A stretch of 64,000 nucleotides of DNA from Prorocentrum cordatum. Taxonomy: Eukaryota. The stretch's first letter is position 1, and the number at the start of each line of letters is the position of its first letter. Of the stretch, positions 1-64,000 are shown piece by piece. The notes under the pieces are model-generated. The model did no database searches. It had not been told where the DNA came from and worked only from the letters and a program-made list of their open reading frames with translations. The stretch covers positions 1,364,001 through 1,428,000 of the forward strand of contig CAUYUJ010000225.1 in the NCBI GenBank assembly GCA_963575745.1, given 5' to 3'. Made by a program: the position numbers and the translations under genes.

Positions 1-1
1 G

Positions 2-1027
2 CTGGCGAGGTTGATGGGGCGGATTCGGGTGGGGCTCTTTGGTGAGCGGGAGGAGGCGGGCGGCCGTCGCTAGTCCCTGCACTTCCTCCGGGAGGGTGCC
101 GCGCGCTACTGCTGCGGCCACTGTGGCCAGGGCACACGGAACGGACAGGTCAGTTTGGACGAGTTGGAAGTGCTCGTACCGCCACACGTCGGGCCCAGCT
201 GCGCTTCGATTTGGTGCGGCCCGCAAGGCTTTGGCGAAGTGTAGCTCGAACTGTTGCTGCTCGCCGTCCTGTTCGTCGTAGGCGGCTGGTGGCTGTGGCT
301 GATGGTGTGGGAAGAGCTGCGGTGCGGCTTGAAGGGTCAACTCGTCTCCAGCAATTTCGAATGCTTCGCGGAGGACTCTCGTCGCTTTGCCCACGGCGCC
401 TGCCTCCACGAGTTTGCGCGCCGTCATAACGTCGTGCTCTGCGGTAGTTTTCCGCCTGGCGCGCAAAGGAGGTGGGGCGGAGTCAAGGACGGCGCCCCAA
501 AGCTGCGCTTCGCGGTGCTCCCTGATCTCCGAGGCCCGGCGGAACAGCGCAGTGGTGAGCTGAGCGTTGCCTTTCTTGCCGCCTCGGAGGTTGGCGTGTC
601 CGAGCAGTAGCTTAGGGAGCATGAACCAACGCTTGGCCGCCTTGGTGATGGACTCCGGGGTGCCGCGGTGGATCTCGTGGGCGAAAACCTTCGTGTGCTC
701 CGTTATGATGGCGCCCACCACCCCGCGAGCGTGCGGCGGTATATGGGCGGCCGTGGGCACTGGTAATTGGACCATTTCTGGCGTCCCATTCGGCGTTGGC
801 GTCGTTGCTGGCGTGCCTGGCCGTGTCGAGTTGGAGCTGCGCGTCGGCTGGCGCAGGCGGCGCCGGCGCGGTGACGACGGCAGCCCATTTGTGTTCAACT
901 TCTCTTTTGAATACAAAAGGAAGGTCGTCGGCCACTTCCAGGGCAGCGTTGCTGGTCTGGGCGCAGACAAGAGCGCACTCCAAGCAGGCGACGGGGCTCT
1001 GCGGCGCAATGCTTGTGCGACAGCGGA
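2..1027 (-). mobile_element. Non-LTR retrotransposon (CRE-clade-like) reverse transcriptase ORF, N-terminal RT region; continues beyond the window's left edge
   Basis: Stop-free minus frame from 1027 to the edge, translated by hand: ...PTAAHIPPHAR...AAKRWFMLPKLLLG...RGGKKG...ARKLVEAGAVGKATRVL...RSAAGPDVWRYEHF...ARGTLPEEV...ARLLPLTK. A frameshift near 35-40 then gives SPTRIRPINLAS. These match RT domains 0-2 of CRE-type elements (GPDGWRYEHL; L.K..RPI). Confidence 0.85.
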
Positions 1028-2229
1028 TCACCTGCGGCGGTATGATGGAAGTGCACATCGCGCACGTAGCTGCTCTGCCTGTCCGGGGGAGCGTGGCGTA
1101 CCACGTCGCGGCGTCCTCTCGTGGCCGTCGCCGCGATCGTTGCCCGGCAGCGTCGCCTGGTAGGGCGCCAGGCACAGCGGCAGCTGCAGTGCCAGAGCGG
1201 GAGGTTTCGCCAGTTCGTTGCGCCCGAAACCGCCCGTGTCTTGCCTCGAGGGGCCCGTCGTCGGTTGGCGCATTCGTGTCCATATCGTCCGCTGTGGCGG
1301 CCGCGGCCGCGCCAGGGCCTTCCCCGGGGTACCCCAGCGTGCAGTCGAAGCCCAGCTCGCTCCACGTCGCGGCAATTGCAGCTGGCGCCATCCCGTAAGC
1401 TTGGTTCCTCCTGGCCAGCTTTTCGAGCTGCGTCCAAAAGTGGTGACGAGGAACCCGAGGCGTCGGGGCACTCAATGTCGCCGTGGCCAACGTCATCGTG
1501 TAGCTGGCGGCACCGACAGCAGATCCCGTTAGCGCAGCGGCCAGCAGGCAACTAACGAGCAGGACGATCGCGAGAGCGCGCTTCTTGCCATACTTCTGCA
1601 CGAGTCCGCACGCCTTGGAGGGCCTGGCCATGAGGCGCCGCCCGATCGTTAGTACGGCAAGCAGCAGGTCCACAGAGAGACAGGTGAGCACCGCAAGAGC
1701 GCACGTGAGATGGCCTGCGAGGCGCAGCATTGTGAGGGGGATTGGCAGCTGCCGAGTCGGCTCCGGCTGACATCTTGCACTCCCCCGATGGCCGGCGGCA
1801 TTCCATGCCGAGAGTGCCCAGAACAGCAAGGCCGCAAGTACCTGCGACCGTCCGCGGGCGTGCCAGAAGAGGCGCAACGCCCTCTCGGGGACGGTGTAGC
1901 AAGTTCCCCTGGTCCCACCAGTGATTGTGCTGCTGAACGTGGCGCTGCTGGTGTCCGTCGTGCTGGTCAATGTGGTGCCGCTAGTTGCAATGTTGCTGTG
2001 AAGCATGATGTTGCTGGTATTAGTCGTGCTCGTAATGCTTATCGTCGTGCTGGGCGTAGTGGTGTTGTTGGTACCAGTCGCACTCTGAACACTCGCGTTG
2101 CTGCTCTCACCGCTGCTGCTCGACGATGTGTTGGGCGTAGTGGTGTTGCTGGTACTGGGCTCGCTCGGAACACTCATGGTTATACTTGTACCCGTGCTGC
2201 TCGCCGACGTGCTGAGCGTAGTGGTGCTA
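612..2229 (-). CDS. Disrupted ORF: end of the Ser/Thr repeat, 2-3 hydrophobic helices, FDCTLGYPGEGP motif, Cys-rich finger; probably joins the RT frame through a frameshift near 780
   Basis: ORF 612..2177 contains VLAALLFWALSAW, LTCALAVLTCLSVDLLLAVLTI and ALAIVLLVSCLLAAALTG, the motif at 1314-1349, and CAMC...CLEC at 975-1103. After EWDA (~780) the protein-like sequence switches to the RT frame. Confidence 0.6.
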
Positions 2230-5200
2230 GGTGCTGCCGGTACCGGTCGTGCTCGTCACACTCGTGGTTCTGCTCTCCGTCGTACCGCTCGCCGCCGTGC
2301 TCGGCGTAGTGGTGCTGCTGAAGTCGGTCGTGCTCGTCACACTCGCGGTGCTGCTCTCGGTCGTACTGCTCACCGATGTGCGGGGCGTACCCGTGCTGCT
2401 GGTAACAGTCGTGCTCTTTACACTCGTGGTGCTGCTCTCGGTCGTACTGTTCGCCGACGCGCTGGGCGTGGCGGTGCTGCTGACCCCGATCGTGCTCGTC
2501 ACTGTCGTGGTGCTGCTTTTTGTCGAACTGCTCGCCGACGTGCTGGGCGTGGTGGTGCTGCTGGTCTCGGTCGTGATCGTCGTACTCGTGGCGCTGCTCT
2601 CAGTCGTACTGCTCGCCGACGTGCTCGGCGTAGTGGTGCTGCTGAAGTCGGTCGTGCTCGTCACACTCGCGGTGCTGCTCTCGGTCGTGCTGCTCACCGA
2701 TGTGCTGGGCGTACCCGTGCTGCTGGTACCAGTCGTGCTCTTTACACTCGTGGTGCTGCTCTCGGTCGTACTGCTCGCCGTCGTGCTGGGCGTAGCGGTG
2801 CTGCTCGTATCGGTCGAGCTGGTCATGTTCCTGGTGCTGCTCACGGTTGTACTGCTCGCCAACGTGGTGTGCGTAGTGGTGCTGCTGGTACGTCTCGTGT
2901 TCGTCCCACTCGTGGTGTTGCTCTCGGTCGTACTGCTCGCCGACGTGCTCGGCGTAGTGGTGCTGCTGGTCTCGGTCGTGCTCGTCATTCTCGTGGTGTT
3001 GCTCTCGGTCGTACTGTTCGCCGCTGTGATGGGCATAGTGGTGCTGCTGGTCTCGGTCGTGCTCGTTATCCTCGTGGTGCTGCTCTCGGTCGTACTGCTC
3101 GCCGACGTGCTGGGCGTAGTGATGCTGCTGGTACCGGTCGTGCTCCTCACCCCCGTAGTGCTGCTTTCAGTCGTTCTGCTCGCCGAGGTGCTGAGCGTAG
3201 TGGTGCTGCTGGTCTCGTTCGCGCTCGTGGCCCTGGTGGTGCTGCTCTCGGTCGTACTGCTCGCCGACGTGCTGGGCGTGGTGGCGCTGCTGGTCTCTGT
3301 CGTGCTCGTCACCCTCGTGGCGCTGCTCCCGGTCGCACTGCTCGCCGACGTGCTGGGCGTGGTGGTGCTGCTGGTCTCGGTCGTGCTCGGTACCCTCGTG
3401 ATGTTGCTCTCGGTCGTACTTCTCGCCGGCTTGCTGGACGTAGTGGTGCTGCTGGTCTCGGTCGTGCTCGGTACCCTCGTGGTGCTGCTCTCGGTCGTAC
3501 TGCTCGCCGCTGTGATGGGCATAGTGGTGCTGCTGGTCTCGGCCGTGCTCGTTACCCTCGCGGTGCTGCTTTCGGTCATACTGCTCGCCGACGTGCTGGG
3601 TGTAGTGATGCTGCTGGTCTCGGTCGTGCTGGTCATCCTCGTGGTGCTGCTCTCGGTCGTACTGCTCGACGACGCGCTGGGCGAGGCGGTGCTGCTGGTA
3701 CAGGTCGTGCTCTCCACACTCGTGGTGCTGCTCTCAGTCGTACTGCTCGCCGACGTGCTGGGCGTAGTGGTAATTGCCGGTGCCAGATATGCTCGCCCCA
3801 ATCGTGGTGCTGCTTTCGCTTGTTCTGCTCGCCGACGTGCTGGGCGTAGTGGTGCTGCTGTGCCCGTCGTGCTCGTCCCAGTGGTGCTACTTTCGGTTGT
3901 ACTGTTCGCCGACGTGCTGGGCGTAGTGGTGCTGATGATACTAGGCGTGCTCGTCACCCTCGTGGGTCTGCTCTCGGTCGTACTGCTCGCCGACGTGCTG
4001 AGCGTAGTGGCGCTGCTTGTCTCATTCGCGCTCGTGGCCCTCGTGGTGCTGCTCTCGGTCATACTGCTCGCCGACGTGCTGGGCGTGGTGGTGCTGTTCT
4101 CAGTCGTACTGCTCGCCGACGCACTGGGCGTGGCGGTGCTGGTGTCGGTCGTGCTCGTCACCCTCGTGGTGCTGCTCTCAGTCGTACTGCTCACCGACGT
4201 GCTGGGCGTAGTGGTGCTGCTGGTACCGGTCGTGCTCGACACCCTTGTGGTGCTGCTCTCGGTCGTACTTCTCGCCGACGCGCTGAGCGTGGTTGTGCTG
4301 CTGGTACGGGTCGTGCTCGTCACACTCGTGGTGCTTCTCTCGGTCGTACTGTTCGCCGACGCGCTGGGCGTGGCGGTGCTGCTGACCCCGGTCGTGCTCG
4401 TCACAGTCGTGGCGCTGCTTTTTGTCGTACTGCTCGCCGACGTGCTGGGCGTGGTGGTGCTGCTCGTCTCGGTCGTGATCGTCATTCTCGTGGCGCTGCT
4501 ATCAGTCGTACTGCTCGCCGACGTGCTGGGCGCAGTGGTACTGCTGGTGCCGCTCGTGCTCGTCACCCTCGTGGTGCTGCTCTCGGTCGTACTGCTGACC
4601 GACCCGCTGGACGGAGTGGCGCTGCTGGTCTCGGTCGTGCTCGTCACACTCGTGGTGCTTCTTTCGGTCGTACTGCTCGCCGACGTGCTGGGCGTAGTGG
4701 TGCTGCTGGTGCCGGTCGTGCTCGTCCCAATCGTGGTGCTGCTTTCGGTCGTACTGCTCGCCGACGCGCTGGGTGTAGTGGTGCTGCGGGTGGCGGTCGT
4801 GCTCGTCACCCGTGTGGTGCTGCTCTCGGTCGTACCGCTTGCCGACGTGCTGGGCGTAGTGATGCTGCTGGTCTCGGTCGTGCTGATCATGCTCGCGGCC
4901 CTGCTCTCGGTCGTATTGCTCGCCAACGTGCTGGGCGTAGTGGTGCTGCTGGTCTCGGTCGTGCTCGCCCCACTCGTGGTGCTGCTGCATTCTTTTATTC
5001 AACTCGCCGACGTGCTTGACGTCGTGGTGCTGCTGGTCTCGGTCGAGCTCGTCACACTCGTGGTGCTGCTCTCGTTCGTACTGCTCGCCGACACGCTGGG
5101 CGTGGTGGTGCTGCTGGTATCCGTTGTGCTCGCTACACTCGTGGTGCTGCCTTTGGTCGTACTGCTCGCGGACGTGCTGTGCGAAGTGATGTTGCTGGTC

Positions 5201-7403
5201 TCGGTCGTGCTCATCACCCTCGTGGTGCTGCTTTCGGTCGTACTGCTTGCCGACGTGCTGGGCGTAGTGGTGCTGCTGGTACCGGTCGTGCTCGTCACCC
5301 TCGTGGTGCTGCCCTCGGTCGTACTGCTCGCCGACGCGCTGGGCGTGGTGGTGCTGCTGGTCTCGGTCGTGCTCGTCACCCTCGTGGCGCTGCTCCCGGT
5401 CGCACTGCTCGCCGACGTGCTGGGCGTAGTGGCGCTGAGGGTCTCGGTCGTGCTCGTCACAGTCGTGGTGCTGCTTTCGGTCGTACTGCCCTCCGACGTG
5501 CTGGGCGTGGTAGTGCTGCTGATCTCGGTCGTGCTCGTCCCAATCGTGGTGCTGCTCTCGCTCATGCTGCTCGCCAACGCGCTGGGCTTAACGTTGCTTC
5601 TGGTACCTACCGTGCTGATTATACTCGCGACGCTGCTTTCGCTCGTACTGCTCGCCGACGTGCTGGGCGTAGTGGTGCTGCTGGTCTCGGTCGTGGTCGC
5701 CACCCTCGTGGTGCTGCTCTCGGTCGTACCGCTTGCCGACGTGCTGGGCGGAGTGGTGCTGCTGGTAGCGATCACTCTCGTCATACTCGTGGTGCTGCTC
5801 TCGGTCGTAGTGCTCTCCGACGTGCTGGGCGTAGTGTTGCCGCTGGTACTGGTTGTACTCGTCATACTCGTGGTGCTGCTCTCGGTCGTACTGTTATCCC
5901 TCGTGCTGGGCGTGGTGGTGCTGCTGGTATCCGTCGTACTCGTCATACTCGTGGTGCTGCTCTCGCTTGTATTACTCTCCGATGTGCTGGGCGCAGGGGT
6001 GCTGCTGGTGGCGTTCGTACTCGTGATTCTCGTGGTGCTGCTCTCGATCGTACTGTTCGCCGACGTGGTGGGCGTAAGGGTGCCGCTGGTACTGGTCGTA
6101 CCCGTCTTACTCGTGGTGCTGCTTTCAGTCGTAGTACTCTCCAACGTGCTTGGCGATATGATGCTGCTGGTTCGGGTCGTACTCGTCATACTCGTGGTGC
6201 TGCTCTCGGTCGTACTGCTTTCCGACGTGCTTCGCGTAGTGGTGCCGCTGGACAGGTCTTACTCGTCACACTTGTGGTGCTGCTCTCGGTCGTGCTGCTC
6301 GCCACAGCGCTGGACGTAATGGTGCCGCTGGTACTGGTCTTACTCGTCATACTTGTGGTGTTGTTCTCAGTCGTATTGCTCGCCGACGTGCTGGGCGTAG
6401 TGGTGACGCTGGTACCGGTCGTACTCGTCATACTCGTGGTGCTGCTCTCGGTTGTACTGCTCGTCGACGTGCTGGGCCTAGTGGTGTCGCTGGTACTGGT
6501 CGCACTCGTCATACTCGAGTTGCTGCTCTCGCTCGTACTGCTCACCGACGTGCCGGACGTAGTGGTGCCGCTGGTAATGGTCGCACTTGTCATACTCGTG
6601 GTGCTACTCTCGGTCGGACTGCTCACCGACGTGCTGGGCGTAGTGGTGCCGCTGGTACAGGTCGCACTTGTCATACTCGTGGTGCTGCTCTTGGGCGGAC
6701 TGCTCTCCGACGTGCTGGGCGTAGTGGTGCCGCTGGTACCGGTGGCAATCGTCATACTCATGGTGCTGCTCTCGGTCGTAAAGCTCACCGACGCGCTGGG
6801 CATAGTGGTGCCGCTGGTACAGGTCTCACTCGTCATACTCGTGGTGCTGCTCTCTATCGTACTGCCCTCCGACGTGCTGGGCGTAGTGGTACCGTTGATA
6901 CTGGTCGCACTCGTCATACTCGTGGTGCTGGTCTCGGTCGTACTGCTCCCCGACGTGCTGGGCGTAGTGGTGCCGCTGGTACCGGTGGCACTCGTCATAC
7001 TCGTGGTGCTGCTCTCGGTCGTACTGCTATCCGACACGCTGGGCATAGTGGTGCCGCTGGTACAGGTCTCACTCGTCATACTTGTGGTGCTGCTCTCAGG
7101 GGTACTGCCCTCCGACGTGCTGGGCGTAGTGATGCCGCTGGTGCCTGTCGCACTCGCCATACTCTTAATGCTGCTCTCGGTCGTCCTACTTTCCGACGTG
7201 CTGGGCGCCGTGGTGTCGCTGGTACCGGTCGCTGTCGTCATACTCGTGGTGCTGTTCTCGGTCGTAATATTCGCCGACGTGCTGGGCATAGTGGTGCCGC
7301 TGATACCGGTCGCTCTCGTCATACTCGTGGTGTTGCGTTCGGTCGTACTGTTCTCCGACGTGCTGTGCGTAGTGGCGCCGCTGGTACCGGTCGCACTCGT
7401 CAT
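1930..7403 (-). pseudogene. Mucin-like Ser/Thr-rich coding tandem repeat, 81-bp/27-aa unit (about 67 copies), interrupted
   Basis: Unit is TTESSTTRVTSTTETSSTTTPSTSASS; ORFs 6186..7469, 4999..6189 and 2227..4926. Lesions: 1-nt loss near 6251, in-frame TGA at 4999-5001, compensating frameshifts near 3775 and 3858, 7-nt insertion with a stop near 2229. Confidence 0.75.
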
Positions 7404-8569
7404 CCTCCTCCTCCTCCTCCCTCTCCTCCTCCCTCCTCTTCCTCCCTCCCTCTCCTCCTCCCTCCGCACTCGTCATACCTGGTACCGGTCTCATCCTCCT
7501 CCTCCTCCCTCTCCTCCTCCTCCCTCCTCTTTCTTCTCCTCCTCCTCCTCGTCCTCAGGCTCTCCTTCTCATCTGCTTCATTATGCTTCCTTCTCCTCCT
7601 CCCGACTCCCCCCCATCCCTCCTATTCCTCTTCTTCCCAGCTCCTCGCGACTATCCTCGGGTGACGGCGTCGAGGTGGACGAAGATTTGATTTTGATAGA
7701 CGCTCCAGTGCTGAACGAACGCGCCCCTGCTCCAGTCGGCGCATTGCCCCAAAACGAACTGGACAGAGTGCAGAAGCTAAGGCAAATATTGGCCGGGAAG
7801 GTTTTCCCGAGTCATCACCCAGTTTCCATGGGTCCCACCTGTTGCACAATGAACGACACCGCGCACTGCGCAATGGTGCCGACGAGTTGCACTAAGGATG
7901 CGCGGGAGGGCGAGGACTATGCAGAAAACTGGTGAGGATGGGAATGGCGATGAGGTGGAGCTGGATCAGCAAGAGGACGCGAGCCTGGGGGCCCGGAGCA
8001 GGCAGACTTGCAGGGAGTTAGGCAGGTATCCTCTCCAGAACCTACCACCGCTCCTCTGAAGGGCCCAGGGCTCTTCCCCGACCCCCATCCCGGAAGTCCC
8101 CATCCCCCTCTCCACGTCCTCCTCCTTCGTCCTCCTCCATCCTGCTACCCCGAGTCGCAGTCTTCCTCCTTGCCCCCCTGATCCTCCTCTTCCTCTTCCT
8201 CCTCCTTCTCACCCTGCTCTTCCTCCTTTACTCTTGCACCCCAATCCTGCCATCCATGAGCCCGACGAGCGCTTCAATGCTTACGCACACCTGATCCACA
8301 CACCTTTCAGGTATCCTACATGCTACGCACAGTCGAGCTTGATTTGAGAGGACACGCGAGGAAGAAGCAAGACCCTTCCAGGGGCCACAATGCCGTAGGA
8401 ATCCAGAGGCATGGGTGGCTACAATAACAGGACGCAAAGATGTCCTTGATCTGGCAGTGTCGGCCTACAAATCAAACTCGACTGTACCTTTGCAGCCTCT
8501 GCTCCAATACCGTATTGAATCCGCTTCACCTCCAGGAGCTATAAACTCCGACCCCCGAATTCCAAAGTT

Positions 8570-8790
8570 CTGAGGCTTCTAGGAGGCCTTCTACGAGGCA
8601 TAATGAGCGGCCTTCTAGAAGGACTATTCAGCGGTCTTCTGGGAGCGTATCAAGCGGCCTTCTAGGAGGCCTATTCAGCGGCCTTCCAGATAGCCTATTC
8701 AGCGGCCTTCTGGCTGATTCAGTGGCATTCTAGGAGACCTTCTAAGAAGCTGTTTAAGAAGCTTTGAGAGACCTTCTAAGAGGCCTGATG
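8570..8790. repeat. Degenerate ~24-bp tandem repeat (gcggccttctaggaggcctattca-like)
   Basis: Recurring gcggccttct/cttctag motifs. Confidence 0.7.
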
Positions 8791-9144
8791 AGATGCTTTC
8801 TAAGAGCCCTCATTCCGAAGGTGCTTCTTTTTCTCAGCCTTCTCCCCCTCCTCATGTCTCTGCTTCCTCCTCGGTCCTCAGCCGCCTGCCCCTGATTCCT
8901 CAGGCTCCTCCACATTCCTCTGACTCCTCCTCATTCCTCAGCCCTTTCTTCAATCCTCAGCCCTTTCCTCATTATTGTGTTTGTTCCTCATTTTTCCGCC
9001 TCCTCATTCCTCAGCCCCCTCCTCATTTCACAAGTTCCTCATCATTCCCCAGCACCCGCACTCTACTGCCTTCTCATTCCTCGGCCTCCTCAACCCTCAG
9101 CCCCTTCGCATTCCTCAGCCTTATCCTAATTCTTCAGCGTCCGA

Positions 9145-9480
9145 CCAGCTTCGCCTGAGACATCCTCGCAATTGTGGGCTGACCTGAGGTGGTCCAACCA
9201 GTTTCGCCAGAAGCATCCTCGCAACTATGGGTCCAGAGATCCCGTGCGAAGAGGTCGTCAGGCCAGTTCCGCCTGAGACATCCTCACAACTCAGGGTTCA
9301 AAGATGCTGCGCGTGAGGTGGTCCAGCCAGTTTTGCCTCACATGTCCTCGTAACGCTGCGCTCAGAGATGCCCTGACCTGAATTGGTTTGGCCACTTTCG
9401 CCTGCGACATCCTTTTATATTTTCAGCTCGAGGATGTCCCATCTCCTGAGCTATCCTCGCAACTCTAGGTTCAAGCTGCC
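9145..9480 (+). repeat. Dispersed repeat cluster with core ttcgcctgagacatcctcgcaact
   Basis: Several copies here; the same core recurs at 32795-33310 and 59150-59390. Confidence 0.75.
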
Positions 9481-10874
9481 CTGACCCAAGGATGAACAGG
9501 CAGAGGATTCGGAGGGAGTAATGGGGGGAAATGTTGCGAATGGTGCTGACGCCTGACCGCTGGCCACATCCTTGGTTGGGATAAAATCTCTCCCCCTATG
9601 ATTCACAGGGAAGAAGTCTCTCCCGGCCATGTCTCAGGATTTCAAGATTGCGCCTTAGTTGCACTCTAGATGCGCGCTACGAAGGCCGCGCGGCCTGGGC
9701 GAGGGACGCGGGCGGATCGCGGATTGCGCGCGCGAGTCTCGCCCGCCCGCGCGCGCAAACGCCCGCGCGCGCCCGCCCGCCGCCCGCTTGCGCGACCGCC
9801 CGCCCCCTCGCCCGCCCGCGCCCGCGCCCGCCCGCTGGGCCGCTGGCACCCCCGTTGCATACCGACGCAGCTCGCCGATGCATGTCGGAGGAATGCGCAG
9901 CAATGCGATGCAACTCGAAGGGACACAAAGCGACTCGAATGAGACGCGGCCAGGGCTCTGGACGGAGAGCAGTCGGGAGTGCCGAACGGGCGTTTCACGC
10001 GCGGCCCTCGAATCGAAAGCTGAGTTGCTTGCCTCTCTGTTGGGGTGGCTCCGAACGCCCGCCTGGCCGGGGCCAAGCTGATCCGCGCCAGGATCCATGG
10101 CCATGTCGACGGCGGACTCTCTGGGCTGACAGCCCGGGCAGACATGTTCTGGATTCCTCGCTCGTGTCGGGGCCGCGCTCTTTGCGGCGTCGTCATCGAA
10201 AGTCCAGCAGTACTGCGTGCACTCGGCGTTCCAACTCCTGCATGACTGCCTGATGACTTGTCGCGTGCATGCGTTATCGCATGCTTGCGCGTTGACGTCG
10301 GAGTGGTTCTCTCGCCGTCAGCTGGCCACCGCGTTGTTTTATGCTTTGAATGTGGTTTTGGGTGATATGTGTCTGGACGCAAAAGTCGGATGGCTAGTCA
10401 CAGACGTTCCACAGCCCCATCCATGGCGCGCTACCCTCCCAGGCGTGTTTAGCACACACACACACACACTCCCGAATTTGTCTGCAGGGATTGCCGCTTG
10501 CAGATTGACGGAGTGATCCCTGCTACCCGAGGGAGTGTTCCGATTTACCTCTTGGATTCGGCCTCCGAGCTGGGGTCGCAACACGAAAAAATGCTACTCT
10601 GGCGAAGAACCAACCCATTCTACACGCGTGAAGGTATCAACAAGACCACTCGCTGCACAAGAACTCTTTGAGGGGGGTCGCAATTCCCCTGAAAAATTCG
10701 CCAGAGAAAATCGAACCCGGCTCAGCATGCAGTCAGGCGACTCAATTCACACGCGGATGTTAGCTGTGCATGCGGCGCGGAACACGAGAGCGGGGACTGT
10801 GGGAGCAGGAGGAGGGATCATGGGCAACCTCACCTTTGAGCCAAATCGCGTCGCGGATCACGCGCCATGCTCGT

Positions 10875-11335
10875 GGGGGGTGCGCCAGGAGGGACCCGAA
10901 TCACCATGCGGACGCAGCCACTGGGGCCTTCTGGGGAGCTCCCTATGAGGCCACGAAGCGTGCGAGGGTTGTGCCAAAAGGGACCCGAGTCACCATGCGG
11001 ACGCAGCCTCTGGGGCCTTCGGTGGGGCTCCCTATGGGGCCGCGAAACCTTTGAGGGGTGTGTCAAAAGGGGCCCGAGACACCAAGCGGACGCAACCACT
11101 GGGGCCTTCGGCGGGGCTTCCTACGGAGCCACGACACGTGTGAGGGGTGTGCCAGAAGGGACCCGAGACACCAAGCGGACGCAGCCACTGGGGCCTTCGG
11201 CGGGGCTTCCTACGGGGCCACGAAACGCGTGAGGGGTGCGGCCGAAAGGGCCCGAGTCACCGTGCGGACGCAGCCACTGGAGCCTCTGGTGGAGCTCCCT
11301 ATGGGGCCACGAAACGCGTGAGGGGTACGCCGAAA
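10875..11335 (+). repeat. 89-bp minisatellite, about 5 copies
   Basis: cggacgca at 10909, 10998, 11087, 11176 and 11265 (exact 89-bp spacing). Confidence 0.95.
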
Positions 11336-11491
11336 CGGTGATGAGAATCGTGATGGTGGTGGCGATGGTGATGGTGATGCTGATGGTGGTGGTGATGACG
11401 ATGGTGGTGATGATGATGATGATGATGAAGAAAATGAAGATGAAGATGAAGATGAAAATGAAGATGAAGATGAAGATGAAGATGAAGATGC

Positions 11492-11528
<37 letters not shown>

Positions 11529-11538
11529 AATAATGATA

Positions 11539-11586
<48 letters not shown>

Positions 11587-11622
11587 ATGGTGATGATGAT
11601 GATGATGCTGATGGTGATGGTG

Positions 11623-11654
<32 letters not shown>

Positions 11655-11686
11655 ACTGATACTGATACTGATACTGATACTGATAC

Positions 11687-11733
<47 letters not shown>

Positions 11734-11757
11734 CCGATGATGATGGTGATGGTGATA
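11336..11757. repeat. (GAT)n compound microsatellite
   Basis: Direct reading. Confidence 0.95.
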
Positions 11758-12037
11758 GGGAGAGGGGAGAAGAGGATGAGGAGGACGTGAAAGGAGGATA
11801 AAAAAGGAAGAGGAGAGGAGGGAGGAGGAGGGTGAGGAAGGAAGGAAGGAAGGCAGGAGACGCGCGGCGCTGCGATTTCAAAACGAGGACCCAACACACA
11901 GGAGGGTTGGGAACTAATGTGCAGAAAACGCCACAAACTGGAAACTGCTGGTGAAAATATATGGTTTTGCAACAGGGCCCAGTGGGACCACAGGCGCACT
12001 CCATCCAATATATATATATACACACACTAGAACCATA

Positions 12038-12067
12038 ACGCGCGCTTCGCGCGCGCTCAGGTTCTAG
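12038..12067 (+). mobile_element. Helitron-like 3' terminus (GC hairpin followed by CTAG)
   Basis: acgcgcgcttcgcgcgcgctcaggttctag; near-identical copy at 61529-61558. Confidence 0.5.
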
Positions 12068-12318
12068 CAGGCCCTAGGCCTTGACGAGTTCACTGCTTCA
12101 CTGAAGTGGACCACAGATGATTTGAGCGGGAAGCGAAGTGCCCACAACGCTGAACGCGTTATGGGCAGTGAGAAGTCCATGCATGTTAATCCGTATTATG
12201 GAAGGCTTTCGGGGAAGGTGGCTGCGTAGGGGGGGCGGAGGCCTGATGAATCGAATTCCAAAAAGGCCTTCTGGGAACATGGGTTTGGGGGGCGTCTTGG
12301 GGAGCCTGTTGGGGCGTG

Positions 12319-12354
<36 letters not shown>

Positions 12355-12398
12355 TCGTCGTCGTCGTCGTCGTCGTAATGTTGTCGTCGCCTCTTGGG

Positions 12399-12429
<31 letters not shown>

Positions 12430-12649
12430 TTCGTCTTCGTCGGTTCAAGAAGGCACTTGGGGCAACTGTGTGCGAAACGATCCGCGGAGGGCCGCGAGAA
12501 GGCGATCAGTCATGCTCCCAATCAACTTCCCAGACAAATCTCCGGTGGCGCGACGGTACTTCGGAGCCTCCGGAGACTCTCAGGCTCATGATGAACCATG
12601 TCCCCGGAAAGCTTTCTGGGAATATGATGTGTTGGGGTGTGTTGGGGTG

Positions 12650-13893
12650 CCTCTTTTGCGTTCCCTGGGGGCCCCTTGGGGCCTCTTGGGGCTTCCTGGG
12701 GGCCTCACTGGGCTTCGTGGGAGCCTCTTGGTGGCCTCCGGGGGCCTACTGGGGGCCTCTAGGGCCAGAGACCTCGAAATATCCCTCTTGGGGCGCTCTT
12801 GGGGCACACTTGGGAGCCTCCTGGGCCGTCTTGGGCCCTCTTCGGGGCCTCGTGGGCCGTCTTGGAGCGATCTGAAGGGCCTTTGGCCGCTTACCCAGAA
12901 GCCGCAACAGCGACTCTCCCCCAAGGGGTTGGCGGTGGGGCGTAAACCAAAGAATCTTCCCGCGCTGTCCAAACGCCAATGCCTACATGGCGTTAGAACC
13001 CACGGGGAAAACACCAATCATTTCTATGCCAACTGCCCCGGGCCTGCAGGTGGGGGGGGGGGCAGCTCTTCGCTTCTCCATGCATTTATCCTTCTCTTCC
13101 CTCCTGCCCCCCCGAGCTCACAAGACTTCGGCGTCTTCACCTGTTCGGGCTCCCTTCTGCTCCAGACGGCCCTAAAGGTATTCACTACTATGGCCCCAAG
13201 ACTGCCCCCAAATTGCCCAAGAATCCTCTAAAACGGCCTCAAGGCAGCCCAAGAAAGCTCCTAGACAGCGCAGGACGGCCTTGGAGAGCCCATCGACGGC
13301 CCAAATACGGCCCATCGACGATCGCAAGAGACCCCCCAACTCAGACAGTCAAGAGGGCCCCAAGACGGCCCCAGAGAGCCTCAAACCATTGCAAGAGGGT
13401 CCCAAAAGGGCTGGCCCAAAAAGGCCCGAAAGTCCCCCACAACTGCCTCACGAAAGCCCCAGACGGCCCAAAAACCGCCCAAATGGGCTTCTGGGAAGCT
13501 CCTCAAGAAGAAAAGACGGAAGATGACACGTGCGACGGCTGTCCTGATCCTGCCTCGCCGTATCGTCATCGTCATCGTCATCGTCGTCATCGTCATCATC
13601 AGCAGCAGCACCAGCAGCGACATCCGAATCAGCATCAGCATCAGCATCAGCAGCATCATCCTACTCATCACCACCATCGCCTTGACATTCACCATCGCTA
13701 TCAACAACAACATCAGCATCGTCGTCATCATCATCTTCATCATCAGTATCACCCTCCTCGTCATCATCAGCATCATCAGCATCGTCAGCATCATCACCAG
13801 CATCATCATCACCATCATCATCAGCATCAGCATCATCATGATCGTCATCATCATCACCATCACCATCACCATCAGCATCATCATCATCACCAT

Positions 13894-13925
<32 letters not shown>

Positions 13926-13984
13926 CGATCGTCATCAACATCATCAGCCTCGTCACCATCCTCATCATCATCATCCTCAGCACC

Positions 13985-14055
<71 letters not shown>

Positions 14056-15060
14056 GACAGTCATAACCATCATCATCGTCACCACCATCATGATCTTGTC
14101 AGTCCCATTCATAAGCCAGGTCCTCATCCTCATCATCCTAAGATCACCCTCATCATCATCATCATCATCATCAGCATCATCATCATCACCATCATCACCA
14201 GCATCATCATCATCATCAGCAGCAGCAGCAGCATCATCATCATTCTCATAGTTCATCCTCGTGTCCTTCTCCTCCGCCTCCTCTTCGTCCTCCCTCTATC
14301 CATAAGCATCCTCATGCTCATCCACATCCTCCTCCTCATCCTCACCATCATCACCATCACCATCATCGTCACCATCAGCATCGTCATCATCATCAGCATC
14401 ATCACCATCGTTATCGTACCCATCTTCATGATAATTCTCCTCCTCTCATCATCGCCACCGCATCTTCCCATCACCATGATCATCGTCATGATACCCCTCG
14501 ACGATGTTATTTCATCATAGCCTTCGTCGTTCTCACCAGAAGGCCAGTGTGGGTCCTGGGGGGTGAAGGCATCTTAGAGACCTCTCAAGGGCGTCTTCGA
14601 GGCCGTTTGGGAGCCTCTTGGGATCCTCCCGGGGGCCTCCTGGTGCCGAAAGCTCGGAATTTGAATACGTTTTTTCACCTCTGGGACCCCTCGGGGCTCG
14701 TCCTGGGGCTCTCTTGGGCGGTCGTAGGGGCCTCTCGGGCCGTCTTGGGACCCTCTTGGGTCGTCTTGGAGCCCTCTTGGGAGCCTCTGGGGCAGTCTTG
14801 GTGGCCTCTGGGGCCGTCTTGGACGCTGTAAAAGCCAAAGAGGTATATATGCGACACATATACTTTTCCCTCAAGGGAATGGAGCGAATTTTGCCTCTTG
14901 GGGGCCTCCTGGGGGGCCTCTGGGAGCTTCTTGGGGCGTCTGCAAGGCCTCTTGGGGTGTCTTGGGCGCCATCTTGTGCGTCTTGGAGCGGCCTGTGCGT
15001 CTTGGAGCGGCCTGTGGGCGTGTCGGGTCCCTCTTGGAGCGGCTTCGGGCTCTCTTGGCG
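12650..15060. repeat. GGCCCCAAGA-family degenerate repeat blocks (12650-12870 minus, 13190-13510 plus, 14570-15060 minus)
   Basis: ccaaga/tcttgg periodicity. The same family occurs at 35270-35470, 36990-37600, 38760-39020, 47490-48110, 49400-49990, 54910-55390 and 61790-62650. Confidence 0.85.
13560..14517. repeat. (CAT)n degenerate microsatellite
   Basis: Direct reading; a second tract lies at 40585-41060. Confidence 0.95.
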
Positions 15061-15124
15061 CTTTCTGGTGCCGTTTTGTGGGGTCCCGCAACGGCTCCGG
15101 AGGGGCGCTCGACACGATCTGACA

Positions 15125-16080
15125 CGGTTCCGAAACAGCCTCCCAAACAGCTCCGAAACGGTTCTGAATAATTTCCGAAACACTTCCGAAGCAGGTCCGA
15201 AACGGCTCCGAAGAGATCCGAAGAGGCGTCCGAAACGGCTCCGAAAGGGCCTCCGAAACGGTTCCGAAACGGCTTCCGAAACAGCCTGCGAAACATTCCG
15301 AAACAACCTCCGAAAAAAAGGCTCCGAAACGGCTCGGAAACAGCTTCCGAAACAGCTTCCGAAACAACTCAGAAACGGCTCCCGAACGGCTCCAGAACGG
15401 CGTTCGAAACGGCTCCGAAACAGCCTCCGAAACAAGTTCCGAAACACTTCCGAAGCAGCTCCGAAACGGCTTCCGAAACGGCTCCGAAACAGCTTCCGAA
15501 ACAGCCTCCGAAAGAGACTCCGAAACAACTCCGAAACAGTTTTCGAAACGTTTCCGAGGCAGCTTCGAAACGGCTTCCGAAACGGCTCCGAAGGGGCGTC
15601 CGAAACAGCTCCGAAGGGGCCTCCGAAACAGCTCCGAAATGGTTCCGAAACAGCTTCCGAAACAATTTCCGAAACACTTCCGAAACAACTCCGAAACGGC
15701 TTCCAAAACGGTTTCCGGAACGACCTCCGAAACATTCCGAAACAGCCTCCGAGAAAGACTCCGAAACGGCTCCGAAACAGTTTCCGAAACACTTCCGAAG
15801 CAGCTCCGAAACGGCTTCCGAAACGGCCCCGAAACAGCCTGCAAAACATTCCGACACAGCCTCCGAGAGAGACTCCGAAACGGCTCCGAAACAATTTCCG
15901 AACACTTGCGATGTAGCTCCAAAACGGCTTCCGAAACGGTTTCCGTAACGGCTCCGAAGGGGCGTCCGAAACGGCTCCGAAGGGGCTTCCGAAATAGCTC
16001 CGAAACGGTTCCGAAACAACTTCCGAAACACTTCCGAAACAGCTCCGAAACGGCTTCCGAAACGGCCTCCGGGTCTTCCG
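15125..16080. repeat. Degenerate 11-12-bp minisatellite (tccgaaacggc)
   Basis: Dozens of ccgaaac cores. Confidence 0.95.
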
Positions 16081-16375
16081 ATTAGAAGGAACAGGAGGCG
16101 GCCGAAGGAACAGCGGAGGAGGAGGAGGAGGAGGAGGAGGAGGAGGAGGAGGAGGAGGAGGGGCCGCCACAGCACCCACCACAGAATTCAGAGCTTAAGG
16201 CCCTAAGCTACGGAGTTTATAGTGCTTTCGACCTTCGGATTCCCAGGTCTGCCACTCTGGCCTCCCGTCGAAATGCACGCGGGCACGGGCTCGTACGGCT
16301 GCGAGGCTGTATGTAGGGGCAGAACTCGAGTGGCAAGTGGCAGGAAGAAAAACTCGACTGTACAGTAGGGGCTCG

Positions 16376-16540
16376 ACCACAAGAAACCTTCCACAAGAAA
16401 CCCAACCCTGAGACCCCAGGACGTCCATTGATTTTTGGTGTGGGGACGTCACGCTTTCCATAGCAAAACCATCGAAACCCAAAAATATCAGGGCACCCTG
16501 GAGGCAAGCGAGGTGTTTCTTGGCATGGGTCTCCACTGTA
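16376..16540 (+). repeat. Dispersed ~165-bp repeat; second copy at 28874-29037
   Basis: acaagaaaccttccacaag...cccaggacgtcca...ccctggaggcaagc...gcatgggtctcc is present in both. Confidence 0.9.
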
Positions 16541-16959
16541 CTGCGCACGGCCAAAGAGCGGCCAACCCCCGCGTTTTGGCCAGCCGCGCCGCACGGCCGC
16601 CCTGGCGCGCGGGCGACGGACTGCGGGGAAGAGCTCGGGACGGTAGGGTGCACTGCAGCATCGCTGATGCATCCTGGGTTTACTCTGCTTTCCTCTCGTC
16701 GCCCCCTCCTCCTCCATCTCCTCCTCATCCTCCTCCTCCTCCTTGTTCTTTTCCTCATCCTCATCCGCCTCCTCCTCCGTCTCCTCCTCCGTCTCCTCCT
16801 CCGTCTCCTCCTCCTCCTCCTCCTCCTCCTCCTCCTCCTCCTCCTCCTCCTCCTCCTCCTCCCTCGCGCCACGCCACGCCACGCCACACCACGCCACACC
16901 ACGCCGCATCACATGCTCCTCCTCATCGTCCTTCTCCATCCCTTTTCCTGATAAATAAT

Positions 16960-17757
16960 CCCTCCCTGTCGCACCCCAGACGTGTCGGCGGGGCGGGGCG
17001 GGCGTTTCGCCTAGGACATCCTCACCATGTATGATGCTGCAGCTTGAGATGCGCATTAGTTTCGCGGCCAAAATGTGGCTCTCGCCCAAATGCAAGCTTG
17101 CAGCAGCTTCCATGATGGAGAACGAGTCGTGTTCAAAATGTGGTTCTCGCTTGGGTGCCACGCACATGCGCATTAGCTCAAGAAACTTACAGTTTCAGCT
17201 TTTCGTACGCTACTGGGTGAGAATTGCGTGGGTTGCTCTAGAGGCCTCGTCCAAAGGCAATGGCCTCAACACGGAAGACTGTGCACGGTAACTCCAGGAA
17301 GGTACCATGCACCATCAACGGCACATATGCGCCTTACGACTGCCGCCTTACCGCCTTACCGCCTTACCGCCTTACCGCCTTACCGCCGCACATATGCGCC
17401 TTACAGCTTTGCGCGACTGTTTTAGAAATTCGTATGGTTGCGGCCCCAAGAACGGTGTCATGACACGATTCAGGATTGTCAAGACGCAACCGTTCTTTCG
17501 ATTCGCGGTGCTGAAGTTCCAGGAACCGCGTCCTGGGACGATTTAGAATTGTCAGGACGCAGCGGTCGCGTTCATCCGCGGCGTACAAGTCCCAGGAATT
17601 GCGCGTTCCTCGTGCGAGTGAAAACTCCCAGACGGTTGACTTCTAATGGGCCGCTTCGAGACAATGAATATGACTCATTGCAGGACCTATGATGCGGGAA
17701 TCTGGAGAGGGTTGATTGCAACAGAGTTGACGCGTATTGATGTTGTTTGGGTCCCTC
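16960..17757 (+). mobile_element. ~750-800-bp interspersed non-coding element with caaaatgtggctctcgc subrepeats
   Basis: Colinear copy at 43785-44523 (tccctgtcgcacccc...gggcgtttcgcct...gagag.tga.t.caac...ggtcctcc). Partial copy at 51470-51720. Reverse-strand pieces at 54440-54720, 55610-55845 and 58340-58420. Confidence 0.75.
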
Positions 17758-19059
17758 CTCCTCCTCCTGTTCCTCCTCCTCCTCCTCCTCCTTCTCAGCA
17801 TCATCCCCATCCTTATCCGACTCCTCCCACCTACTCCTTCCTCCCGCCTCGTCCCTTCTCCGATTTCCTTTTCTCATCCCGATCCTCCCTTACCCACCCC
17901 CTCGATGGACAACCCCTGGCCCGTCCGTGACGATCAAGCTCACGGTCGAGTAGATGTGCCCTGCCGTGGAATTGTGCATGCCCTGGGAACGTGGCGCGGC
18001 GGGGTATCGACCACCCACCCGACAAGGTGCGACCAAGCTCTGGAGCGTGGCACAAGAGGGGATGCTCACCACGTGTCCCGACCCCCAACCAGAAATTCGA
18101 CTCTGTCGCGGCGCCGCCATGCACTCTATGGTCCAACACGTGCAAACATTGCATTCATTTTGATCCCTTTTCGCTCCATATCCAAACCTCGAGCGTGGCG
18201 GGGCGGGGCATCGATCCGCCCGACAAAGTGCAGGGCCCCCCACCTGCGCTCCCCAGCTGTGTACCATGTATGCACGTACGTAATCACACGCACACGCAAA
18301 TCATTGCGTACGGAAAAATCGCGCGGTGCAAACCCGGGCGCTGGATTCTGACACCGCGTAAGTCGTTCAACCTTGAACGATCGCGGCTTCCAGACAACGC
18401 TGCTCGTTCGATATAGGCCTGTTCCTGCTCAGCGGCGGCGTTCAACCTTGAACGCCAACGCTGGGGTCGCCGCCGCGTCAGCGCGGCGAGATCCTGTCGT
18501 ACCCACTTGCGTAAGTGCATGCACGTGCACGAACCCAGCTTTATGCATACATCTGCATGCGCAAATGTGTATGCCAGCGCGGACCCCTTAACATTGACCT
18601 CTTGCATTCGGGATGCAACATGTGGCGCCGCACATCTAAGCGTTCCCTACTCGCGTTCACGACTTCTGGACACAACGCCCCAACGATGAGCGCGGCGACC
18701 TAGCCAGGGTCGTCGCCCCGCGAGCGCCACGCGCAGGGGGCGTTTGCGGTGACAGGCGCCGCCCCCGACCAGGCCATCCTGAGCGTCGAAGCCATTCGGG
18801 GCGGGCAGGCGAGACGGTCACAGGCCGTCTCCGACAGAGCAGCCTAGCAAGGGCGACCGCCCCGCGAGCGATGCGCGCGGGGGCGCTCGCGGGGGCGCTC
18901 GCGGTGGCGGGCGCCGTCCCCGACCGAACCCAACGCCGCAGGCGCTTGGGCTTGCTGGTCGGGGCGCACAAGGCCTGCCACGACCCTCGCCGAGGCAGGG
19001 CGCAGGGGGCGCGCCAAGACGAGGCGACCTTGCTGACTCGCGCCGACGCCGCGGATCAT

Positions 19060-19960
19060 GGTCCGCAACACGAAGGGACGGTCACTGCTTCGGCACTCGC
19101 CTCGCGCTCGCGTCTGTTCTTATCGACGCGTTTTTTGGAAGCGCGGGGAGACCTGCCAGCGCCGCGGACAATTTCGCACAGGCGGCCGCGGCACCGCCGA
19201 TTAATGTCCGCGTGCCCTCGACGCGAAGCTCTGCCCGCGAAGGATGCCGCGCCCGCTGGGCCGGCGCGCTGCGCCACCGCCTCTATGGCGCGCCTCGCAG
19301 GCGCAGCGATGGAGGCGACCCCGCGACTCTCGACCTGCTGCAAATGCGAGAACACGGTCGGGTCGACTCGGGTGCTCTCGAACAACAGCCGCGCCTCGCA
19401 CGCTGCGCACGTCGCTGGCGAACTCGCGCGCTAACAGCTCCGCACAGCAACTGCACGGTCGCCGCGGTTCTCGCGCCGCGAGTGATGGATCGCAGCCGTG
19501 GCGCCCGACAACTATGGCAATGGGGCGCCGCGTGCACTCGAAACGCGCAGGTCCTGGTCGGAGAAAGCGAATTCCTTGCGCGCCAAGGGGTCGCCTCTCT
19601 CCACCAGGAGGGCCTCGGAAGGCACCCGCAACGCGAACTCCGAGGGCACTAGAAATAACGCGCGCAGAGCACTGTCGGCGCGGACAAAGTCAAGCACCGC
19701 CAGGAGGCGCGAGAGCAACGCGGAAGACGTCGGCGGCCTCCTCAGAATGCGCCGCTTCCCGATGGCTTCGCGCGCCCCCGTGAGTGACCGATGCCCAGGG
19801 GCAGACGCGCCCAGCACCAACGATTGGCATTCTTTCACAAGCCGCGCCACACATTTGCCGAAGGTGCGCGGGCTGCGAAACTCAAGCGCGAATGAACACG
19901 CCTCGTTGGGCGACGGCGGCAGCGCGCTGCTGCTGAGCCTGCTCTGTGGCCCGAAGGATC
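19060..19960 (-). pseudogene. Decayed tyrosine recombinase, probably from a YR (DIRS-like) retroelement
   Basis: Motifs in the expected order: FRSPRTFGKCV..LVKEC; FALRVPSEALL (box I Arg); RRENR...RSC*R...TC; ASRRGHA.I...GRLCEIVRGAG (box II, HxxR degraded); in-frame stops are present. Confidence 0.7.
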
Positions 19961-20261
19961 GCGGCGCCGCGCCGACAGCTGCCATCGCTCGCGCGCGGGC
20001 CAGGCTTTCCAGGATGGCCGCTGGCGAAGGGGGCCCGCGGTCGCCGCTTGCGATGGACGCGCGAAAGCCGCCCTTGGACGCGGGCGAAAAACGCGCGGCG
20101 CGCGCGTCGCTGCACGCGCGCGCGAGCTCGCGCTTCGCCGCGCGCTGGCTCGCGGCGCCCGGCGCACGCGCGCCCGGGCCCCCGCTCCGGTGCAGGGTGG
20201 GCGCAACAGGGGCAACTGAGGGCGAAAGCCTTGCTCGGCCCGCCACGCGGGCCCGCGCCCG

Positions 20262-20740
20262 TGCCGACTGGCCGACTCCGCGACTGGCCGACTCCCCGAC
20301 TGGCTGGTTATTTGACTGGCCGACTAGCCGATTCCCCGACTGGCCGACTCCTCGACTGGCCGACTGGCCGACAACCCGACAGGCCGACCCCGCGATCGGC
20401 CAACTGGCCGACTGTCCCGCCCCCCGCCCCCCCGACTCCCCGGCTCCTCGACTCCCCGACTGTCCCGACTCCCCAGCTCCCCGGCTTCCCGACACGCCGT
20501 CTGGCCGACTTCTCCGACTCCCCGACTTCTCGGCACCCCGACCCCCGACTCCCCGACTCTATGACTCCCCGATTCCACGACCACCCGACTCCCCGACCTC
20601 CCCAGCTCCCCGGCTCCCCGACCGCCCCAACTCCCCGACTTTACTCCCCGACTGGCCGACCCCCCAATTCGTTGACTCCCCGACTCCCTGACTCCCCGAT
20701 TCCGCGATTCCCTGCCTCCTCGACTCCCCGACTCCCTGAC
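20262..20740. repeat. ccgact/ccccgact 8-bp degenerate minisatellite
   Basis: Direct reading. Confidence 0.9.
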
Positions 20741-20784
20741 CCCAGGGGCAGGAGAGCCCCGATAAGTCGCGTGGCGTCGCGGTA

Positions 20785-20968
20785 TGAATCTAACCTCTCA
20801 GAACCCTGACTGATGTGGACGATCATACAGCACGATGGAATGGCTTTCCTGCGAACCAAGCATACAGGGGTGCCTGAAGCCAAAATGATTACGGAGTGCC
20901 ACATGTCCACTGCAACGCTATACAATCACAATCAGCCTTAAAGCTCACGGGAACTCACCAACAATCGT
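20785..20968 (-). repeat. 3' LTR (shared portion; may extend to about 21026)
   Basis: tgaatctaac...cagaaccctgactgatgtggacgatca...gcaacgctatacaatcacaatca...aatcgt, as in the 24595 copy. Confidence 0.8.
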
Positions 20969-21124
20969 CAGTCAATCCAATTTTTCTGAGCTCTACGCGC
21001 GTTGCAAGTGAGGGCGGACAAGGACACTCCGTCTGCTTAAAAAGAAACCGTCGCTGCCGTCCCGTGGACGGGCTGATGCGCGCAGCATGCGCTAAGTCAG
21101 GCAATGAAGAAACAAATCGAGGAA

Positions 21125-21143
21125 AGGGAGAGAGATAGACAGA

Positions 21144-21179
<36 letters not shown>

Positions 21180-21223
21180 CAGAGGAGGGAGGGAGGGAGA
21201 GAGAGAGAGAGAGGAGAGAAGGG

Positions 21224-21283
<60 letters not shown>

Positions 21284-21442
21284 TGACAGACAGACAGACA
21301 GACAGAGACAGAGACAGAGACAGAGACAGAGACAGAGACAGAGAGAGGGAGAGGGAGAGGGAGGGGGAGAGTGAGAGGGAGACATATAAAGAGAGAGAGA
21401 GAGAGAGGAGAAACCCATGGGAAGAGTGAGCGAGAGAGACAA

Positions 21443-21505
<63 letters not shown>

Positions 21506-21915
21506 AAGACAGAGAGACAGAGAGAGAGAGAGAGAAGGAAAAACAAAAGGGGAGAGAGAGAGAGGGGAGCGAGAGAAAGAGAGAGAAAGAGAGAGAAACA
21601 AAAAGAGAGAGGAGAGGACGAGCAAGAGGGAGAGGGAAAGAGAGAGAGAGAGCGAGAGCTAGAGAGCTAGAGAGCTAGAGAGGGAAAGAAAGAGAGAGAG
21701 AGAGAGAGAGAGAAGCAAGAGAGAGAGAAAGAGAGGGAGAGAAAGAGAGAGAGAGATATAACAAAGAGAGAGACATATAGAGAGAGAGAGAGGAGGGAGC
21801 GAGAAAGAGAGAGAGAGAGAGAGAGAAGAAAAAATAATAAAAAAATATAACAACTATAGCCAGATATAGAGCGATACATATATAAAAAGAGAGAGAGAGC
21901 GAGAGATAAAACGAG

Positions 21916-21946
<31 letters not shown>

Positions 21947-21983
21947 GAGCGAGAGAGGAGATAGAGAGGGCGAGAGAGAGAGC

Positions 21984-22058
<75 letters not shown>

Positions 22059-22120
22059 AAAAAAAAAAAAGTAACCAATACAAACAGAGAGGATAGAGAG
22101 AGCGAGAGGGAGGGAGAGAA
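21125..22120. repeat. (GA)n/(GACA)n microsatellite tract inside the LTR element
   Basis: Direct reading. Confidence 0.95.
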
Positions 22121-22379
22121 AGAGAGGGGGGCTCGGAGTGAGGAGAAAGGGCCTGGAAACTCCGTGGGACGCAAGTTTCCCCTTGGGGTGATGGATGCAT
22201 GCGCCTGCGCTCGCGGCCCTCGGGACTGGCCGCCGGGTCCGCCGCGCGAAAGTTCTCCGCTTGAGCCCTGGGGAACTCCTGACTGAGGTTCTCGCGGCAC
22301 TGAAACTCTGCAGGCGCCCTCGGACGGTCTATCCAGAAGCAAGGATGACCAGAAGCGAGGAGAAACAGTTCGGTCGCGC

Positions 22380-22720
22380 AGCACAGCCCAGCAAAAAAAC
22401 ACCCGCCTCCTCGGCAGGTCAATCACTGCCCCAGCATGTTCAAAGGGAAGACCAAGGACAGCAAAGGAGTATTCTTCTCAATCGCATCTATCTCCAAAAC
22501 GCAGTGAGCCTGCTGGATGCCGGACGGGATGAGGGCAGTCGAAATCACCCCAGTCCTCCCGCCGACACCTCCAGCAGCAGCGCGCCGCGAAGGGACGTGC
22601 ACCACGCTGAAGCCCTTCGACCTCAGGTGGCAAGTGAGCTCGGGGCGCCGATCAGGCTCCAGCCCGCCGCGGTGTCCAAAATGGCTGCGCCCGCCGGGGC
22701 CTTCAAACCGCTGGGCTTCG
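22380..22720 (-). pseudogene. Retrotransposon aspartic protease, frameshifted
   Basis: GAAILDTAAGWSLIG (DT[A/G] catalytic motif) ... GGVGG...IPSGI...VLEIDAIEKNTPLL ... GAVIDLP. Confidence 0.75.
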
Positions 22721-22859
22721 CGGCCTTCGTCACCTGCGGGATCGTTCCGTCCTGTCGGCTGCTATCAATGCTGAGACTCGCCATCTGCTGCGCCGTCTCC
22801 GCCTTGGTGAAACATGTGGGAAACGCGAGGGCGAACGACGCATCCTGGCCGTTCGGGTA

Positions 22860-24180
22860 GCAAGATGCCACTCCTGTCCAGGCCGCCTGGGGCTGCGCCG
22901 GCTGGCCGCCGCGCCCTCGGGCCAGTCTCCGTGCCTGATGAGCCGTTGCGATTCGGGCCCTCGTCGCCCCAGTGGCCCTTCATCTTGCAGATCCGGCATG
23001 TGGATCTCTCGATGATCTTTGCAGGCGCCAGCCTCGGCTTCCTGCCCCGCTGCGCGCCATGGGCGCCCCCGTGGCCCCCAGGGCGACGCGGGCGCCCACT
23101 CGCGTGCTGCGCGGGCGGAGGCCGCTGGAAGTAGCGCCTGTCGGTCTTGGGCTTCCCCTTCAGCTCGCGGTTCCCCCGCCTGGACTTCTTCGTGTCTGCC
23201 TGCGCGGCTGCCGACGCCATGGGGACTTCTACCTCGTCGGGATCCTCCTGGTCGATCACGTCGAGCAGCGCGTGCTCCATGTCGGTGTCGATGGAGGGCG
23301 CGCCCTCGCGCTCGAGCTGGTCGCCCTCCGCGCCCGCTGCGAAGGTTGGCCCCGCCTCCTGGTGCGCCGGCGACGCGTGCGCGAGCGCGACCTTGCGGGT
23401 GCCCGTCAGCGTCTCCTTCTCGCTAGCGTCGAGCTCCCTGATGGCCGCCAGCATGGCTCCAAGGCGTCTCCTCTGGCGGGCGCACGGACGAGGCGCATGC
23501 TGGCGTCGTCGAGGCCCGCGCCCTCCTCTAGGAACATCGCCTTCCACCCGTCGGACATCACCAAGCCCTGTGTCGCCATATTGTTGAACTGCTGGTCTAA
23601 CCTGGCTACGAAACTGGTCAGCGACTCGGAGCTCTTCTCATGATGCTGTAGCAAGCATTCTCGCGCCGTGACGCTCGCCAGAGAGCAAGTCTAACTGCTT
23701 CAGAACATGCTGCGCGCCCTCCTGGCTTGCCAGCTGCTCGTCGGTGATGCACTCTAGCTTGCGCTGGAAATCTCTGTCTAGAATCTTCATGACGCGATCC
23801 GCTCGTTTGGTGATGGCCACGTCGGTCCCGCTGGCCCACCGAAGCGCCTTCCTCTTCCATATGCAGCAGTCGCTCCAGCCCATCCAGAGCTCTGGGTCGC
23901 TGTAGTCGCCTCTCTTGTTAACGCCAGCCGAGCCCGGGCGACTCCAGCTTTCCTCCCAGCTGTTCCACATGTTCCAACCGTCCGGCTGCCACCTCCAAGT
24001 GCCTCCGGAGGTCTTGTCGTGCTGCCTCTCCGGTGTCGGCTGCTTGTTGGCGTCGGTCGGCGTATTCTGTCTCCATGGGTCCGTGCCTGGGTCGTGCCAC
24101 TCATCTCCACTGGGCTGCTCTCCGCCTATCGCCATCTGTGCTCCGCACGGCCGCGATGCTGTCTTTCCTCTCTGGGTCAC
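22860..24180 (-). pseudogene. Retrotransposon gag, frameshifted, with a zinc knuckle
   Basis: DPELWMGW..IWKRKALRW..TDV...RADRV..ILD; ESLTSFVARLDQQF; CRICKMKGHWGDEGP (CCHC knuckle, last Cys lost); spread over three frames. Confidence 0.8.
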
Positions 24181-24578
24181 TCTGGCCTCCCCAACTTGAG
24201 GCTTTCGCTTCCCAACAGTGACGCACAGCGCCCCCGGCTGGCCGTGCTGGCTCTGACCGATCGACTAGTGCCGGAGCTGGCGATCGGTCTGTACCTCTGT
24301 TCAACACCTTCAGCTTCTTGCGTACGACCTCACGGACCAGTCGGCCAAGGTCCTCCGCGCTCAACGCTGGGAGCGCCACGGGCTGCTTGTCCGCCGGAGT
24401 CCTTGGCCGTCCTTCACCACTCAGCTCCCTCAGGAGCCGACCCGCCGTCCCGTCGTCGACCCAGGCAGCCTCCTAGGCGCCAGATCCTACTCCACTGGCT
24501 GCCGACATGTCTTGTCACACCAATGGGCTCTGAGAGTTCGGAGTGCGCAGAGCGTGTCTGGGGCAGAGGACCAACCCC

Positions 24579-24591
24579 GGCTCCGCTACCA
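24579..24591 (-). promoter_or_regulatory. Primer binding site (initiator tRNA-Met type)
   Basis: Minus-strand TGGTAGCGGAGCC starts 3 nt after the LTR's terminal CA. It is complementary to a tRNA 3' end ...CTCCGCTACCA. Confidence 0.75.
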
Positions 24592-24594
24592 CTA

Positions 24595-24780
24595 TGAATC
24601 TAACTTCTCTCAGAACCCTGACTGATGTGGACGATCAGGCAGCACGATGGAAAGGCTGTCCTGCAAACCAAGCATACAGAGGTGCCTGGAGCCAAACTGA
24701 TTACGGAGTGCCACATGTCCCACGCAACGCTATACAATCACAATCAACCTTTAAGCTCGCTAGGACTCACCAGAAATCGT
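24595..24780 (-). repeat. 5' LTR (probably truncated by the adjacent satellite)
   Basis: Direct repeat of 20785-20968; ends in CA on the minus strand. Confidence 0.8.
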
Positions 24781-24784
24781 TAGC

Positions 24785-26830
24785 GGGGCTTTCTCGGGAT
24801 CTGTCTTGGGAGATCTCTGGCTCAGGCTGAGGTTTCCTGTGGTTTTTGGAACTTTCTGGGGCTTTCTCTTTTGTTGTTTTTCTCTCCCTCTCTCTCTCTC
24901 TTTTTTTGGTTTCTCTCTCTCTCTCTCTCTTTCACTTTCTTTCTCTCGGGGAGACTCCAGATCGTGGAGGCCCAGGGCCCCCCGTGAAGCCCTGCCGGGG
25001 CCTCCTGTGGTCTTATGAGGCTTTCTCGGGAGCCCTCTCTCTCTCTCTCGGAATCTCGGGCGATGCTTGACAAGCTGTCCGAATCCCGCCCAACAGCCGC
25101 CAGGGGCTCCAGGAGAGCCCCGAGAGGCCAGGATCACCCGACTGAGGCTGTACATCGCGGCGGATCAGGGCCCCCTGAAAGGCTCTGCCGGGGCCTCCTG
25201 TGGTCTTCTTGGAATTTTCTCGGGAGCCCTTTTTTTTTTTCTCTCTCTCTCTCTCTCTGAGTCTCCTTAGAGGCCCGAACAGCTGGAAGAATAACGTCCG
25301 GCAGCCCCCAGAGGCTGCAGGCGATCCCCAAAAACCATGATCTCCCAACTGAGGCTGGAGATCGAAGCAAATTAAAGTCCCCTGGGAAGCACTGCCGGCG
25401 CCTCCTGAGGCCTCCTTGGGGCTGCTTTCTCGGGAGCCCTCTCTCGGGACTTCCAGGGAGGCCCGACAAGCTGTCCGCATCCCGCCCAGGAGCCCCCAGG
25501 GGGCCCAGGAGAGCCCCAAGAAGCCACGATCTCCTAACTGAAGCTGGAGATCGTTGCGAATAGGTTAAGCCCATGGGAGGCCCCGCCAGCGCCTCCTATG
25601 GACTCCATGTTGCGTTTTCACGGGAGCCTTTTTTTTGTTTCTCTGTTTCTGTCTCTGTCTCTATATTTTCCATGTTTCTCTCTCTGTTCTCTTTATACGC
25701 CTTTAGCTAGTTATTCATTGTTCTCTCTCCCTCTCTTCTCTTTCTCTGTCTTTATCTATGTATGTTTTCTTTGTTGTTCCCTCTCTCTCTCATCCTCTCG
25801 CTCTCTCGGAGCCTCCGCCAAAGAGCACCCAGGGGCTCCAGGATAGCCCCAAGAAGCCACGATCTCCCAACGAAGGCTGGAGATCGTGGCGGATCAGGGC
25901 CTCCTGGGGGTTCCTTGGAACTTTCTCGGGAACCCTCTCTCGCTCTCTCTCTCTCCCTCTCTCTCTCTCTATCTCTCTCTCTCTCTCTGTCGTTCTTTAC
26001 GTGTGTATGTCTGGATGGATTTCCATCAGTGTTTGTTTATGTGTGTTTGTTTGTTTGGTTGATTGGTTGGTTGGTTGGTTGGTTGGTTGTTTATCATTTG
26101 ATTGTTGATTTGCTTGTTTGCCTGCTTGCTGTGCGTCTCTCTCTCTCTCTCTCTTTCTCTCTTTCCCTCCCTCTCTCTCATACTTTCTCTTATATATATA
26201 TATATATATAGATTGTTGTTGTTTGGTTTTTTTTTCTCTCTCTCTCTCTCTCTCTCTCGGAGCGCAGGGGGAGGCCCGACGAGCTGTCCGAATCCCGCCC
26301 AGGAGCCCCCCCCCAGCGGCGCCAGGAGAACCCCAAGGAGCCATGACCTCACAATTGAGGCTGGAGGTCGTGGCAGATCAGGACCTGTGGCCTCCTATAG
26401 CTTCCTTGGGCGTTCTCTGGGGAGCCCTCTCTCTCCGTCGGAGACTGCTCGAAAATCTGTCCGAATCCCGCCCAGGAGCCCCCAGGGGCTGCAAGAGATC
26501 TCCACGAAACCACGATCTGCCAACTAAGGCTCGAGATCGCGGCGGATCAGCGACCCTTGAGAGGCCCTGCTGGAGCCTCCTGGCCTCCTTTGGGGCTTTC
26601 TCGGGGACAGTGTTTCGTTGTCTCTCTTTCTCTCTCTCTCTCTCTCTTTCTCTCTCTTTCTCCCTGGGCGTGTTTTTCGGAGCCCCCAGGAAAGCCCAGA
26701 AAGCTGTCCGAATCCCGCCCAGGAGCCTCCAGGGGCTCCAGGAGAGCCCCAAGAAGCCACGATCGCCCAATTGAGGCTGGAGATGGCGGATCAGGGCTCC
26801 CTGGGAGGCCCTGCCGGGGGCTCATGTGGC

Positions 26831-26880
<50 letters not shown>

Positions 26881-27015
26881 CATCTCCCTCTCGGGGCCTC
26901 CAGGGAGGTCCGAAAAGCTGTCCGAATTCCGCCCAGGAGCCCTCAGGGGCTCCAGGAGAGCCCCAAGGAGCCATGACCTCCCAAGTGAGGCTGGAGATCG
27001 TGGCGGATCAGGGCC
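24785..27015 (+). repeat. Satellite of a ~110-160-bp conserved unit separated by variable (CT)n-rich spacers, about 8 copies
   Basis: agctgtccgaatcccgcccaggagcc...ccacgatctcccaactgaggctggagatcg near 25073, 25280, 25469, 25825, 26282, 26455, 26702 and 26916. Confidence 0.9.
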
Positions 27016-28100
27016 CCACTGACAGGCCCCATCGGGGGCAGCTTCTTGGACCCCTCAACAGCGGGCCCAGCCCGGAGGCGCCCCGAAAAGAGTCGGGACT
27101 CCGCCGCAACTAAACGAAGATCCCAAAGGGGGTTTTTGAAAAACTGGGCCAGCTAGGGGTCCGGGGACCCGTTTCCCTGGTATTTCTCATATTATCATGC
27201 AAGTGTTCTGGAAGCCTCTCCCCCCTTCGAAAGGTAAAGCACTAAGCGTGAAGTGCTGGATTCAATCGAACCCCCCAGATCATCGAAACCGGGGGCCGAC
27301 CTCAATCCCGCTGGCGTTGCAGAGCCACTGTAGAACTTCGCCCCATCCCAGCCCCCTAGAGCGCGGATGCCTCAGAATGCATGGGTCCACGCGTGGGTAT
27401 CGCTGTCCGGCTCCACACTCCCAGGGGAGGCCGGCGCCACTCGTTGGCGACAATGCACGCGTGCGAGACAGCAGAAATCCAGCGTCCGTGAGCACCATGC
27501 TCAGCCGCTCGGCACGACCGACGTCCACCGCAGGCAGGCTGCCCTCCGCGCACACCATGTGCATACACGCGCGGTCCCACTTTGGGGCCCAGAGGCTCGC
27601 ACGGGCCGCCGCAGTGGGGGTCAGGCATCAGGGAGGAATACAAAGACGACCCGATATGAACGAGTACGGTGACGGAAAAGGTCGACGATCACTTGCATCC
27701 ACTCGCCGCTAGGCAGCCAATCACCACTCATGCGCAGACATGCTTTGAATTCGCTCCTTGCCCCATCGGAACCGTGTTTGTGCAATGCCGTATCTGTAGA
27801 GCGATCTCGAGACCGATGGATTCGGATGGGGCGTAAAAACAATCCCCCTCATCCTTCATCCTAAACCTCCTTCCGGTTTCAAGGATCACTGCCAAGGAAC
27901 CTATTCGTACGCCTGTCCCCCGCCCCCTACAGGCTACACATTACAAGCAATGATCGTGCCTTCAAGCTCGCTCTTTCGTGCGACACTTCACTTGAAAGAG
28001 CCGCAATATAACACAAGACTGTATTGCATATACTTCCAGAAGCAGGGGACAGTGATGCCAAGAGGCGGTGCCGATATATATCAGTCCACGTCATCCAGAC

Positions 28101-28226
28101 CCGATCTCCCAGCTCGAAGATGTCGATGTTTGGTTCTACGTTCATGTCCAGCACGTCGAAGAGGCGCTGGAGGAAGCGCCGAAGGTTGGTGGAGCGGATC
28201 TTCCCATTCTCCACGTAGCCGAGATC
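28101..28226 (-). CDS. Putative exon DLGYVENGKIRSTNLRRFLQRLFDVLDMNVEPNIDIFELGDR
   Basis: ccccag|G acceptor, cgg|GT donor, 126 nt, codon-like GC3 bias. Confidence 0.65.
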
Positions 28227-28431
28227 CTGGGGAACCAAACAATGACATAAACATAACAACTCGGAGGTCCGCGTGGTTTTCTCGGATCGGCGTTGGACCC
28301 CCTCCCTGGCGCGCGGAGCGCGCCAGGGGCGGCGCCGGAGGCGCCGCCAGGGGGCCCCAGCGCCGATCCGAGAAATCCGCGCGGACCTCTGAGTTGCCAT
28401 GTTTATGTCATTGCTCGTTCCCCTAGGGGTC
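28227..28431 (-). mobile_element. 205-nt foldback intron (introner/MITE-like)
   Basis: GA donor and AG acceptor; arms of about 70 nt are inverted repeats; cccagga is repeated at both junctions; splicing is in frame. Confidence 0.7.
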
Positions 28432-28523
28432 CTGGGCTCGCCCGAACACACGGCGCAGGAAGAGCTCCGAGAACACGAACTCCTGAGCATCGCTTATCCG
28501 ACCCCCATCCCCAGCGGCGTGGC
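28432..28523 (-). CDS. Putative exon (G)HAAGDGGRISDAQEFVFSELFLRRVFGRAQ; 5' boundary uncertain
   Basis: cccag|G acceptor (alternative ctcag|GAG), cag|GA donor, in frame with the next exon. Confidence 0.55.
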
Positions 28524-31500
28524 CTGGGCCCCACTGGCCGATTCACCCCCCCTGGATGGGCCTATAGGCCGTTCCCTTCGGGCTTCGAGGGGCGTGTCCC
28601 CAGCTGGGGTGGTAATCTGGTGGGGCTCTCGAAGGGGATGAGGCATGGGGGTGGAGGTCGGTTGGACGATACTGAACTCCTCCGGCGGCCAGAAGGGCGT
28701 CGGCGGCTCGGGGACGAAGCCGCCCCCTGGCGAGATCGGCTCGCCGAGCGGCGGGCTCCTGTCGGTGGTTCAAAGATGGGGTCCCGAGGCTCCTAAGGGA
28801 GGGGGTCGTGAAGACGAGATGCCCCAAACAATGGAAATCCACCCTTGGATCCCTTCCTACAGAGGAGGCCGGTCCACAAGAAACCTTCCACAAGGAACCC
28901 AAACCTGCGCCCCCAGGACGTCCATGGATTTTCGGTGCGAGAGCGTCACGCTTTCCACCGCAAAACCTTCGAAACCCAAGAAACCCAGGGGACCCTGGAG
29001 GCAAGCAGGGTGTTTCTTAGCATGGGTCTCCGCTGTATCCGAAGGACCCTATCCCTCAGGACCCAATCTTTGAACCGCCGATCCTGGCCATACCGCTCCG
29101 CCGAGGCTGCCGCGGGCAGCGCGGCGCCTCCCAGGGGTGCACTCAAGCAGGGACCATCGCCGCGGCCAGCGTCGCCGCCATGGCCGGGGGGCAGGCCGTC
29201 ACGCACTCCCGGTCCTCTCCACTGCGGGTCGTCACCAACGCGCGGCGCGGGCACGTCGACTGCACACGGATCCGACTCCCACTCACTGTGACTAGTCTGC
29301 CGGAGGTCCTCCTCCTCCTCCTCCTCCTCCTCCTCCTCGTGGCAGGCTCAGGACAACAGTGGACGATACCACGAGCAGAACACCGCGCGCGCGCGGATTC
29401 TCTAGTCTCGGCTCGGCACCCTGGCCGCTGGTGTGCAATTGTCGTCCTTCCTCTTTGCCTGGGCGAGGCGCATTGTGCCTGGGTGGCCGTCTTCGGGACT
29501 CTGGGTGCCCTGGGCCCTGGTGGCCTGCTCTCGGGACCCGTTGCAAACCCTGGAGGTAAATCTTCTGATGTGGTGACCCCCTCGTTCGGCTCAAACATCT
29601 CCTCCGATGCAGACTGCGGCCACTTGTGAATTGCATCATTGGGAACGCCACTGCGTTAGAACACCTCAGGCAAGGTTTACAATATTTGAATCAGTTGACC
29701 AGAGCCTGAAATGGAAACTACGCTTGTTGCATCCCTTGTAGCACGCCTCACATGGGCGCCACGCTCCTGGGATGCATTGTCAACGACATCAAGTGATCTT
29801 CATATCCAGCTACGGGGAGTTTCCCAAGACAGGACCAGGACTGGACCGAGCGGCCCTCCAACACCAAGAAATATTGGGGCGGACGAATACTCGACGCCCT
29901 TAAACCATCAGGGAAAGACTCTCATGACATACAACGTCAATACAACTCAAGCCTGACTGGACAAGAACGGAAAGAGCTGCTGCCGTCCACTGGGCTCGTG
30001 GGTCATATTCTGTCGTGTTGGTCTGTTGTGCTGGTCTGTCGTGGTGTGCGTGCGCTTGCGCATGCGCGTGCATGGTGTATGCGCGTGAGCGTGTGTGTGT
30101 GTGTGTGTGTGTGTGTCAGTTGTGCGTGCTTGCTGGTTGTATGAATGTGTTCTTGGTTGCATGTGCGTGCGTGCGTGCGTGTCGCTTGCTGATTGGCATG
30201 TGTGCTGAGAGCTGTGGGCCGTGTATCGTGTGTACGTGTGTGCACTGTGAAGTCTGTGCTGTGCGTATTGAGTGTCCTATGCTGGGTGCTTGAGCCGTCT
30301 CAATTGCTAGAAGTCTCCTGTGCCTTTTTGAGGGCCTCCCGGGACGCTCCCGGGTCGCTCCTGGTTGCTCCCTTGGTACATGCCAGTGGGTCTCTGGGGA
30401 CACTCTGGTATTTGGGCCCGCCTGGGGGCACTCCGAGAGCGACTCCAAGACGACGTTGGTTCGATCCCCTCAGAAACCTCAACGAGTACGAACGGGAAGC
30501 GCAGCTTCTCTGGCCTCGCTTGCGCGAGCAAGTGCAAAGCCGGGCGCCTGGATTTCATGACCCGGTCCGCGTGGTAATGCTCTACCCTGGTCGACTCGCT
30601 ACTGGGTGCGCATTTCTCGCGTGGCAATTTCGCTGGCGGGCTTCATTTACGCATGGCTTGGGCCGTTTCCATGTCTTGGGGCGCGGTGGGAGTTTTTATG
30701 CGTAGTGAGATCACTCTGCTTCTCCGCCCGCTTTCCAATCTAGTCTCTGACCGCGTGCACAGGTTGGAATTGTGGGATAACCTCTCCGATGCCGCGGTGG
30801 CATCTGAACCGTGCTTTGTCTTTGTGCGCATGCCAGTCCGCCCGCTACGGAGATATGGCGACGTGGAGCGGCACTATGTCCCGAATTGCCTCGGTGCGAG
30901 CGCGTCACTCGCACGCGCTGTTACTGAGTCGCGGAAGTGGCAATATCCACCTGCCATACGTCTTGCAACATCTTCCTGGCTGCACCTCTCAAAGTTGCTG
31001 GCAACTGGAATCAAATCACATCACCGAAACAATGATTACCGCCGCCGCCACGCTTGATTTCAGCACGAGTTGACCTTGCTCTTTCCGATCGACATCCTGT
31101 TTTCCTGGCTATTGTTGCGCACGCGTGTGGTGTAGGCTCAGACCACCTGTTGGTCCCGTGCTCGGTGCCCTGTGTTTGTTCGCATCCCGCAGTTGACTGG
31201 ATTCTGTCGCGTCGAGCGGCGCACTGGGAGGCAAAAGGAACGCTGTTGCGCCGGTCATGGCGCCCGTGGCTGATGCGGTCGAGTCTCCCATTGCGCAGGC
31301 TTGGCTCGGCCCTCCGTCGAGCGGAGGGTCCCCCCTTCAGGAGGGAGCCCTATACGCTGGTGAGGCTCGCGGCGGGGGCAACTGAGGCGTCCGTGGCGGC
31401 CCCCATGCGCGCCAACCCGCCTTCGCTTGGTTCAAACGCCGTCGGATCGCAGGCGTCTGGGCGGTTACCACCAGTGGCCAGTGTGAAGCGTTTGCCTGTG

Positions 31501-31534
31501 GCTGCCTTGGTTAGGTGTTGCGAGTGGCTTGTAA

Positions 31535-32680
<1,146 letters not shown>

Positions 32681-33335
32681 TGAAGTTAGCCAGCTCGAAC
32701 GAGCCAGAGGGTTCCGTCCACTCCCACCCGCCCTCTCGGTCCATGCATCCCCCATCTCTAGGCTCACAGATGCCGCGCACGAAACGCCCGGGCCAGTTTC
32801 ACCTGAGACATCCTCGCAACTCTGGTCGCATAGATGACTCCACCGCCGGCCGAAGGGGGGGGAAGATGCGGCGGAGGAGGAGGAGGAGGTGGAAGAGGGG
32901 CAAGGGGAGACGGAGGAGGAGAGGGCGAGGCGGAGGAGGGGCATGCTGGGCGGGGGGAGGAGGAGGGGGAGGGGGACCAGGAGGATACGGACGACGGCGA
33001 CGGCGACGGCGGCGACGACGACATCCCGCACAGCGGTGCGGCCACCTTCGCCTGAGCCATCCTCGCAACCCTGGACTCAGACATGCGTCGACCTCATGTG
33101 GTCTTGCCACTCTCGGTCGATGCATCCCCCATCTCTGGGTTCACAAATGCCGCGCGCGAAGCGCTCGGTCCAGTTTCACTTGAGACATCTATGCAACTCT
33201 GGTCGCATAGATGACGCCACCTGAGGTGGTCCACCCACTCTCGCCTGATACATCCGCCGAATGTTGGGCTCAGAAATGCCGCGCGCGAAGTGGTCCGGCC
33301 AGCTTCGCCTGAGCTCCGGCCGCTGCACGTGGGAC

Positions 33336-33449
33336 CTGCGGCCAAGACAGCGACCATGACGAGTACGACGCGGACGATGAATCTGGTGGCGAAGATGAGA
33401 CGGGCGAAGACCGACGTCTCTTTCGCAATGCCATTCGCACTGTCATCGC
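33336..33449 (-). CDS. Putative exon DDSANGIAKETSVFARLIFATRFIVRVVLVMVAVLAA (S4-like, Arg-spaced hydrophobic helix)
   Basis: accag|G ... cag|GT, 114 nt, phase 1/1. Confidence 0.55.
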
Positions 33450-33859
33450 CTGGTCGGCTCAGCTCCGAATGCACCCCGTCCCCCGAGAAACCCGGCCCCG
33501 CTGCCCAGCAGTCCCGCCACGGAGGCGCTCGGACACTTCGCCGCCGGCGCCGCGGCAGCCGACAACAGCCGCGACGCTACAACGTCGCCGACGCGTAAGG
33601 GTGACTTTTCGCCGGGGTGACCTTTTGTGCGCTGCTTTTTGGCCCTCGGGAGGGGGCCTTTTTGGCCACGGCCGGAGGGGTCTGGGGGTCGATTTTGGTT
33701 TCATTTGTGCGCACCAAACGTCAATGTTGCCAAAGGTCTCTTACGTGGACACGACAACGGGCGCGCCGGCGGCGAATCGCACTTGCTTGAGGCACTATGG
33801 GTTGGCGCCCGTCCAGATCCTGAACCCGACGGGCCGCAGCGTCGAAGACAAGAAAGTCC

Positions 33860-34265
33860 ATGTTGACGAGCAGGCGTCCCCGCGCGATGTGCGCCGCGTC
33901 CCATTCCGCTACGCGATTCGCAGCGCAGATGAGGAGAAAGTGCATGTTAGCAAGAAAATCGTTGAAGTTGCGGTGTTTTTTGACAGGTAGGACGGGGGGT
34001 CCCGCGTAAGGTTGGCCAGGCGTCCGCGCGCGCTGTGCGCCGCGTCCTATTCCTGCTACACTTTTTTTTCGCAACGTCGACGACAAGAAAGTCCATGCTG
34101 ACGAGAAAAACGTTGACTTTGCATTGTTTCTTGATGGGTCAGGCGCGACCACCCGCTTCAAGTTACCCATGCAATGTTCATTCCGTCCTATTCCTGGTGC
34201 ATTTTTCGCAACTCGACGGCATGTTGGCGAGAAAAAACTGAGTTTGTGGACAAATAGGACGCCGG
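33860..34265 (+). repeat. Dispersed repeat with ~150-bp subunits (gcgcgatgtgcgccgcgtcccattcctgctac...cgacaagaaag); also at 58420-58770
   Basis: Shared motifs at both loci. Confidence 0.8.
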
Positions 34266-34541
34266 GGTTGCTATCGGCCAGCTCGGTGGGGATGTGGGGG
34301 TGTTTAATCATAAGAAGTAAGGATGTGCACGCGCGTGTGTGTGTGTGTGTGTGTATGTGTGTGTGCGTGTGCGTGTGCGTGTGCGTGTGCGTGTGCGTGT
34401 GCGTGTGCGTGTGCGTGTGCGTGTGCGTGTGCCTGCGTGCTGCGTGCTGCGTGCGTGCGTGCGTGCGTGCGTGCATGCGTGCGTGCGTGCGTGTCTGTGT
34501 GTGTCTGTGTGTGTGCGTGCGTGCGTGCGTGCGTGCGTGAG

Positions 34542-34572
<31 letters not shown>

Positions 34573-34896
34573 CTGCGTGCCTGCGTGCGTCCGTGCGTGC
34601 GTGTGTGTGTGTGTGTGTGCGTGTGTGTGTGTGTGAATGTGTGTGTCTGTGTCTGTGTCTGTGAATGGGTCTGTGACTGTGTCTGTGTCTGTGTGTGTAT
34701 GTGTGTATTTGTGTGCGCGCGTGTGCAGTTGGCCCCCGTCCCTCCTCCCTCTGTGCGTAGCCAGATTGCGCAATTGAAGAAGGCGCTGGGCCAGCGTGAC
34801 AAAACCACGTGGACGTTCGGCGCGCGCCACCTGTTTTGCGCGACTGGCCCATCCTGGGGTTGATGGAACAATGCACTCATGATGGGAACGCCCTAC

Positions 34897-34973
34897 TGAG
34901 AATCTCGACTGCCGTGCCTAGCGCCGTTACCACCCTGTGGAAAGCGGAGAACGCATCCTTCACGTACGCGGAC
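34897..34973 (-). CDS. Putative exon SAYVKDAFSAFHRVVTALGTAVEIL (S3-like)
   Basis: aatag|G ... a|GT; phase matches exon 33336-33449; resembles the Y.KD.WN.FD.VV pattern of voltage sensors. Confidence 0.4.
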
Positions 34974-35770
34974 CTATTTGAACATGTGATGTTTTAGCAC
35001 TTCTTCACACTCACCTCTCGCAAACCACCCTGCAGCAAGCCAGAGCCTGCCCTTCCGCAAACCCCGCAAGAATTCGAGGAGACGCTCCAGGCTGATCGGG
35101 CGCCCGTGGGAGGGCAGAGCGGGTCATCGAAAGGCGTCTCGGACGGGGGGCGCGGATTGCGCTGCGCGCGAGCTCGCGTACTCGGGGAGGGGCGAGCGCT
35201 TATTCATCTAAACTTGGCCATCGGCGGGCCCACTCGTCCCAGCACGTTCGATGCACGCTTTGGAGGGCATAAGAGGGCCCCTGGACAACCCCAAGAGAGC
35301 CCAAGCTGGCCCAGGAGGATCTCCAGAGGGATCCCAGACAGCCTCCAAAGGCCCCATCGACGGCCCAAGGCGACCACGCGACGGCTCCGAGAGCCCCTCT
35401 CAACGGCCAAGAAAGCTCGAAGTCGGCCCGAGAAGGCCCCAGGAGCCGCAAGACTGCCCTGCAGGAGCCCGAAACAGCGGAAATGAGCTCCATGAGAGCT
35501 CCTCAAGAAGTGGGGACGAACAATGTCACATGTGACGGCCTCCCGTGCCCCCTCGAAGAGTCGCCGCCAAGAATGCTTGGCCCACACGGTGGCGGAACTT
35601 GCCGCAGGCAGCCGGAGAATGCTACTATGAGGGGGCCGTGGCCCATCCACGCGCCCCCTCCCGCCTCGGATCAGGGCCAGAACTTCTCCCCAGTATGATA
35701 AGCAACCTGGCGAGCCCTCGTCGCCTCCTCCGCTCCCTGCACTAGCCGGCAGCCCCTCGTCCTCCTCGTC

Positions 35771-35830
<60 letters not shown>

Positions 35831-36748
35831 CTCCTCCTCCTCCTCCTCCTCCTCCTCCTCCTCCTCCTCCTCCTCCCCCTCTCTGTCGTCCTGAACATCA
35901 AGTCGAAACCAACTACGCGCACCTGTCTGAGGACGAGCGGATGCGAGGAGGCGGGCACACCAGGCCCTGTTCGCCGACGGCCTGCAGAGCGAATGCGCAG
36001 CGCAGCCGAGACTGTATATGGAGACGGGAGTGCCGACCGTGAAGTGCGGAACGAGAGGGACGCGGACGAGGGGGGGGGCAGAAGAAGTTGGAGCAGAAGA
36101 GCAACGGAGTGACGAGGATAGAGAAAGAGATAGAAAGAGAGAAATAACAAAAACAACAACCAACACAATAACAAAAAAACGAAATCGATGGAGGGAGGCT
36201 GGGCGGGGAGACCCTGGTTGAGATGACGGCGGCGGCGAGGGCGAGCAAGGTGAGGCCCTGAACAAAGCCCTTGCGCGGGGACTGCAGACGGCTGCCCACT
36301 GACGTGAGGCGCCCTCCACGAGGGAGGAGGAGGAGGAGGAGGAGGAGGAGGAGGAGGCCCAGGAGGAGCTGCTGCAAGAAGGCCCAGAAAGAGGCTCGGG
36401 AGGAGGAGGCTCAGGAGGAGGAGGCTCAGCAGGAGGGTCAGGAGGAGAAGGCGCCTTCCGCGAGGGAGGACGAGGCGCAGGAGGAGCTGCTGCACCGCTG
36501 CAGGGGGGGGCGAGAAAGAGGCGGGACCAGAAAGAGGTGCCCATGGTGCGATTGCTTTGCCCGCGCGAGCGGCACAGCGAGCATGGTCTTTCCCCAGTGT
36601 GGGTCACCGGGGCGCCGTGCGCGAAAATTGGGGCGCGAAGCAACGTGGAAGGAGGAGGAGAAGGTTGAAGGGACCCAAGGACACACAAATCCGCCGACCC
36701 TGTCGGCGTGTGGAAGACGCATCCCGGTGTCGTCGTCTTGCGTGGATC

Positions 36749-36781
<33 letters not shown>

Positions 36782-39349
36782 TCCGTCGTGTCCTCGTCGT
36801 CTCCGTCTCCGTTGTCCCTCGTCGTCTTCGTCGTTCCCCGTCTCCTTGAGCGCGCGAGCCAAAGCGACATTGAGCAACGTCGTAGTTGAGTCGTGGCGAA
36901 GCCCCTCCCTACCCTCCCCGCCGGGGGGGTGGGGGGGGGGGGGGGGGGTCGCCACCCAGATACGCATCCTCCCCGGGGGGTCCCGGAGCTCAGAAAAGCT
37001 TCAAGACGAGCCAAGAGCGACAGAAGACACCCCCAAAAGGGTACAAGAGGGCCTCGACTCGACGAACGATGGCCCCAAGACGCCCAAGACGGCCCGAAGA
37101 CGGCCCAAGAGGCCCTCAAGACGCTCCAAGAGAGCCCCAAGAGCACACCCAAGAGGGCCCCAGGCGCCAAAATCGTCAATTTTACATCGGTTTTTGAATG
37201 ATTTTGGCCTTCTCGCCTTTTCGGCTTTCCGACACTCCAAGACGGCCCAAGAGGCCCCCAAGAGGCCCCCAAGAGCGCCCCAAGAGGCCTACAAGAGGGC
37301 CCCAAGACGGCCCAAGAAGGCCCCAGGACAGCCTAAGAGGCGCCCAAGACGGCCCAATAGGGCCCCAAGACGGGCCCAAGAAACGGCCAAGAGGGGGACG
37401 AGGAACCGAGAATTCGAGACTTCCGCCCTAAGAGGCCCCCGGGAAGCCCCAAGAGGCCCCCAAAAGGCCCCAAGAGGCCCCCGAGCGGCGCCAAGACGCC
37501 CCCAAGATGCGCCGAAGACGGCCTCCGGAAGCCCCAAGAGGCCCAAAAGAGGCCCCAAGAGGCCCCACAACGGCCCCCAAGAGGCTTCAAGTTGCCTTCC
37601 AGACGCCCCCGAGAGGTCAACCACGAGATCCCAACCAACATCCATAAGGCCTCCTCCTCCTCCCCCTTCACCCTTCCTCCTCCTACTCCCTTCCGCCTCC
37701 TCCTCCTCCTCCTCCTCCTCCTCCTGCCCCCCCCCTCGTGTTGTCTTTCGTCATCTTCAGGGTCGGCGGCAACGGCCGTAAGGCCTTCGCAATAAATACA
37801 CACACAAATATAAGCAATCCCCATGTGTTCCCGTATGTTGGGGTTTTCGTCTTCTCCCCACTTCCCATGTTTCCCGATGTTTTCTGGGGAATCGACGATT
37901 GATTGTGTCTGTGTGTTTCTTTCTCTCGTGAAAGGTTACGGTAAGCATCCTCCTCCGCCCCCCTCCCCCTCCTCCTCTCGGGAGCGCGAGCGCGCACGCT
38001 GCTGCGCCGAAGCTGAATCGGGTTCCGAATGTGGTTACGCCTCCAGCTTCGGGCACGGATGTGGTAAAGGGTGGTAACTACTCGGCATACCTAAGGCTCG
38101 GTACGAGAAATGCTCCTCGGTCCTTATGATGTCGACGGCTGCGTGTGCCTTGGTCAAACCCCTCATTCGGAATATGCCGAGCTCGTGGACATAGTGATAG
38201 TGAGTCCTACGCCTATGGCGAATGCGGGAAGGGCGCCCGTGCAAATGACGCGTCTGAGAAAGATTCCTCTGAATGCGCTGTCCTAAATCAACTAGCTTAA
38301 TGCAACTTGGCGACGATCCGAGTCGCTTCGCTCCGCCTCGCATAACATCATGTACATTGGTTCCGTTTGTGCACTTCCGCACTGCCTCTGTCTTAACTCA
38401 ACATGTGAATAGGCTTCCCGCTTGATCTGGCATGTCTAGCTTAGCTTTAGCTGGTTACTTTCGCTTGGCGCAAGGTCGTCTCAAGTTTAGCTACAACGTT
38501 TGCATTCGGTGTGGTCATCCTACGAATAGCAACCCAAAGCCGCCAACGTGCCGTAGGCAACGAGTGGAGTGTCCTCAGGATCATGTGAATCCTCTGCGTC
38601 GAGTGCTTTTATACTCTTCAAGGGGCCGAGGGGACGGATTTCCATGAGCTTGTCGCGTGTTGTCGCGTGATTGTTGGACAGTGGCCGCATGACTTTGCCA
38701 AATGCCCACGAGCTATGGTAAGATTCCTCTCAAACTTCTAACATGGCCTAAGGTGTTCTCTGGGCCCGTCCACGAGCACTCTCGGGCGCATCTCGGGCGT
38801 CTTCAAGGCCCTGGAGGCCAGCACTAGAAGCCAAAATCGCTGAAAAGTCTTGTAGACTTGAAATGCTTTGCTTTTCGATCGCAAGAGCGCCCAGGACGAC
38901 CCAAGAGGCCACCAAGATTGTCCCAGAGCGGCCCAGGAGGCTCCCAAGAGAGGCTCAAAGGGGGAGCACGAACTGACATTTCGAGCCTCCCCCCCCAAAT
39001 GGCCTCCGAGACCGCCAGGACGTCGTCTGCTAGGTAGCCAAACATTGTGTTCAGGTCTAGCGGATGTTCACCCTGCTTGAGGTGCCCTTAGCGCTGACGC
39101 CGTGGTCAACGCTGACCATATACATCTGACACCGGGCTCCTTCCGCCTGTCAGCCAGCAGCAGGCCGCTCGATATGGCAGAGGACGGATCGGTAAGCATT
39201 GCGCGCAGCTGCTCGCATGCCTCCCTCGTCCTCCTAAGGACCCGAAGTAGCCTTCGCCCTAGCGTTAGCCTTAGCCTTTGACACCACGAGGTGGAGGAGG
39301 AGGAGGAGGAGGAGGAGGAGGAGGAGGAGGTGCGCCAGTCAGGGCCCGC

Positions 39350-39468
39350 TCACACCAGGGTCACAGGCTTCTCTGCGGCGGGAAGAATGACGCCCTGGGC
39401 CTCCAGGCTGTTGCCGAGCTCCCTCAGGAATGCTGCGTCAACCTCGTCGGGCCGAGGGTCCACCACCC
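39350..39468 (-). CDS. DUF4336-like protein, last exon (G)VVDPRPDEVDAAFLRELGNSLEAQGVILPAAEKPVTLV*
   Basis: gcag|G acceptor, phase fits, TGA at 39350-39352, D..FL..L...L...G C-terminal pattern. Confidence 0.75.
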
Positions 39469-39719
39469 CTGCCCCCGCTCCAAAAGCAGGAGCAGCAGAA
39501 GAATGAGGTGAGTTGGATGAGGGAAGCTCGGACAAAAAATACAAATCTAGCCCTGGAGGCGCGATCCGTGTGAGTGGCCGATCGACGCCGTGTCGGGGCC
39601 CATGCATTGGGGGTTCCAAAAAGTGTGTTCTGGCCCTGGGAAGGGGGGGGCAGGCCTGGGCGGCGGGGGTTCAAAACTCTTCTCTCCGACATCAGCAAGA
39701 CGAGGCAGAAGGGAGGAGA

Positions 39720-39875
39720 CATTACATTGCACTGCATTGCGTTGCAGATCCTTGCATTGTGCTGCGATGTATTGTCTTGCATTGCATCATGTTGCGTTGC
39801 AACTGGAGCGTTGAATTGCGTTGGAGCGTATTGCATTGCATTGTGTTGCATTGCATTGCGTTGCAGTTGCATGTG
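39720..39875. repeat. (ATTGC)n degenerate microsatellite
   Basis: Direct reading; also at 40380-40487. Confidence 0.85.
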
Positions 39876-40804
39876 TAGTACTTTGCGTTTCACTGGGTTG
39901 CGGGCGAGGGGAGAGCGGAAGACAGGGAAGGAGGAGGACATAAGGAGTTACTGAGGAGGGGAGGAAGGAGAAGTGACGAGGGAGAGGAGGAGGAGGAGTG
40001 AGGAGGAGGAGGGAGGGGAAAACGAGGAGGGAGGATGGAGGAGGGGGAACGGAGAAGGACGATGAGGAAGAAAAGATGATAATGTTGTTCGCTCCTCTGG
40101 CCCTTCTCATCGTGGTCGTCGTCGCTGTCGTCGTCGTGGTGGCATACTCCGCCACAGCGTCCCACAGCACGAAGTGGAGTGCCATCAGGTGCTCCAGAGT
40201 CCTCTGTAATATGTACGTGACGAGTAAAGTGAAGTCGTGCTTGTCTTCGGACACCGCGGCGCTGTCACGTGACGGGTGGAGTGGAATAGTTATTGTTCGC
40301 CCGCCCAAGCATTGCCATGTGACGAGTGGGGCGGGATTGTTTGTTATTGGGCCCCCGGGGAGCTGACACGCGACGAGGCGCGCATCGCGTTACAGTGCCT
40401 CGCATTGAGATGCGTCACGTTGGATTGCACTGCGCTGCGATGCGTTGCATTGCATCGCATCGCATTGCGCCGCGTTGCATTGCATTGAACATGTTCGGGA
40501 CCTGGCTAAACGAGCCCTACTAATACGCCCAAACCAGGTTCCAAAGAGCCGTACCAATAGGCCATAGCAGCCGTACTCGTAGCCCTTCATCATCATCACC
40601 ACCACCATCATCATCATTAATCATCTCCATCAACATCATCAGTATCATAATCATCATCATCATCATCATCATCAACATCATCATGACCATGATCATGACC
40701 ATGACCATGACCATCACCATTATCATCCTCTTCCTCATCCTCATCCTCATCATTATAACCATCATCATCGTCATCATCACCGTCATCATCACCATCACCA
40801 TCAC

Positions 40805-40842
<38 letters not shown>

Positions 40843-41279
40843 GCATCATCATCATCACCAGCATGATCATGATCATCATGTTCCTTCATCATCATCAGGA
40901 TAATCATGGTCATCGTAATCGTCATCGTCGTTATGATCATCAGTGTCATCATTATCTTTACCACCATGATCACCATCGTCACCATCTGCCACACTGCTTT
41001 CAAACAACACCGTCATCATCACTATCACCATCATAATCGCCCATCATCATCATCGTTATTGTAAACACTGTCGTGATTATCCTCGCGCTCACACTGCCCG
41101 ACGCATCCCAGAAGGCCCTGAGCAACCCGGAGGGCATGTCAAACCCAGAACGCTCAAACGAGCGCCAGCCCGCCACGGCCTCCTCAACCCTCCGACCCAG
41201 CACCACTTCAACTCTCCAACCCGTTCATTCTTCCAACCCTTCGAATACCGACGAACCACCTGGGCAAACGGGCAACCCG

Positions 41280-41600
41280 GCCGACCAACCAACCAACCAA
41301 CCGACCAACCAACTAACCAACCAACCGTGCGACCGACGAACCAACCAACCAACCAACCACAAGCGACCGACCAACCAGCCACCCAAGCAATTTTACCAAC
41401 AAACCAACTAACCAACCAACCAGCCAAACCAAGCAACCAACCGAACAACCAACCAACCAACCAACCAACCGATAAATGAACCAACCAACGGAGCAACTGA
41501 CCAACCAACCAACCAATCATCCATCCAACCAGCTAATCCATTAGCCAAGCAGCCAACCAACCAACCAACCAACCAACCGACCGACCGACCGACCGACGAA
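41280..41600. repeat. (CCAA)n microsatellite
   Basis: Direct reading. Confidence 0.9.
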
Positions 41601-42061
41601 CCAATCAATTTTGGCACAACCCTCACACGGATCGCGCTGCAGGGACCGGAAAGATTTTTTTTGAACCCTCTGAGCAATTCTTTTGAACTCTCAGAAAATT
41701 GAACCTGCCCCTGGTGAGGTCGAGGTGGAGAGGGAGGAGGGAGGAGAGGGTATCCAAACATTCACGACCGTAAGGATCCGCCACCGTGCCGCTGGGCACT
41801 GGGTGGGCGTGTCCTCAGGTCCTGTGCATAATTCCTTAGGCCCCAATCCTCACTCCTTACGAGTCTTGTAAAGGGGCCTGGACCCCAAATTCTCAAATTT
41901 ACCAGGTACGGATCTCAACATGGATGCCCCGGCCCCGAAGCTTTTTGCACATGCTCCTCAACCGCTCCTCATGCGCTCTGCCGCGAAGACCAAGGCCGCG
42001 CCGAGCCCGCTGCAGTAGCGACGCCGGCCGCGTGGGCGCGTCTGGGAAGAGCGTGCCGCCC

Positions 42062-42137
<76 letters not shown>

Positions 42138-42355
42138 TGGCGTCGTCGTACGAGAAGGAAGGGGAGGAGGAGGACGACGAGGAGCAGGAGGAGGAGGAGG
42201 AGGACGAGGAGGAGGAGGAGGAGGAGGACGAGGACGAGGAGCAGTAAGAGGAAGAGGAGGAGGAGGAGGAGGAGGAGGAGGAGGAGAAGGAGGGGGCGGT
42301 GGTGGGGGCGGGTTTCTTGCCCTGGGCGCGTCGCGAGGACGTGGGCCCAGCGTGC

Positions 42356-42479
42356 CGAACGGCAGCACCGGGGCGTCGAGGAAGCGTCGGAAGGCGCTGG
42401 TCCAGTCGCCAGGCCCGCAGGGCACGGGCCCCTCGAAGTGCGCGGACAGCATGGTCGTGAACGGCCACCTCGACACCTC
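42356..42479 (-). CDS. DUF4336-like exon [41 protein letters not shown]
   Basis: ctccag|G ... g|GC; W.F......HF..P...GP.D...AF..FL family pattern. Confidence 0.85.
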
Positions 42480-44838
42480 CTGGAGGAGAGGCTTCCAGGC
42501 GGCGCGGCGAGGCTTCCGCGGGCAGGGCCGCGCCATTCCCCTCTGCTCCTGTCCGCACTGCCCCCCTCCATCCTCCCCCTCCTCCCTCTTCCTCCTCGCC
42601 CCTCTTCCCCCTTCCTCCTTCTCCCCTCCTCGCCCCTCTTCTTTCTCGCCCCTCTTCCTCCTCGCCCCTCTTCCTCCTCGCCCCTCTTCCTGCTCGCCCC
42701 TCTCCCATCCCCTCCCCTCCTCCCCCTCCTCCCTCTTCCTCCCTCTTCCTCCTCAACCACTCTTCCACCTCCCCCTCCCAGGGTCAAAAACAGCCGTGAT
42801 GTGCTAGCATCGCTGGCGCGCCGTCGGGACCTCGCCGATGTGTCCCCGATCGCAGGCTGGCTGGCCCAGCTCGTGGGCAACGAGAGGCGCTCGCGCCCCC
42901 GCCAGCGGCAAGCTTGCCATTTGGAGTCGACGCTTGCTTCCCTGAGTGCACAGGGCGACAACAACACACCCTGTGGGAGCAGTCTGTGTCCCGAATCTGA
43001 ACGTGTGAGCGACCAATAGCGCTCTAAGATACGGGGGAGAACCCCCCATTTTGCGAGTTCAGCTCTCTCACAACACCACAGCGCACACAGTGGGATCCCC
43101 TGCAGCCTGCTGGCTAGTTGGGCTGCAAGCCTCCTCTGCCTCAACCTTTTTGCTTAACCTCCTGCGTCCAAGAGTTGCAGAAGCCTGGCCTGCATCAGCT
43201 GCCCTCACTGCGCTGCCAGCCAAGACGCCTCGAGGTGCGATCCGCCGCCAGGGCCCGCTTCAGCGGCTGGCCGCAACGAGAGTCCTCTGCAGCTTGCCGA
43301 CCTCGTCTCCGTGGCCGCGTCCACGAACCTGGCCGATAGCCACGCACAGCGCGCGCGGTGCTGCGTCGAACGCCCCAGACAGTCCGGTACATATCGAGGG
43401 CTTCGAGGTCCATGGGCGCCTCGAGGGCCATGCCCGCCCACATCGAAGGTCATGGGCGCACATCGAGCTTCCGTGGATGGAAACAGATGGGGCGAAACCA
43501 AACATAACGTTGGAGTTCCACCATTTCATGAGTTGGACCACGGCCCAGGCACCGACGACCGCTCGTTGAGAAATCCGCCAATGCGTTTTGCGCCCATTCT
43601 CCAATTAGGCTTGCCTTACTTGATTAAAGAGTGGTGCCTCCTCCTCCTCCTCATCATCATCTAAACTCTTCCTCAAGCTCCATCCTCCTCCTCCTCCTCC
43701 TGCCTCCTGCCTCCTGCTCCTGCTCCTGCCCATCCGTCCTATTCCTCCTCCTCCTCCTCCATGCCTTTCCCTTATGAGTAACTCCTCCCTGTCGCACCCC
43801 GAGGCCAGTTGGAAGGGCGGGCTGGGCGTTTCGCCTGAGACTTCCTTATGCTGTATGAGCCTGAGGCTTACACACTGGAAACAGGTTCACACATGGAGGG
43901 CGGATCGCTTCCAAAATGTGGCTCTCGCTAGAGCGCCCCGCACATTCTGTAACATAGAAATCATGTGTTAAACAACGTGTAACAGTTTCACGGATTGAGG
44001 GCGAGTGGTTTTCAAAACGTACTCTCGCCGTAGTGCCGCGCACATTCGCGTTCAAGCTGTGCAAGAGTTTCGCGGATCGAGGACGGGCCGTGTTCAAAAT
44101 GTGTCTCTCGCCTTAGCGCCGCGCGCATTCGTTTTAAAAGTTTGCAAGAGCTTCACGGATTGAGGGCGAGTCTTGTTCAATATGTGGCTCTCCCCGCAGC
44201 GCCGCGCACATTCGTTTCAGAGTTTTCTCCGACATGGTGATGTGCAACGATTCAGGATTGCCAGGGCGCAACAGTTACGTTGATTCGCGGTGTTGAAGTC
44301 CGAGAAATGGCGTTCTGGCACGATTCAGGCTCGCCAAAACGCAACAATCAGGTTGACCCGTGGCGTTAAGTCTTGAAACTGTTTTCGGCAAGCGTCAGGA
44401 TTGTCACAACCGCAACGGGGCACTTCCCTCAGTGGAAATTCACCCGTGTAGTGGCCTGTGAAAAGGGAGTTTGGAGGGAGAGTGAATTCCAACATCGTTG
44501 ATGGATCTTGGGTTTGCACTGGTCCTCCTCCTCCTCCTCCTCCTCCTCCTCCTCCTCCTTCTCCTCCTCCCTCCCTCCCTCCTTCCCTCCCTCCCTCCCT
44601 CCCTCCTCCCTCATCTCTCCTGCCTCCTCCTCATCATTCTCCCTTCTCCTCGCCCTCTTCCTCGTCATCGTCCTCGTCCTCGCCCCCCTCCTCCTCCTCC
44701 TCCTCCTCCTCCTCCTTCTCCTCCTCCCTCCTTTTCCTCCCAAGCCTCCTCCTGCCTCCTGCTCCTGCCCTTCATCCTGCACATCCTCATCCCTCCATTT
44801 CCCCTCTGCGCATTCCCCCGCAGGTCGGCCCGCGACTC

Positions 44839-44895
44839 CTCCACAAAGGTGCGCAGGGTCCTCGAGTCCTCCTGGCCACGATTGAGCACCAGCTC
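44839..44895 (-). CDS. DUF4336-like exon ELVLNRGQEDSRTLRTFVE
   Basis: ctccag|G ... gag|GA, 57 nt, completes PPILQELVLNR. Confidence 0.8.
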
Positions 44896-45699
44896 CTGGA
44901 GCCGCGGCCGGCGGCCGCCTGCCGCCATGCGGCCCTCCTCCTACGCCCATCAGCCATCATCGTCATTGCCTTCCTTTCTCCTCCTCCTCCTCCTCCTCGT
45001 CCTCGTCCTCCTCCTCGTCCTCCTCCTCCTCCTCCTCCTCCTCGTCCTCCTCCTCCTCCTCCTCGTCCTCCTCCTCCTCCTCCTACCCCACCTTCTCCTC
45101 CTCCCCTTGCGCCTCCTGCTCCTCTTCCCCTTCCGCCTCCTGCTCCTCCTCCTCCTCCTCCTCCTCCTCCTCCTCCTCCTCATCTGCCTCCTCCTCCTCC
45201 TAATAGTATTATTCGTATTTGAATCCTTCTCACCCTCCACCTCCTCGTTCACTCTATTTCACTCACCTTCTCTCCGTCATCCTCCCCCTCCTCCTCCTCA
45301 TCCTCCTTCGCCTCCCTGCTCGTGCTCCTCATCCTCATCATGCTCCTCCTCATCAGCATGTTCAAACATCGCTCTCCCTCTCTCTCTCTCTCTTTCTCCC
45401 TCTCTCTCTATGCTTTTCCCTCTCTTTCTCCAAGTACATAGTTATATTTGCACTGTTGTTCTCTCTCCCTCTCTCTTTCCCCAACTCCCGTCTCTCCTCT
45501 CCTCATATCTATATACAAGATATTGTTGGCTCGCTTCGCTTCGCCACAACATCTTGTCCCTCATCCTCATCCTTGGCGCAGGAGCGCGGGTCTGGTACCT
45601 CGCCGCGCTATGTGGTCACAGAATGTGGCGAGCTCGTGAACTTTCATTGCCATAGGGGTGTAAACTTGATGTTTGTCGCGAGCTCGACGGCTCAGGGCT

Positions 45700-46775
45700 G
45701 CGTGGGTGTGTTTTTGTAAGGAATGAACATGTTTGGAAGTGAAAAACCACCCGACGGGCCGAACCAACTTGTGGTTCACGTCGACGGCTGTTTTTTTTCG
45801 GGGCCCCGGATGGGAGCGTCTGGCGCTCTGCGGGCACGCTGGCGCCGAGGGGCCGTCGTGTGCGTGCGTGTGTGTGTGTGTGTGTTTTCGTAAGGAATGA
45901 GCATGTGCGCGGACGCAGAGCAACCCGACGGGCCGAACCAATTTTTGGTTCACGCTGACGGTTGCTTGTTCTTTTTCGTGCTCGGGATGGGGGGCGTCTG
46001 GCGCACTCCGGGCACGCTGGCGTCGAGGGGCTGTCGTGGGTGTGGGTTTTCGTAAGGAAAGAGCATGCCCCGGGGCGCGGAACCACCCGACGGGCCGCAC
46101 CAATTTTTGGTTCACGTCGACGGTTGCTTGTTCTTTTTCGGGCCCGGGATGGGGGGCGTCTGGCGCCCTCCGGGCACGCTGGCGTCGAGGGGCTGTCGTG
46201 GGTGTGGGTTTTCGTAAGGAAAGAGCATGTCCCGGGGCGCGGAACCACCCGACGGGCCGCACCAATTTTTGGTTCACGTCGACGGTTGCTTGTTCTTTTT
46301 CGGGCCCGGGATGGGGGGCGTCTGGCGCCCTCCGGGCACGCTGGCGTCGAGGGGCTGTCGTGGGTGGGCTTTCGTAAGGAAGGAGCATGTCCCGGGGCGC
46401 GGAGCCACCCGACGGGCCGAACCAATTTTTAGTTCACGTTGACGGCTGCTTGTTCTTTTTCGGGCCCGGGATGGGGGCCTCTGGCGCCCTCAGGGCACGC
46501 TGGCGTCGAGGGGCTGTCGTGGGTGTGGGTTTTCGTAAGGAAAGAGCATGCCCCGGGGCGCGGAGCCACCCAACGGGCCGCACCAATTTTTGGTTCACGT
46601 TGACGGCTGCTTGTTCTTTTTCGGGCCCGGGATGGGGGGCGTCTGGCGCCCTCAGGGCACGCCGGCGTCGAGGGGCTGTCGTGGGCGTGGGTTTTCGTAC
46701 GGAAAGAGCATGTCCCGGGGCGCGGAGCCACCCAACGGGCCGAACCAATTTTTGGTTCACGTTGACGGCTTCGTT
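45700..46775. repeat. 160-162-bp tandem satellite, about 6.5 copies, followed by two ~76-bp copies ending near 46905
   Basis: cgtaagg/cgtacgg at 45889, 46051, 46213, 46373, 46534 and 46696. Confidence 0.95.
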
Positions 46776-48165
46776 TTTGAGAGCGTGACCGGCCGGCCGG
46801 CCGGCGCGCGGAGATGTTTTTCGAACGCAGGCTCACGTTGACGGCTTCGTTTTTGAGAGCGTGACCGGCCGGCCGGCCGGCGCGCGGAGATGTTTTTCGA
46901 ACGTAGGCGTCGCGCGTCCCCCCGCGCGGCGCAGCGCTATGCGCCGTGGCTGTCCTAAGCGGGCGTCGGCGTGTACCTCGCGGCGGTTGGGGCCGTGTGG
47001 GGCGTCTTGGAGGCCTCTTCGGCCGTCTTGTGACGAACTGGGGCATATTAGAGCGATCTGTGGGCGTCTTGGAAGGCTTCTGGGGCCGGTCGGACCAGCT
47101 TGGCGGTAATTTCAAGCATTCTCGGGGTTGTCTTGAGCCCGTCCGGGGGGGTGGCGAATTAGGTGACGCCCATCCGGGGGGGGGGGGTCCCTTATCATTT
47201 GATAGGGAAAAGGAATATGTATATATATATACACACATATACATATATACACACATACACAACAAGACTGCAGTGGCGCTTCGCACCATGCACCTCGGTC
47301 TTTGAAGTTTGGTATGCAGGCGGAATGGCAGGAAGGTCAAACCGACAATTTAGCGATAACTCCTTGTTGACTTTGCCAGCATCACCGTTATAGTAGTGTA
47401 ATTCGTTATCCTTCCTCCATGCTTCTCTTTCCTCATTCTCGCCATACCCTGCGCATTCTCCCTATCTTTCTCAGCTCTTTTTGCGGAGGCTCCTCCTTGG
47501 AGAGTCTTTAGGAGCCTCACAAAAGTTGTTCAGGCTTTCTCAAGGCCTTCTGGAGGCCTCCTGGGCGTGTTCTGGGGGCCTCTGGAGGCGCTCTCGGGTC
47601 ACCCTGCCTCCAACCGCGGTCTCCCTGAACGACCAGGTTACGATTTGGAATGCTTCGGAGGGTGTCTTGGGGCCATCTTGAGCTGCCATGGGGCTCTCTC
47701 AGGGCCATCTTGGACCCCTGTTGTGCCGTTTTGGGGCTCTCTTGGACTGCCTGGAAACTCTTTTCGGATGGTTGTGGGACGATGTTGGAGCTTCCCAGGC
47801 GGCTTCGGATGCCCAGAAAACCGCCGTCTTGGAGCGTCGGGAAGCCGAGAAGAGAACCCCGAAATTCACCAAGAAACCGCAGAAAATCAATGAGTTGTGC
47901 CTCTTGGGGCCTTCTTGGGAGTGCTCTTGGAGGCCTCTTGGGACGTTTCGGAGCGATCTTTGGGGGTATGACCGCTTCTTGGAGGTCATCGTGGACCGTA
48001 TTGGGGCTCTCTGGGGTCGTTTCGGGAGCGCGCCGAAGGCCTGAAACCCGTATAGGGCCGTCTTCGGGCTCTCGTGAGGTTCTCCGGGGTCGTCTGAAGG
48101 GTTGCCCAGAGGACCGGGGAGGGCCAAATTCGTTCGGGGGGGCGCTTTTTCCAGCGTCCCCGGCC

Positions 48166-48166
<1 letters not shown>

Positions 48167-48215
<49 letters not shown>

Positions 48216-48418
48216 CAGAGAGAGAGAGAGAGAGAAATATGAATGGGAATACACATTCATGCATACATACATACATACATACATACATACATACATACAT
48301 ACATCCATAGACACATACATATATGCATGCATACATGCAAACATACATACATTCATACATGCATGCATACAGCTACATATACATATGCATGCACATGTAC
48401 ATTTACAGTTCCACATAC

Positions 48419-48449
<31 letters not shown>

Positions 48450-51435
48450 CATACATCCATACATACATCCATACATACACACACATACACATGCACATGC
48501 ACATACACATACACATACACCTATACATCTACATCTACATATACATCTACATCTACATATACATGTACACACATACACACATATATACATGCATGCATAC
48601 ATACATACATACATGCATACGTACACCGTATTACATGCATACATACCTGCCTGTCTGCCTACATACATACATACATACATGCGTAAAGTTACACACATAC
48701 ATACATACATACATACATACATACATACATACATACATACACACACACATACATACATACATACATACATACATACATACATGCATACATACATACATAC
48801 ATACATACGTGCATACCTGCATGCATGCATGCATATATACATACACGCATACAACAGTTACATACACATGCCCGTAACTACATACATAGTTACATGCATG
48901 CATACACTCATGCAACCATGCATACGCCCATACACACACTCATACTTTCCTACATACATACATACATACATACATACATACAAACAAACACACATGCATA
49001 CATACATACATACATGCAGTACATACATACACACATACATTTCTATACATACATACATTCATGTAAATACATATTCATACAACTTTTCATACATACACAC
49101 GTATACAAACATACACACATACCTGCATCCATACATACATATATTCATCTATACACATGGACAAATGCACACACATCTGCATAACATGTAAACTGTGTGT
49201 ATGGCCATATGTCGTCTTATGCAGCGCCCTCTCTGTATCCGCCACCGTGCCTGCTGCACGTACAGGCGTGGAAGAATGCCAAGCGCTGCCTGACAGGCCC
49301 TCTGTAGTCATCTAAGGGACTTCCCCATCCTCCCGATCACACCCAGCCAACTACCACACCCCTACTCCCAGCGGGTTCCTGGGCGGCCATGGAGCCTCCC
49401 TGAAGCTCTCCAAGGCTTCCATGACGGCCCAGGAGACCCCCACGACGGTCCAAGAGGGCCCCGAGTCGCCGAACGATCGCTCGAAGACGCCCAAGATGGC
49501 CCCACGATGGCCCAAGAGGCCTCCAAGAGGGTCCCAAGAAGCAACAGCCATTGATTGTCCGTCAATGGTTGGAAGATGTCAACGTCTTCGCCTTCTCTGC
49601 TTTCCGACGTTCCAAGACGGCCCAAGAGGCCCACAAAACCACACCAACACTCTCGAAGATGCCTCCAAGAGGACCCTGAGACGGCCTCAGAGCGCCCCAA
49701 GACGGTCCAAGAAGCGCCCACGACGGGGCCCCAAGACGGCCCCGTAAAGGGACCTAAGAGAATACACGCGAACTGAAAATGCTAGCCATCCGCCCCAAGA
49801 AGCCCCCAGGAGGACCCAGAGGCGCCCAAGAGGCCCCAACAAGTCTCCAAGTGGCCCTCCAGAGGCCCCAAGAGGCGCCAGACGTCCCAAAAGAGGCGCC
49901 AAGAGGCCCCCAAACTACTCCCAAGAGGCATCAACACTGCCTCCAGGAGGCCTCCGAGAGGCCTCCGAGCGGCCTCCCACGAGACCCCAACGAACATCCA
50001 ATAAACTTATAACCCGCAACCCAAGCTCGGTGGCGGGATTTGCCGTAGGACGCTGTATGTATGTATTTATGCGTGGATATATACATGCATGCATGCATGT
50101 CTGTCTGTCTGTCTGCTGTCTGTCTGTCGGTCTGTCTGTCTATCTGTCTGTCTGTCTGTCTGTCTGTCGGTATGTGTGTATGTGTATGTATGTATGTATG
50201 TATATATGTGTATATATATATATATGTGATATTACATGTATGTGTGTATGAATTTAGGTATGCGTGTATGTAGGTATGTCTATGTGTGTGGATGTGTGTA
50301 TGGATGCATGCATGCATGCATGTACGTGTGTGTATGGTTGTATGTATGTATGTATGCATGCATGCATGTATCTACGTATGTGCACGCATACATGCATGCA
50401 TACATGGTTGTGTGTATGCGTGTATGTATGCATGCATATATGTATGTATGTATGTGTGTATGTGTATATGACTGCATGCATGTATGTATGTATGTATATG
50501 TACATATGAGTGTACGCATGTATGGATGGTTGTATGTGTGTGCATGCATGTGCGTGAATGCATGTATGTATGTAGGCATGTAGTTAAGCACGTATGTATG
50601 TATATGATTGTACACACATACATATGTACATATATATATATATATATATGTATACGTGTATGAGCCTGCACAGACAGACACGCCTATATGCACGCACACA
50701 TATATACATACATGCAACCGTACCTACCTACATACATGCATACACACATGCATGCATACACACATACATGCATGCACACATACACACGCATACATACATA
50801 CATACATACACACATACATACATGCATACATACATACACACATACATGCATGCGTGCATGCATGCATACATACAGACATGCATATATACATATATACATG
50901 CATGCATGCATGCATGCATGTACACAAACATACATACACACATGCACACACATACATACATACATACATACATACATACATACATACATACATACAAACA
51001 TACATACATACATACATGCATACATACATACATACATACATATATACATACACACATGCATTCACATACAGTACATTACATTACATTACATTACATTACA
51101 TTACATTACATTACATGACATTATATACATACATACATACATACATACATACATACATACATACATACATACATACATGCATGCATGCATACATACATAC
51201 ATACATACATACACATATACATACATACATTACATTACATTACAATACATTACATTACATCACATCACATTACATTACATACATACACACACGTGAATAC
51301 ATGCATACATGCATGCATGCATACATACATTCCATACATACATGCATACACACATACATAAAATTATGCATACATGAATCCATCCATCCATCCATCCATC
51401 CATCCATCCATCCATCCATCCAGACAGACAGACAG

Positions 51436-51465
<30 letters not shown>
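48167..51465. repeat. (CATA)n / (TATG)n AT-rich microsatellite fields (48167-49190, 50055-50610, 50610-51465)
   Basis: Direct reading. Confidence 0.95.
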
Positions 51466-51467
<2 letters not shown>

Positions 51468-52847
51468 CTGCATTTGCGTAGGAATGATCAGACATCGTGT
51501 TTTGGTACGATCCAGGATCGTCCAGACGCAACAACCGGGTTGCTTTGTGGCGTTGGAGTCCTTCCGAATGGTGTTTTTGCACGCTTCAGGATCTTCAAAC
51601 AGTTGTCTCCCAGATGGGCACTTCCCTCAGTGGAAATGAACCCCTGTGAGGGCCTATGGAGACGGAGCTTGGGAGAGTTGATTCCAATATCGTTGATGAG
51701 TCATGGGTTTACACTGGTCCCCATCCTCCTCCTTCTCCACCTCCTCCTCCTCCGCCTTCTCCTTCTCCTCCTCCTCCTGCTCCTGCTCCTCCTCCTCCTC
51801 CTCCTCCTCCTCCTCCTCCTCCTCCTCCTCCTGGTATCCTCCCCCTCCTCCTCCTCCTCTCCTCCTCCTCCTCCTCCTCCTCCTCCTCCTCCTCCTCCTC
51901 CTCCTCCTCCTCCTCCTCCTCCTCCCCCTCTCCTTCTCCTCCTCCTCCTCCTCCTCCTCCTGCTCCTCCTCCTCCTCCTCCTCCTCCTCCTCCTCCGCCT
52001 CCTCCTCCTCCTCCTCCTTCTCTCCCATATCACCACTTCCCCTCTCTCTACAGCCACTGATGATCCTCCCTGTGCTCATCCGCCCAGATGGCCTCCAAAC
52101 CGAAGTGACTTCGTCGCCGAACCCTGGAGGGCGCGCGCCGCCATCTCCACCCAAGGGGACCCAAAATCCTTCGGGCCGGCCGATGGGCAAAATTTCGCAC
52201 TACTCGCGCGACAGGGATGCTTCCCAGAGATCCAACGCATTGAAAGAATCAAGACGAAGGTTTTTCGCAATTTTCGGCCTCTTGGGGCCCTCGCCGGGCC
52301 CCGGGACCATCAAAAAACGATTCAGGATGAAAAGTTGGTCCTGGGGAACTGGGCGAGACTTCCAGGGACTCGGTGTCGAAAAAAACACAACATCGGATCT
52401 CTGGGTTGCTGGGGCAAACTTCAACGCGCCCACCTGCCCCCGATTCAATGTCGGTGGGCATCGCCAGCCAGGCGCAGGAGTTCGGCCAGTGGGCAAATCG
52501 GCACCTCCTGGCGCAGCCCGCCAATGTTTCAATTGGGGGCGCTGGGGGGGGGTCACCTTGTTTGGTTGCAACGGCGTGGAGCCACGCCGCGGTCGGAGGC
52601 ACCCGATGGGCACCACAGGGCCCAGCTGGGCGGTCAGGAACGGGACGACCGCTGACGGGGGGAGAGCAACGGGAGGATGAGGGCAAACATGTTTCCGATT
52701 CGTGGCAGCTTTCACTGCACATCACCCCTCGGGGGCTGTCCTCGTTCGAGCCACGGGCCACGGGGTGCTCTCGCGCAAATCAGCACAAGAGGTACAGCCC
52801 CGCAGAGCTGGGGCGCCAGGTTGCGGCCGTTGGCCGTGCCGCTCTGC

Positions 52848-52888
52848 ACTGCTGCTGCTACTGCTGCTGCTGCTACTGCTGCTGCTGC

Positions 52889-52935
<47 letters not shown>

Positions 52936-52966
52936 GGCTGCTTGCTGCTTGCTGCTTGCTGCTTGC

Positions 52967-53013
<47 letters not shown>

Positions 53014-53059
53014 GCTGCTTGCTGCTTGCTGCTGCTGCTTGCTGCTGCTGCTGCTGCTG

Positions 53060-53090
<31 letters not shown>
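52848..53090. repeat. (CTG)n/(CTTG)n microsatellite
   Basis: Direct reading. Confidence 0.95.
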
Positions 53091-53196
53091 TGTTCTTTTT
53101 CCTGGGCCACTCACTGGTCGACCTCCCGAGATTTTTCCCCCCCGCTCACTGGTCGACCTCCCGAGCTTTTTTCCTGAGCTTTTCCCCCCCCACTCA

Positions 53197-53676
<480 letters not shown>

Positions 53677-56256
53677 TTAGAGGGAGTCGGGAGAGGAGGA
53701 TGGAGGCATCAGCATCCACTCCTTCGCTTCGTCCACTGTTCATTCAAAACCTCCGTTCGGGTCTAGACCCGGTCCTCCTCCTCCTCCTCCTCCTCCTCCT
53801 CCTCCTCCTCCTCCTCCTCCTCCCTCCTCCTTCTCCTCCTCCACCTTCCCCTTCTCAGGGAACGTGGCGAGCCTCACTCTCCCTACAGTCAACGTCGATA
53901 GCAAGGATGCACGATCAGGACGCAAGGGCCCTGGAAGGGCACGTTGGCACTTTTCGAGCAGGGCGCGACCAAAAACCCAAGGAAGAAAGGGCACCTTAAC
54001 ACCTGAACTCATCCCCAACCTTGCCGAACTGGCGCTGGGATATACCCAGGCCAGAACGCAGGGATGCAAGGGTACCGTTGCAACATCCCGCATTCCCTTG
54101 GACATGCGCGGTGCTTCATCGTCCTGGATCCCGCGGGAGCAGGGGGAGGGCACGAGAAGCGTCGTTTCGACGAGCCACACTGATGGCCTATCCACCAAAC
54201 TCGATCAGATGAGGAGGAGGAGCAGGAGGAGAAGGAGAACGAGGATGACCAATATATAAACCCAAAAGTCAGCCACGATTTCGGCATAATTTCTCCCTTT
54301 AAGCTCTTCTTCACAAGCCCCTACAAATATTTATTCTACTGAGGGAAATGCCTCGTTGGGAGACAACCGTTTGAAGATCCTGAAGCGTTCCAGAGCACCT
54401 TTCTCGGGAGGACTCCAACGCCACGAAGCAACCTGACTGTTCTAGCGTGACGATCTGGAATCGTGCCAGAACACCATTCCTGGGACTTCAACACCGCGAA
54501 TCAAAGCCACTATTGCGCCTTGATAATCCGGACTCGCTCCAAAGCCCAATTTCTGGCACAATTTCTGGTACGCTGCGCTAAGGCGAGAGCCACATTTTGA
54601 AAAGGAGCTGACCTCAATGTGTAATGCTCTTGCAAATGTTTAAGACGAGTGTGCGCGGCGCGAGGGCGAGAACCACATTTTGAAAACGGCCCACCCTCAA
54701 TCCATGAAGTTCTTTCAAAATTCGCTGGCCCAACGGGCCAGAGGCGTGCCAAGACCTCTGGTAACAAGTTACCAATCTTCTAGCTCGCCCGCGCGTGGCG
54801 GCCCCTGGGCGCCCCAGAGCGAAAAGTATCCCGGGAAGGGCCGGGCGGGGTTCCGCCAGAGATGCTTGATCTCTTGGGCGCGGCCCTAAGGCCAAAGAGG
54901 TGGCAGCCCTACGGCCTGAGGCCAAGAGCGCTCCAAGACGGCCCCAGATGGCCTCAAGATGGCCCAAGATGCCCCCAACACGCTCCAACACGCCCCAAGA
55001 GGCCTCCAAGAGGCGTCCCAAGAAGGCCCCAAGAGGCAAAAACCATTGAGTTTCTCGAAGTGTTTGAAATATGTCGCTTTTCAGCTTCTCGACGCTCCCA
55101 GACCGCCCAAACCGCTCCCAAGACCGCCCGAAAACGTCTCAAGAGCTGTCGAAGAGGGCCCCAAAACGGCCCAAGAGGGCCCCAAGACCGCCCAAGCGGC
55201 CTCCAAGACGGGCCAAGAGGCCTCCAAGACGGCTCCAAAAGAGGGTCGAGCTTTCTGCCCCAAGATGCACCCAGGAGGCCCTAATTGCCTAAGAGGCCCC
55301 CAAGAAGCCACTAAAGGCCTGCCCCCAGGAAGCCCCAGGAGGCTCCCAAGAGGCCCCAAAATGCCGTCACGAGGCCTCCCCAGAAATCCCAACAAGCCTG
55401 CGCCAAAAACGAGTGCCCAGACAACACCGCAGGGGTCTACGAACCCCCGAAACCAACTCCACAATCACTGCGTCACCTCCACCGCACCCCACGCACCCCC
55501 TCAGGAAGAAAACAGCCCCCGCTCCGCCCAGCCGCACCGCATTGACAACGACCACTTGGGCAATCGACAGCCGTGCGACAATATGGGCCAGCGGAATGAG
55601 CGAAACGACTAAATGTTAAGACGAATGTGCGCGGCGCTTCAGCGAGAATCGCATTTTGAAAACCACCCGCCCTCAATCCGTGAAACTCTTGCAGTGTTTA
55701 AATCCGGATGCGCGCGGCGCTAAGGCGAGGGTCACATTTTGGAAGCGACCCGCCCTCCATCTCCTCAGGATCATGAAATGGTGGGGAAATCTCAGGCGAA
55801 ACGCCCGGCCCGCCTTTTCGACTGGCCTCGGAGTGGGACAGGGAATAGTTAAGGACAAGGAATGGAGGATGAGGGGGGGGGGTCGCGGTAGGGCCGTACA
55901 CCACCGCGAATGGGACAGGCAAAAACAGGTCCGAGGCTAGCCAAGAACACCCTGCCCATCCAGCATCCTTAGGGCCACATCCGCCCGCGAGTGGTAGGGC
56001 AGGGGCGGCTTGCCCAAGGATGATCAAGGGATCAAGGGTGCCCTGCCCATCGCATCCTTAGGGCTCGGCCCAAATGACGTCGCAACGCGCAACCGAAGGA
56101 TGCCAGCTCGCCCAAAGGGTACTCCAAGTGGCCGGCCAGCGAAAGTGGCCACAGATGGACCGAAGGGCAAAGGATGCAAGGGTCACCTTGGAAAGTCGCT
56201 CATCCTTACCATGGAGTCTGACTGTAGCTCATGATGTGCATTGCTGCCCCGAGTAC

Positions 56257-56456
56257 GTCCAGGGAAGCAGGCCCCCCCAGCCCAGCTCTGGTGCTCGCGA
56301 CTTGGCCGCGTCCGCGAAGGCCTCCCCCGTTGGCTGGACGTCAATGGCCCCGGACTGGAAGAAGAAGGAGAATATGACTATCTTCTGCCAGCCCCGCTGC
56401 ATGGCAGCCTCGTCAGCTTCGGCGGGCTCCAGGGGGCCGTCGCGCGCGTGGTAGAT
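56257..56456 (-). CDS. DUF4336-like exon [66 protein letters not shown]
   Basis: Hand translation (this frame is not in the ORF track). HARD...RGWQ.IV.F..FF...WGGL.PW is the family core. GT donor; the acceptor is non-canonical or uncertain. Confidence 0.85.
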
Positions 56457-57494
56457 CGCCAGAGGAGGATCCGCGGCGGGGAGGCACGTGCTGGCTCCGC
56501 TCTGGTCCCCATCGCTCCCCTCCTCCTCCCCCTCCTCCTCCTCCTCCTCCTCCTCCTCCTCCTCCTCCTCCTCCTCCCTCCTCCCCCCCTCCTCCTTCTC
56601 CTCCGCTCATCACTCCCCTCCTCCTCCTCCTCCCTCCTCCTCCTCCTCCTCCTCCTCCTCCTCCTCCTCCTCCTCCTCCTCCTCCTCCTCCTCCTCCTCC
56701 TCCTCCTCCTCCTCCCCCCCTCCCCCTCCCCTCCCTCCTCCTCCTCCTCCTCCTCCTCCTCCTCCTCCTCCTCCTCCTCCTCCTCCTCCTCCTCCTCCTC
56801 CTCCTCCTCCTCCTCCTCCTCCTCCTCCTCCTCCTCCTCTCCTCCACCCACCATCCGCCGATCCCCTGCATTCCCCTTCGATCCAGCTCGTCCCGCTTGC
56901 ATCTCGTAGCCCCCTCCTTCCCCATCATTTACCCCCCCCTCCTCCAGGGGGGCGGGGAGGGGAGATGATGGGCAGGAGGGTTCGAGCGAGGGGGGAGATG
57001 ACAGGGGAGGCGGGCTCGAGGGAGGAAGGGAGCGGCCCCCCCCTTCCTCCCCCGAACCCGCCTCCCCCGCCATCCTCCCCCCTCCCCCCCGCCACCCACC
57101 GAAGGTGCCCCCCACCCCCGCCCCCCTCGCCCCCGCTGCGCCGCGCCCTCCGCGGCTTGCATGCTCGTTTTGCTATCGCCATTTCCGCTGGTCTGCCTTC
57201 GATCCGCCCCTGCTGCAAGACTCGATGATCTTCAGAACGTGAGTTAGCCACAGCGTGTGTGTTGTCCATCGAGGCCGTTCGATACGACGCAGGCGATGTG
57301 ATGCTCTACCGGCTGGACTGAACGGGATAAACACACATTGGGCTAACACACGTCCTGAGGACAACCGAAAAACGAAGTCGAAAGAGGCCCGTCCACGAAA
57401 TTACCCAAACGCCGCTTAGCTCGAGGAGCCCTGCCCGCAAGTTCCCCCCTCGCCCCCGCTGCGCCGCCCCCTCCGTGGCATCCCCCTCCGGGCT

Positions 57495-57563
57495 CAGCGG
57501 CCGCGGGTCCTCCCGGAGGATCGCCGGGGGGTCGCGGGGGACCGACACGAGCAGGTCGTTCAC
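57495..57563 (-). CDS. DUF4336-like exon VNDLLVSVPRDPPAILREDPRPL
   Basis: cccag|G acceptor; V.D..V.VP..PP.IL..DP.PL pattern precedes (I/L)(Y/F)HARD. Confidence 0.85.
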
Positions 57564-58039
57564 CTGGGCCAGCGGAAGACGCGGGGAGGGCGGGGGAGCG
57601 ACGGGTGGGCAGGGACGGGGAGAAGAGGGCAGGGGGGGCCAAGAGGAAGGAGAGGATGGAGGCAGAAGAGAAGGATGTAGGAGGGAGGGGGGCCGATGAG
57701 GAAAGAGGGCGAATTTTTGTCACAGAGGAAAGAGGGCGAGGAGGAGAGAGAAAGAGGAGGAGAGAGAAAGAGGAGGAGAGATAAAGATGAGGAGAGAGAA
57801 AGAGGACTAGGATAAGTAGGAGCAGGAGTAGGAGTCAAGCTAGCCAGCTCGAGCGAGTCAAGCATGGCATGCCCATTCCCACCCGCCCTCCCACAACATA
57901 AGAAACATTGCTGGCGCAACTGGGGACCGAAATCAGATCGGCAAGGTGGTTTGCCACAGCTGATGCAGCCGCGATGGCGGCTACCGATCAGAAATCCCTG
58001 GCGCGTCTCAAAGACTGCGCTGGCATTTCAGCACGAGCC

Positions 58040-58325
58040 GAGGAGGCCCCAGGAAGCCCCAGGAGGCCCCAGGAGGCCTCAGGAGAAGCCCCAGCGACCC
58101 CCAGAAAGCCCCAGTAGACTTCAGGAGGGCCCAGGAAGCCCCAGGTAATTCCAGGAGGCTTCAGGAAGCCCCAGGAAGTGTCAGGAAGCCCCCGGGGAAT
58201 CGCAGGAAACCCCAGGATGCCTCAGGAGGCTCGAGGAGGATCCACGAGGCCCTGGGGAAGCCCGGGCGGGAAGCCCCAGGATGTCCCAGGAGACCCTGTG
58301 AGGCCCCAGAGGGCCCCAGGCGCTC
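58040..58325. repeat. Degenerate 10-bp ccccaggaag minisatellite
   Basis: Direct reading. Confidence 0.85.
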
Positions 58326-58900
58326 GACGAATTGGCGAGCGAAAAATGTGCACCGCGCCTCAGCGAGAGCGCAAATTTCAGGAAACATACGCGCGGCGCT
58401 GAAGCGAGAGCAACATTTCGCCCAGTCGCGCGCGATGTGCACCGCGCCCCCCTTCCTGCCACGCATTTTGCAAAGCCGACGACAAGAAAATCCTCACTGA
58501 GAGGAAACATGTCGACTTTGTATGGTTTTAACAGGTAGGATGGCCCCTCCCGCTTGGGGTTGCCCCAGACGTCCGCGCGCGATGTGCGCCGCGTCCCATT
58601 CCTGCTACGCATTTCGCATCGTCGACGACAAGAAAGACCATGTTGAGAGAAACAACGGCGACTTTGTATTGATTTTTTGGGGCCCGGATTGACGGCCGCG
58701 CGCGATGTGCGCCAAAGGCCACGTTGAGAGAAAGAACGACGACGTTGTATTGATTTTGTACAGTTAGGATGGGAAGGCCCGGATGGAACCCCTATCGGCC
58801 GGCCAGAGGCGTAGTAAGAGTATATTATGATAAAGAATAAGGATAGGAGGAGGAGGAGGAGACGGAGGAGGATAAGAGGATAAGAGGATTAAAAGATCTA

Positions 58901-60236
58901 CACCGGACTCACTTCTATAGCGCTCACTTCTATAGTGCTCACTTTGAAATTGTGGTCCGGAAGGGGCCGCACATGCAGGCACATGCCGCACAGTCGCATG
59001 CACATGCCCATGCAAATATACAAGAGCCTCAACAGCATTGCCGCACATGCGCGCACATGCCACACCGCCCGACGCTCAGTCGAATGCACGGTCAAGCAAA
59101 ACTCTGAAAGAATAGACGCACATGCCCGCACATGCCGCAGAGATGTCGCAGGCGAGAGTGGCCTGACCACCTGAGCTCGGGGCATTTCGCAACCCAGAGT
59201 TCCGAGGATGTCTCAGGCAAGCGTGGCCGGATCACCATGGGGCAGGGCATCTTGGAAACCAGAGTGGCGAGGATGTCGCTGGTCAAGGTGACCAGACGAC
59301 CATGGGGCAGGACACCTCCGAGGTCTGAGTTGTGAGGATCCCTGAGCTCGGGTCGTCAAGCCACTTTCGCCTGAGACATCCTCGCAACTCTCACCTCCCC
59401 CTCCTCCTCCTCCTCCTCCTCTTCCTCCTCCTCCTCCTCCTCCTCCTCCTCCTCCTCCTCTTCCTCCTCCTCCTCCTCCTCCTCCTCCTCCTCCTCCTCC
59501 TCCTCCTTCTCCTCTGGCCGAGCCGAACAGGCAGGCGGGCCGGCCGAGCCGGGGGCGCCCGCCTCCTCCGCCCCCCCCTCCTCCCCCCCCCCTCCACCTC
59601 CCCCCCCCCATCCCTGCTTCTCCGGCCGAGCTGAGAAGGCGCGCGGGAGAGTATTTTATTAGGCGGGCGCGCCACCGCCAGCTCACGAACCGGGCGAAGA
59701 ACCGCCCCCGCCAGCAGCGGGCGAGTCTAAACGCACAACAAACTCTTTCAGGAAGCCCTGGCACGCCCCAGGTTAGCTCTGCGAAGGCCAGGAGGCATTG
59801 GAGGCACAGGGGTCCCAGACAGCTCCTAGGGCATGAGCGTGCATGTGCATTGGGATGTGCACGCATGTGCGCCCGCGCGCTTCACCGCATGTGCGTGCAT
59901 GTGCGGGCCCGCGCGGCCTCCCGAAGAGAGGTTGCACAGGCATGTGCGTGCATGTGCCGATGACAGATCTGCGATTCTCGAACACCTCCCGCATGTGCAG
60001 GCATGTGCGCGCATGTGCGTCGGACTGTGCGTGCATGTGCGTATGATGGATACATCAAAACACAGCGCACATGCCCCCGCACATGCCCGGGCACGACGTG
60101 CACAGTAGGAAGTCCATCCAAGAAGGACCGCACAGGCCTGGCACATGACTGGCACATGCCGCGCACATGCGCGCACATGACAGCGCAAAAACGGCCGCAC
60201 ATACACCCACCCAGGGGTATAGATGTGAGTGCAGTG
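58901..60236. mobile_element. TA-flanked non-autonomous TIR element (Tc1/mariner-type MITE) with gcacat subrepeats and a nested repeat
   Basis: Left end TA|caccggactcacttctata versus reverse complement of right end TA|cactgcactcacatctata. Confidence 0.6.
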
Positions 60237-60410
60237 TACCCTCCTCTCCACTATCCTCCTTCTCCGTCATCCTCCGTCTCTCTTCCTCCTCTCCAAACTC
60301 TGTATTTCCTGCTCTTTCTCCTCCTCATCTTTCTTTCTCCTCCTCAACGTTCCCTCCCCACCCTCCCATCTTCCCTCCCTCCTCCCCAAGGTTTTCGGCG
60401 GGCCAGTCGC

Positions 60411-60473
60411 AAGCAGAAGCCGCAAGCGCGGGACGTAGAAAACCGCCTCGCAGAACGCGCCAGTGTCGACGTC
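60411..60473 (-). CDS. DUF4336-like exon DVDTGAFCEAVFYVPRLRLLL (most 5' exon found)
   Basis: gcgag|G ... ctt|GC, 63 nt; G.F.E..F......LLV.D pattern when joined to the next exon. Confidence 0.8.
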
Positions 60474-61219
60474 CTCGCCCAACGGCGCTCCCCCGCCCCA
60501 GAGCACCACTGCCTCCCCGACGCTCGCTGACAGTGAGCCCCGTTGTGTCCTGGGGAGCGCTGACCGTGGAATGCGGCAGCCAGCAGCCAAGCAGTATGCG
60601 GAACGCCGGCCTCCTCCTGCTGCTGCTCCTCCTCTGACTCTCCTCCAGGTCGGGACTTCCGAGCCTTTCCTCTTTCGATCGATGGCCTCTCGGTGTTGAG
60701 ACGTCTGCCAATCTACTCGTAGACGTCTGCCATAGAAAGCTCAACATTGCCCATCAATCTCTGCTAATGTACTTGAGTGGATTGCTCTACGTGTTGAAGA
60801 AGATTAAAAAAGGGTAACCTGCTGGGCTGGAAGGTGAAACACTTGACATTTGGGGAACATACATAACTTTTCTATATAGGCACATGGCGCAAACCAGCGC
60901 ATGGCGAACGTCATTCCCAATGAGTGCTTGCATGGCGGAGACTGAAGAATAAGAAAAAGGGTAGCCCGCCGAGGCCGGGTTCCTGGGTTCCCGGGTACAA
61001 GGTGCCCAGGTTCCAGGTTCCCGCCCGATTTCGGTGGGCGGAAACGCTCCCGGCTTCGCAATTGCGGCTCTGGAAATTCTGGCACTGTAAGTTTCCCGGG
61101 TCCTTGAATCATTCGTTGTGCCAAATACCCAGGTCCTTGCGACCACGGTCAGGATGAGATATTAGCTAGTAAAGAGTGCTGATCATAGATTATACAATAG
61201 AGGGCATTGTTCAGCAGAA

Positions 61220-61256
<37 letters not shown>

Positions 61257-61528
61257 TAGAACGAGAGAGAGAGAGAGAGAGTGAGCAACACATAGTGTAT
61301 GTTGTAAAAGAATACAGGGCAGAGCGAGTTGAAAGGTAGAGAGTAAACACGGTACAGAGAGAGAGAGACGGAGTAGAGAGACAGCGAGAAGTGGAAAGAG
61401 AGAGAGAGAGATATACAGAGAGAGAGAACGAGACAGAGAAAGAGAGACTGCATAGGTATCGAGCGGCGTGTATGTATATATATATATAGTGCGTATATAC
61501 ATAAAACCCTGAGCACTATGATATAACC

Positions 61529-61558
61529 ACGCGCGCTTCGCGCGAGCTTAGATTCTAG
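61529..61558 (+). mobile_element. Helitron-like 3' terminus (second copy)
   Basis: acgcgcgcttcgcgcgagcttagattctag followed by T. Confidence 0.5.
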
Positions 61559-62935
61559 TCAAAGCTGCGCCACGGCTGCCTCTGATACCACGGGCACTCT
61601 CGCGAACGCCATCACCAACATGTCTGCCATTGCTACGATCACGACTACCGCCGCTGCCGACGACTACCGCCGCTGCCGTTGCCACGTGTACAAATGCAAC
61701 TGTGCATGTACGCTTCGGGTGGTCTTCGCTTCATTCCGCCTCCGCGCCTGGGTTGTGGGTCAGAGGCCTCTTGCATGTTCGTTGGGATTTCGTGGGTGGC
61801 CTCTCGGGTACCCCCTTGGAGGCAATCTTGAGGCCTCTTGGAGGAGTCGGTTTGAAGCATCTTCGAATTTCTCATGGGTCTCTGGGGGACCTCTTGGAGC
61901 CTCTTGGGGGTCTTCTGGAGGCCTCTTGGGTTTCCTGGGGGTTTCTTGGGGCGGAGTGCTTTCTTTTTTTCGGTTCGCGTTCGCCCTCTTGGGCCCCTCT
62001 TTGGGCCGTCTTGGAACCCTCCTTCTTGAGCGCCTCTTGGGCCCTCTTGGGGCTCCAGGAGCCGTCATGCCGTCGTCGAGCGTCGTCGCACGTCGTCGTG
62101 TCGTCGTACGTCGTCGCGTTCGTGTGGACGACGACGCGACGACCGCGAGCCCGCGGACCGCCCCCCCCCTCGCCTTCCCCCCCTTGAGGGGGTCTTCGGT
62201 TGCCCCCACGCGTCCCGGGGGGGGGCCAGCTTGAAGCTACTCTGGGGCCTCTTCGGCTGCCTTGGGGGGCGTGCAATGCACGAAGCGGCTAGAACGTTGA
62301 AGTGCATGTCAAACCGAAAAGGCAGCTGTTATTTTCGCCTCTTGCTGCCCTCGTGGGGGTCATCTTGGGCGCCCTCTCGTGCCTCATGGGGCCCTCTCGA
62401 GGACGGTGGGGTGCCTCTTGGTATGCTGGGGGTTTGGGGGGTCTTTCGAAGTCGACAGGTTCAAAGTGTCAGTTCGCGTCCCTCCCCTGTGGCCCTTTTT
62501 TGCGGCCCTCTTGGGACCCTTTGGGGGATTTTGGGTGGCACTTGGGCCGTCCCAGGCCCTCTCGGGCTGTCGTTTGGCCCTCTTGGCAGCCTTTTGGCGG
62601 TTCAAAGGGTGGTATTGGAAGTCTTTCGGGCCGCCTTGGGCAGTCGGGGACCCAGAACATAGAACGTACCCAACCCATTTGTATCAATGGAAACGAGGAG
62701 TTGGCCGAAACTTGCATGGACAATCAACTTGATGTGTAAGCTACTTGGGACACGCGCCTATGGCATGATGCGCAGGATAACCATACAAGAACGAGGGGCG
62801 ACAACTACAGGCTCGAAGAGGACATGGGGAGTCGGGAACGCAGAGCAGGAGAAAAACGTGCGGGAAGCCGAACCATCAGCACGGCAGCAGCAGAGGGAAG
62901 GTGACTGCAGGAGGAGAACAAGGACGAAAGCGGCG

Positions 62936-63835
62936 TCTAATTTGAGTCTGCGGTGGGTACCCACTGTGCTGTGCCCCTCAGCAGCCCTCGAAAGTGGCGA
63001 CAGTTTCACAGATCGCAGCCCCCCAGGGATGGCGAGGTCTAATTTGAGTACCCACTGTGCTGGGCCCCCAGCAGCCCTCGAAAGTGGCGACAGTTTCACA
63101 GATCGCAGCCCCCCAGGGATGGCGAGGTCTAATTTGAGTCTGCGGTGGGTGCCCACTGTGCTGGGCCCCCCAGCAGCCTCGAAAGTGGCGACAGTTTCAC
63201 AGATCGCAGCCCCCCAGGGATGGCGAGGTCTAATTTGAGTCTGCGGTGGGTACCCACTGTGCTGGGCCCCTCAGCAGCCCTCGAAAGTGGCGACAGTTTC
63301 ACAGATCGCAGCCCCCCAGGGATGGCGAGGTCTAATTTGAGTCTGCGTGGCGTCACTGTGCTGGGCCCCCCAGCAGGCCTCGAAAGTGGCGACAGTTTCA
63401 CAGATCGCAGCCCCCCAGGGATGGCGAGGTCTAATTTGAGTCTGCGGTGGGTACCCACTGTGCTGGGCCCCTCAGCAGCCCTCGAAAGTGGCGACAGTTT
63501 CACAGATCGCAGCCCCCCAGGGATGGCGAGGTCTAATTTGAGTCTGCGGTGGGTACCCACTGTGCTGGCAGCCCCCCAGTGGCGACGTTTCACAGACGAC
63601 AGTTTCACAGATCGCAGCCCCCCAGGGATGGCGAGGTCTAATTTGAGTCTGCGGTGGGTGCCCACTGTGCTGGGCCCCTCAGCAGCCCTCGAAAGTGGCG
63701 ACAGTTTCACAGATCGCAGCCCCCCAGGGATGGCGAGGTCTAATTTGAGTCTGCGGTGGGTACCCACTGTGCTGGGCCCCTCAGCAGCCCTCGAAAGTGG
63801 CGACAGTTTCACAGATCGCAGCCCCCCAGGGATGG
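62936..63835 (+). repeat. 102-bp tandem satellite, about 9 highly similar copies
   Basis: tctaatttgagtctgcggtgggtacccactgtgctgggcccc...cagggatggcgagg; 34-aa periodicity in the ORF track. Confidence 0.95.
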
Positions 63836-64000
63836 GAAGGAGACGCGCGAGTGGGAAGGAGACGCGCGAGCAGTGCTCCATTCAAAACGAGAACCCAACG
63901 CAGGAGGGTTGGGAAAAACATGTAAGACAACAGAAAAACGCAAGTAAATGATGACAACGTCGGCCCAACGAAAATCCCTTGGAATTTCGTCACGTCGCTC

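Follow-up and report, generated by a model that had tools for sequence, protein, structure and literature searches.

A decayed R2-like LINE copy in Prorocentrum cordatum, probably with an in-frame leader of Ser/Thr repeats and hydrophobic helices

The start of a 64,000-nucleotide stretch of the Prorocentrum cordatum genome (contig CAUYUJ010000225.1; the whole stretch is termed the window below) raises the question of whether a non-LTR retrotransposon can carry a long Ser/Thr-rich repeat and a membrane-type segment in the reading frame of its own reverse transcriptase (RT). On the minus strand, an 81-bp tandem array leads through degenerate repeats and three hydrophobic helices to FDCTLGYPGEGP, a Cys finger and a pre-RT region (Table 1). 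The first-pass annotation of this DNA had described a minus-strand Ser/Thr array, hydrophobic helices, a GEGP motif, a Cys finger and a CRE-like RT, and, the assignment to CRE apart, these parts were confirmed where it had placed them. Its observation that only small lesions, and no spacer, intervene between the parts also holds: a stop-rich spacer is absent, frame d of the ORF list is open on the minus strand from 2255 to 612 (547 codons), and the lesions are short indels or stops. The window start truncates the first RT motif, and the RT body and the 3' end of the element lie beyond it; of the RT proper the window thus shows the first motif alone, behind the pre-RT region, and the rest is deduced from relatives.

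The reading that we favor, at a probability of roughly 0.55, is that positions 1-7556 (minus strand) represent at least the 5' two thirds of a single decayed R2-like copy, belonging to a subfamily with a long in-frame leader before the Cys finger, which would move with the element and be translated. The window copy is probably a decayed member of a dinoflagellate non-LTR family in which the array and the membrane-type segment share a frame with the RT, i.e., probably a LINE with a repeat-plus-membrane leader, the translation of which is predicted from the sequence. No LINE with a membrane-spanning or mucin-like module of its own was found described in our literature search.

Table 1. Features of the element and lesions of the window copy (positions are those of the window)
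Feature	Positions	Strand	Evidence
(GGA)n-type purine-rich simple repeat at 5' edge of array	7403..7556	-	TRF period 3, 48.7 copies
81-bp (27-codon) tandem array, 65 units, Ser/Thr-rich in one frame	2230..7407	-	TRF; units placed in register
Frameshift at border of two unit subtypes (1-base loss near 6273)	6192..6353	-	Unit spacing 80 instead of 81
In-frame TGA in odd 84-bp unit with unique AATAAA-containing insert	4999..5001	-	Unit register
Compensated -4/+1 indel pair, about 25 codons out of Ser/Thr frame	3801..3883	-	Unit spacings 77 and 82
Frame break with TAG between array and downstream frame	2227..2230	-	X1 (2 contigs) and X2 (1 contig): GT added behind 2229 (+ strand), stop gone, frames joined
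Degenerate Ser/Thr repeats, about 75% identical to array unit	1931..2229	-	Ser/Thr fraction
Weak hydrophobic helix 1 (SQVLAALLFWALSAWNAAG), basic stretch ahead	1791..1847	-	Hydropathy; AF2 helix residues 33-52, low confidence
Strong hydrophobic helix 2	1644..1727	-	19-residue Kyte-Doolittle mean up to 2.42; AF2 helix 71-107
Basic loop joining helices 2 and 3	1572..1643	-	8 Lys/Arg in 25 residues
Strong hydrophobic helix 3	1509..1571	-	Kyte-Doolittle mean 2.36; AF2 helix 121-158
FDCTLGYPGEGP (GEGP motif) in low-complexity linker	1314..1349	-	Position matches NPGP (2A-like) of relative P0052
In-frame ATG (MDTNAPTDD), 72 residues ahead of Cys finger	1281..1283	-	Start of public gene model of 94% identical copy
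Cys finger (C-x2-C ... C ... C-x2-C-x3-C)	963..1064	-	Colinear with N-terminal finger of P0006, residues 24-91, E 4e-4
Frame break between finger frame and pre-RT frame	784..785	-	X1, X2, X4 and X9 loose end: 11 extra bases, stop-free join
Conserved pre-RT region	39..784	-	Homology to relatives from about residue 64-90 of pre-RT frame
One extra base in A run	38..40	-	Missing in 4 of 4 runs; frame continuous in P0001 and P0061 as ...KSPTRIRPINLAS
First RT motif TRIRPINLAS, clipped by window start	1..30	-	Sequence and relatives

The type of element can be judged from its protein relatives. The distinct copies comprise P0059 (94% identity), P0001 (86%), P0061 (83%), P0060 (82%, over helix 2) and P0002 (67%); P0061, a P. 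cordatum protein, is the nearest named relative, and both it and P0001 extend into the RT. RVT_1 is present in 9 of the 14 relatives scanned, in 7 of them above the Pfam cut-off. A profile of six long relatives scored R2 proteins at E 1e-34 versus 3e-15 for L1 ORF2, the best solved relatives being R2, with a third, weak stretch falling in the nuclease part of R2 (conditional E 1.6e-4). The R2-like group is marked by C-terminal CCHC and PD-(D/E)xK restriction-like endonuclease motifs, and in five long relatives the C..C..H..C, RH, PDL, DVTV and K..Y motifs align at the C-terminus, a part that in the window copy would lie beyond the window start. An APE endonuclease upstream of the RT was not recognized, Pfam giving no family on the 547- and 342-residue frames, and the Cys finger is found there instead. 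By these motifs and matches, the RT is one of the R2-like non-LTR group (restriction-like endonuclease type in the relatives).

The overall plan is accordingly shared with R2, R4, NeSL, CRE/SLACS/CZAR and Utopia: a single long ORF, an N-terminal Cys finger and no APE nuclease before the RT. The LINE-type RT, together with the CCHC and PDL...DVTV...K at the C-terminus of the relatives, is likewise as in R2-type elements, but unlike these the window element has a leader of more than 1,900 codons before the finger, made up of the 27-codon Ser/Thr array and the hydrophobic helices. Members of the CRE clade (CRE1/2, SLACS, CZAR) insert into spliced-leader RNA genes. The motif used in our search, that of the dinoflagellate spliced leader, had no match in the window at up to 3 mismatches (the 3' junction lies outside the window), so that nothing links the element to the CRE clade. 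Other searches gave little: Pfam assigned no family to the four frames of the element in the window or to 16 long ORFs from the remainder of the window; Rfam had no match in positions 1-10000 at E up to 1, hence no ribozyme of a known family; the ESM Atlas held no usable match to the pre-RT frame (best 0.89, unnamed) or to the helix region; and no further copy lies inside the window, where the matches were of low complexity only.

The leader is confined to one subfamily among the proteins compared. None of 57 related proteins contains a hydrophobic helix with a 19-residue hydropathy mean of at least 1.9, and the profile of the relatives matches just residues 279-353 of the 387-residue leader-plus-finger piece. 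Distant relatives, which begin 12 to about 130 residues ahead of their finger, lack the leader, and since they start just before the Cys finger the leader is taken as a trait of the window subfamily only. Copies starting at the GEGP motif or the transmembrane region without the array, which the first-pass annotation held would speak against a linked unit, are not seen among the close relatives; the distant ones do start just before the finger. When the helices, the GEGP motif and the finger were compared with proteins of 30-211 residues, the matches were P0059 and P0060 only (both with the EukProt label of strain CCMP1952); among proteins of 300-958 residues there was no match, so no host paralogue of the helix region occurs there. 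The 387-residue piece found no related locus in metagenome contigs or viral contigs.

The array falls into two overlapping blocks of period 81 according to TRF, with 23.1 copies at 2230-4096 (score 2293) and 41.0 copies at 4088-7407 (score 3772). The consensus unit translates as SMTSTTGTSSTTTPSTSASSTTESSTT, and two unit subtypes occupy 7406-6353 and 6192-2343. The consensus unit lacks stops in five of its six frames, so that an array-long open frame says little by itself; on this basis, in-frame continuity through the array is expected by chance in about 2 of 3 cases. Among 58 array units there is no codon-position constraint (diversity 0.184/0.200/0.211), and pN/pS is 0.79 in the Ser/Thr frame versus 0.6-1.06 in the other frames. 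Within the (GGA)n-type region at the 5' edge lies a stray piece of one array unit, at about 7490-7465, and a stop at 7475-7473 (minus strand) marks where the Ser/Thr frame opens. The earliest Met of this frame sits within unit 1, and no Met-plus-hydrophobic leader, i.e., neither a signal peptide nor an upstream start, is present in 7400-8600 of the minus strand; an upstream exon or 5' truncation may lie behind this. A 20-base word of the array matched 12 metagenome loci, each with a single match and no array, and these were rejected as chance matches.

Between the array and the finger there are several signs of coding. The first 65 codons of the degenerate repeats have a Ser/Thr fraction of 0.615, versus a null mean of 0.53 from substitutions alone (P = 0.028). 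GC by codon position is 0.64/0.58/0.73 in the helix region, 0.64/0.54/0.74 in the finger and 0.73/0.49/0.73 in the pre-RT region, and the pattern of the helix region has a chi-square P of about 0.02. The single-sequence AlphaFold model of the leader-plus-finger piece (mean pLDDT 48.7) was too poor for a fold search, and its helices alone were used. The topology of these is ambiguous, and the positive-inside rule applied to three helices would place the RT on the lumenal side. Diverged versions of the region exist: P0060 retains its 82% protein identity across the helix 2 part, and contigs of run X9 carry a helix region of about 86% DNA identity over 1381-1552.

Contigs from three runs of three studies (X1, X2 and X4), about 96% identical to the window, span the array, helices, GEGP motif, finger and pre-RT region, so the parts are physically linked in other samples also. 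In X1, a 1859-bp contig (record 4) is unbroken over 368-2214 with 68 differences; X2 records 9, 13 and 14 cover 1-1170, 1296-1761 and 1817-2252, and X4 records 17-20 cover 1-542, 733-1436, 1414-1694 and 1757-2094. No loose end between 300 and 1900 is among those listed for these runs. All three frame-breaking lesions of positions 1-2300 are missing from these contigs taken together, one of them (784/785) being bordered in the window copy by short direct repeats; how each change joins the frames was read by hand on the window sequence. We infer from the lack of the three lesions that the long frame is intact in the main sequence of the family and that the window copy is decayed. The main sequence thus has an unbroken frame from the array into the pre-RT region, from which the window copy departs by a difference of about 4% and private frame-breaking lesions. 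At 22 listed sites in 39-784 where the two differ, a hand count gave codon positions 6/9/7, an even spread that points to decay of the window copy and is uninformative on selection of the leader.

The three runs supply one sequence, with the same alternative letter at full depth at nearly all sites among those listed, and therefore a single additional version of the junction between array and helices; that junction is seen in the window copy and in this main sequence only, and both may come from one locus sampled in two strains. Depth in X1 is even, at 29.3, from the pre-RT region through the helices, with 48-69 in the first 308 bases and contigs of depth 22.6 and 11.3 at the junction unit (2187-2300). 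In X1 and X4 the array is 36-90 times as deep as the unique sequence, roughly as expected from one 65-unit array per copy. The genome of P. cordatum is given as about 4 Gb (PMC10449503). If these are DNA runs, a single copy in such a genome would be covered far less deeply than the values seen, 29 in a 547-million-letter run and 6 in a marine metagenome of 192 million letters; the kind of each run was guessed ('DNA?', with X9 guessed RNA), and depth may represent expression rather than copy number.

The GEGP motif invites comparison with 2A (StopGo) peptides, defined by a C-terminal D[V/I]ExNPGP (class A) or by W at about -16 with P[N/H]PGP (class B), with PGP described as conserved across all 2A peptides (PMC4981915, PMC12338488). 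Class B peptides have been reported in dinoflagellates (PMC12338488), and the 2A leaders of non-LTR retrotransposons treated in PMC3708506 belong to APE-type LINEs. As in the 2A leaders of L1Tc, Ingi and animal APE-type LINEs, a short motif ending in G-P lies here between an N-terminal leader and the enzyme part, and the distant relative P0052 bears NPGP at the corresponding place. Unlike 2A peptides, however, the window motif is PGEGP, and the element is R2-like and not APE-type. A 2A reading was ruled out, as the window has ATWSELGFDCTLGYPGEGP, which lacks PGP and has its W at -17.

The leader has the composition of a mucin, with 65 Ser/Thr units of 27 codons and two segments with a 19-residue hydropathy mean of about 2.4, these being features of composition alone. 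The N-terminal signal peptide that a mucin or envelope glycoprotein would need for the secretory pathway is absent from 7400-8600 (minus strand), and no relatives of envelope or mucin families were found by Pfam, protein searches or the ESM Atlas. The suggestion in the first-pass annotation of an element that co-encodes a Ser/Thr-rich membrane part is therefore favored as regards linkage and frame, which the X1, X2 and X4 contigs support, and its label of a heavily glycosylated membrane protein, or envelope-like cargo, lacks support in view of the missing signal peptide, the lack of codon constraint in the array, the ambiguous topology and the lack of an envelope or mucin relative. In envelope-carrying LTR retrotransposons (errantiviruses and others), env is described as a separate gene with a signal peptide and fusion machinery (PMC13524379, PMC5408684). 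The window element resembles these in combining a predicted membrane protein with replication enzymes, and differs in that neither a signal peptide nor a fusion peptide, a coiled coil or a match to env was found. We regard it as very unlikely that the R2-like LINE makes its own membrane-anchored mucin-like protein in the RT frame, split at or near the GEGP motif by a non-2A processing event, as the non-LTR equivalent of an envelope gene or of a gene for membrane targeting, which would dock the particle on the nuclear envelope or even let it pass between cells.

The array and helix region could belong to the element and still be untranslated, as 5' promoter or UTR repeats of the kind found in mouse L1, with the protein starting at Met 1283-1281 and the open frame upstream of it incidental to GC-rich, stop-poor sequence. 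Mouse L1 has a tandem array of short monomers at its 5' end, upstream of and outside the coding frame. The short tandem units at the 5' end of the window LINE are like these monomers, and the five open unit frames, the unconstrained array codons, the gene model that starts at Met 1283, the late starts of the relatives and the want of a signal peptide or clear start upstream of the array all fit such a region; in 612-1980 the other two frames are likewise open for 105-218 codons. Unlike the monomers, the 27-codon units stand in the ORF frame of the main sequence and are followed by a hydrophobic module, with no stop or spacer before the RT frame. The 640 unique bases from the array to Met 1283 are open in the ORF frame in the main sequence and share the GC-by-codon-position pattern of the finger and pre-RT regions; they encode two clean hydrophobic segments of 20-28 residues around the strongly basic loop, and Ser/Thr is more frequent in the degenerate repeats than expected from substitutions alone. 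On this balance we consider an untranslated 5' region possible, but doubtful.

Two further readings would assign the leader to the host. In one, an R2-like LINE inserted into the 3' end of a host Ser/Thr-repeat membrane gene or directly behind it, the contigs of the other runs being the same locus in related strains and their high depth due to transcription or non-genomic runs. Such a one-off fusion, the second suggestion of the first-pass annotation, is unlikely: although the three runs give one sequence with one further version of the junction, their kinds are guessed, and the leader is unmatched in every relative of the RT, the main-sequence frame is intact over all three junctions, X1 passes from the helices to the finger with no contig break or listed loose end and with even depth from the pre-RT region to the array junction, diverged helix regions exist (P0060 and the X9 contigs), and the searches among proteins of 30-211 and 300-958 residues yielded P0059 and P0060 in place of a host paralogue. 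In the other, the element would be site-specific, as is R2 in rDNA, and the array-helix gene would be its multi-copy host target, entered at one site and hence giving the same upstream flank in every copy. R2-like elements with a restriction-like endonuclease are described as typically site-specific and co-transcribed with their target (PMC4640811), and a simple (GGA)n repeat adjoins the array. Empty target copies would, however, branch the assembly, whereas X1 record 4 is unbranched through 368-2214; depth upstream of the finger is no higher than within the element, and the array-to-unique ratio agrees with about one 65-unit array per copy. We find this explanation quite improbable.

Under the favored reading of a translated, mobile leader, the element would follow the plan of the R2-like group, in which a single ORF carries a Cys finger near its N-terminus ahead of the RT and, as seen in relatives, ends in a CCHC and a restriction-like endonuclease; before the finger the subfamily would have a leader running from the 27-codon Ser/Thr array through two strong helices and one weak helix with a very basic loop to the low-complexity GEGP linker. 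This leader would travel with the element as part of its RNA and be translated as an N-terminal extension. Its helices may tether the protein (or the leader alone, after processing) to a membrane inside the cell, for example that of the ER or the nuclear envelope, and the Ser/Thr array would serve as a disordered spacer rather than a secreted mucin, the latter being disfavored because no signal peptide was found. The esterase-type ORF1 of CR1/L2 LINEs, for which a tie to membranes or lipids has been proposed, would be a parallel to such a tether. LINEs are thought to need just an RNA-binding protein and an RT-nuclease, and to our knowledge a link between LINEs and membranes is hardly known besides the esterase ORF1 of some clades. 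For CR1, L2 and RTEX LINEs, the esterase-type ORF1 has been connected with membranes or lipids (PMC5408684, with reference to Kapitonov and Jurka 2003 and Schneider et al. 2013). Both cases involve an N-terminal or upstream module, encoded by a LINE, with a putative membrane link; the esterase has an enzymatic fold and is encoded by APE-type LINEs in an ORF1 of its own, whereas the window element has helices fused to an R2-like RT frame, and Pfam gave no esterase match in the window frames.

If the leader is translated, R2-like elements can acquire large in-frame N-terminal cargo, and the leader would offer a handle on how retroelement particles gain access to the permanently closed dinoflagellate nucleus. 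An untranslated leader would still give a LINE a codon-phased 5' array of unusual length. An array of this kind also breaks assemblies and gene models in dinoflagellate genomes.

Every part named in the first-pass annotation, which had read the locus as an apparent mucin - transmembrane - GEGP - zinc finger - reverse transcriptase (RT) polyprotein and had called the RT CRE-like, was found on the minus strand of window positions 1-7556 by Tandem Repeats Finder and frame reading. With a probability of roughly 0.55, we interpret them as one decayed copy from an R2-like LINE subfamily in which an in-frame Ser/Thr array and helix module of membrane type precede the finger as part of the unit. In the 81-bp array, 65 units can be placed in register, with the consensus SMTSTTGTSSTTTPSTSASSTTESSTT. 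An odd unit at 4975-5058 is 84 bp long and carries a unique insert of ~19 nt with AATAAA and an in-frame TGA.

Features and lesions of the element copy, with the tandem arrays just upstream
Feature	Window position	Strand	Remarks
81-bp array, row 1	2230-4096	-	Tandem Repeats Finder, 23.1 copies, score 2293
81-bp array, row 2	4088-7407	-	Tandem Repeats Finder, 41.0 copies, score 3772
Degenerate Ser/Thr repeats	2229-1931	-	decayed continuation of array
Open frame, 547 codons	2255-612	-	carries degenerate repeats, three hydrophobic stretches, GEGP motif, Cys finger
FDCTLGYPGEGP (GEGP motif)	1349-1314	-	after three hydrophobic stretches, before low-complexity linker
Cys finger	1064-963	-	after low-complexity linker, frame of 2255-612
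Second frame	1027-2	-	conserved pre-RT region
TRIRPINLAS, third frame	30-1	-	window ends there
Lesion: 1-base loss	near 6273	-	
Lesion: in-frame TGA	5001-4999	-	inside odd array unit
Lesion: compensated -4/+1 indel pair	~3883-3801	-	
Lesion: TAG and frame break	2229-2227	-	
Lesion: frame break	785/784	-	
Lesion: one base too many in A run	40-38	-	
Further tandem arrays (24-bp x5, 65-bp x2.4, 89-bp x5, (GATGAT)n x65)	8585-8711, 9185-9338, 10873-11326, 11364-11756		

Parts of window 1-2400 were found by one search in nine public sequencing runs, four of which were compared on window 1-2300 at 85% likeness. Contigs of three runs from three studies (X1, X2 and X4) are ~96% identical to the window, together cover the full stretch, and agree at nearly every listed difference; they are therefore treated as one main sequence. 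A single 1859-bp X1 contig (record 4, over 368-2214) leads from the pre-RT region through the finger, the GEGP motif and all three helices into the array, while X2 record 14 spans 1817-2252 and X4 record 20 spans 1757-2094. The main sequence is free of all three frame breaks that the window has in 1-2300: the base at 38 is missing in all four runs, 11 extra bases stand behind 784 in X1, X2 and X4 (also on a loose end in the fourth run, X9), and two contigs of X1 and one of X2 have a GT insertion after 2229. By hand reading, the 11 bases merge ...NAEW/PEMVQL... into a single frame (...EWADAITPEMVQLPV...) compatible with the distant relative P0006, the GT converts the TAG into ...STTSTTTLS... 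and joins the Ser/Thr frame of the array to the helix frame, and removal of the A-run base yields LTKSPTRIRPINLAS, identical to the public fragment P0001. P0059, a public model of 142 residues with 94% identity to the window, has the main-sequence residues at three hand-checked sites (935, 913 and 911). Since all three breaks are missing, the frame runs unbroken from array into RT in the family's main sequence; both the linkage of the parts and the intact frame are shown. The window copy itself bears six lesions in total, and its 22 listed substitutions against the main sequence over 39-784 are spread 6/9/7 over the codon positions (hand count, at the sites shown), which matches the expectation for neutral decay; it is a decayed member of the element family.

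The window's own frames gave no Pfam match. Queried with the 342-residue frame, a full HMMER scan over 1.8 billion representatives returned 47 matches, the close ones being fragments (P0001 and P0002, 86% and 67% identity), and a word-index search yielded P0061, a named Prorocentrum cordatum protein, 83% identical, which runs on into RT motifs. The longer distant relatives (P0006, P0016/P0052, P0022, P0030 and P0047) have in common a Cys finger near the N-terminus, the same pre-RT region and RVT_1, followed at the C-terminus by CCHC with PDL, DVTV and K..Y motifs; RVT_1 is present in 9 of 14 scanned relatives, in seven above the cut-off. A six-relative profile matches solved R2 proteins at E 1e-34, compared with 3e-15 for L1 ORF2, and shows a weak third stretch over the R2 nuclease region. 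Because of this layout and the R2 match, the element probably belongs to the R2-like LINEs of restriction-like-endonuclease type, its C-terminal motifs being read in the relatives. The dinoflagellate spliced-leader motif is absent from the window, with up to 3 mismatches allowed, and the element's 3' junction lies off it. In the metagenome protein P0003, a Mur-ligase middle domain (residues 59-204) directly adjoins an element-like stretch of 95 residues (208-302) with 46% identity to the pre-RT region; either the element struck a host gene here or the gene model is a chimera.

Only residues 279-353, the finger region, of the 387-residue leader-plus-finger piece match the relatives' profile (BLASTP E 4e-4 against P0006), and Met-start relatives begin 12 to about 130 residues ahead of their finger. 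None of 57 relatives and cluster members reaches a 19-residue hydropathy mean of at least 1.9, compared with 2.42 for the window piece and 2.07 for the public protein P0060. The helix region has no homologue outside the element family among proteins of 30-211 and 300-958 residues, metagenome contigs, viral contigs and the ESM Atlas. The leader is thus a novelty of this subfamily. A literature search listed no LINE that carries a membrane-spanning or mucin-like module; closest among published ideas comes the CR1/L2/RTEX esterase ORF1, to which a role in membrane targeting is attributed (PMC5408684).

In P0052, from a public assembly, ...WRAWQIAHRLGEASNPGP stands some 30 residues ahead of the finger and holds a 2A/StopGo-like NPGP with upstream Trp residues (residues ~37-58); the matching position in the window reads ATWSELGFDCTLGYPGEGP. 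LINE ORFs can carry such 2A peptides close to their beginning (PMC3708506; PMC4981915), and for dinoflagellates a second class is reported, marked by a conserved Trp and P[N/H]PGP (PMC12338488). GEGP was rejected as a 2A motif: it lacks the PGP conserved in both classes and therefore fails the 2A definition. The P0052 NPGP sits in an R2-like LINE ORF, whereas the published 2A-bearing LINEs compared, as those sources describe them, are APE-type.

We infer that the leader is translated and inserted into a membrane, and that the unit moves as a whole. Counted for translation were features of the unique part (1930-1290), which is open in the ORF's own frame, has a GC content by codon position of 0.64/0.58/0.73, like the finger and pre-RT region, and encodes two clean hydrophobic segments of 20-28 residues, with a loop between them in which 8 of 25 residues are Lys/Arg; a low-confidence AlphaFold model (mean pLDDT 48.7) places helices at these segments. 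The array itself is weak evidence: its diversity at codon positions 1-3 is 0.184/0.200/0.211 (58 units), pN/pS in the Ser/Thr frame (0.79) lies within the range of the other frames (0.6-1.06), and five of the unit's six frames are open. The only sign of translation within the repeats is a hint from the degenerate ones, with a Ser/Thr fraction of 0.615 vs 0.53 predicted from substitutions alone (P = 0.028). It is conceivable, if rather unlikely, that the leader is a repetitive 5' region that stays untranslated, and that translation begins at the Met at 1283-1281, where a public gene model starts. The Ser/Thr array and hydrophobic helices of the first-pass annotation stand; a secreted mucin or envelope is not supported: no signal peptide was seen upstream of the array, the Ser/Thr frame is open from the stop at 7475-7473 onward and has its first Met within unit 1, and by the positive-inside rule three helices would place the RT on the lumenal side.

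Distinct versions of the element comprise the window, the main sequence, P0061, P0001, P0002, P0059, P0060, another X1 variant (record 2, with 44 differences over 305 bases and a depth of 3.65, the main variant having 51) and numerous X9 contigs with less than 90% likeness. The helix region is carried by the window, the main sequence, P0060 (82% over helix 2) and X9 contigs (~86% over 1381-1552); the array-helix junction was observed in two versions, window and main sequence. That the element fused just once with a host gene, and that related strains show the product, strikes us as improbable. X1 depth (29.3 over 309-2002, 22.6 + 11.3 on the junction unit 2187-2300, 48-69 over 1-308) agrees with a family in which some members are shortened at the 5' end. 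A 547-million-letter run reaches a depth of 29 and a 192-million-letter marine metagenome 6, far more than single-copy cover would give for a genome of ~4.15 Gb (P. cordatum, PMC10449503); the run kinds are guessed, so high depth could instead reflect transcription, and on either view a live, intact unit is favoured. A further reading, in which the element enters a multi-copy host gene at a specific site, seems very improbable. X9 shows depth spikes of 12039 at window 1387-1463 and 7844 at 1926-2002, vs ~200-500 nearby, and in this run the array has less depth than the unique part, whereas X1, X2 and X4 show the reverse.

The window is eukaryotic, and at E up to 0.001 no Pfam family matches any of the 16 longest stop-to-stop frames (325-598 codons) in 7400-64000. 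Simple repeats of purine-rich (GGA)n type adjoin the array's 5' edge (7403-7660, also 8070-8260) and hold a stray array-unit fragment upstream of the array (~7490-7465); this border may reflect either a microsatellite target or rearrangement at the junction. GC is 0.55-0.67 over most of the length, with a low-GC island (0.42-0.47) at 48001-52000.

Follow-up and report, generated by a model that had tools for sequence, protein, structure and literature searches.

The locus studied here raises the question whether a short Gly-Pro-ending peptide, placed between a membrane portion and a reverse transcriptase (RT) portion of one reading frame, could divide that frame into separate proteins. The window, a stretch of 64,000 nucleotides of Prorocentrum cordatum DNA, had been given a preliminary description in which such a motif was noticed at 1314..1349 and taken for a candidate non-canonical 2A-like (StopGo) peptide. 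The motif is present, but it lies on the minus strand, which had been left unstated. Translation of 1349..1314 on that strand gives the 12 residues FDCTLGYPGEGP, which are residues 277-288 of a 521-aa ORF, 612..2177(-), and occur only once across the 64-kb window. They agree at 12/12 positions with a module, FDxTLG[YF]PGEG-P, found in metagenome and viral contigs; the Cys at variable position 3 gives the form FDCTLG[YF].GEGP, which is also seen in the loci L101 and L239. Judged by its sequence contexts, FDxTLG[YF]PGEG-P is a portable junction module between proteins of one long ORF, and it probably represents a new kind of self-separating peptide.

The motif site in the window is a boundary between modules, with a transmembrane (TM)-like hairpin on one side and a linker, a Cys-rich stretch and a pre-RT region on the other (Table 1). 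Both hydrophobic segments of the hairpin have Kyte-Doolittle 19-residue means of up to 2.4, the first is hydrophobic in the relatives P0002, P0003 and P0004 as well, and about 50 residues separate the second from the motif. Since Pfam finds no match in the Cys-rich stretch, the term nucleic-acid-binding describes this part by inspection only. The pre-RT region matches residues 747-797 of P0004 at 90% identity and runs off the window, so the RT domain itself lies outside it. The position between membrane and nucleic-acid-binding/RT portions given in the preliminary description is therefore borne out by the hairpin upstream and the Cys-rich/pre-RT part downstream, with the RT domain beyond the window and the binding function a matter of inspection. 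Upstream of the candidate start codon, homology to other copies goes on in a different frame and reaches at least to about 1926, and the contigs from public runs have loose ends at 1896. The tandem array, read on the minus strand, forms a 27-aa Ser/Thr-rich repeat, and its final units share the reading frame of the motif ORF. Pfam searches of both window ORFs and of 20 further large window ORFs returned nothing informative. The G+C content of the window is 59%, and chance ORFs are plentiful.

Table 1. Features of the retroelement copy around the motif, in window coordinates.
Feature	Position	Strand	Basis or remark
Pre-RT / RT N-terminal region	2..784	-	in ORF 2..1009(-); runs off window start
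11-nt deletion specific to window copy	784..785		frame shift between motif ORF and pre-RT ORF
Cys-rich stretch CAMC-x22-CLEC-x3-C, possible zinc-binding module	963..1064	-	sequence inspection
Low-complexity linker (Ala run, acidic and basic stretches)	1065..1313	-	94% identical in P0001
Junction module copy FDCTLGYPGEGP	1314..1349	-	translation; consensus from metagenome and viral matches
Proposed break, G codon / P codon	1317-1319 / 1314-1316	-	
Hydrophobic segment 2, TM-like	1506..1580	-	ORF residues 200-224; hydropathy
Hydrophobic segment 1, TM-like	1638..1721	-	ORF residues 153-180; hydropathy
Candidate start codon (MLRLAGH...) of element ORF	1728..1730	-	inference
81-bp tandem array, about 64 units	2046..7407	-	directly upstream

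Comparison with other copies indicates that the element in the window is damaged. Contigs of the public runs X1, X2 and X4 have 11 extra bases, GATGGCGTCCG, behind position 784; in one run contig, which covers 600-1896, this 11-nt gap is the only one, and P0004 reads ..AEWADAITPEMVQ.. at the deletion site in agreement with the run contigs. A frame break near 1735 was also found in the window copy relative to P0002 and P0004. Because of the 11-nt deletion the window copy is, by its sequence, a dead copy of the retroelement, while other copies hold the motif and the RT region in one frame. The run contigs are about 96% like the window, a similarity at which the lack of any listed difference within 1314-1349 is uninformative. 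The nearest named relative is the Prorocentrum cordatum protein CAK0827826.1 (P0004), which is 80% identical over the part from hairpin to motif. P0004 has a Pfam RVT_1 match at 834-988 and no Exo_endo_phos match, and a phmmer comparison with PDB gave 0 hits; its C-terminus, C..C..H..C/RRNN..E..D, resembles that of R2, and the host element may be a non-LTR retrotransposon with a restriction-like endonuclease (RLE-type, R2/CRE-like), a kind marked by an RVT_1-type RT, the lack of an APE domain and a C-terminal CCHC plus PD-(D/E)xK nuclease. P0003, a metagenomic relative of only 39% identity, has kept both hydrophobic segments and the motif place, where it reads FDSTLGFSGEGL, with L instead of the last Pro.

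The damage to the window copy, in particular the deletion at 784 and the frame break near 1735 against P0002 and P0004, could mean that the window motif is a functionless relic of a decayed copy and that its membrane-RT fusion is an artefact of chance ORFs, which are abundant in GC-rich DNA such as this (59%). We consider this very unlikely, as the motif and the RT region share one frame in other copies and the arrangement of hairpin and motif is retained in the 39%-identical relative. In any case, a relic would concern the window copy alone and not the module.

Searches with whole proteins recovered few relatives. A phmmer search with window:612-1760(-) against 1.84 billion representatives gave 3 hits, none of which covers the motif; among word-index protein searches, one returned P0004 as its single hit, another none and a third 3 hits; and an alignment-based locus search in metagenomes gave 44 pattern matches with 0 confirmed. 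As whole-protein searches are blind to a 12-mer, we chose a degenerate DNA scan. Its pattern, TTYGAYNNNACNYTNGGNTWYNNNGGNGARGG, fixes F1, D2, T4, L5, G6, [YF]7, G9, E10 and G11 and leaves positions 3, 8 and 12 free. All comparative loci were thus selected by the motif, and contexts free of it are sampled unevenly.

The scan found at least 120 loci in metagenome contigs; among the matches listed, 116 are non-redundant, with Pro at position 8 in 99, at position 12 in 100 and at both in 92. IMG/VR viral contigs gave 106 stretches (97 non-redundant; P8 in 93, P12 in 91). As a control, 596 Gb of prokaryote genomes yielded 40 matches, not de-duplicated, of which 6 have P8, 5 have P12 and 5/40 have both prolines. 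Most of the 34/40 control matches without P8 belong to three bacterial protein families (FDGTLGYAGEGV, FDFTLGF[RQES]GEGF and FDFTFGY[KR]GEGN). The 6 with P8 lie on short MAG contigs with LINE-like flanks or in a eukaryote-like DIRS-type stretch; this stretch, from a contig catalogued as a bacterial MAG, is ORF-poor and contains a DIRS-like element with three motif copies. Recurrence of the module with both unconstrained prolines conserved is, on these sequence counts, far beyond chance.

The conservation appears to act on the peptide. In the metagenome matches listed, each of the four codons is used for Thr, Gly and Pro (for Thr, ACC 35, ACT 21, ACG 20 and ACA 16 times), Leu is encoded by CTN as well as TTR codons and Ser by TCN as well as AGY codons, and the flanks of the module are unrelated between matches. 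Free synonymous sites together with unrelated flanks point to a constraint on the peptide and not on DNA or RNA. A signal at the DNA or RNA level, such as a recombination site, a promoter or a structure, was excluded by the use of all synonymous codons at every position. The recurrence that had been put forward for dinoflagellate retroelement-like proteins was found as strong protein-level conservation in the metagenome matches listed and in viral contigs. Its range is much wider than proposed, with most instances in metagenomic retroelements and RNA-virus contigs; the dinoflagellate part of it comprises the window and one P. cordatum protein.

Relaxed scans show the core G[YF]PGEGP to be the most constant part of the module. 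Position 5 also takes K, V, M and C, position 2 is rarely N, and the substitutes at position 8 are E, Q and A. At position 12, H occurs in 7/116 metagenome matches listed and in 3/97 viral ones, T in 2 viral matches and Q in 1. The carriers of H include diverged intact LINE copies (L107, L114) and intact viral ORFs (L165, L168), and H, T or Q at this position is spread over the intact ORFs L107/L114, L165, L168, L200 and L248. The context upstream of the module is rich in K and R. About half of the N-proximal metagenome instances among the matches listed have no in-frame ATG upstream; introns, a different genetic code or initiation at non-AUG codons might account for this.

Among motif-bearing ORFs with Pfam matches, 0 instances of the motif fall within a Pfam match and it always lies at a boundary. 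This is the bias in position expected in the preliminary description, and it covers junctions on either side of RT, endonuclease, tyrosine-recombinase, RdRp and coat modules. In LINEs the motif is found 5-25 aa ahead of the start of Exo_endo_phos: motif and endonuclease start at 61 and 80 in L038, 30 and 49 in L043, 29 and 51 in L078, and 1078 and about 1093 in L051, where 1077 ORF residues precede the motif. The loci L012, L054 and L013/L063 likewise have it ahead of the endonuclease. The full-length relative P0005 starts with a Met and a 51-aa leader, after which come the motif, APE and then RT. In P0006, which shares only 33% identity, 494 residues precede the motif, and APE begins 5 aa behind it. 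In DIRS-like elements the motif follows RVT and a C5-methylase (DNA_methylase) in L006, precedes the tyrosine recombinase in L050 and L033, and lies between the end of RNase H and the N-terminus of the recombinase in L075 and L162. Within a few residues of GEGP, a hydrophobic run resembling a signal or TM segment begins in 30/102 assessed metagenome matches among those listed, and such runs characterize a large family of DIRS-like pol ORFs.

Viral ORFs show the same placement. Tombus-like viruses have a coat ORF and, behind it, a second ORF that opens with a basic leader (60-200 aa) and continues with the motif, zf-CCHC/CCCH and RdRP_3; in four of them, 27-34% identical, the motif (12/12) is the sole invariant block within the N-terminal 300 columns. 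In the noda-like contig L227 a single ORF joins replicase and coat, and the motif stands between the two. In picorna-like ORFs the motif lies 19-29 aa past the RdRp C-terminal FPF[IV]F in 8/8 cases. In the viral locus L235 it is directly followed by a textbook signal peptide, LLLLIALVCGLGTQTNLAMA. Two to four (2-4) motif copies per ORF are present in 16 viral loci, and in L211 four copies split a 1962-aa ORF into five parts, one of which is the coat protein. Tandem copies are 27-88 aa apart. No Pfam protease family was detected by hmmscan in motif-bearing ORFs or in the segments between motifs, and no PLA2 family was found by Pfam in the inter-motif segments.

A further comparison concerns a second motif in the same viral ORFs. 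The classical 2A pattern [DEG]xEx[NH]PGP gave 0 matches in 120 + 104 loci, but this pattern was too narrow. Aligning four picorna-like polyproteins and then scanning simply for [NH]PGP brought out [RK][FYIV]GEAx[NH]PGP at 16 sites in 11 viral ORFs which also carry the FD motif; the same scan found GEAx[NH]PGP absent from metagenome retroelement motif-bearing ORFs of at least 150 aa among the matches listed. Ahead of a conserved domain, ..YHGNWGGPNY..HDYNY.., 7/10 non-redundant contexts read ..FGEASNPGP, and the other 3/10 (L173, L218, L265) have FDxTLGYPGEGP at the same distance from the HGNWGGPNY domain. Because L197, L202, L215 and L253 are near-identical, the seven contexts represent about 4 lineages. 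At the next junction the FD motif stands in L197 where L173 has GEASNPGP, and L169 and L208 carry a degenerate EFSPAGNHKGDGP. The shared polyproteins and homologous junctions therefore indicate that the FD and NPGP motifs replace each other. This interchange is the strongest argument from sequence that the FD motif may act as an NPGP motif does, the NPGP variant itself being a putative separator. That variant ends in NPGP like 2A and has ORFs and a junction in common with the FD motif, with its Glu one position further from NPGP than in GxExNPGP. It was not found in the accessible text and supplements of the 2A surveys PMC12338488 and PMC13405545, nor elsewhere in the searched literature.

Such placement bears on the possibility that the module is a short linear docking motif for a conserved host protein involved in localisation, translation or RNA handling, with no separation taking place. 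Docking would suit a short block that is conserved while the regions around it are not, these being often basic and probably disordered; the tandem copies 27-88 aa apart could allow multivalent binding, and some substitutions at position 12 are tolerated. Docking would, however, leave unexplained why the motif is placed just ahead of domain starts and signal peptides, why it takes the place of an NPGP motif at a homologous junction, and why in L227 it links replicase and coat, which are usually made as separate products. We regard it as quite unlikely. PAM2/MLLE, late-domain and sortase-like readings were dropped as apparently poor fits.

Work by Odon in 2013 and by Heras in 2006 is said to place 2A at the head of LINE ORFs. 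Class A 2A peptides (..GD(V/I)ExNPG|P) include FMDV F2A, T2A, P2A and E2A and those of L1Tc/ingi and other APE-type non-LTR retrotransposons. The module resembles them as a short autonomous peptide with a G-P end between proteins of one ORF, in its occurrence in positive-strand RNA viruses and at the start of the endonuclease/RT ORFs of LINEs, at times with more than one copy in a polyprotein, and in its compatibility with a signal peptide directly behind it. By Pfam it also lies, as class A peptides do, between functional proteins and outside folded domains. Unlike class A 2A, the window copy ends in GEGP, two positions off NPGP, and has no GD(V/I)E or GxE core, with T-L-G-Y at -8..-5 (core as given in the accessible parts of PMC12338488 and PMC13405545). 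The invariant block FDxTLG[YF]PGEG-P is longer, its last Pro is occasionally H, T or Q, and its context is K/R-rich, unlike the Leu-rich helix upstream of active 2As described in the accessible part of PMC13405545. Class B 2A peptides have an invariant W ... EEGIEP[H/N]PG|P and are known from dsRNA viruses, ticks, dinoflagellates and the TSAR clade (PMC12338488, accessible part). With them the module shares the property of being a sequence class of separators, putative in the case of the module, found in dinoflagellates among others, whereas the window motif lacks EEGIE, the PGP end and the invariant Trp. A Trp does occur in the window 8 residues ahead of F1 (..TWSELG FDCTLGYPGEGP), but Trp at this place is not kept in the matches generally.

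Viral protease sites, such as those of picorna-like 3C and poty-like NIa, are also short junction signals repeated along a polyprotein. Unlike the module, they are read by a protease of the own polyprotein and differ between virus families, whereas here one 12-mer is common to unrelated viruses and to LINE and DIRS-like elements without a Pfam protease. The module could instead be the recognition site of a conserved host endopeptidase, borrowed by protease-less viruses and retroelements, with a post-translational cut anywhere within the 12 residues. This would explain the same junction positions and the several copies per ORF, it would be compatible with the changes to H, T, Q or L seen at position 12 and to E, Q or A at position 8, and the basic residues often present at -1 and -2 could add a dibasic site. 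Yet 12 near-invariant residues far exceed the usual needs of a protease site, and P12 would occupy P1', where Pro is disfavoured by most proteases, although none of the free positions is better conserved. The exchange with a motif that ends in NPGP, an ending that marks a non-proteolytic mechanism, also argues against a protease, as would a signal peptide right behind the motif, which should need an N-terminus freed co-translationally. For these reasons a host protease site seems unlikely.

That the two sides of the module are separated at all, by whatever mechanism, appears quite likely. For a co-translational separation of the 2A/StopGo kind at G11|P12, the reading we prefer, we see about an even chance; the terminal G-P, an otherwise unexplained conserved P12, the multi-copy ORFs and the interchange with NPGP speak in favour. 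The distribution shared with 2A, in positive-strand RNA viruses and at the head of LINE ORFs, counts by analogy for StopGo, and from the signal peptides directly behind the motif we infer that a free N-terminus would be needed there during synthesis of the chain. Against a strict 2A count the sharing of only the terminal G-P and an upstream context which is basic rather than Leu-rich; a strictly Pro-dependent skip would fail at the H, T, Q and L variants of position 12. The ribosome-skipping or cleavage signal proposed for the window gains from conservation, junction bias and NPGP interchange and loses from the replacement of its final Pro by H, T or Q in a small number of intact ORFs and by L in P0003. 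In a StopGo-like mechanism, the conserved nascent peptide in the ribosome would keep the last Gly from being joined to the Pro behind it, the upstream protein would be freed with a ...PGEG C-terminus, and translation would resume from the Pro. The window element would then give a small two-helix membrane protein ending in ..GYPGEG, followed by a soluble Cys-rich/RT(-nuclease) protein starting from Pro.

The most far-reaching reading, to which we assign a probability of roughly 0.45, is that FDxTLG[YF]PGEG|P constitutes a third, NPGP-less class of ribosome-skipping peptide that evolved in or for marine protist hosts. It would be a horizontally shared 12-residue cassette of tombus-, noda- and picorna-like viruses and of LINE, RLE-type and DIRS-like elements, allowing membrane, structural and enzymatic proteins to be expressed from one ORF, and perhaps even where that ORF has no start codon and is carried on read-through transcripts of the host.

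To our knowledge, every known peptide-bond-skipping sequence ends in (N/H)PGP. The 2A surveys PMC12338488 and PMC13405545 are, in their accessible parts, anchored on PGP or NPGP, and the candidates of PMC13405545 have an NPGP end with at most one deviation. Surveys anchored in this way on (N/H)PGP are therefore blind to the FD motif, and PGEGP is absent from the accessible supplements of both. We did not find the motif described in the searched literature, which did not extend to subscription literature, and by its sequence the module is apparently an undescribed candidate for a third class of separator peptide. If it is one, it would reveal the true requirements of the ribosome, or of a host factor, for skipping. 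Hundreds of "giant ORFs" in marine RNA viruses and protist retroelements would have to be re-annotated as strings of separate proteins, and the presence of membrane proteins and nuclear enzymes in one dinoflagellate retroelement ORF would be explained. Such a peptide might also yield a co-expression tool, perhaps for algae and protists in which classical 2A performs poorly. Even as a protease site or docking motif, a 12-residue block found in identical form in unrelated viruses and transposons would point to a conserved, unknown host dependency.

Some of the DIRS-like carriers share their architecture with a described element. The RT-DNMT pol architecture of these ORFs is that of SymbioDIRS-Dnmt3 (PMC5890265, accessible part), for which the same part of that source mentions no cleavage or 2A-like signal. 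An atlas search for L016, which provides leads only, showed neighbouring clusters in which RVT_1, DNA_methylase and Dam make up minor shares.

The ORF that carries the FDxTLG[YF]PGEG-P motif (FD motif) of the window's retroelement copy is in frame with the last units of an 81-bp tandem array, and the coding frame of this array is split into 3-4 ORFs. The tandem repeats of the window are collected in the table. Sequence common to the copies of the element in other sequencing runs extends to at least ~1926 of the window. Because the run copies match this far, the 27-aa repeat might be part of a membrane or surface protein of the element, or else might represent the site of insertion.

Tandem repeats in the window
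Repeat	Position in window	Strand	Units	Translation
81 bp	2046-7407	-	~64	27-aa Ser/Thr-rich (mucin-like) repeat
~160 bp	45800-46640	-		contains ..APDAPHPGPEKEQA..
89 bp	10873-11326		5	
(GATGAT)n	11352-11756		~65	

A piece of ~45-90 nt at window 1392-1479 reached a summed contig depth of ~10,000 in sequencing run X8, against 200-600 alongside. Loose contig ends flank this piece on either side, at 1403/1409 and at 1451, and it looks like a short segment common to many other abundant sequences.

Two peptides labelled as the green alga Pyramimonas in EukProt, P0001 and P0002, share 94% and 82% identity, respectively, with the element of the window. Among NCBI proteins, the nearest belongs to a dinoflagellate, Prorocentrum cordatum; contamination or mislabelling of the EukProt Pyramimonas data set is likely. 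A question of origin also concerns L162 (G001:C3:2748000-2767999), a motif-bearing locus on a contig assigned to an alphaproteobacterial MAG (2.87 Mb). Long ORFs are few in this stretch, its G+C content is uneven (0.42-0.65), and it holds a DIRS-like element with three copies of the motif between the RNase H end and the recombinase, near locus 9900-10270. The stretch is probably eukaryotic DNA within the MAG.

In the tombus-like contigs L079 (1536-2279) and L025 (1348-2131), the replicase ORF lacks any AUG in frame from the upstream stop to the FD motif, and the coat and replicase ORFs are ~560 nt apart, with stops in all frames of the spacer. Translation of the replicase may begin at a non-AUG codon or through an IRES, and the motif would then trim off the leader. 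Locus L255 has three tandem units of ~48 aa each, in which a basic peptide (..RGG[SA][KQ]HP[KR]DVARDA..) is followed by the motif at the unit end, an arrangement similar to that of VPg, a small peptide present in repeated copies in some picornaviruses. In L034:2619-2882(-), a stop codon immediately precedes the first residue of an otherwise perfect FDSTLGYPGEGP, which may reflect a decayed copy, read-through or another genetic code.

Besides the FD motif, viral contigs contain another punctuation motif, [RK][FYIV]GEAx[NH]PGP, at 16 non-redundant sites (listed for L169, L173, L177, L187, L197, L208, L215, L234, L237 and L253). Its Glu is one position more distant from NPGP than that of the 2A motif GxExNPGP. 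The text and the accessible supplements of two 2A surveys (PMC12338488, PMC13405545) do not contain this motif.

Separator motifs also bound a small domain of ~100-130 aa with the pattern ..HGN[WY]xGPN[WY]..(D)..HD[YF]N.., for which a Pfam search returned no match. The pattern is reminiscent of YxGxG/HDxxY, the signature of the viral phospholipase A2 in parvovirus VP1u. The domain was detected in L169, L173, L187, L197, L218, L237 and L265.

Follow-up and report, generated by a model that had tools for sequence, protein, structure and literature searches.

A gene of the DUF4336 family in the dinoflagellate Prorocentrum cordatum carries an intron of 1,038 nt (56457..57494, minus strand) that ends without an AG and is missing from the RNA contigs of three runs, which go from 56457 directly to 57496. 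This stretch is a real intron of the gene and its excision restores the conserved sequence ...EDPRPL-IYHARD... in the protein. It lies within a window of 64,000 nucleotides (the whole stretch of DNA that we have analysed and to which all positions refer). Our preferred reading, held with moderate confidence, is that of a transposon-like "introner" intron that is removed at the RNA level without the help of an AG, as has been described for the parasite Amoebophrya. What we see here is an AG-less intron removed to the exact base from the mRNA of a free-living, bloom-forming dinoflagellate, something that in the literature searched is described only for Amoebophrya. No report of AG-less introns in Prorocentrum was found in the full-text literature searched (subscription journals fell outside its scope).

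The gene and its ordinary introns

Both reading frames that flank the intron belong to the same minus-strand gene, assigned by Pfam to the DUF4336 family (PF14234). The exon upstream of the intron (Eb, 57495..57563, 23 residues), delimited by tblastn, boundary letters and Pfam, falls on positions 158-180 of the PF14234 profile and the exon downstream (Ec, 56257..56456, IYHARDGPL...LLPWT) on positions 182-252, so that the join between the two is free of gaps. Exon Ec alone reaches 36 bits (gathering cut-off 28.5, E 6e-09) and is also present without a single difference in the RNA contigs of the three runs. A protein search with Ec (E <= 0.001) provided the homologues used throughout this work, 20 hits among 82 candidates. 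All 20 carry PF14234, and those with a name are dinoflagellates (Durusdinium, Alexandrium, Prorocentrum), the majority having no source name. The full-length homologues placed by tblastn seven exons of the gene in the window, from about 60485 to 39353, all of them open and conserved, with the N-terminal exons located past base 64000.

Five of the six introns of the gene in the window are of the ordinary dinoflagellate G[T/C/A]..AG/G type. Exon Eb is preceded by a GC..AG/G intron (60410-57564, from the boundary letters) and exon Ec is adjoined downstream by a GT..AG/G intron (53327..56256, minus strand), seen in the contigs of the three runs as a joint from 53322 to 56253 (cut at +4). Further downstream are a GA..AG/G intron of 8,361 nt (44896..53256, minus strand), identified by the loose contig letters at 53255, which equal the window at 44864-44893, and two more recognized from their boundary letters, one GA..AG/G (44838-42480) and one GC..AG/G (42329-39443). 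An identical boundary repeat of 1-8 nt is found at each of these five ordinary introns; in the 8,361-nt intron it has 8 nt, CTCCAGGA.

The G+C content of the window varies between about 0.42 and 0.67 per 2 kb (the mean published for the P. cordatum genome is 59.7%; PMC10666404), and the sequence is rich in microsatellites and short tandem repeats. Among the 150 longest ORFs of the window that are not repetitive, the 121 lying up to 53644 were scanned with Pfam, which revealed no other credible gene; the seven matches were either below the cut-off or on repetitive or low-complexity stretches. Within the 8.4-kb intron there is an A+T-richer block (47520-52652, G+C 0.42-0.47) with long open frames of 520 aa (plus strand), 446 aa (minus) and 425 aa (plus) that have no Pfam match, and this block may be an unclassified mobile element. 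A 102-nt tandem repeat at 63048-63835 (7.7 copies, 92% matches) probably sits in the next upstream intron of the gene. Degenerate repeats with a period of 10 nt (AGGAAGCCCC and similar) were detected inside two introns, at 58041-58320 and 54922-55238, where they yield long open frames of no evident meaning.

The junction in RNA and in homologous proteins

Exon Ec is present in 20 of the 24 public runs listed (9 studies), four of which are on record as RNA. We have aligned the contigs of three runs from three studies (X8, a polyA metatranscriptome, X9 and X4) to positions 53200-56514. All the aligned runs are assembled contigs, in which rare forms are dropped. One contig per run (646, 1,429 and 1,505 nt) matches 53255-53322 and 56253-56457 with no differences over 273 nt, 205 of them in 56253-56457. 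The same contigs skip the 2,930 nt in between, which have GT..AG ends on the strand of the gene and correspond to the neighbouring intron, and therefore they represent spliced RNA of this locus. From 53255 they pass, across the GA..AG junction, to window 44864-44893, with which the next exon starts.

At the other side, the aligned stretch ended at 56514, and the donor side of the junction is known through the 30 loose contig letters that follow 56457. In each of the three contigs these letters correspond exactly, and uniquely, to window 57496-57525, the end of exon Eb; the mRNA letters immediately before base 56457 are ...GGACCCGCGGCCGCT. It follows that 56458-57495 (or an equally long segment shifted by one or two bases) is absent from the mRNA, which encodes ...EDPRPL-IYHARD... 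The preliminary description of this DNA had proposed precisely this join, with 1038 nt removed between GA repeats, from the sequence alone, and had suggested a cDNA or RNA check of it; the check, with the contigs of three runs from three studies, gives the junction 56457 to 57496 and bears the proposal out. The contigs contradict both alternatives that had been offered alongside it, namely the pairing of a GA donor after 57510 with a CG acceptor before 56471 and the use of the AG at 56492-56491, which would add 11 residues; the contigs match up to 56457 and then pass to Eb. The 57 intronic bases 56458-56514 are covered by no contig, a figure that is not evidence of efficient splicing.

The homologous proteins tell the same story. 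The motif DPRPL-x-[FY]HAR, which spans the junction, is contiguous in 17 of the 20 homologues, the other three being P0002 (which starts there), P0010 (which carries 78 additional residues, inserted two positions upstream) and P0020 (the publicly available P. cordatum model, see below). When the intron is retained, the frame runs into a stop after 61 further codons (ORF 57306..57719). As a separate observation, the genome-derived models P0010, P0015 and P0019, of Symbiodiniaceae type, differ from sequences obtained from transcripts at a distance of 2-20 residues on the upstream side of the junction. They show 78 residues inserted after DPR, 14 residues inserted ahead of DPRPL, and the replacement of SPPDILLE. 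These deviations suggest that introns near this spot are mis-modelled in those other dinoflagellates too.

The borders of the intron

On the minus strand, exon Eb ends in ...CCGCGGCCGCTG at 57495 and exon Ec starts with ATCTACCAC at 56456. Because GA flanks both borders (upstream copy at 57494..57495, downstream copy at 56456..56457, minus strand, a single copy being left in the mRNA), three readings of the intron ends are possible. These equivalent registers are GA..GC (57495..56458), AG..CG and GC..GA (57493..56456), and none of them has AG at the 3' end, just as had been described beforehand for the acceptor predicted by homology, with coordinates and letters that we find unchanged. The 5' end is GA (57495) or GC (57493) in two of the three registers, which fits the GT/GC/GA donor rule of dinoflagellates. 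At the 3' end, where a standard dinoflagellate intron has AG, this one has GC, CG or GA. A downstream exon starting with G (G-H) appears in the GA..GC register only, in which the exon begins with GATC. The 4-nt words at the two borders agree in three of four positions (GAGC/GATC) and the exact direct repeat is 2 nt long. The 2-nt GA repeat alone is not significant.

The nearest AG upstream (56491..56492, minus strand) is 34 nt away from the 3' junction, the last 34 nt of the intron being devoid of AG, and it is not used as an acceptor in the contigs examined. Excision at the level of RNA would have to rely on a 3' site other than AG. A recursive canonical splice cannot make the 3' junction because the nearest AG is that far upstream, and stwintrons and any nested or recursive canonical splicing are ruled out. 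The reading as an antisense intron is ruled out as well, the reverse complement also lacking a terminal AG.

The gene model P0020

One of the homologues, P0020, is labelled Prorocentrum cordatum and is identical (100%) over part of exon Ec in the protein search and, by tblastn, also over further exons of the window. It is the sole hit with that label, and the sole one above 83% identity, among the 20 hits from 82 candidates; its cluster has one member from one contig. In view of these matches and of the published mean G+C, we assign the window to P. cordatum or to a strain nearly identical with it. Its sequence and tblastn placement imply a GA..AG/G intron at 56322..57473 (minus strand), contradicted by the contigs over 56322-56457. 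As a consequence of this placement P0020 gains seven residues (SPEGDAT) and loses 45 conserved ones (IYHARD...PTGE). No hit with the full exon Ec at 100% identity was present among the 20 hits from 82 candidates. The gene model P0020 is wrong at this junction. The error is explained by the way in which the annotation was set up: according to the methods section of the P. cordatum genome paper, GC and GA donors were the only sites to which the tools for mapping and for prediction had been adapted (PMC10666404). A similar annotation error is to be expected wherever AG-less introns of such kind occur.

Complementarity of the intron ends

The first and the last 30 nt of the intron form a predicted duplex of -42.7 kcal/mol. 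Among 3,000 random pairs of 30-mers from the same strand, taken 1,038 nt apart, the mean was -13.1 (sd 6.6) and 0.17% reached -42.7. For comparison, both arms were also shuffled by mononucleotide 3,000 times; owing to the G-rich composition of one arm and the C-rich composition of the other, the shuffles already average -30.8, and 1% of them reached -42.7. With arms of 40/45 nt the pairing calculated by RNAduplex extends to 30 bp and -52.7 kcal/mol, in a helix that spans the junction, with the 5' arm at 57461..57495 and the 3' arm at 56454..56487 (both minus strand), the latter reaching 2-3 nt into Ec. The arms are reciprocal best partners: the best partner of the 5' arm is the 3' end of the intron (ranks 1-2, in neighbouring registers, among 4,055 downstream windows) and the best partner of the 3' arm is the 5' end (rank 1 among 3,900 upstream windows). 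The longest uninterrupted run in the helix is 6 bp when only Watson-Crick pairs are counted and 12 bp with G-U pairs (57491-57480 with 56470-56459). The inverted repeat at the intron ends is hence real though imperfect, and its complementarity is non-random. The repeats given in the preliminary description (57493-57466 versus 56458-56485) are upheld by these figures.

The ends of the other five introns of the gene were compared in the same way and tend in the same direction, the fraction of random pairs reaching their end energies being 1.5%, 8.8%, 0.17%, 12.7% and 5.7%. The 8,361-nt GA..AG intron has an end duplex of -42.6 kcal/mol, as strong as that of the AG-less intron.

In the minimum-energy fold of a 1,078-nt segment of the pre-mRNA, the partner of the 5' splice region is 57441-57397 (pair probabilities around 0.8-0.9) instead of the 3' end. 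A fold constrained to contain the terminal helix comes out at -424.8 versus -427.6, only 2.8 kcal/mol worse, and by this calculation the terminal-helix fold and the local fold are effectively tied. The local hairpin (57397-57514, minus strand) joins the end of Eb and the start of the intron with 57441-57397 through some 45 bp at -53.4 kcal/mol, and competes with the terminal helix. Within 57441-57397 the junction between exon and intron recurs as an imperfect inverted copy (GCCGCTTAGCTCGAG versus GCCGCTGAGCCCGGAG).

When tested for strand asymmetry, the helix gave no sign of selection at the level of RNA, being equally strong on the antisense strand. It may simply be a remnant of inverted repeats in the DNA. 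For an analysis of covariation, no orthologous intron was found: a metagenome scan for relatives of exon Ec provided three loci, all of them uninterrupted, cDNA-like contigs belonging to another species (81-83% identity).

The interior of the intron

The interior of the intron is occupied by several kinds of repeats (all given on the minus strand). Tandem Repeats Finder identified a (GAG)n microsatellite of about 111 units at 56515..56845. Repeat searches revealed two strong hairpins, with arms at 56990-57035/57036-57081 and 56921-56945/56948-56972, and a direct repeat of 36 nt in two copies that are 94% alike (57121-57156 and 57444-57479). The copies of this repeat flank a unit of 287 nt that, by eye, seems less G+C-rich and has its own inverted repeat (around 57240-57360). 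The 287-nt unit is probably an insertion nested in the intron, its flanking duplication being unusually long, and there is no other copy of it in the window. The only Rfam matches within the intron were sub-threshold, resembled miRNA precursors and fell on the internal hairpins; no tRNA was found in it. There is no second copy of the element in the 64-kb window, where a blastn search with the intron matched only the microsatellite at 51714-52022. Judging from the sequence, the anatomy looks transposon-like, with imperfect terminal inverted repeats just inside a short direct repeat and with hairpins, a nested insert and a microsatellite within.

How the intron may be removed

The most likely way in which such an intron could be dealt with by the cell can be pictured as follows. 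A transposon-like insert would be tolerated in the gene since it is precisely removed. In the pre-mRNA the ends of the intron would pair over some 30 bp, bringing the exon ends together. The 5' site would be an ordinary dinoflagellate GA or GC donor; in the GA register the exon that follows begins with GA, in agreement with the usual G-H. What sets the 3' cut would be its position at the foot of the helix, and not an AG. In this scheme the helix would form in vivo and guide the cut, and the stretch would be removed from the RNA transcribed from this same locus; the spliceosome as the agent is a real possibility, which we would place slightly short of probable.

One competing explanation situates the event in the DNA. 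The 1,038 bp would be a transposon-type insertion present in the assembled copy, and the transcripts would derive from a copy, an allele or a subpopulation of cells without the insert, the assembled locus being silent or giving a truncated product. The anatomy is indeed that of an insertion, with inverted ends inside a direct repeat and with the "empty site" exactly restored in the RNA, and dinoflagellate genes are often multi-copy. Against this, no second P. cordatum protein containing Ec was found among the 20 hits from 82 candidates, P0020 being alone in its cluster, and the contigs match the locus without difference over 273 nt plus two stretches of 30 loose letters, using the junctions of its own neighbouring introns. 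The seven exons in the window, all open and conserved, speak against it too, and a 2-bp non-TA duplication is not known to be typical of the common cut-and-paste superfamilies. We regard this explanation as quite improbable. Much more improbable still is an artefact, either base errors of the assembly at the acceptor or a jump of the reverse transcriptase over the hairpin at the GA repeat. Template switching does give apparent non-canonical "introns" with short direct repeats across structured RNA, but here an identical junction was assembled in three runs from three studies and it restores exactly the conserved protein. Retention would lead to the stop after 61 codons mentioned above, yet the downstream exons are open and conserved. 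As for base errors, an AG acceptor would require at least two base changes, and no register pairs a legal donor with an AG.

A different kind of alternative accepts removal at the RNA level and attributes it to a hairpin-guided, non-spliceosomal machinery, modelled on the nonconventional introns of euglenids, whose excision follows that of the conventional introns and yields circles. Both ends of our intron are non-canonical or ambiguous, the terminal pairing brings them together, and the GA..GC register has a pyrimidine/purine step at both junctions, as reported for euglenids (PMC11282704). On the other hand, its 5' end is compatible with the normal GA or GC donors of dinoflagellates, its downstream exon starts with G-A like those that follow spliceosomal dinoflagellate introns, and the CAG/CTG positions of euglenids are absent. 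We consider it unlikely, and retain as the preferred reading an introner-like intron that is spliced out of the RNA without AG.

Significance

A wider proposition is that core dinoflagellates, and not only Amoebophrya, possess an AG-independent way of removing introns, guided by the pairing of their ends and possibly non-spliceosomal. At present we can put this forward only tentatively, and judge it rather doubtful. If true, this route would neutralise insertions of inverted-repeat transposons in exons, and many dinoflagellate gene models would be wrong at such sites, because the published dinoflagellate annotations force AG acceptors. Whatever the mechanism, the gene offers a built-in comparison for the choice of the 3' site, its AG-less intron with hairpin-forming ends being accompanied by a simple GT..AG intron and by a GA..AG one whose ends are complementary to the same degree.

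Comparison with known intron systems

The introns of dinoflagellates are known to have identically repeated boundaries (Mendez et al., 2015, PMC5032977). In the cases treated there, a repeat of 2-9 nt is found at both borders with one copy kept in the mRNA, and the GA of our intron behaves in the same way; it differs in having no GG, while the repeats of that study always include GG and usually AGG (PMC5032977). Roy et al. (bioRxiv 10.1101/2020.10.14.339549) trace such boundary repeats to the duplication of target sites by introner-like elements. For P. cordatum itself, the introns have been reported to be enriched in inverted-repeat "introner elements" ("IE+") (Dougan et al., 2023, PMC10666404). 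The intron described here shares with those "IE+" introns and with the introner-like elements of Symbiodinium and Polarella (Roy et al.), in the features given for them, the inverted repeats that reach the 3' splice site, a donor of GA or GC type and, in part, the recurrence of the 5' G-H-N-N word where the following exon begins (GAGC/GATC in our case, equal in 3 of 4 letters). The difference is at the 3' site: in the Symbiodinium-type classes described, it is an AG provided by the end of the element or by the target duplication, whereas here the end is GC, CG or GA. In the Symbiodinium and Polarella elements the target duplication provides the 5' site. An AG-less kind could not be reported among the "IE+" introns of P. 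cordatum, because the tools, according to the methods section of that paper, had been adapted only for GC and GA donors.

More distant parallels are found outside the dinoflagellates. The nonconventional introns of euglenids, as outlined in PMC11282704, have non-canonical borders, pairing ends, repeats resembling target-site duplications and a variable length of up to kilobases, all of which recall our intron. They belong to an unrelated lineage, and their pairing of CAG at +4..+6 with CTG at -8..-6 is absent here, where in addition the 3' arm is pyrimidine-rich (PMC11282704). The MITE-derived introns of the tunicate Fritillaria borealis are likewise transposon-like inserts with non-canonical ends, efficiently removed by the animal's own splicing machinery (PMC11282704). 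Apart from the animal lineage, they differ in their border dinucleotides, and the same source attributes the tunicate case to an altered spliceosome.

The closest resemblance is to the introner elements of Amoebophrya. Strains A25 and A120 have RNA-supported non-canonical introns with inverted repeats of 8-20 nt and direct repeats of 3-5 nt (Farhat et al., 2021, PMC7789003). In comparison with what is given there, our direct repeat is shorter, 2 nt (4 nt with one mismatch), so that it falls below that range. The inverted repeat, perfect over 8-20 nt in Amoebophrya, is here an imperfect one of about 30 bp, uninterrupted over 12 bp with G-U pairs and over 6 bp with Watson-Crick pairs only, and the length of 1,038 nt is just beyond the 40-1,000 nt analysed in that work. 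An element of the Amoebophrya type would be expected to have many related copies in the genome; within the 64-kb window we find no other copy of ours. The host, a syndinian parasite in that case, is here a free-living photosynthetic core dinoflagellate. What both have in common are RNA-supported borders other than GT-AG, complementary ends able to join the exon borders by means of a hairpin, a short direct repeat over the borders and an interior free of any transposase.
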